Below are positions 1 to 64,000 of a stretch of DNA of 64,000 bases, one piece after another. Position numbers and translations under genes: made by a program. The stretch covers positions 22,878,001-22,942,000 of the forward strand of contig NC_088860.1 of assembly GCF_963853765.1 (NCBI RefSeq), written 5' to 3'. The notes under the pieces are model-generated. The model searched no databases and was not told where the DNA came from. It was given only the letters and a program-made list of their open reading frames with translations. Within the stretch, counting starts at the first letter, position 1, and every line of letters begins with the position of its first letter. This stretch comes from Magallana gigas. Taxonomy: Eukaryota.

Positions 1-13202: not shown

Positions 13203-13713
13203 TTAGAAAAGTACTTGTTGATTTTACCTACAGATCTACGGATCACGTTTACAAAATTACGATCATGTAATCATCGATTCCCCATTGAAACAGGTAGATG
13301 GCATAATATTGAAAAACATTTAAGAAAATGTACAATGTGTGATTCTAATAGTATTGGGGATGAATTTCATTATATTTTAGAATGTACATATTTTGTAAAC
13401 GACAGAAAAATGTTTTTACCCAAGAGATATTATGAAAACCCAAATATGATAAAATTTAACGAGCTCATGAATACTTTTAATGTAGAAAAACTAAAAAACT
13501 TGTCAATATTTAATAAGAAAATTTTCAAAGTCTGTTCTTCCAGAAACCAACTTTAACAACCTATTGTATTGTGATTTTAACTTTTTTTTTGTCATTATTA
13601 CTTCTACTGTACATGTGATCCTTGACTGTATTCGTGTACATTTGTATATACTGATTTTGAACCTCAAATACTAGTGAACTGGTCTTGAGCGAATAAAGAA
13701 TTGAATTGAATTG
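13203..13713 (+). mobile_element. 5'-truncated non-LTR retrotransposon 3' end (RTE-X-like clade, inferred)
   Basis: Encodes LEKYL...KLRSCNHRFPIETGRW...RKCTMC....GDEFHYILEC, the C-terminal CCHC region of a LINE ORF2. AATAAA at 13692 is followed by a (TTGAA)n tail. ACACT is duplicated at 13198-13202 and 13714-13718. Confidence 0.85.
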
Positions 13714-13844
13714 ACACTCAATGACATATATATAAATTATACACCTAAATTCACAGGGGCATCGTATCCATTCTACTCTCTATGACATATATATAAATTA
13801 TACACCTTAATTCACAGAGGCATCGTATCCATTCTACACTCTAT

Positions 13845-13847
<3 letters not shown>

Positions 13848-13918
<71 letters not shown>
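13848..13918. repeat. (TA)n microsatellite
   Basis: Seen directly. Confidence 0.98.
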
Positions 13919-13922
<4 letters not shown>

Positions 13923-14327
13923 GCCGTACGAGTTAACAACGCGGGTTCAAATTTTCCTTTATTAACTCGGACGTCAATTTTTTAATTAGCTAATTAACTT
14001 AATCAGGCGTGAAATTGGCAGTCGATTGATTACTTTATAGCGATCGGCGACAGTATCAACACCTTTAAGAATGTGATCAAATGATGTGTATAATGTAGCT
14101 GTTCTTTTTCATAGTTTCTTAAGAAGTTTAGTAGTAGCTTTAGATTTTGCTTTCTTTGTTTTTCACTTATGTAATTTATTTTTTGGTCCTGAAGAAGGGA
14201 CGGGTTGTCCCGAAAATATGACAATTTCTATTGCTCGTGTCGTTAGCCATTTTTAGTGCTTTATATATTCAGTTTACTGGCTTAGTATCTATATATTAGA
14301 TCCGACACCTTAAAGATGCCTAGTGTT

Positions 14328-14462
14328 NNNNNNNNNNNNNNNNNNNNNNNNNNNNNNNNNNNNNNNNNNNNNNNNNNNNNNNNNNNNNNNNNNNNNNNNN
14401 NNNNNNNNNNNNNNNNNNNNNNNNNNNNNNNNNNNNNNNNNNNNNNNNNNNNNNNNNNNNNN
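14328..14462. other. Assembly gap (135 N)
   Basis: Run of N in the sequence. Confidence 1.
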
Positions 14463-17400
14463 CATAGAGTGTAGAATGGATACGATGCCCCTGTGGTCAA
14501 TCCTTTTGACTCGTCGCGGACAATTGTCGTGGATTAAAAAATACTTATGATTACGTATGATTGAATTTTTAAAAGGTCCAGTTGTAACGTAATGTATTTA
14601 AACTGAGTTTCTTTAACCATTAGTTTATGTACATGTGCATTGTTTTTTGTTACTGAACTCAATTTTAAGCTGAACATGACTCGTATTTAAATATGAAGAC
14701 CAATATTAACTTTGTTTAAATTTTTCTCCCATATCGACACTGGGGTATAATCACATTTTATTCACGGATTGTGTATTTTTTGTTTTACAATACTCGCCGT
14801 ACCTTCATTTAAGCATCAAACTTTTTCTTTTGTGATTCATGCGAGTATGAAGATAAACGTCGCTAGTATTGCAGAAAAAAAATATTGCAATTTAAATTGG
14901 AATTCGCAAATGTTATTAAACATCCTCAAAAATTACCACCAGTAATTGGCCAGCGTTGATATGCTTCTTATGCCAACTATGTTGAAATTTGGTCAACTCG
15001 AGCTTGAGCTCATTAAAATATTTAAAAATAGGTGTCAAGAGTGATTCTTACCATAATTCAATTGGCTTCCTCAAATGGTTGTGATAACTGTCATCTTGTA
15101 AATTAAATGCAAAATTTACAGCATAACAAGTTTTAAGTTGTAAATTTTGTATTTACTGCCATCCGGTAAATTGAAAATTTGCAACAAGACATAACAAACG
15201 GCTGAACAACAGCATTATATGTGTTTTATTAAACGAGTCCTGTTTCAATAAAAAATCTCGTAATTGTGGATTACAGTTATAAAGAATGACATAATAAAAA
15301 CTTAAATCATATATCTTGTTTCTCTTGCCTATCATGGTTAACTAAAAAATATCTAATGCTACGTCGAAATTTAATGCAATACGTAAAAAGCTGGATGGAT
15401 ATTTAGAAATTTTATTTCCAAAAGTCAAGATTATTTTTGTTGTTGTTAAAAATAGCCGTTATGTTTGTAAACTTTTCATTCAAATCATGTTTTTTTTCCT
15501 GTTTGTTAACGTTTTTAATGCTATTTAAAGAAATGAGCTCATTGAAACAAGTTATATTGATTGTCACGTGTCAATTTGTATCAGATGTGGTATAATTTAT
15601 TTTAATCAAATTACTTCATTTGCAAACAAAAACCTGACATGGTTTTGGTTACATAATAAATACTTCGGGAGCTCTGAATTATGTATCTCACATGCTGGAC
15701 TTGACTTAAGAGGATCATGAGAATCTTTCATTTATACCATTATCACGTCTTTAATTAACAAACACGTCCTTATTCAATTCTTAAGACAGCGAAATGGATG
15801 TATGTAGGTATTGGTAAGGCCGATTTCGAGTACCATCAGAAATTAATAAATAGCTAGCATCTCGAGTATACCAAACATATTGTGTACTTTATCGCATGGC
15901 ATGTACATTAGAAAAAGACAATACACAAATTATGTTATAATCATTACTTGCGTAATACATGTAAATAATAGTTTGTTTTGATATTTGAAAAAAAAAACAT
16001 GAAAATTTTATGACCATTGATCTATGTGATGTAAGAATACTTCCTTTGATTTCAGAATTTAAACGATTATTTATCATGGATGTAGCATTGTGATAAGTTT
16101 TTCAAGAGAGAATAACCCGTTGATGTTAAAACATTAAAAAATTAAAACAATCTCAATTAAATCATATATAGATTACTTGAATAGAATACAACATAAACTC
16201 ATAATAGTGTATCTTAACTATTGGTTGCCAAGGACAGAGACACAATATGGTGAAAGTTTGTTGCCAGCATTTTTTTTGTTGCCCCTTAGAGATTCGAAAC
16301 GGTGAGAAAATATAACTTGGATTAGACAAAAAAAGAGATTCGGAATAGTCAGATAGTCGTATCTGGAATGCTTAGATTAGACAGAGGTACAAAATAATGG
16401 GAAAGAAGAAGCCGAAATATTGGTGGTACATTTTTTTTCGCGAAAAAAAAATATGTAACGTAATATTAAAGCTGAGGTATAAACAATTCTAAATTAAATT
16501 GAAGGAATGGAGAAAAAGGCATTGACATGAAAAGTCAAACGCAGGAAAGGATGTCAGCTAGAATAGTACATAATTCATCTTGAACTGTTCATAGATTTTA
16601 ATAACGATGCAACTATTGAATAAAGTTACCTGAATTTGATACGATGTTTAATTAATCATAAGACCTGATGATCGCTAAATCTTATCTAATAACTAAACGT
16701 ACATGTCTGTATTAAGTGTTAATGAGATGAGAATGTGATGATTTTGATTTTGGACAAATCCCCTTCGAAGATTGCGGAATCGATCGATGACGTCACGTAA
16801 CTGTTAATTTAAAACTCTCAGCTTCATTACGAGGATGATAGAAAGGCGGAGATCATGAAAAGCACATACAGCAAACAGGGTTGAGATAGCTGTTGCCAAA
16901 GGTTGGTGAAAACTAACATTCTATGTTCTTCGCAAAAAAAAAAAAAAATTATGATTATTAATTTTTCAATTTCAAATGTGATGTACTGTATATGTTTAAT
17001 GTTTAAGCCTGGTAAGCGCCTTTGCTTTTTCTTATAGATTTAATTAAGGTCATCGTTCGATCAGATAATTAGTTTTGGTTCGTTCTGATTCAAAATATTT
17101 TCCAAGTGGATATTGCCAGATAAAAGGTCGAATAATAAGGGGGAATGTAACTTTGCCCATTTAGAAGCATGACCTTTGATGATAAAACGTTTACTTCTAA
17201 GGAATATAGTTTGTTTTTTAACAAACAGTACATATACAATAATAAATACAAGATAGCGTATGAATATAAATCTTAAGTTATAGTTCCAAAAATTTACTGA
17301 TTACATGTATATGCTAAAATGCGCATACAAGCATTATTCTGGCCAATTTAATATCTCCACACAGTGAATTAATAAAAAAAAATGTCATTTCAAGGATTAT

Positions 17401-17597
17401 TTTCTCTTTGGTTCAATTAATCACTATAAAAAACCGCGAAAATTAAGATTTGCTTTATTAAGAATTAAAGACAACATTTACCGTCATAATTTTAAAAACA
17501 TACAGCGTGTCTCTAAAACTATTACTGTAGAGATAAAATCAAACAGGCGATCCATATAGTCATTATTGTCTGTATTTGTTAATTCAGGTTAGAGAGC

Positions 17598-20500
17598 ATG
17601 GTGTTTTTCAAGAAGAGAGGCCAAATCCGGCCGTCGTCCAAAATGGGACAGTCCATAAATAGTTCCATGGGGTCCATGACGCCGTCCCAACTTAACACTC
17701 TCATCATGGACATGCTGAGTCTGCCTCAATCGGAGAACGCCTGCAAGACACTGTGTAGAGGTGAGAGTTCAACAAAGAATCTGTGTCCGGGTCCTTTAAA
17801 TGAGCTCGTTGGTCGTGGCCATATTTAGACCACTTTGATCTTCTTGAGAAAGAGAGTTCTACATTTTGATTTAGGAGAATTATCAAATTTTAAAGCTTTA
17901 TTATTTGGATTTTTTCTTTACTAATGTTAGTTTATTGTCAAAAATACCATATGCCAAAGTGTAAGACAAATCTGATGGTAAGTGTGTTGACCACTAATGA
18001 CCTGCCTCCTTAATAAGATAAATAGACAAAAGCAATGCCGTAAACAAAATCATGCTTAAAAATGCGTTAAACAGTAAAAAATATCCTGGTAAAAAACAAT
18101 CCGTTTCAATCCACTCTGATGATTTCAATGAACTATGTTAACACAGCTATTTGAACGGTAGTTGATGATAATTGCAGTTGACCTTCATGTTTTATTTTTA
18201 ACTTACAAAAAAAATTCAAAGCCTAAAACAGAAGTAGAAAATACCAATTCCTTCTGTTTATGTAAACTCTTCTAGGCACCATGCATAATAGATAATGAAA
18301 CATAAAATGCTACATGTAATATGATTCAGATTGTCTTTTTGTTTAGGTATTTGTGTCTGCCAGATTTTTTGAAAAAATTGCCTTTAACATGAAATGCATC
18401 ATACTTTAAAATCATTGTTTTAATCTGTGATTTCTATTCTTAGTTAAGGAAACAAATATATTTTAAATATGAGTTTAGTTTATACTATCAAATTTGATAT
18501 ATATTATGAATTGCTTGTACATAACTCAGACCAAGAATCTCTACCCCCCCCCCCCCCCCAAAATGAAATTTTTTACTTTAATGCAAAATAAATTCATCTC
18601 ATGCACTTATGCTTTAATCTTAATGTCTTTTTGCTAATATTGGCCAGACCAAGGGCTTGCTATTTATGTTTTTGAATTATATATTTCACATTTAAGGAGG
18701 ATGATTCGGGTTTTTGCGTAAAAAATACATTTACAATAGGAATACATAGGAAATTGTCATTTTCCACATTTCGAGGCCGATTTGAAAAAAAAACTACAAT
18801 AGCGATTTTACTTAAATTGTGAAATGTGATTATCAATATCATTTTCTTAATTCTACCATCTGGTTTTTAATGGGGCTCATCTCAAAATATCAAAACATTA
18901 AAACTGAAGAAAATATCACTATATTTTGATATATATTTAGAGCATTAAAAATGTTTATTTGTACAATGGATTCATTCAAAAATTGAGGAAAATCTTAATC
19001 ATAATTCTTGAACAAAAATGTCAAAGGCGCACACTTTTTACTTTTTTAAATGTTATTTCATATAACGTACTCCTACAAAGCTTCATTTTATCATAACGTC
19101 ATAAAAGCACAGTGGCAACGCTCACCTACAGTACAACGGAAATTTATTTAAAAAATTAAATTTTCGGTAAAAAATCTGAAAAATTCTCAACTGTTATTTG
19201 TTTATTATGTTCTATTTCATTAATAGTTTTGAAACGATTTCATAAAGGGTATAAATACATTGTATTTACTATATTGCGCAAAAACATTCGCAATGATAAA
19301 AAATTAATCTACTTCGCTGAGGTAGTTGAACTCTATACACTAAAGGAACACAAGTGTACAAATAAACAGAAAAAAAACGGGCGCCACAAGTAGACATTTG
19401 ATTTTATGTTAATTCCATTTTTTGTCAACATTGTTTTCTATATAATAAATGGCTTGAACAATTTAAAATTTAAATCATGACAAAATTAATAAGGATACAA
19501 ATAATAAGATATATACAAACAAAATTTACGATAAAGACATGGACAATTTTAGAAAAATTGCTTTTTTAGACAACCCAATTACCAATTCTGGAAAACGAAA
19601 GCAGCTGTTGAAAATGCTATTGATTGTGCTCCTCCCCATGGGGATCCTGGTGGGAATGATGTCCAATGTGTTTGTTTCCGTCCTGAAGAACTATGTCGAG
19701 TCGTCTGAAATCCGGAGTTCTCTGTTCTTCTCGTAAGTGACCAATCATTACAAAAAACATGCCACCGCCTCTTGTGGGTGTAAATGGGCACGTTTAAAGC
19801 GTGTGTTAACAGGACTCGATATATGTCTGTTGTTTACATTGATTTAATATACTAGTAAACGTTCTTTTCTGACTGATTTTTCTATCTGCTAAATTCGTTG
19901 TGAACAGAAATAAACAGTTTCTAGCATGTGCCACATACATGTATACTAGTATTTAAAGCATTAACCTTGAATTTTCTTTTCAACATTCAAAATGTTAACA
20001 AAAACATGACATGAACTTTGTTTTTATAACATATATTTGTAAACTCTATCAATATATAATATATATTAATATAGTATTGTATCTTGCTTATAACTCGACC
20101 ACTGACATTCAAATTACTACTACCTTATACCTACCAACTAGTTCGTCCAATTCATAACGTACTGATGACTTGTAAGCATGTTCCTACATTCGCTTCCTCT
20201 GCAAAAATATACCCGAGTCATGCAAGATTATTCAAACTTATTAATTTACGCCTGTCACAGACAGACAATCGTTAATAAGGAAATAAACAGCAAGTTAAAA
20301 AAGTTCACCGGGGTGTGAACTTGGTTGGTCCTGTGGTGAAATCCTGTTCGTGAGGCCCGAAGGCCTTCTTAGAAGATTTGATCACATACCAACCAAGTTC
20401 ATATCCCGATTAACTTTTTAACATTGCTGTTTATTACTTATATTTTCATTTGAAAAGGGCAAACCAATAAGAGCTGTCAAAATTACCAAGATTTTATGTA

Positions 20501-22627
20501 TACAATAATCCAACCAACCGCTTGAGCATTATGATCATTGTGACGTCATGAAAAAGTTAAATTAGTACAGAAGTGAACGTTTCCTAATTCTGTAGGTTCA
20601 TACAAGGAATCATATTTGCAAATCTGTACATTTAAACAATGTAATGCTTTCTTTGGTGATTTATGCGGGATAGGAAGGTGGCACCTTTGCTAGCCAAAGG
20701 TCTTCGTTCCACTCCGTTCCCCATTATGGGAAGCGGAGTGGACCGAAAACTCTTGGCTAGGAAGGCGGCGACATTGCAGAAAAAATACATAACATGCGTT
20801 AACGTGTTATAAAATTTTTTATTCGCTGTCTTCATAACCTGCATGAATCTTCAAAGAAAGCATTTATTGTTCATATTTACATCTTTCTTTTAACAAATAG
20901 TAATATATAAAATGATTGTAAAAAGTAAGTAAAACTAACTAAATTACTGTTAAAGTACATCAGTACTTTAGCTAAAAAAAAAAAGTCAAATCGTCTCCTA
21001 TGAGAATTTGAGTCTGACATCATCATTATCATTTCTTGCAATCCGTGAGTTTTCTCAGGTCGCTGTAGGTTTCGACCAATCGACAATGGGGCGTGTAGAT
21101 TTCAGTTTTGTCAGTTTCTACAAATTATGAATAAGTTTCCGTAAGAAATAGAGGGAATCATACTCAAAAGATGTAAAAATATAGCAAGTATGTAATTTGA
21201 ATCGAAATAAATTATAAAACTATTACCGCCATTACTAACGGCCCCCACTATGCTTACTTGTGTAATATGTGCCACATAAAAATATATATATTTCTAATCT
21301 TTTTAATTGACATTTTACATGATACAAGTGGTTTTGATATTTTTGTTAGTGGGTTCTAAGGAGCAAAGTTTGGACAAACAACTTCAAACATGATACAAAA
21401 ATGACACTATTATTTTACTTTTTAACAACTTACACGATGTCATATTTTCAGTATCGAGCTCGGTCAAATGATGCGGTATCTGCAAAGAGAACGCGACATG
21501 AGCGCCCTCTATGTAAGCGCCATTGGTATGGAGACCAAGAACCTACTACTTCGACGGTACCCAGAAACTGACGCGGCGGTCGACAACATGTCGTACTGGC
21601 CAGTCAGGATGAGTAACAAACGGCTCGAATTTCAGTCTAAGGACAAATTCCTGCTGTACCTCAACCGACATAGGTATCAGCTGGACCAAATGCAAAACAG
21701 AACCTCTAAACAGGAGATCGAGTTCTACACCAGCCTGATAGATGTGTTCATCTTGTGGCTGTACGAAAGTGTGTCCGAGTCCCGGAGCGGTGCAATATGG
21801 AAGACGTTGGTGGCCTATCAGGAGATTATCGTAGCCAGTGAACACATCGGGCGAGAACGAGGCTTAGGCGTGACCTATTTTGCAAAAGGTGGATTTGATA
21901 CCAAAGAGGATTACTTACTTTTTTTGGAAGCTCAAATCAACTCCAATATCAGTTTTCAATCTTGTAAACGCTACTCTGATCTTGCATATCAGATGCATGA
22001 GGAACAGCTTAAAAGTAAGAATGAACTGCTGGTCCAGATAACCAGCCTGAGATTGATGATACGCTCCAACAAGAGCAGCATCCAACTAAATGCGTCTCTG
22101 GAAATGGCCAATTACTGGTTTGAAAACATGACCTACTATCAGGAGACAGTCAGAGAAACGCAGAAGAAACTGGCAGAGAAAATTGACAAACAGCTGACAA
22201 TCCGAGAAAACGAAGACCTGGAGGTAATCGTGTCGATCAGTTGTATCTTTGCTGCTGTTATGATCATCTGTCCATTGGTAGTTACTGGCGTCTACAAGCT
22301 AACTGTCCAGATACAAAACTACTCAGTGACTATTGCAAACAGGTTGGTCTTCTCTTTTTTTTCATTTAAGATAGGTTGAAATAGGAAAACAATGTGCATG
22401 ATTTCATGATGTGCGACTGTGTAATTGTAGAACAAAAGCCTTGAACAAAGAGAAAAAGAGAACTGACACTTTGCTCTACCAGATGTTACCTAAGTCGGTG
22501 GCAGAGCGACTGAAGAGCAATGAAGTGGTAGAGGCTGAGCACTTTCCAGAGGCGACCATCTTCTTCAGCGACATCGTGGGCTTCACCAAAATAGCATCCT
22601 CAAGCTCACCATATCAGGTTTTTCGCA

Positions 22628-22668
<41 letters not shown>

Positions 22669-24656
22669 CACACATCATTCTGTCCATATCTCAATGTCTT
22701 TCATCTTTTCTTTTTCTTTGGTCAATCCAATCATTCTTTTTTCCCTTTTCATTAGATGATTTTTCCTTTTATTAAGGTGGTCGATATGTTAAACAATCTG
22801 TACACGTGCTTTGATGGGAGGATAGATACGTATGATGTGTATAAGGTGGAGACCATAGGTGACGCCTACATGGTTGTTTCGGGTGAGCTCCCCTTTTTTT
22901 AAATTTACGAACATGTAGAGCGTTATTTTTATACTCCCCCCCTTGCAAAAACAATCTCGAATTTTTTATTTTTAGCGAAGTGTAACAATGCTTACTAAAT
23001 TTTAATATTTTGTTGTTTCCTACTGATACCAAAAATGCAGCTTTACAAATAGTGTCCTTACAATAATACATTTAAAATAGAAACATATGCACTGAACACT
23101 CGATGCACGCTTGTGCTTCACTTTTTTGCCAGCAACGTTATAATATTCTTTTACACAAATTCAGTCATAATATCATGAAAAAAGATTACATTAAAACCAG
23201 TAGAAATTAAACTAGCTTAAGTTATAAAAAGACGCACTGTATTGTTATCTAGTCCGAGCTTTCCTTATAAAATCTTATGATGAAGAAGTGGTCCCCTTCC
23301 AGAGTAAATGAAATGATTAACCTACTGATTAAAAAAATGCCTCTTTTTTTAAACAGTTGATACCTGCGTTTGTTAATTGACAGGTGTCCCTCGACCGAAC
23401 GGAAATCGACATGCTGCGGAAATAGCGTCCATGGCGCTAGACTTGGAGCGCACTGTCAAGGACGTGGAAATTCCTCATTTGCCCGGGATGACCTTCAGTC
23501 TGCGTATTGGTTGCCATACTGGTATGTAATATTGGAACAGTTTATTTTCTAATTCCAAACGATTCTGAATCTAAAAGAATTCACTTATCTAAGTATTAAT
23601 AAAACTATAAAATATTGATAAATCACATATGTCAGTTCTCTTTGGGCTAATCGGCAAACAAAATTTGAGTTTCATTCGTCAAGTTATATGCGAGTTAAAG
23701 AGCTTAAAAGTTTTTGCAACGTAAACAAAGCTTTTGTTTATACTATGAATGTTGAAGTGAAAATCCTGCTTTAGACCTAAACTGAATGTGTTAAACGTTA
23801 GGAACTATTTATTTATGCTTAAAATGAATAAGAAGATAGACAAATCAGCATGAAAAAAGATTTTTTTAATGGTACATGTATATTGAACTTATGTAAACAA
23901 AAACAGGGGACGAGCCTTGTTTACTAGTACATGACAGAGAATTGTGAGCCCTGTATCTTGCTTATATCTCTACTTATATATGACTCTCAAATTTCATTTG
24001 ATCATTAGAAATGTATTCCTAAAGCATTGTAAATAATAAAAAAAGAAAAATAGAATTTGACCAAAATCGTGACCATGCCCCTTTAAGTGGACGGGCCAAA
24101 ACGGCTGCCAGACCCATCTCAAAATATTTTGACAAGCTAATTGAAATGTAAGAAAATAGTGCACGTGAAAGAGCCTTTATATTTTTTGTATATGAATTTA
24201 AGACAGCTTGGGCCGATGTCCAAAATAAAAAACTAAAGGGTTCACTCTACCTAACACAGTCCATTGTTGCTATTGGATAAAGGTTATCTAAGATATGCCA
24301 TATAAGTGATCAAATGGTAATTTTAACTTCACTTTTTGACCCCCGACAACAGGTCAAGTGGTAGCAGGTGTCGTGGGAACTAAGATGCCAAGATACTGCC
24401 TCTTTGGCGATACTGTCAACACAGCCTCTAAGATGGAGTCCTTGGGAAAGGGTATGTACCTGGTTCCTGAATGGAATCGCCCAATCTTTTTGCTGACACT
24501 ATAAATAAAAGGTTAAAAAAGCAATGGTTGTCATTGATAGAAAGTATTATGTCTTCATTCAAAGCGAACAAGATTCACATCAGCCAGACGACATACGATA
24601 TTTTGCTATCCATTGGCGGGTTCAAGATGACGGAACGTTTGGATGAAAGTGTTCAG

Positions 24657-24736
<80 letters not shown>

Positions 24737-24899
24737 AATGTCAAGCATAGTATGTGCTTGAAATAAATTTTTTCTTCCTTTTAAATTTTAGGAGGACCTG
24801 GATTTAAAAAATCACTTTAAAGGAACTTTTCAAACTTACTGGCTTTTGGGATCCATGAAGTTTCCCGCCGATGAGAGATCAACAATGTCAGATGAGTAA
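17598..24899 (+). CDS. NIT-domain membrane guanylate cyclase, copy 1 (648 aa, 9 coding exons)
   Basis: Exons 17598-17760, 19570-19732, 21452-22342, 22431-22617, 22777-22882, 23384-23521, 24353-24451, 24565-24656, 24792-24899; all GT-AG, 1947 nt in frame. TM1 ([16 protein letters not shown]) precedes a NIT-type region ([39 protein letters not shown]). TM2 ([19 protein letters not shown]) precedes the signalling helix ([14 protein letters not shown]) and a class III cyclase with GTP-specific motifs ([33 protein letters not shown]). Confidence 0.92.
20275..20441. mobile_element. Palindromic non-autonomous element (about 165 bp)
   Basis: Long imperfect inverted arms (ATAAG.AATAAACAGCAA.TTAAAAA.GTT..CGGG.T.TGAACTTGGTTGGT) surround a central AGGCC-CGAA-GGCCT hairpin. 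Confidence 0.7.
20634..21185 (+). mobile_element. About 550-bp non-autonomous element with terminal palindrome, copy 1
   Basis: Palindrome at 20634-20871 followed by an AT-rich spacer and body. It aligns by eye along its whole length with the inverted copy at about 41465-41937 (e.g. AAATCGTCT..TGAGA.TTTGAGTCTGACATCAT, GGTCGCTG.AGGTTT.GACCAATCGA, GTAAGAAATAGAGGGAAT). Confidence 0.72.
20690..20760. mobile_element. 71-bp fully palindromic mini-element nested in the 20634 element
   Basis: CTAGCCAAAGGTCTTCGTTCCACTCCGTTCCC-loop-GGGAAGCGGAGTGGACCGAAAACTCTTGGCTAG; absent from the homologous copy at 41.8 kb. Confidence 0.6.
22631..22666. repeat. (TC)n microsatellite in NIT-GC1 intron 4
   Basis: Seen directly. 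Confidence 0.98.
23704..24086. mobile_element. Partial TTAA-flanked MITE (Kolobok-like, inferred)
   Basis: Ends in TTTGACCAAAATCGTGACCATGCCCCT followed by TTAA, a terminus I recognise from bivalve non-autonomous elements. The other end is truncated. Confidence 0.45.
24660..24735. repeat. (GA)n microsatellite abutting the splice donor of NIT-GC1 exon 8
   Basis: CAG|GTAAGAGAGAGA...; explains the spurious ER-repeat ORF at 24471-24761. Confidence 0.98.
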
Positions 24900-26114
24900 G
24901 TATTTTGGGTGGAACAAATTTTATACTGATCTACACATCCAGGTCATATGCGTCCTGTTTATCTGAAAAGCCTCCATTTGCTGGAAGGAGATGGGTTGTG
25001 CGTTGAGTGATGTTAATCGATTTTTTTAAAATTTAATATTTTGTTTTTTTGTTGTAGTCAAAGCATGGATATGGATTATTAAATGTTAACATTTTATATT
25101 TGACTGCGACCACATGTTTCTGAGATATAGTTGAGGGCAGGGAAATTATTGGAATGATATATATCCTCAGCTTAAGATCTAACATTTGCAATGTCAATAT
25201 CAAATAATTTTTCTTTTCATTTCACATGTTTTGTCAACATTATTAAAACACTTTGTTGAAATTGATATTAGTTTTCATTAGTTTTTGTATATATAATTAA
25301 AAAAAAATGTGTATTCAGTTTTTATTCAATCAATTTGTGTTTTTGTACATACATTTATATCATTATCGGTCTATCTTTAATAATGTGAGCTACAAAAACA
25401 AAACAAGTCCATTGTGTATATATATACTACTTTCTTTTTTGAAAATTCATTTGACTCTGTGTTCACTTTTTTAATCGGAAAAGCCTTTTGCAATAAAGCT
25501 ACCTGTGCACAATTAGAATTGCTTCTGAATGTTGTCGTCAAATTTATTTTAGACGCTTGATTGTTTTGAAATGTTAATAGAAATAAAAATTTATCACTGA
25601 AACAAATAAAAATATGTGCAACATATCAGAGCACGGTTTTGTATATTTCAGGGATACGTATCTCTGGAAAAAAAGTTTCAAATCCAACTTTTGAAACATA
25701 ATCCAACTTTTGAAACATATCTTTCCAATTTTATATTAAATTTTTCTTTTAGATTTTGTGGTTATGTAGTTTTCAAAAAACTGTGTTCAAGAAGCAGTCT
25801 AAAAACAAACTACTAGTAATTGTGAAAGTTGAGTAGTGGTGGTACGTGGTGGTACGTGCTGAATTTGGCCAAGATTTCGACTAAGTTTTAAAACAACGTA
25901 TACAGATCATTCTTTTGAAATTAAGATAGTGAGATGTACAACACACATTCATCTTTTAAAAAAACCATAAGATAAAGTTTGTACAACGAATAAAGTCAGT
26001 GTCTATATAAAATACCAAAAATTCTTTTCTTCAACTATCCATAACAAGTGAAAACAGGTAAGTTAGTTATTGTTGTCGTCGGTCAGCAGGTTAAATAGAA
26101 AGAACAGTTTGAAG

Positions 26115-26128
26115 GTTACCATGGTAAC
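26115..26128. promoter_or_regulatory. Perfect palindromic RFX X-box (GTTACCATGGTAAC)
   Basis: Exact match to the X-box consensus GTHNYY-AT-RRNAAC. It lies about 100 bp downstream of TATATAAAA (26004) and near a GT donor at 26058. Confidence 0.5.
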
Positions 26129-38700: not shown

Positions 38701-40495
38701 TTGGTTATTCCACAAGGTGGTCGATATGTTGAACAGTCTGTACACGTGCTTTGACGAAAGGATAGAAATGTATGATGTGTACAAGGTGGAGACCATTGGT
38801 GACGCCTACATGGTAGTGTCAGGTACGTACTTACTGTGGGAAGTTAGAATTGTATAATTAAAGTGAAAGTTTCGGATGACCAAAAGGACCAAAGTCCATG
38901 TTTATCGCTTTTTGTGTTCTTAAGAGCGAAACTTTCGTTTATTCCTCTTATTAAACAAAAAAAATTGACGTTTTGTTTGACATTCATTTACATGTAAAAT
39001 ACAACAACAGGTGTTCCGAGGCATAATGGAAAACAGCATGCCTCAGAAATAGCAAAGATGGCGTTTGACCTCGTTAGAAGACTACGACATTTAGAAATAC
39101 CGCATCTCCCCGGCATAAAGTTCACTCTCCGCATCGGCTGCCACTCTGGTAGGCATTTGTTTAAAAATGGCTCCCTTGTTATGTTTGATTGTTTCCCTGT
39201 TATTCTGCAACTACATATATATAGTTACTGTCGTCCTTTTCCTGCTTTAGGCACAGTTGTTGCAGGAGTGGTGGGAAACAAGATGCCGAGGTATTGTTTG
39301 TTTGGGGAGACTGTGAGTGTTGCCTCCAAAATGGAATCTCTCGGAAAAGGTAAGCTGTTCGAATCCGATTTAAAAATGTCCATAAATATAATAATTTTGC
39401 GATGCCAAAATGTCATTTGGTATTAAAATTGAGCAGCTGTATAGGTTATTAATTATGACTTACTATAACATGTATTATTTATGCAGCCAACAAAATACAC
39501 TTGAGTGAGACTACATACGATATCTTGACATCTATTGGAGGATTTACAATGCATGAAAGAAAGGATAACATAGCCAAGGTGTGGATTTAATAGCAAAATC
39601 TAGTATTCTAAAAAATATTAGGATAAAGCCCTTTTTTAAAAATAGAAATCAGTTTAATGCTTTGAATGTTCATTACTGAATATAGTATACCTTTATGTAC
39701 AGAACGACCCGGATCTACAGAACGCATTTAAGGGAATCGTGCGCACGTACTGGCTGGCGGAAGTGGACGGCACGGAGCCGGACACCGACTCTGTGCAGAC
39801 CGAGCCCGAGGAGCCGCACGAGAGAGTAGCAGGTGAGGCCCAAAACGGCGCGAGGGGAACGTGCCCAAGCTCGATATTAGCCGCGGGTCCGTAGCTCCTA
39901 TGCGTAAAAATTTGGTAGATCAGGGCATAAACCCGAATTTCTCAGTACAGCTAAAAATCTGCATCTAGCTCGACATCTGCTTAAAGAATGTAAGTTATCA
40001 ATAGCTACTTAATAATCAATTTTATATTTTTTTTTAGGGGGGGGGGTGTCTAAAATATTTTTTTCTTGCATAATTTTTTTTAAAAATTATCTTGGGGTGG
40101 GATACGGAGTTTCGGTTATCATATCATAAGTATCATGGTTCATCTTTAATGATTTTATCATAAATTTTTTTTTTCCAAAGATAGCATGGTTTGACGTGAA
40201 ATGTTTTTTTTCTCGATAATTTCCGGAGAGTACGGACATATGCGAATTTAGTTTACAACACCACATTTAAAATGACACACATAATTACATGTATTAAAAT
40301 GTCATTTTCATGTAAAAAACAAAAAAAAACAAAAAAACAAAAACAAAACCTCCTGTGCATAGTTGTAGAATAACATGATAATAAAAGTTGTTAATACCAT
40401 CGATTAACAATATCTTAATTGACATATTCCTCTGATACATTTTAATGGTTTACCTTTATTTTTTTTCAGGCTCCAAAAGTTTCTGGCTACATTAA
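32737..40495 (+). CDS. NIT-domain membrane guanylate cyclase, copy 2 (663 or 675 aa)
   Basis: Exons 32737-32902, 33270-33432, 34051-34935, 38282-38468, 38717-38822, 39011-39148, 39251-39349, 39487-39578, then either 39703-39832 plus 40470-40495 or read-through 39703-39894. Intron phases are the same as copy 1 and internal exon sizes are identical (163/187/106/138/99/92). NIT, TM and cyclase motifs are shared, but the catalytic segment reads [17 protein letters not shown]. Confidence 0.92.
35200..38243 (+). mobile_element. pogo-family (DD35D) DNA transposon in NIT-GC2 intron 3
   Basis: Imperfect TIRs: left TAGTCGTGCGTGCCCTGTAGTCGTGCGC (35200-35227), right GCGCACGACTACTGGGCACACGAGGA followed by TA (about 38216-38243). 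An extra GCACGACTAC subterminal copy lies at 38021. Confidence 0.78.
35336..37701 (+). CDS. pogo transposase: psq-type HTH + CENP-B/Tc5 HTH + DDE_1 (DD35D) + C-terminal PHD finger (about 611 aa)
   Basis: The frame is open from the AG acceptor at 35880 ([15 protein letters not shown]...[22 protein letters not shown]) to TAG at 37701. A probable first exon is 35336-35350 (MRNKQ followed by gt). The triad is NVDEKG / LLLDGHRSH / LQPMDVG with 35 residues between D2 and D3. The C4HC3 motif runs CCICK...[13 protein letters not shown]...CPHC. Confidence 0.88.
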
Positions 40496-41464
40496 AAATA
40501 CGATATTCGAACACAATTTGCGTAAAATCAAGACAACATAATACATGTATATAACAAGATCAGTGTTGTTTGTATAATTATGTCCTCGCTTTGTTTATAT
40601 ATGTAGTGATGGATCTGTTTGTCCTCGTTTTTAACAAGTGCGTTTAAAATGCTTACATTTGATGAATTTTTTTCTCTCCACAATCGGATTTTTTTCTTCA
40701 GAATTTTCATTATTTACAATTACTATAGTATGATTTTATAAAGTTATTTCGAGCAGTTAACTACAAATTGAAATTACCTTTTTTTGTATATGTCTAGCTA
40801 AATGATTTTAAGCTTTGTAATTTTTTGATATTAAGAAAAGCAATTAAATTTGGAGGGACTTTCAAATTATATGTATTAACTTCTTTGTTTTGTTTTTTTT
40901 AACTTTTATATTATTATTTGTATGCGTGTTGTAAGAATTATCAAAACCTTTATAAGGTACATTAATTTGGAAGTGTATCTCCGTTAAGATAATTTTCTTG
41001 GTTATACAAGAATTTTTTTTAAAACTATGGTTGTCTTAACTTATTCATAGATGTACATTTATGTTTTGTATTCATTGTGTAAAGTATATGAAATAAAATT
41101 TTGTTTCAAAACTTGCATTGAAATCGGTTGACAAGACTTGATCAAATTTTTAGAGATTTTAAGACATTAGTTTACCAACATATTTAAAGACACCGTCGAA
41201 CGTGGCCAAATGTAAAGATCATTTTATTGTACAATACAAATCGTCCACCCTTTGGTTATTTTTTCTCATATAAACTAACTCATTTGTAGTTTTTTGAATA
41301 TTGAAAGACCTCTGTCAGCTCTCACGACTGTTTCGTTCGGATCTGATATCCCGTATATTATAGTTTTTGTGAACATCGCAGTCTTTATTTTTTCACTTGC
41401 CCTGGTATATCCTCAAAATATCCACGTCACCCAACCATGGCGTCATTTCCTAACTGTTGTGCAT

Positions 41465-41937
41465 AAACTAATATTTGCATCTACCAAGTATTATTCCCTC
41501 TATTTCTTACGAAAACTTATAGTTAATTCATAGCTCTATAGAAACAGTCAGACTGAAATATACACGCCCTGTTTATCGATTGGTCTAAACCTTCAGCGAC
41601 CTCAAAAAATCACGGACTACACAAAGTTATCATGATGTCAGACTCAAAGTCTCACAGCAGACGATTTGGCTGTTTCTTCTAGCTAACCTACTTATGTACA
41701 TTAACAGTAATTTAGTGATTTTTACTTTTTTTCCTAATCAATTTATTGAATAGTTAAAAGAGAGATGTTAAACAATATAAACAATAAAATGCTTTCTTTG
41801 ATGATTCATGCGGGTTATGAAGGTAGCGATCATTGCAAAAAAATTACATAACCCGCGTTAGCGGGTTATGTATTTTTTCTGCAATGTCACTACCTTCATA
41901 TCCCAAATGATTCCCCAAAGAAAGCATTTTATTGTTT
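41465..41937 (-). mobile_element. Non-autonomous element with terminal palindrome, copy 2 (inverted relative to 20634-21185)
   Basis: Palindrome at 41779-41937 centred on ACCCGC-GTTA-GCGGGT (41851-41866); spacer and body are homologous to copy 1. Confidence 0.72.
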
Positions 41938-42760
41938 AATGGAGGAATTTTCAAATGTTCGTGAACTTCGACAAAAGCAATACGTTATATTATTTTGATG
42001 TTGTAATCTTCCACACACCTAATCAACTAGTCATAGCTAAAAACACAAAGCTTTTATATTATTACCGACATTTTTATTGAAACCAAGAATAGCCCCTATA
42101 ATTTTGGGAGAGTGTGGGGGTTAGTGCCTCGAAAAATAACTCTTCGTAAACAAATTATTTAATGATTCATCAATAATTCATACATATCATCCTGCAGTTA
42201 AATAAAGTAGGTCAATGATAAAAGAAGTTTCTTACTTTTTTATTTACGAATGTCAAAATAGGCTGCAATAGAACCTAAATAATGGAATCTTGGTTTTTTA
42301 GCGTCCATCCCAAAAAGTATCATTTGTCTCAATTTTTAAGTTTTAGACTACCCGACGGATAGTTAAAGAAATGACAATTGTTCCATTTTGCAACATCACA
42401 AGTTTATAACTTCAAACATTTCAAAATTATTTACTAAAATCAAATCTACTTAGTAGATACATGTATATACATGTAAAATGAATAGAGAAAACTATTTGGA
42501 ATCAAATTTGATGTACAATTTCCACCTCATATCACATTAAATATCACCAACCGTGAGTCGTTCCTTATCGAATATCATTAGTCTGACGTCACGGGTCGTC
42601 ATCAAACGACTTTACTCAAATAGTTAACGCCCGTCTTTTCATTTGGTTTTAGACGCTCTCAGCCGTCATGAACACAATGGTTATAACTTTCATAAAACAA
42701 ACAAACAATTTTCAACTGTAAAGGGCTGAATTGAACAAACAAATCTAGATTGAGGAAACA

Positions 42761-45034
42761 TCACCTCCGCCATCTTTGGTCTCCTCGTATACAAACTTCC
42801 GGTTGTCTCCACCATGCTGCAATATCGCGGATAATGAGCTCTGGCTTATTGAGGTCATTCAACATTGCACATAATCTGCACCAAAATTTCGTGTCTATGA
42901 AATCTCCAGTTCCCTTCCATCTAAAGTAATCGTTATAAAGTTCATCATTTTTGTCTAAAACTTTTAGATAACGCGCTAAATGCTGAGGAGATTCAAAATC
43001 TTCAACGTGTATGAATGAGTTTGGCGGGGCGGATCTTGCATAGTCGTCTGGGTGTGCACCCATCGCCACCGGAACTACGTCATTCCTGTTAATGGAAGAG
43101 ATGCAGAAAATCACTTTTCTTAAAATATCAAAATGGTCATAATTATTATGATTGTAGTTTGACATTATACCAATTTAACAATTCTAACGAAGAATCCCAA
43201 CAAAACCACTTGACTACATTCTAATCAATTGCAGGGTTATTGGGCCACAGCAAAATTCCTCGAAGAATTAAGAACTTTGCCAAAACTTCCCACAATAAAT
43301 TACAGTCATATTTAAAACATTTTTTTTAGGAAATGACACATGAAGGTTTAGTAAGGTGCGATTGTACATGTGCACAAATTGTAATTTATGGCCTTTACAG
43401 CCAACCAAATCAACTTTACTTTTAAGATTTTTTGAAGTACTAAGAAATGTTTCTACTGTTTTCGATGCATTCACATACATGTATAGGTCTAAAAGACAAT
43501 GCATTCAAAGTCAGATTACATACAGATATATAAGCAATTTTATTTTACACATATAAATGAGAATTTTTATTTACCCTAGAGAATAACTTTCTATACCATT
43601 TATAATAATTCATTAGTAAATGAACGAAAAGTATGTTTCCTAAATCTTTAACAACAGATCTAGATAGTGGAGACACGATATTAGCAGAGCAGTTGAGTAA
43701 AATTGATATCCTCAATTACTCTCGGATTTCTAATCAATTGAGTTTCCGAAAGCACTTGATGTAAGCCACTCTCTCGAGTCTCTATAGAATGCCTAATTGG
43801 ACTTCTAGAATGTCTCGTTCACTTAACAAATATGTGGGACATCCATTCGAAGAGTTCTGAATGATCAAACCAATTTCACTGGGGATATGCGGCAAAACCG
43901 TTAAATGATTGGAAATGATATAATTCTTTGCATTATGATTTTCTCTTGAAATTGATACATTTCATGTGCCCTGAACATTTGATTTAATATCGAAATGAAA
44001 ATGTTGCTGCCAACATTAACCTCGGTATCTCATCTTTTTGGGATAAATTTACAGACCTATATAAGAGTAAGATGTTTTCTCATATCAACAACAGAAAGGT
44101 GACTATCGATCACTTACATTAGTGCGTTTCTGAAAAACTTCTCCGTGATGTAGTCTCTACAGTTTGAATTTTCAAAAGCTAGATAAAACTTATAGTCCTT
44201 CTTCAGCATCTCGAAACACTCCAGCTCCGAAGACCTATCGCACTGATGGTGTCCACAGGCGCCATACACATCGACCGTCATGTATTTTTGTAACTCGCGA
44301 ACATACCCCATTCTATTGTTACTGGTCTCACAGTTGGAGACAAATATAGCGGCCAGTTTCTTCTTTCCCGACGCATAGTTTTTCACGGACAAAGTTTGGT
44401 TCTTTTTTTCCTCTTGAAATGCATGCCATTTTTCATACGGTGCTACGATCGTAGAATCATGGCGATAAGTCGCAGTCCAGTTGAAGACCTCACCCAACAA
44501 AGTGTAATCAATCGTAGCCAATGGTCCTTCCAAAATATAGAGGATCCAAATTTCACCTGGGTTTCTTTTGAACAAAGCTAATTCACTGTAACTTATTTGA
44601 ATATTGAAAAGCCTTGCATCGGCTTTCAATGACTTTGAATCGTCGCGATGTATTTCACAATTTTTAATCGGACATTGGTCTTGGATAAATTTCTCTTGCC
44701 CTCTTGGAATGTCAAAATCTCCGCTTCCAGATATCAAAATAATCCTATTACGAGACAAGTCGACTTCCGGTCTGTAAGTAATCTGCTGATAAATTCGATC
44801 TTCACCTGATGTGGCGTCCCACACAGAAGTCAAGTTTGGTGACGTCTCCTTGCGGAGCACTTTGACCACGTCTCGTGCACTTCCGCGAGATTTCACGGGA
44901 ACACACGGAACGGCTTTAGACAGCTCCCTCATTTGAAGTGAAGTGCACCGAAATATCGAAGAAAAATTTATGACACAACTGGCTATTATAAATACAATGA
45001 CAACAAACAGAAAATATCGATAAAGTCTTTCCAT
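42761..45034 (-). CDS. FucTA: Glycoprotein 3-alpha-L-fucosyltransferase A-like (GT10), 413 aa
   Basis: Exons 45034-44118 and 43085-42761 (phase-2 GT-AG, 1242 nt). It has a type II TM anchor (YFLFVVIVFIIASCV) and GT10 motifs FNWTATYRHDS, VSNC, YKFYLAFENSNCRDYITEKFF.NAL..DVVPV, SFIHVEDF.S...LA.YL..LD.ND.LY..YF.W. An upstream coding exon cannot be excluded. Orthology to insect FucTA is by resemblance only. Confidence 0.9.
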
Positions 45035-48000
45035 CTTGGGGGAAACCCTAAAATGTCGACTCCTCTTAGATAACACCAAGGTCGTGTCACATAGTTATGC
45101 ACTACCACTACGCTTGATAACATTTTCTTAAACAAACGATCCTATATGAGGACAGATAAGGGGATATTTTACAATTATTTGACTATAGAGTGCTTTACCT
45201 TTATTTATAAAAAAAACTGAGAATAAGCTTGATATTCCGCAAAGTATGCATAGTTGAAAGTTTTGTTATTATCCTAAACGTTCACTCTGTATATGCGTGT
45301 ACTTGAAAATATAAATATCGATTTGAAATCTCATAATATACCAAATGTTGACATCGTTTCTAGTTTCAAACTACACTATACTATCCTAGCACCCTAACAC
45401 CACAACTTGGATGTATTTGACAAGTATGTAATCTATTTAATTTCTCTTTATTTGTTCGATTTCACCCTAAATTGTTTACCGACATGAATTTCTTTAGAAT
45501 ACAGTAAAACTCGGATATAGCGAAGTCCTGGAGGACCTGTGGATTTATTTTACTAATTTATAAAAGTTATTCGGATAAACTTTATTTGGTGGTGGTGGGG
45601 GGGGGGGGGGGAGGGGGGATATGCGTCTAAATGTTTTTGAAAAAGAAATGAGCAAAGTCTATATGTCTTGTTAGTTGAAAGATAAAAGGCACTTAATCAT
45701 TCAGGGCCCCATGCTTTCAGGAAAAGGGTTTACGATTCTTCAAAAACATTTTTATACTGTCCGTTACCTGGACTAAAGGTAAAAATGAGTAGCCTTAAAA
45801 CAAAATTATATTTATCAATAAAGCAATCATATTTGGGAATTGACAATCCATGTTCATCCCCCCTACTGGCATACCCCATTTATTTAGGGATCTCGTATTT
45901 CTGTGCTAGATGCCTTTCAATTAAGGAAATCCGGATTAATAGATTTGTGTTTTCAATTGATTTAGAATGGGGCACTAAACTTTAAACCATAATCAAAGTA
46001 CTGATAGTACTGAAAAGCGCTAACACAGCTTCTGTTTGTGTATAAAAAATATATGTATATAACATTTTAGCTTCTGTATACGCGATATATTTCCTCATCA
46101 CTGCGTGGCAGCCCCTGCAATGACGTATGTAAGCCACGTACATTAAATTCACAATAGCCCATACTAGCCCGAGCAGTTATGCGCACAAACTCCTGAAACT
46201 GGTTCCCTAACCAGTTTAAATGATGTAAACTTCTGCTCATAGGGGGCGGTTATTCGTTGCACCGGAAGTAGAAGTCTAACGACAATAAAGCGCTGAGCTA
46301 TGCTTAGCGCTTTAAAAAGGAGACAATACCTGAACTATACCAATTCTACATACACACTCTCTCTCCAAAAGACATTTCCATTAAGACTTTAGAAGAGTTC
46401 ATTGAAGAGAAAGGTCCTCGCCTGTGTTGGACAGTCTTCACCCCTTCCCTTGAATTTTATTTTCATATGGTTTGAATTAGTTTGTGCGTATGTGGGATAT
46501 TTCCACCCTTTTCGACAGCTTTTTGTCACAATTCAACTAATTTTCAAACTATCATATGATCCAAACATTTCAAGGATGTCTAAAGACCTGTTTTATGTTT
46601 TGAAAACATATTTTACTCTTTGATTTAAATAGAAAAAAAAAGGTTATCTAGCTAGCTACCCCCTCCCAATCTGCGATTCAAAAAGCGTATATGCATTTAA
46701 CGAAACTATCATTTCGGGTAGGAAGGGAAATCTTTGAACAAATTGTAAACTCAAGTCATCACGTAGGAAGAAAATTGTAAAAATGTGGCTTTTTTGGCAT
46801 ATTTGGCCCCGCACATGAGTCCCGGGTGGGGTGGGGGTGTTAAGGTAATTAAGATTCCTCTTATCTTGTGTGAGATGCTATAAACTAAAATTGTTAAAAA
46901 TTGGTCTTGTACTTTGTAGTTTTCAAAAAGTTTAAAATGTAAAATTGTAAACGTGTAACCAGACAGCTGTCTTGGTCGTATTGTGAACTGCATGTAGATG
47001 AAAAGGTGATGAACAATAAATTGCTGTATTAAATATTATCAATTTACTATTTGCAAAACATTTCACCAGTTTAAAAGTCAGGATTGGGAGGCTAAAATAT
47101 GAAAGCGTCTCGATAACATTTTAAAGCTGCATATTACCGCTTTTAGCGTTGCTGGAAACGCGACCAAAACGATCTATACATGTATAAGTTATAGCAGAGA
47201 CATACATGTATGTCTCCGGTTATAGAAGAAACTGTCTGCAAATTATACAGTTTAATCAATTCAGACGCATTTTAAAATATTCACTACATTTCCAATTATT
47301 TTTTACTAACGATCCAATCTGTAAATGACCCAGTTTGAATTGTTATGTAAATATTTACGATTATACCAGACGGTCTGAACCAATCTCTGTTAATAGATGC
47401 TTAATCAGATTAGATTTGATACCAAGGGTCAAATAAATCGCTGTTTAACACCAAATTGGACTTACTCATTTTATAGCTGCAGGTCTGTAGCTCCCGATCT
47501 GAAAAAATTCGGATGGACAACCTTGGTCGTCCACGACGCACGACGAAAACCAATATCAAAAGTCATTTAAATTAAACAAATTACCGGTGAAAATCTTCAC
47601 TTTTTCTGGAAAAATATTGACACAAATTGAACCATTCTGTTCTGTGGAATCACTTGAATTAGCGGTGGCTTAATTTTCGTGGATTTGGTGGGTATTCCTC
47701 ACCCAATAATTAATATCACAAACGAATTATGATGTACATGTACAGTATTTATTATATCAATAAAAAGTGAATTAACAAAACTATATCTTGTATTTTTTTG
47801 TATATTTTTTAAAAATATTGTTTGAACAAATAATTTTCCAAAATGCACCTAGTTGACACTGATCAGTATGTACCCATATACATTAGTCCTGAGATTTGGT
47901 AAATCATCTTGCAAAAAGCTTAAACTCAGCATATTCATATACATGTATACATGTTGTACATACTTGTACATATATACATTCATAAAGTACACCTGAGGCT

Positions 48001-48337
48001 TGACATGACACTTTACAGGTATAAAAAGGCACCTGTATAAAACTAAAAATACTGTTCTGTTATTCGATTTCTTTGAGAGACTAGGTTATCGTAAGGCATA
48101 AACACAAACAACATTAAAATGTTACACAACTACCGGAATGTTTACAAAAATTGTATAGGTTTGTTAACTAAAATACTGCTCTGTAGAATACATTGTTATT
48201 TCTTTTCAAAGAGGTTACCATATGGCACAAACACAACACACAAAAATGAATCACAACTCTCTGAAGTTAAATATTATTTTTGTTAAAATGTAAGTGTACA
48301 TTTACATTTGTACACAATCATGTAAATCAAATGACAG

Positions 48338-51300
48338 TTAATTTGAAGAGGACAAATCAGTTGTAGCAATAATGGCTTCTGTGGCCTCCCACAGTTTCTT
48401 ACACAGTCCCTGGTCGTATGCTGACCCACTGATCCACCAGGTGTGGTCGTATACCTGACTATCAGACAAGTATTCACCCTGAGCATTCCGCATTTCCTCT
48501 GAGACTGCTGCATACAGTGTTGTCTGGGCACCATCCCTGGGCGTCTGTCATAGCAAAGAGGAAATATATGTAATGATTGACATTTTTGCTTGTTATTACA
48601 TATTTAAGGACAAATGACTGGACCACAGATTTTAAATCTTTGTGAGGGATACATTTAATAAAATGAGGCAATCAAGGGACTGACATATCATCTTTGGTTT
48701 GAAACTGCAGCATTCTTTATGGAAATTGCTTTATTTATAGTTATCTACTTCACAACATATAGTTTATATTTGTCTCATTCAACTTTTGCTGATACAAAGA
48801 GCTAATTAAAAACTGCATGAACTAAAATGGCCAATTCTGTTTCTGTTTAGTATCTTAAAACTGTTGTATTTTGTAAAATTTCAAACCGGACAAATTGTCA
48901 AAATTGTTTTCCTTTTACATACAACTAGATGAAAATAATAATTGGCATATAACTCTCCATGTACAAGGCCTACATTTGATATGGCATTTTGAATAGTATC
49001 ATATTAAATCAAATTTTCCATGAAACATTACACAGCGGTTTGTCTTTCACAATAATCTTAATATTAGTCATCACTGTCCTAAAGCTATTTATCTATAATG
49101 TCACTAAAATGTGCTTATTCCTGCAATTTTACAAATAAATGAAAATATTGTAATTTTTCCATCATATTTTGCCTTTGGAAATATAACGCGCAGGTCAAGT
49201 ACAACTTTCACACATGTTTTGTTCGTATAATTATACACATCATAGTTACAATGGTACTTGAGCAAGCCTGCGCTCAATATTTTCCAGTTGAAAAATTGTT
49301 GGAAAATACCCATTTTTTTGCTAGAAAATATGAATTTATCAAATTAAGACAATCTCAATAACGTCATTCTACATTATGACATCACTGTGGTGACAACCTT
49401 TAACTTACATACTTATTTTCAATATGATTTCAACTATCTTTAACCTTATTTTCAAAGCTCTCCATAGAACTATACTTTTTGGGGCGAGAAATGCATAATC
49501 CTTTGTTCAAAATTCTGTTCATTGCTTATCTTGTGTTGTATACTGACCTTAAAGAACATGGAGAGGAAAGGTGTGAACAGCTGGTTCCCCCAGAGACCTC
49601 GGAAAATCTCTGTCCCAGCAGCCCCAGGGTGCACACAACAGGTAGACACACCTACAACATTTATATGTGGGACAGCCTGAAATACACTCTGACACCACCT
49701 TCTCAAAAAGGTGAGCTTGAGAAAGCATCATATACCATTCACCATAACAGTAAAAGATAAAACAATGAACATGCTTAAAATGAATTCATGCTTACAGTGA
49801 AGTCAGATTAATTCCCCTTACAAGATTGTATTATAACAATTACTCATGTAAAAGATTACAAATAAAACAAATCACTTGTGTATGTTGCTTTGCTTTAACT
49901 GATTTTTACTGTGCACTGTTCAATAAATCATTGTTACACACCTGCAAATTAAGTTTTCCATAACTTCATCTATTGTTCAGTGTTCAACAATTAAATCATT
50001 GTTACACAAAATATTTGCCCTCTTTTTATTTTTGCCCCCTAAGCCCTTCAAATTGTTTTCAGCGGGCCAATTCCAAAATCTCTCTTTAAATACAACTGTG
50101 TCTAAGCGAATTCAAGATTGGAAGAAACTGTTTGCAAGTGAAGAGGGGCAATGATAACACATGTTGAAAATAACCATATATACAGTATCATACATGTATG
50201 TTTATCTTTATGCTACAGTTTACCGGTTCCTTCCAGCCTCCTAGCAAGTTCTTTGGTAAACAGAATATTCATCAGCTTTGTGTTGCAGTAGGATGAGAAG
50301 CCATCATAGTCCTTCTTGCCTTGCAGGTCACCTACGTCCACTTTCCCGAAAGTATTCATGATGGAGGTCAGATTTACAATTCTGCTTGGAGCAGACTTCT
50401 TTAGCAAATCTTCAAATTTGAAAAAAAAAAAATTCCCAGGAAATATGTATATGTTATCTTACAACAATATTCCACAATTCTTTAGGAGTAGTTGTTGGAA
50501 GAAAAGAAATGAATGCTTTATAATATTTGATGTTGTGCTCATGAAACATTTTTAGAGCTTTTGTCGACAGATCTATCGGCTGATGCACTAGAAGTGCCCA
50601 TTATAACATGCAAGAGGGCTGGGTGGTTGGGACCATTTTCAGACAAATTGATCTCCTTGAAAAAAAAGCTCTATAATAAAGCTATATGAGCTGCAATTTT
50701 CACCTTGCGCTCATCGTCCATTCAGCGTTCACTTTTCGTTCAGTCAGATAATATCATATTTAGGCTGATAACAATACATACATGTAGTTTATTTGCAATT
50801 GTTTCCCGATTACAGACAAAACACAATGTAAGGATAACTCCCGAGGCACTCCAAATAAATCATTTATCTTGCGTTCACATAGCATTCACCATGCATTCAC
50901 TTTGGACTCTGTGTTCGCTTACCATTCATCGTTCATAAGCGCTCACTAAATCCCGTTCAGCATGTGCTCACCGTTCACAAAGAGTGTGCTTACCATTCAC
51001 TAACTTTTCATATGGTAAAGTACAATTTTTCAGGGACTGTAGGAAAAAAATCTAATTTAAAAGCTAAAATACATTGAATTTTTCTTTACAAAACATATCA
51101 TATCTAAAATCATGAGATAGATCTAACGGGTAATTTGTTGACCACCCAGCCTCCTTAAATAATTGACTGAACTGCAATACAATCATTGTTTAACTTAGTG
51201 GATATGGTATCTTGCAATGATCGTTAAATATCCTCTTCAAAAAAGTTATAATTTGTTTTCAATAATTTAAAATTTTTAATCATTTTTCTCCCCATCATTT

Positions 51301-54300
51301 GATTCTTACCAAGAAGAAGATCGGTAAGAAGAAATGGTGCGACATGGTTTGTAGCATACGTAAATTCCAATCCCTCCTCTGTAATGGTTTTTGGCATGCC
51401 TATCAAAATATAAGGAGACAAAAATAATTAATAACTATCAGTCAGTCATTAATACAAATAATTTTATCAATCTCAACCTTCACCTCATTAGTGTAATGAA
51501 CTCTGTTGGGTTATTGTTATAGTTTGAGCTACTGAGTATTAGTGTCTAAAATGAACTGCAAGTTGCATGATGACCCTAAAAATATTCAATTTAACGATAT
51601 AACCCAGATTAAACTTTCTGATAAACAAAGTATTCAACATATTAAAACTGCAGGTGTATTTAAATGCATAGAATGGGAATCATACTGATAAATTATCTAC
51701 AGCCCTAAAGGAGACAATAATCTCAGTGCACTAACTTCCCTTTAATTTTATGGAATGAAAATTACTTACTATGATAAGTTCACCAAAACTTGAAACATTT
51801 ATTCAAAGAATAAAAAAACTAACTCACTTGAAACTGCTGCATTATTGATGAGAATATCTAATCTGGATTCTTGTTCATAAGTTTCTCGTGCAAACTGCCG
51901 TACAGATCGCATAGAACTAAGATCTAGGTGTCTGACGACCACATCACCTCCATCGGATAGTTCCTTCAGGATTTTTTTCTTTGCCTCTTCTGCCTTTTGT
52001 AAGTTTCTACAAGCTAAAATGACGCGAGCTCCTCGTTTGGCTAGATCTAGCGCTGTCCAATACCCAAGCCCTGTAAAATGTGATATTTACATTCATGGTT
52101 TCCTTAATTTCAAAGTGTTGTATATTTCATGATAGAACTATTTTAACAAGATCTTGGACTTTTGGTAGGACATAGTAGTAACTATCTATTTCTTGCTTCA
52201 AAACAAGTTAAAAATGATGCTAGTTTCAAGCAAAGTCTGCATCGATTGCAATTGCATAGTTTAAACTCACTCAAAAGCCAGATAAATCTAGTTGATTTCA
52301 ATGAGCTATGGCTGAGTGGCCAGCAATGAAATAGACAGGCCTACGACACATTGCTGTTTGACACAACTGCCCAAAGTCCAAGATCTTGTTAAAATGGTTT
52401 TAAATTAAGTTAATTTTACTTAAAGAGGAATTTTATTGCTAATGTTTGGCTTTTCTCCACTTGTCTATGTGATTTTAACAGAGTAATATATTTATCTAAT
52501 TAAAATTAGACTGACTTGTAAAACTGCTCCTTTGCGATAGCTATAAAATTTCTAACATTCCACACAGGGTCATCTCATAGTGACCTTTCAAATAGCCAAT
52601 GAAATCACTGCTGTCAAAATCTTGGCTGGTAGTTCAGTTATATACATGTATTTTTGATCACCAATGAACCTTATTCCCAGAGGTGCCTCATGTAGTACAC
52701 AAAGTCATGACGAAGTGCATGTATCAATTCTACATTGGTGTTATTGTTGTTTGCATGATTCATGGAAGAATATCAGTTGGATGGATATTATATATTGTAA
52801 AGAACAAATTAGATGAACAAGCATTAAAGTGGTTAAAGATAAAGCTATTGAAGTTAATATTTTAAGACTTGTTTATTGAAGCTTGAATCCGATTGGCTTA
52901 CATATCTATGTTTATTCATACTTAAAAGGTCGCTCTGAGATGACCTCATATGGGATGTCTTTACATCTTGCAAAGTGTATCGTAGAGGAGCGATTTTACA
53001 AGTCTAATTCAATAACAACACTACATTATATTTACTCCAGGTTTTCCTACTGTTTTTAAACTGTTGATATTGGAAAAATAATAAATTTTCTAAAAGTGCT
53101 ACTAGTTTCAAAATATAAACAAAAGTAAAGAAAAAAACTGTTTTAGTTATCAGAAAGGTTAGGAATTGATTCTTATGACTTTATTACATAGATATTTTGC
53201 TCTTTTTTGTCTCTTAAAATGTCAACATGCAGCTCTTAATTTCCAACGTCTATGGACACCGGTACCTGATCTGGAAAAATGGTCTTGAATTGGGAAAATA
53301 TTGATGATTTTTTGGGAATGGGTCCGGTAAACGGACCCAAAAATAAAATAGGCAAACCCCTGATTACAGTATTTAAACCAATCCTGATTTAATTCCTTAA
53401 TCTATGTGCATACGTAGAGAAATTTTCTGAATGTTTTACTGACTTCATGCAATCAGAAAACACTAATGAACCTTGATCACCTGAAGATAACAACAATGGT
53501 AATTACACTCAATCTGAATCACCAAGTTGATGAAAATGAAAGATAACTGCTGGTTATTCTAAATTGTGAATCGACATCAGAGGGCTATAGATTACCTACA
53601 GCAATTAAATGTACTTCAGAGGAGGGGTGGTTACCATAGTGATATAAAAATATAGTTCTCTATCTTTGGTATATGTAAATACATTCCTCGATACTTACAT
53701 ATAAATTTTGTACCTGGGAGTATCTGCTGCTTGTGAAAAACATGACAATCAAGATATCAAATAAAAGTATCGCTATATTGATTTTATATTTAAAATAAAG
53801 TATCTGAGCATTGTTAAAATAAATGCCAAAAAAAATGTCTGCCTTTTTCTTACTTTTAATTCCTGCAGTTGGTATATTTTCTTCTCATTAGGCAACACAA
53901 TTTTTTTTTTTTTTAAATTCTAAGTTAACAGCTGCCTATATAACAAAATGCAAAGACTTCTCACGGGTCTAAAGGGTCAGTGAGAGCAAAGCTCTCTCTA
54001 TAGATAACATTCATTTATTAAAAAAACTTTTTTTAAGATAAAAAACAATACCAGTACTCTATAAATTTAAATGTACTTCAAGTTGGCAGTCACCTGTTGC
54101 CATTCTGAATCTTTCACTAATTCTATCTGCCTAAAGAGTAAAGACATTAATTTTACAAAATCTCAGATAATTTTAAACCCCAGGCCTGCATCTTAAATTC
54201 TGAATGTTGGAGAAAACATATCAGTTTAAAAAAAAAAAAAATTATTTTTCTGCAACAGGACATTTCTATCTACCATCAAATTATTATTATGTCTGAAGCC

Positions 54301-55291
54301 TTTTCACTTTTACAGAAATTGTCTAGAATAAGTGATGTCTCCATCTAATATGACCTCGTAATGTCTGAGCAAGGGACCTTTAAAATAATAAATAAATAGA
54401 TACCCAGATCCAATTTGCATATTTCAAATGAATCAATACACTCTTGTAAGTTAATAGTAAAATATTGACTTCAACCTCCAAATAGTCACGAGTAAAACTT
54501 ATAATTATCTAAAATTGTCAAGTTCTGCAATTATATACCTCATGATATCAACAATATCTGAACAGATACCAACCACCTGTTTGGATAATTGCTGTGCTGA
54601 TGATGATATCACAAGAGCAATTTGATATTCTAATTATGATGTCTTTAAAAAAACCCACCAAGATATATCTGTTAGGCAATGCACACTAATGATATGCCTG
54701 CTCTGATGTGAATAAGCAAAATAAGCAAAGTTAACATTCAAAAGGGAGTTGACATCGAATTTGTTCAAAAATAAATTCTGACATATGGCATGCCTAAACA
54801 AAAAGTGTGTTTAATTACAACCATCCGAGGTTAATATTTGCTGAGAAACATGTCATAAAAATATGACACGGACAGACAGACAGCCATACAAGGGAAAAAC
54901 TTCTGAAAAAATGCTTGATCACCAGTCTAAGCATGGTAAGAAGAGGAGCAGTTTTACCTGTACAAGTCTAATTTTAATTACATGTATATATTGCTTGATC
55001 ATTGTAAATCGCAGTCTCAAAAAATATCAGCTGAAAATAGGATTTTGTGATTCAGCAGTTTTTGGTATTTCATTCGTTTTGATGAACAACGAAACAAACA
55101 TGAATAAACTTACATAACAAACAAAGATGAATCAACATACCCGTATTGGCACCGGTAACAATAGCCGTTTTACCATGTAACTTAATTTCAGATACGAAAG
55201 GCTTCTTTATGGACACTTCGTATAGTTTTACCGCTGTGAGGACTATCCCAACAAATAAACAAAATCCACAGAATATGGAAATTAGATCCAT
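48338..55291 (-). CDS. Retinol dehydrogenase 11/12/13/14-like short-chain dehydrogenase, 326 aa
   Basis: Exons 55291-55141, 52070-51828, 51399-51310, 50409-50224, 49651-49548, 48544-48338 (981 nt, GT-AG). It has an N-terminal hydrophobic anchor, TGANTGLG, VILACR, LDLSS, LINNAA, catalytic YCNTK, VHPG and GAQTTLYAA...G.YLSD. Confidence 0.93.
52132..52402. mobile_element. MITE (about 270 bp), copy 1
   Basis: TIRs AACTATTTTAACAAGATCTTGGACTTT / AAAGTCCAAGATCTTGTTAAAATGGTT; body homologous to 56689-56950. Confidence 0.8.
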
Positions 55292-56579
55292 TGCAATCTT
55301 TAAAGACTGTAACTTCAAAGAGGCTTTGATATTAGCTTTTTCCCTTACAGACCAGATCTAGTTTCACTTTTATAAGATCAAACCGGATATAGGTGGGAGA
55401 GAAATATGAGTAAAAGTCTACCTCGTTAGTGATTGTTCCGGAAAATTACCTGCTTCTTTGAAGTGGGCAATTATTTTTATCGATTCAAACTTTGCATTAG
55501 TAAAAACAATGACATTTCACCTTGAGCAATGTTTTGAAAGATAAAATCATGAAAACGGACTGCAGTTAATGTCCTAGCTTCCTCTTCGCTTAAATAGTTC
55601 CCGAGGCTCAGACAGACCAAGAATAGTCAAGAGCAGTATTTAAACAAGCGTACATGGCAGTGTGTCTAAAATTATGGTGACTAGGATAAACTATCCTTTT
55701 TAATTTAAAAAACATTAACTTAGATGTTAAGCATTAATTATATTTCTGATTAATTAGAAAAAATACAAATATTGTTAATTGTTTTCTCCTTGTAATCTTT
55801 AACCAACATGTTTCCATTCAAATCAGTTTTATCTCCAAAATAATGATCTCATATTTTCTTAAATCATAATTTATGGAAAACAACAATATTCACTTTCATT
55901 TCTTATGATAAAAAATATGTTTTAAAAGATTTTTACAGTATTATATAAGAGTCCTGTCATAAGCTAACACCCCCCCCCCCGCAATTTTCAAAAATATATC
56001 AGTGATCAATACACAATTTTTGTTACCCGTTTACAAGTAGATTTTGCATATAATAGATATCTGATTGTTTGTTAAAACGTTTACTCCTAATTAGCGATAT
56101 AAAATTTTACAAGCTTCTCTTATCAAAATTTAAAAATTAATGTAAAATGCATTAATTAATCATTTAAGGTACGGAAAAAATCTCCAATATTAAATGACTA
56201 TAATTATATTTATTGTTAATAATCTCCATACACGTTGATATAAGTACATGTACCTTAAATGAGTTTGAACAACTGACCAATGAGGAAAAATCATAACGTG
56301 CGACTTCGTTCAAAATTGTCTATTTTTCAGAGATTAACTTATTTCAACTTTATGTACAAATAAACTATATTTAAGCTAGATTCTTACATCAATGAAGATA
56401 TTTGTTTTCATTTAATATAAATTTTGTGTAAGTTGAGTATATATGTTTCTAAAAGACTGAATATTCACAAAGTTGTAGTAAGTCTCTTTGTTAGATTCTA
56501 ATAATGTCTTTTATGACATATTCTATATCTTATATATAAAAAATAAGGAAAACAATTACCTACTGGTTATTTTCTTCGA

Positions 56580-56581
<2 letters not shown>

Positions 56582-56632
<51 letters not shown>
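56582..56632. repeat. (CT)n microsatellite
   Basis: Seen directly. Confidence 0.98.
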
Positions 56633-56634
<2 letters not shown>

Positions 56635-56688
56635 TGCTAAAGATAATGTAACTGTACAAGTGTAAGTGGCAGCGTAAAATTGTCTCTA

Positions 56689-56950
56689 TTAGAACCATTT
56701 AAACAAGACCTTGAGCTCTCAGTAGGACGTAGCTATATATCTACATGTATTCCTTGTGTCAAAACAAGTTAAAATGACGCGGTTTCAAGCGAAAAATGCA
56801 TCAATTGCGTAGTTAACTCAAAAGCTAGACAAATCTTATTATTATCAAAGAGCCGTGGCTGAGTGGCTGTAAGGAAATAGATAGGCCTACGTCACATTGC
56901 TGTTTGACACAACTACCCAAAATCCATGCTATTGTTAAAATGGTTCTATA
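56689..56950. mobile_element. MITE, copy 2 of the 52132 family
   Basis: AGAACCATTTAAACAA ... TTGTTAAAATGGTTCTATA; shares internal TGGCTGAGTGGC and CACATTGCTGTTTGACACAACT with copy 1. Confidence 0.78.
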
Positions 56951-56993
56951 TACATAAAGAAAAGAATTTTTTTGGTATGAAACATTTACTGTA

Positions 56994-58157
56994 TCAGTCA
57001 ACATGCCACAAATATGAACAGAAACAACATGTGAGTTTCTTCTTAAGCGCTCGTAAATTGTGTCTCACTTCGTTCACTCTGAACGCATACACCAATGGGT
57101 TACAGGCGGAATTCAGACTTGAAATCACGCAGACAAAATAAATGGCATCTTGGCTACGCGCGTTTTTTGGAAACGTATGGCTCCAGCCCATCAGGAAGTT
57201 AACGGCACACAAGGGAGATAAACAGAAGAGCAAACATCCTGCCAGGATCAACAAAGTTACCACCGCCTTCCTATGGGCCACTAATTTGACTGTCCTCAAC
57301 GAAAGTCGATTTAATTTGACTCTCTTGGGCTTATCTGGTTTATTTGGAGCGTGGTTGCCTTCCTGAACACCAGATCGAGGCCGAACAAAGATGACGCGAG
57401 GTTTGCTGAGTGTGAAAACATCCTTTTGACCATTCTTTGCTGGGTGTATCAGCGATTTTTGAAGATTAAGAATTCGATATAACATCCACCCACAGGAAGT
57501 TATGATGAAAAAGAGGCCAAGAAAGAGAAGAATAGCCCACGAACGAAATAATATATGAGCACCAAAATCCGAAAACAGTTCCGGAATGGAACATACAGTT
57601 ATTGTATGATCCCTCCTTAAAGCGGTAAATGGTATAAACACAATTGCAAAAGAGCAGACCCACGTTGCTATGATGATTATCCAAAATCGAAACACTCTTT
57701 TAGTTCGTTCTGACGAATAATTTCTGGTTAATATCCACCAACGATCTGCACAAATGAAGCACAGGTGTAACAGAGAGGCCACAATGCAGCACAGGTAAAT
57801 ACCTAGGGCCACCCAACACCTGGCGTACTGCAGTGGGGGTTTAGGGTCGTTAATTCCGTCGGTGACACGTAGGGCGTAGAATAAGAACACGCTACTGACG
57901 CTGACCATACAGTCGGTGATGCTCAAACTCAGGATGTGGACGTTCCGGATCTTCCGCCCCATACACCGACCACTGATTAATATAATGATGACTGGAAGGT
58001 TCAGCAGGAAAACGACCAGTGTTGAAGTCACGTATAGAGAGATGGACAACAATCTGAGCACCGGCGCCATATTGGGAGTGATGCTGAAAGTAAAACATTC
58101 ACGGGACTCTCGAACTCTGGGATGCTTTATTCTGGGAGATGATGGTTTCTGCTCCAT
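56994..58157 (-). CDS. Intronless orphan rhodopsin-like (class A) GPCR, 387 aa
   Basis: Seven hydrophobic segments: TM1 LLN, TM2 LSITD, TM3 ASLLHLCFICADRW, TM4 W, TM6 FCLSP and TM7 NSACNPLVYAFR..EVR. An ECL2 Cys and a C-terminal CCFC are present. Confidence 0.9.
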   Translation of the reverse strand: MEQKPSSPRIKHPRVRESRECFTFSITPNMAPVLRLLSISLYVTSTLVVFLLNLPVIIILISGRCMGRKIRNVHILSLSITDCMVSVSSVFLFYALRVTDGINDPKPPLQYARCWVALGIYLCCIVASLLHLCFICADRWWILTRNYSSERTKRVFRFWIIIIATWVCSFAIVFIPFTALRRDHTITVCSIPELFSDFGAHILFRSWAILLFLGLFFIITSCGWMLYRILNLQKSLIHPAKNGQKDVFTLSKPRVIFVRPRSGVQEGNHAPNKPDKPKRVKLNRLSLRTVKLVAHRKAVVTLLILAGCLLFCLSPLCAVNFLMGWSHTFPKNARSQDAIYFVCVISSLNSACNPLVYAFRVNEVRHNLRALKKKLTCCFCSYLWHVD

Positions 58158-59377
58158 AAGGTTGCGTGTTGGTTAATGGTGCGTTGATGTTTATCAGCCA
58201 ATTAATGTCAATGTTTTCCGTTCTATTACGGAACAATTAAAGCGATGATTTTATGATTTTTATTGTTCCTTAGTCTTACATTGATTAACTCGCTCAATGT
58301 AATGGTCTACCTGTATATAAAATGCTGATGGCTCCGGATCAGTTGCCATTGGTGACCAAAGATAAGACTTGGACGTCTTAGGAAGAAAATTCTATTAAAG
58401 AACTTTGGTCTGTAGCACAAGATGTAAAATCTTTAACAGAATAAAGAAAATACAAAGTTAACCATATTAAGACATATTGATTTTTATTAACAAAATGCAA
58501 GGGCTTTGTGCTCTTGAATTAGATGAAATCATGCATTAAATTTTACTAGCTAGTATTTATAAACTACTAGTATTACAATATTATATTTCGTTTAGTTTGC
58601 ATGCATATGACTCCAGTATTTCACATTTTACAACTGGCATTAAAATCATTCATTGTTTTGGTGGACTATTAGATATATATTGAATGATTTAAATTTAACA
58701 CCTTTTTATTATCATTTGCAATGGAAGGCTGCAAATTTTAGTTGAAATCGTGAGCATGTCTTTTTGATTTACAGGAATTTAGATGTACATGCAAGTAGGG
58801 GGTTTTCTTTCTTTCCTAAAAGTTATACAGAATCGTAAATATGAAAAAAAAATTATGGAAATTTTTGTACATTTCATCTACAATGTGGTTCAAATAAAAG
58901 AACATATTGATCAATATTTTCATACGTACTTTATCAGATTTGAACTGAACAAATATCTTTTTTTTAAATTTACCAGTCACACGTGCACTAGTGTTTGTGC
59001 AGAACCACGGGTTTTCGTGAAGCCAAATTCACTTTGGGATTGAATAGTTATATCAGCATGCATTTTTGTGAAGAGATGAATACTCGGGTTGCAGAATGTA
59101 CATGCATATATTGAAACTGAAAATCGTATACACTTATATTTACATGTAGTACGTGGATGGGGTGTTGCTTGTAAACCTAAACATTTTATATTTTATGTAT
59201 TGCGATTCATGAAAAACTTAATAAAAATTATTGTAAATTGAATTACTTTTACATGTACGTTGGCAATTCATTTATGGTTATCATATATTCCTACATTTAC
59301 TTTTGGGTTATCCCTGTTCGTTTATTCGGAACACTTCATTCCCATCTAAAGGGTTTTAGCTATTAGAATTTTACACG

Positions 59378-62300
59378 ATGGCTGCGGCCGGAAAACTTCT
59401 CTGTCGGATTTCGGGTATGGGTTTTAAAGGAGACAAAGAAATTGATTAATTTTTAGATTAGTTGCAAAATCATCTTCGGATTCTCTTATATTAGCTACGA
59501 ATATGGTGTGCATTGATATTTTATTTTAATAGACAAGGTGACACTATCATTTCGAATTTCCTCAACTATTTCTATGAGAACGTTTGTGCTTACATGTATA
59601 TATCTTGCTTTAGCTATTTAGATTTTGAAGAGATGCATTGTTAATGATGAACAACGTTGGTTATGTTAATATTTTTCAATGACCCATGTTTTGTAGGCAT
59701 TACAAAGTCTGGAGTAAGGTCATGTTACACCACAACACGTAAAAATTTGATGATAGACAAAAACACCAAGGTTATCTGTCAGGGATTTACAGGGAAACAG
59801 GTAGGTTAAGTCCTTTAAATAAAAGCTCGAATAATGATATAGATGTCCTTGACATTAATTAAGTTATCGAAATAATGGTGATGTACACATTTAACAGTTT
59901 TAACCTTCTCACACCAAAACATAAATTGATTCAAGATTGTCTGAAGATCAAAGCAATGCACAGAAATATTAGAGCATATTATGATTTAAGAGATGATATT
60001 ATGATAACGTTTTTTTCGCATTAACACGACATATTACTCTGACTTCCATGATTTTACTCAACATGATGTTGTCTTTGTAGGGAACCATACACAGTCAGCA
60101 GGCTATTGAGTATGGGACAAGAATGGTTGGGGGTGTGTCCCCTGGTAAGGGTGGCCAGGTTCACTTAGGTCTCCCTGTCTTTAACTCAGTCCAAGAGGTA
60201 CGTGCAGATTGATGAAATTATGCTACATACTTTTTAGTGCTCCAAGTCATGCTTACATTCATGTCACTATTCTGGTTGTCATCAATATATATTTAACTTG
60301 CCATGTTTAGCCTATTTTGCAAACAACACAGTTATATTATAACGCAAGGAACAGATTCATCTTTGAATAAAAAATCTTATTGGTGCCTTCATTGGGGGTA
60401 CTGGGTTGGATATTCAGATGATAAACCTTTTCCTTAATAAATAAATAAATACAGCAGAGGTTCATGCAAAACTCATGCCTGAATTTTGATGGGTTTTGTT
60501 TTGAAATAAAAAATATGGTTGTTTATTTGAAGGCTAGAGATAAAACGAACTGTGATGCTTCCGTCATCTATGTGCCACCACCATTCGCAGCTGCAGCCAT
60601 TGTTGAAGCCATTGATGCAGAAATCCCACTAGTTGTCTGTATCACAGAAGGAATTCCCCAGCAAGACATGGTCAAAGTCAAACACAAGCTTGTACGACAG
60701 AATAAAACTAGACTCATTGGACCCAATTGTCCGGGCATTATTAAAGTGAGTAGCGAGTGATGAAAAAAGAAGGTACTAATAGCACAGAATTAATAATATA
60801 CGTAGTACATTAAGGTAACTAATCAAGAGACTATGGATATATAATATAGAGGTATTACTTCTAAAAAAATAAAAATTAAAAATTGAACTAACTCTATTGT
60901 ACACATACTTAATTTAGCATATTTTTGTGCTGCTTCTTCACTATTTCAAGCACTTGCTATTATGCCCAGATATTTGAATTACCCATAAAAGCTTATCTCT
61001 ATATGCATTAATTTTTTATTACACTGATCAGTCAAATGTTGCGCTAATTAATATTTAGTGCCCTAATTTATGGACATTCACAATATTTGAACCAGACATT
61101 TCTTGATGTAAACAAGCTTTTCCTTTTGCTATTACTAGCCTGGAGAATGCAAGATTGGAATCATGCCAGGTCACATTCACCAAAGGGGGCGTATTGGAAT
61201 CGTGTCCAGATCCGGAACCCTGACCTATGAAGCTGTCCACCAGACCACCATGACCGGGTTGGGTCAGACCCTGTGTGTGGGCATTGGAGGAGATCCTTTC
61301 AATGGAACCAACTTTGTAGATTGCCTGGAGGTGTTCCTAGCAGACCCAAAGACAGAAGGTACGACTATCTTCATGTTAATTGCCATTATCTTGGGACAGG
61401 GCATATTGTTCATCCTAATTTTTAAAACATGTTTTAGTATTATCTTTCACATGAATGATGCAAACTAAAAAAATATCTAGAATTCCACTTTTTACTTTAA
61501 TTTGCATGTAAGAAATTTTCATGAGGTCTCAAGAGCCATGCTGATGTGAATATTCTTCGCCACGAAAGGTCCTTAAATGTCTTTGGCATATTAATTTTTA
61601 AGTAATCTAAATCTTGATCACGAAAATTAGTCGCAGCGAACCAATTACTAGTACCTATTAATTAGTGTTTTGAATATATCAAGGCAATAAGCTCTAGTTT
61701 GATTGTAAAACACACTGATTTCAGTGCAAAAAGAATAATTCATCTTATTTTATGAAGTAAAAAAAAAGTCCTTTCTTATCCACGTTTTGACAAATCAGTC
61801 TAAGTACCAATGTGTAGTTTTTTGGGAGTTGATTTTAATCAACTCTCCTATGCAGTTTCTCTGGCAAACCGAAAGTGAAACATTGTTTGGACCTAAGCAC
61901 AAATCATCACCGCTGACAAGACTTAGATCTTGAAAATATTAGATAAATTCTGAGTACTGTATGCTGAACCATTAATTTTCAAGGAAATGTATTTATAAAT
62001 ACCTTGAAAATAGTCAGATTTTTTTGTAGTAGTATGTATTCCTACGCCAGAGTTCAATTAAGTCTCGTTCAACCAGACGCTCGGCTGAATCCGTAAATCT
62101 TCGACAAACAGTGAGTCTCTCTTGGTAGTTGGAAATTAACGGAGACACCCAAGCGTCTGGTTGAACGAGACTAGAGTTCAATATTGCTTGGATCCAGACA
62201 TGTGTACAATTTTTAGAAATATTTTGATTACTGATACATAGTTTGATGGAATTCTATCTTTAAATATTACACAACATGATTCATATGGGGTTTTCTCGAA

Positions 62301-63756
62301 ATTCTTGACGGAAAAGTTCGAGAATTCATATTATAAAAATGTGCGTTATTCAAATACAGATTAGAAACTACTTGCCATGCAAAATAACATATCGTTGATT
62401 TTAAAATCAATAATAATCGATAAAATCAACTCCCTTCAGTACTTCAGTACATGTACTTTGATTTTATAGTGGCATTATCATTCTAACATGCAGCCTTTTC
62501 TACAGAAATGTACAAATCTGATTGAAATTGCCTCTTCTGACATGCTTCTGCTCTCAAAGTTCTGAATCAGCTCGTATAGAGGTCATGTACCTCTTAGCAA
62601 ACCAAGAATCTAAATACAGTATTTGAAAATAAGGTCATAACATTTTTTGTCCAATCAATATTCATTTTCCTTAAATACTTTCAGAAGAGGTAGGAATAAA
62701 ATCAAGATGTCTGTTTCATTCAATACAATCCAAGCCTTTTCAGTGGGTTTTTATGTCTGCAGAAACAAAAACCCAAATACTATGCACATGTTACATAGCT
62801 GTACATTTTCTTGGAAGTTACTGTAGCACTTTCTTGACAATGGTACCACCTTGAATACTAATATTCGTGCAAATTTTGCAGGCAGAGTTTTGCCAGCCTG
62901 GATTTGATTGATTTATTAAAAGGTAGCCTGGCCCTCACCTCTAAGCAAGTTGATTCAGATGTTCTCGAGGAGAATCATATCAGAACAGATTGTGAAATAA
63001 ATGGATATATTTTCATTTTGCAATTATATTATATTATTTTGATATACAAACTCTTTTTTTTTTTTCAACAGGAATTATACTAATTGGTGAAATTGGTGGC
63101 GGAGCCGAAGAAAAAGCAGCAGAATACCTCAGAAATAACAATTACGTAAGTCAGATGTAATTAAGGAATGAATTCAATATTTATTTGTTTTATACGATAT
63201 AAAATGGTTTGGGGCAGTTTACGCTTTGTAAACCGCGAAGCGGTTAATAGCCAATCAGAAAGCGCGTTACAATCAGAATAAAATTATTCTCTTATTACGT
63301 ACGCTTCTTCCAAAAAGAGAAATGGTAAATAAGAGGGCTGGATGGTTGTGGCAATTTTTAGCTTATTAATATCTTCATAAGTAAGAGCTTTGAAATTGAA
63401 ATTTCATGGAATTTTTCTTTATTAAATGATTGTTATTGGCTAGAAAAAATAATATCTAAAAATTTAAGGTAGATCTGATGGGTAATTTGTTGACTATCTA
63501 GCTTCCTAAAAGCTCAGTCACATATTCTTTAGTCCTGCTTTGACTATTCCTTCTTTAACCGTTTCAGGGTCCTACTGCCAAGCCTGTTGTGTCCTTCATT
63601 GCTGGGCTGACCGCCCCACCCGGTAGGAGAATGGGCCACGCAGGTGCTATCATTGCCGGGGGTAAAGGAGGGGCCGACGAAAAGATTGCTTCCCTGAAGG
63701 AAGCTGGTGTAACGGTCACAATGTCTCCAGCGGAAATAGGAAAAACTATGTTAGAG
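59378..63756 (+). CDS. SUCLG1: Succinate-CoA ligase subunit alpha, mitochondrial (final exon outside window)
   Basis: Exons 59378-59414, 59697-59800, 60081-60197, 60533-60745, 61139-61358, 63072-63145, 63568-63756 (GT-AG, in frame). Motifs: [62 protein letters not shown] and phospho-His motif [10 protein letters not shown] pyrimidine-rich AG at 63999 may be the next acceptor. Confidence 0.97.
62059..62173. mobile_element. About 115-bp MITE with 9-bp TSD (Mutator-like, inferred) in SUCLG1 intron 5
   Basis: TIRs AGTCTCGTTCAACCAGACGCT / AGCGTCTGGTTGAACGAGACT; GAGTTCAAT duplicated at 62050-62058 and 62174-62182. Confidence 0.85.
63175..63290. repeat. Fragment of a dispersed repeat with an AACCGCGAAGCGGTT hairpin core
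   Basis: Hairpin at 63231-63245 followed by AGCCAATCAGAAAGCGCGTTACAATCAGAATAAAATTATT. Confidence 0.5.
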
Positions 63757-64000
63757 GTCAGTAGAGTTGTCTTTCCTTGTGTTGGATTCTTTACTAACTG
63801 AGTAGTTCTAGTTTATAGATTTGAATGAACAAGAATTTGATAGATTTTTTTATTCAGACAGATTTTATAGTTTTTATGTGTGATACTTTTTTCTGTTAGA
63901 CTCTCTATCCACCAGTTGAAGGTATATACCCACGGTAGTCATATATGGTATAAATGTCCTCAACTGCTTTCTCAGTGTTACATGTTTCTTTGCTTCCAGT

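Follow-up and report, generated by a model that had tools for sequence, protein, structure and literature searches.

Two neighbouring NIT-domain guanylate cyclase genes of Magallana gigas as candidate alpha-like members of a lophotrochozoan subfamily with Lys for a catalytic Arg

Introduction

NIT-domain guanylate cyclases (NIT-GCs) have lately been recognised as a means for marine invertebrates to sense nitric oxide or the products of its oxidation, and NIT-GC1 of Platynereis is, to our knowledge, the only member that has been assayed. Animal NIT-GCs have been described from Trichoplax and other metazoans (Moroz et al. 2020, PMC7400543) and, as NIT-GC1 and NIT-GC2, from Platynereis (Jokura et al., bioRxiv 10.1101/2023.08.02.551600); many NIT-GC genes have previously been reported from molluscs. 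Neither PMC7400543 nor the Platynereis preprint discusses catalytic-residue degeneracy or heterodimers of NIT-GCs: the word 'heterodimer' has no use in the preprint, and the Trichoplax paper applies it to the PDZ domains of NOS only.

In soluble guanylate cyclase (sGC) the alpha chain keeps both metal-binding Asp residues, the phosphate Arg, the Glu and the Cys and has lost the ribose-binding Asn and two phosphate residues, and the beta chain retains Asn, Arg and Lys but is without the phosphate Arg and the first of the two metal Asp (PMC6005667, Table 1). In NeoR, a chytrid (fungal) protein with a rhodopsin sensor, Thr455 and Lys459 replace the NxxxR residues while the Glu and Cys are kept; it is inactive alone and an obligate partner of RGC1 or RGC2, the heterodimer having one catalytic and one regulatory nucleotide site and the genes being clustered in the genome (PMC12264004). 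The membrane receptor cyclase DAF-11/ODR-1 of C. elegans is likewise described as an obligate heterodimer, in which both monomers supply essential catalytic residues to a single site (PMC5225109).

Here we analyse a window of 64,000 nucleotides of the Magallana gigas genome (GCF_963853765.1, contig NC_088860.1, positions 22,878,001 to 22,942,000; all coordinates below are positions in this window) that holds two same-strand paralogues, copy 1 and copy 2, 69% identical to each other. Both are NIT-GCs with the order TM-NIT-TM-coiled coil-cyclase and thus members of an animal family that is already known. They share with the described animal NIT-GCs a NIT domain between two membrane helices, a signalling helix, a class III cyclase and the lack of a kinase-homology domain, and differ from them in being part of a subfamily whose catalytic Arg is replaced by Lys. 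Unlike sGC, they have no H-NOX or PAS domain and are membrane proteins with a predicted extracellular NIT sensor; unlike DAF-11/ODR-1, which we liken to them by description, they are not classical receptor cyclases, which have a kinase-homology domain and another type of extracellular domain. The main value of the analysis is a correction of polarity, by which the Ser/Lys form of the catalytic motif is ancestral and copy 1 the derived form.

Gene models and transcription

The two gene models (Table 1) have intact reading frames. Matches to PF08376 (Pfam) span almost the full profile in both copies and are flanked by predicted membrane helices, at residues 67-85 and 367-385 in copy 1 and 68-92 and 367-385 in copy 2, called from hydropathy alone as Kyte-Doolittle windows above 2.0. 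PF00211 and the end of the HNOBA profile match exons d to g in both genes; the HNOBA match is limited to the last 26 positions, which correspond to the signalling helix, and neither an H-NOX-like nor a PAS domain is found. The 648-aa and 663-aa models leave no room for a kinase-homology domain. A similarity at 10792-11590 and 27152-28098 was considered as an upstream exon and rejected, being a QRICH1/DUF3504 open reading frame.

Table 1. Coding features of the two NIT-GC genes, in window positions
Feature	Start	End	Strand	Remarks
Copy 1 gene	17598	24899	+	9 coding exons, 648 aa; all boundaries AG/GT
Copy 1 exon a	17598	17760	+	
Copy 1 exon b	19570	19732	+	
Copy 1 exon c	21452	22342	+	NIT sensor and second membrane helix; PF08376 E 2e-26
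Copy 1 exon d	22431	22617	+	signalling helix and first metal Asp
Copy 1 exon e	22777	22882	+	Glu and second metal Asp
Copy 1 exon f	23384	23521	+	
Copy 1 exon g	24353	24451	+	PF00211 E 5.8e-13; translation includes a 21-residue motif stretch
Copy 1 exon h	24565	24656	+	
Copy 1 exon i	24792	24899	+	
Copy 2 gene	32737	40496	+	10 coding exons, 663 aa
Copy 2 exon a	32737	32902	+	
Copy 2 exon b	33270	33432	+	
Copy 2 exon c	34051	34935	+	NIT sensor and second membrane helix; PF08376 E 1.1e-27
Copy 2 exon d	38282	38468	+	signalling helix, cyclase start, first metal Asp (FFSDIVGF); HNOBA end and PF00211
Copy 2 exon e	38717	38822	+	base-specifying Glu and second metal Asp (KVETIGDAY)
Copy 2 exon f	39011	39148	+	phosphate-binding Arg of LRIGCH, equivalent of sGC alpha Arg574 (PMC6005667, Table 1)
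Copy 2 exon g	39251	39349	+	PF00211 E 9.5e-12; splice joints; translation includes a 21-residue motif stretch
Copy 2 exon h	39487	39578	+	
Copy 2 exon i	39703	39832	+	
Copy 2 exon j	40470	40496	+	

Spliced contigs from two coded RNA-like runs, X1 and X8 (the latter labelled as another organism), connect 39147 with 39250 and 39347 with 39485 at GT..AG and contain all other copy 2 junctions between the NIT exon and exon i; the last junction we infer from a contig loose end at 39833 whose letters agree with the sequence from 40471 on. Among the differences listed for these runs, with 38 less-supported ones left out, exon g of copy 2 has no differing letter. Transcription of copy 1 is indicated by a single loose-end junction, that of exons b and c in RNA contigs of X1 and X8, together with an identical Logan-derived protein; its model matches database protein P0171 at 100% identity and C. 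gigas XP_011415968.1 at 99.7%. Word searches returned no full-length C. gigas protein for copy 2, yielding only the short fragments P0008 and P0059 with the same motif, and the literature searched contains no mention of LOC105319933. Against Saccostrea, dN is only 0.11-0.14 while synonymous sites are saturated, so that dN/dS is incomputable; both copies are under purifying selection. Relative-rate tests between the copies gave p from 0.002 to 0.91, varying with the outgroup.

Catalytic residues of the two copies

The exon with the substituted motif, exon g, is built alike in both genes, flanked by an AG acceptor and a GT donor. In copy 2 its first two bases finish a Gly codon from the preceding exon and the remainder encodes 32 residues, in which the ribose-Asn site is Ser (AGT), the phosphate-Arg site is Lys (AAA) and the base-site Cys is present; in the corresponding 32 residues of copy 1 the same sites are Asn (AAC) and Lys (AAG). 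The two copies carry distinct forms of a 12-residue motif. When the copy 2 exon is aligned without gaps (HMMER) to GC-A, GC-C and Chlamydomonas CYG12, its Ser falls at the Asn position and its Lys at the Arg position of the 12-residue reference motif. With the eight-residue canonical guanylate cyclase set taken from PMC6005667, Table 1, both metal Asp, the phosphate Arg(4), the base Glu and Cys and the C-terminal Lys(8) are present in both copies, each of which retains 23 motif residues, PRYC and the Lys of the C-terminal F-K-G. Departures from the set are confined to the ribose Asn(6), replaced by Ser in copy 2 and kept in copy 1, and the transition-state Arg(7), which is Lys in both.

The first-pass annotation, made from the letters of the DNA, had read the same substitutions and the same retained metal and base residues, and the spliced exons, gene models and alignments bear it out. 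It had further likened copy 2 to the sGC alpha1 chain, with the motif NNVTLANKFES. The likeness to non-catalytic partner subunits is sound, in that the pattern matches the residue losses of sGC alpha (PMC6005667) and NeoR (PMC12264004). Among the nearest representatives drawn from 1.84 billion proteins, 130 of the 150 motif occurrences are Asn/Arg. The substitutions are real: a private variant or assembly error is ruled out for the Lys, which is common to several phyla, and the Glu-Ser-Lys motif of copy 2 recurs in many molluscs, among them Saccostrea cucullata with two orthologues. As to the fixation across bivalves on which that annotation had proposed to check its claim, the Ser/Lys pair stands in Saccostrea, Pinctada, Tegillarca and Mytilus; the Asn of copy 1 is not firmly fixed, since its C. 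virginica orthologue has His at this site.

Phylogenetic placement and polarity of the motif

In our trees both genes nest inside the NIT-GC family and group with named NIT-GC proteins, and their nearest relatives all combine PF08376 with PF00211. The maximum-likelihood tree unites copy 2 with S. cucullata proteins bearing Glu-Ser-Lys (support 100/100) and copy 1 with proteins of C. gigas, C. virginica and S. echinata (100/100); these two groups are joined at 100/99, with Pinctada next out at 97/97. Beyond Pinctada lie Tegillarca, Mytilus, a third oyster lineage and gastropods, and Glu-Ser-Lys is found in all of these as well as in Pinctada. A single clade of all Asn/Lys forms is rejected (AU test, lnL difference 713). 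Judged from the tree as rooted by outgroups and from the residues that the nearest of these carry, Glu-Ser-Lys is the old state across molluscs and predates the local duplication, and the Asp-Asn of copy 1 is a derived form that reverted after a duplication in the oyster lineage with the Lys kept. The earlier proposal that the asymmetry between the copies was born of their tandem duplication falls on this point, the motif being shared by outgroups back to gastropods. Nor did we find tandem synteny conserved: no other NIT-GC lies within 10 kb of the S. echinata orthologue of copy 1, and the S. cucullata stretch that was fetched has two copy 2-like genes head to head and no copy 1 orthologue.

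Constraint across the K-type subfamily

By their placement both window genes belong to an old lophotrochozoan subfamily, here named K-type, in which Lys takes the place of the Arg of NxxxR, and Ser or Thr in most cases that of the Asn. The two sides of the catalytic site differ in constraint across this clade. In counts over clusters with shared ancestry, which are not independent events, 60 K-type proteins keep the metal side (Asp1 in 58, Asp2 in 59, Arg(4) in 59) and the base residues (Glu 58/60, Cys 59/60), and the opposite side varies (Asn 20/60, Arg 7/60, C-terminal Lys 29/50); among 101 other NIT-GCs, by comparison, Asn is kept in 95 and Arg in 89. A Glu in place of the Asp two residues after the Gly is also characteristic (38/60 K-type vs 9/101 elsewhere). 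Erosion of the opposite side has gone far further in several lineages that retain both metal Asp and Arg(4): in Mytilus, for example, the Asn site is Arg and the Arg site Leu or Ile, and in scallops the sites are Ser or Asn and Met or Ala, respectively. The K-type thus has a conserved metal side and a degenerate opposite side across the clade, which is the residue pattern of sGC alpha, although the two are not kin by descent within the cyclase tree. Its likeness to NeoR lies in the changed Asn and Arg sites, the retained Glu and Cys and the same pattern of constraint.

Alternative dimers

The reading that we prefer, though tentatively and at somewhat less than even confidence, is that the two genes of the window encode alpha-like NIT-GC subunits whose partners are Asn/Arg-type NIT-GCs from other loci. 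As homodimers, K-type subunits, these two among them, would be poor or inactive; the K-type chain would behave like sGC alpha or NeoR, with an Asn/Arg-bearing NIT-GC from another locus as its partner. The competent site would take its metal Asp residues and Arg from the K-type chain and its Glu, Cys, Asn, Arg and Lys from the partner, and the second site would be degenerate, GTP-binding and maybe regulatory. Copy 1 and copy 2 would then be alternative alpha-like subunits with differing NIT sensors and not an alpha/beta pair. In favour of this, the same split between metal side and opposite side separates sGC alpha from beta (PMC6005667, Table 1). Against it, Lys conserves the charge and Ser or Thr a hydrogen-bonding group, so that homodimers may stay active; Platynereis NIT-GC1 yields cGMP alone (bioRxiv 10.1101/2023.08.02.551600, a preprint that gives no sequence or accession for NIT-GC1/2); and NeoR with Asn and Arg restored is still inactive (PMC12264004), from which it follows that these two residues alone do not set competence.

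The converse view is that K-type NIT-GCs, including both window genes, are self-sufficient homodimers of lower or differently tuned turnover, in which Lys would serve the alpha-phosphate and Ser, Thr or Asn touch the ribose with no need of an obligate partner. We regard this as rather unlikely. The remaining catalytic residues are intact, including the Glu, Cys and C-terminal Lys of both window genes, the substitutions are conservative, and conservation of Ser and Lys through gastropods and bivalves speaks for constraint and not drift; the Asp-to-Glu change two residues past the Gly in most Lys-bearing members could compensate, and Platynereis NIT-GC1, whose motif type the preprint does not give, is active alone. 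The severe one-sided losses of Mytilus and scallops are, however, hard to square with a homodimer as the only dimer, Thr/Lys at the two sites is the mark of the inactive NeoR, with neither the Asn nor the Arg present in sGC alpha (PMC12264004, PMC6005667), and stabilisation of the transition state is held to depend crucially on the Arg (Yan et al. 1997, as cited in PMC12264004). That K-type proteins are instead non-catalytic modulators, which sequester canonical subunits or signal without cGMP and form no productive site, we consider very improbable: the Asn/Arg/Lys side is indeed eroded clade-wide and NeoR-type subunits are inactive alone (PMC12264004), but retention of the metal Asp pair and Arg(4) in 58-59 of 60 K-type proteins points to a catalytic role somewhere.

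The first-pass annotation had placed the partner within the window, with copy 2 as an obligate partner or regulator of copy 1 in an alpha/beta-like heterodimer with its origin in the tandem duplication. The genes are neighbours on one strand, both sequences occur in runs X1 and X8, mixed dimers are made plausible by a signalling-helix exon with about 86% identity between the two copies, and the Asn regained in copy 1 would give such a dimer one Asn/Lys and one Ser/Lys site. Complementary loss is absent, however, since neither copy has lost Asp(1), Asp(3) or Arg(4) and neither has Arg(7); with Ser/Lys older than the duplication, His in place of the copy 1 Asn in C. virginica, and a tandem layout found conserved in neither S. 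echinata nor S. cucullata, an alpha/beta pair of copy 1 and copy 2 seems improbable.

A second NIT-GC clade as candidate partner

For the preferred reading, in which the partner of a K-type chain comes from another locus, a candidate is offered by a second molluscan NIT-GC clade that retains Asn, Arg and Lys. In its heterodont bivalve members Asp1 is replaced by Ser or Gly and Arg(4) by Leu, Met, Lys or Gln, with Asp2 intact, and in its nemertean members Asp1 is Gly; the heterodont losses (Asp1, Arg(4)) are the same as those of sGC beta, so that K-type proteins present the alpha pattern and the heterodont and nemertean members of the second clade the beta pattern. This beta-like erosion is lineage-specific, being seen in heterodonts, nemerteans and some caenogastropods. 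Among oysters, Asn/Arg-type members of the clade include P0299 and P0325 of S. echinata; erosion is absent from the sampled oyster members, one of which is fully canonical and could homodimerise.

It is quite possible, though we put it at somewhat below even odds, that lophotrochozoan NIT-GCs independently evolved an sGC-like two-subunit enzyme, in which a K-type metal donor would join a second-clade donor of Asn, Arg and Lys, overtly beta-like in heterodonts, and two NIT sensors would govern one catalytic and one regulatory site. Were this so, the alpha/beta division of labour of class III cyclases would have been reached at least one more time, besides tmAC, sGC, NeoR/RGC and DAF-11/ODR-1, and co-expressed paralogues would set ligand specificity combinatorially, because each heterodimer would carry two different NIT sensors. 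If a large ancient share of NIT-GCs does need a partner, single-gene expression assays of many of them would give false negatives. As for genomic arrangement, adjacency of alpha-like and beta-like genes was sought in Mya and is absent, the two types lying 3.6 Mb apart. A K-type gene next to a second-clade gene was found in Haliotis only, where 3.9 kb separates a Glu-Ser-Lys gene of Haliotis rufescens from a canonical second-clade NIT-GC in head-to-head orientation.

Gene models and transcription

Six-frame self-comparison of the window yielded two collinear exon sets on the forward strand, which were modelled with AG/GT boundaries throughout. In both copies the full NIT domain (PF08376) is contained in a single 0.9-kb exon (Pfam E-values 2e-26 and 1e-27) and is flanked by two strongly hydrophobic segments, while the following exons encode the end of the HNOBA region (signalling helix) and then the cyclase domain PF00211; a Pfam search found no kinase-like domain in either copy. 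This architecture identifies both as NIT-domain guanylate cyclases (NIT-GCs), a family reported from Placozoa and numerous bilaterians, in which molluscs rank among the groups with most members (PMC7400543). Platynereis NIT-GC1 alone produces cGMP upon addition of an NO donor, for which the NIT domain is required (bioRxiv 10.1101/2023.08.02.551600). The copy 1 model shows 100% identity with the database protein P0171 and 99.7% with C. gigas XP_011415968.1, which places the window in Crassostrea (Magallana) gigas or a very close relative.

Coordinates of genes, exons and neighbouring features (window positions unless another stretch is named)
Feature	Position	Strand	Description
Copy 1 gene	17598-24899	+	9 coding exons, 648 aa
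Copy 1 matching exon	24353-24451	+	32 residues
Copy 2 gene	32737-40496	+	10 coding exons, 663 aa
Copy 2 motif exon	39251-39349	+	AG acceptor, GT donor; 32 residues
Copy 2 intron segment	35200-38250		within the 3.3-kb NIT exon/exon d intron
QRICH1/DUF3504 ORF	26726-27916	+	396 aa, spacer between the cyclase genes
Diverged ORF copy	about 10792-11590		upstream of copy 1
Inverted similarity	20635-21180		intron before copy 1 NIT exon
Inverted similarity	41471-41936		downstream of copy 2
CT and GA microsatellites	22620-22680, 24657-24720		directly after copy 1 exon d, h donors
Saccostrea cucullata L002	263-4154	-	copy 2-like gene
Saccostrea cucullata L002	10001-16716	+	copy 2-like gene
Haliotis rufescens L003, JALGQA010000105.1	1-6133	-	P0183, Glu-Ser-Lys NIT-GC
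Haliotis rufescens L003, JALGQA010000105.1	10001-30272	+	P0304, canonical Asn/Arg second-clade NIT-GC

In two RNA-like sequencing runs, X1 and X8, contigs splice the NIT exon of copy 2 through to exon i at GT..AG. X8 bears the label of a different organism, and only the last of these joints is missing from the X1 contig; no differing letter is listed among these contigs over the motif exon. In both runs a contig end crosses the copy 1 exon b/c junction, passing from 19713-19732 into the start of the NIT exon. Transcription of both genes together is thus seen at the level of samples rather than cells. Against Saccostrea orthologues both genes show a dN of 0.11-0.14 despite saturated synonymous sites, which points to purifying selection on both. 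Separately, contigs of the metatranscriptomic run X6 cover the large copy 2 intron, as do a few raw reads of run X21 foreign to the mature copy 2 message; repeat or other transcripts are their probable source.

Catalytic positions across the family

The copy 2 motif exon, whose first two bases finish a Gly codon opened in the preceding exon, aligns without gaps in HMMER to GC-A, GC-C and Chlamydomonas CYG12. All three have the canonical 12-residue motif, and copy 2 has Ser where they have Asn and Lys where they have Arg; a further 17 residues of motif sequence and PRYC are kept. Exon translation and alignment thus bear out in every detail the residues reported by the first-pass annotation, including the kept motifs.

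We scored the eight catalytic positions of PMC6005667 (Table 1 therein) on a cyclase-domain alignment of 60 K-type proteins (molluscs, nemerteans, Lingula, Capitella) and 101 other NIT-GCs. The K-type is the lophotrochozoan subfamily with Lys for the transition-state Arg (position 7) and usually Ser or Thr for the ribose Asn (position 6), and includes both window genes.

Residues retained at catalytic positions (counts cover related clusters, not independent events)
Position	K-type	Other NIT-GCs
Asp(1)	58/60	96/101
Glu(2)	58/60	100/101
Asp(3)	59/60	90/101
Arg(4)	59/60	98/101
Cys(5)	59/60	99/101
Asn(6)	20/60	95/101
Arg(7)	7/60	89/101
Lys(8)	29/50 alignable	84/95 alignable

On the side of positions 6-8, strong degeneration is seen in some K-type lineages whose metal side is intact: in one Mytilus group the Asn is replaced by Arg and the Arg by Leu or Ile, while in one scallop group the Asn site is occupied by Ser or Asn and the Arg site by Met or Ala. 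The same split separates sGC alpha, which keeps 1, 3, 4 and 2, 5 and lacks 6, 7 and 8, from sGC beta (PMC6005667). Comparable to the Lys-bearing K-type motifs is also the Thr/Lys state at positions 6/7 of chytrid NeoR, an obligate partner that is inactive alone and whose dimer combines a catalytic with a regulatory nucleotide site (PMC12264004).

A similar split is seen between neighbouring clades of deuterostome (echinoderm, hemichordate) NIT-GCs (e.g. P0212, P0279, P0281, P0284-P0287 and P0352 versus P0012, P0268 and P0271): in one clade Glu stands in for the second metal Asp and Asn/Arg are intact, the other is Glu-Asn-Lys with both Asp intact.

Polarity of the motif states

Copy 2 exons f and g were searched against 1.84 billion representative proteins. 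Of 150 motif occurrences in the 150 nearest, 130 have Asn/Arg and 12 have Lys at the Arg site, the latter nearly all in NIT-GC-sized proteins or fragments. Word searches from the nearest full-length matches gave about 250 named NIT-GCs, and a careful, outgroup-rooted maximum-likelihood tree was built from 65 full-length proteins. In it, copy 2 and two S. cucullata proteins, all Glu-Ser-Lys, form a clade (support 100/100) sister to that of copy 1 with C. gigas, C. virginica and S. echinata (100/100), the two being united at 100/99; the copy 1 clade is Asp-Asn-Lys, but Asp-His-Lys in C. virginica. The nearest outgroup is Pinctada, with Glu-Ser-Lys (97/97), and further out come Tegillarca, a group of Mytilus proteins, C. 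virginica P0160 as a third oyster lineage, and the gastropods Haliotis, Elysia, Aplysia, Patella and Lottia as one clade, almost all Glu-Ser-Lys. Nemerteans have Glu-Thr/Ser-Lys, Lingula Ser with Arg and a chiton Thr with Arg.

Since every lineage bracketing the oyster duplication has Glu-Ser-Lys, the tree indicates that the Asp and Asn of copy 1 are derived and that copy 2 retains the old state. A single non-synonymous change leads from Ser (AGT) to Asn (AAC). Asn/Lys has separate origins in scallops, in heterodonts and in one Mytilus gene: a tree constrained to unite every Asn/Lys form in a single clade, a group chosen after the tree was seen, is 713 log-likelihood units worse (AU p about 1e-180). 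The proposal that the asymmetry came about by loss in copy 2 after tandem duplication is therefore contradicted. As to fixation in bivalves, Glu-Ser-Lys does hold in the S. cucullata orthologues of copy 2, but the Asn of copy 1 is not firmly fixed, given the His of C. virginica.

Possible partners of the K-type cyclases

A pure homodimer without positions 6-8 would have both sites disabled and no reason to keep 1, 3 and 4; the chief reason to think that K-type chains lend their metal site to a partner is how nearly invariant these three are. We tentatively favor, at a little under even chances, the reading that both window genes encode alpha-like subunits of heterodimeric NIT-GCs with partners encoded elsewhere. 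Its main rival, in which Lys and Ser suffice and the proteins are self-sufficient homodimers with altered kinetics, appears somewhat less likely. The first-pass annotation's alpha-like pattern for copy 2 survives, but not its origin or its partner: copy 1 still has both metal Asp as well as the phosphate Arg(4), and with the transition-state Arg absent from both copies it is no beta-like complement. In a dimer of copy 1 with copy 2, one site would be Asn/Lys, the other Ser/Lys and neither canonical, and a conserved tandem arrangement was sought in Saccostrea and not found; specific pairing of the two is improbable. The S. cucullata stretch L002 instead has two copy 2-like genes head to head (89% protein identity), unlike the same-strand genes of the window.

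A candidate partner class is another molluscan clade of NIT-GCs, about 700 aa long, which retains Asn/Arg/Lys almost everywhere. Two of its heterodont lineages (P0317, P0324, P0323, P0331, P0322, P0342, P0300, P0296) have jointly lost Asp(1) and Arg(4) with Asp(3) and Asn/Arg/Lys kept, the very losses of sGC beta: one (Mya, Mercenaria, Ruditapes, Dreissena) has Ser at Asp(1) and Leu/Met/Lys at Arg(4), the other (Mactra, Ruditapes) Gly and Gln. Asp(1) is also lost in nemertean relatives, as Gly (P0218, P0344, P0298; Asn/Arg/Lys kept), and is Glu in some caenogastropods. K-type (Glu-Asn-Lys) genes are present in every heterodont species sampled. The oyster second-clade members seen, from S. echinata, are canonical (P0325) or have Lys at Arg(4) (P0299). 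In H. rufescens, P0183 and P0304 are divergent, head-to-head neighbours 3.9 kb apart that may be regulated together; 3.6 Mb separate the two types in Mya, so that linkage is not general. No paper tying NIT-GCs to heterodimers or degenerate catalytic residues was found in the literature searched, and a family-wide alpha-like/beta-like sequence pattern may hence be new.

Other features of the window

The ORF in the spacer matches QRICH1 (E 7e-15) and, in truncated form, DUF3504 (E 3e-13), runs into a CT microsatellite and has a weaker, diverged copy; it resembles a gene fragment, either transposon-derived or domesticated. Sequence similar to part of the copy 1 intron recurs in inverted orientation downstream of copy 2, probably as a dispersed repeat, and two further microsatellites directly follow copy 1 donors.
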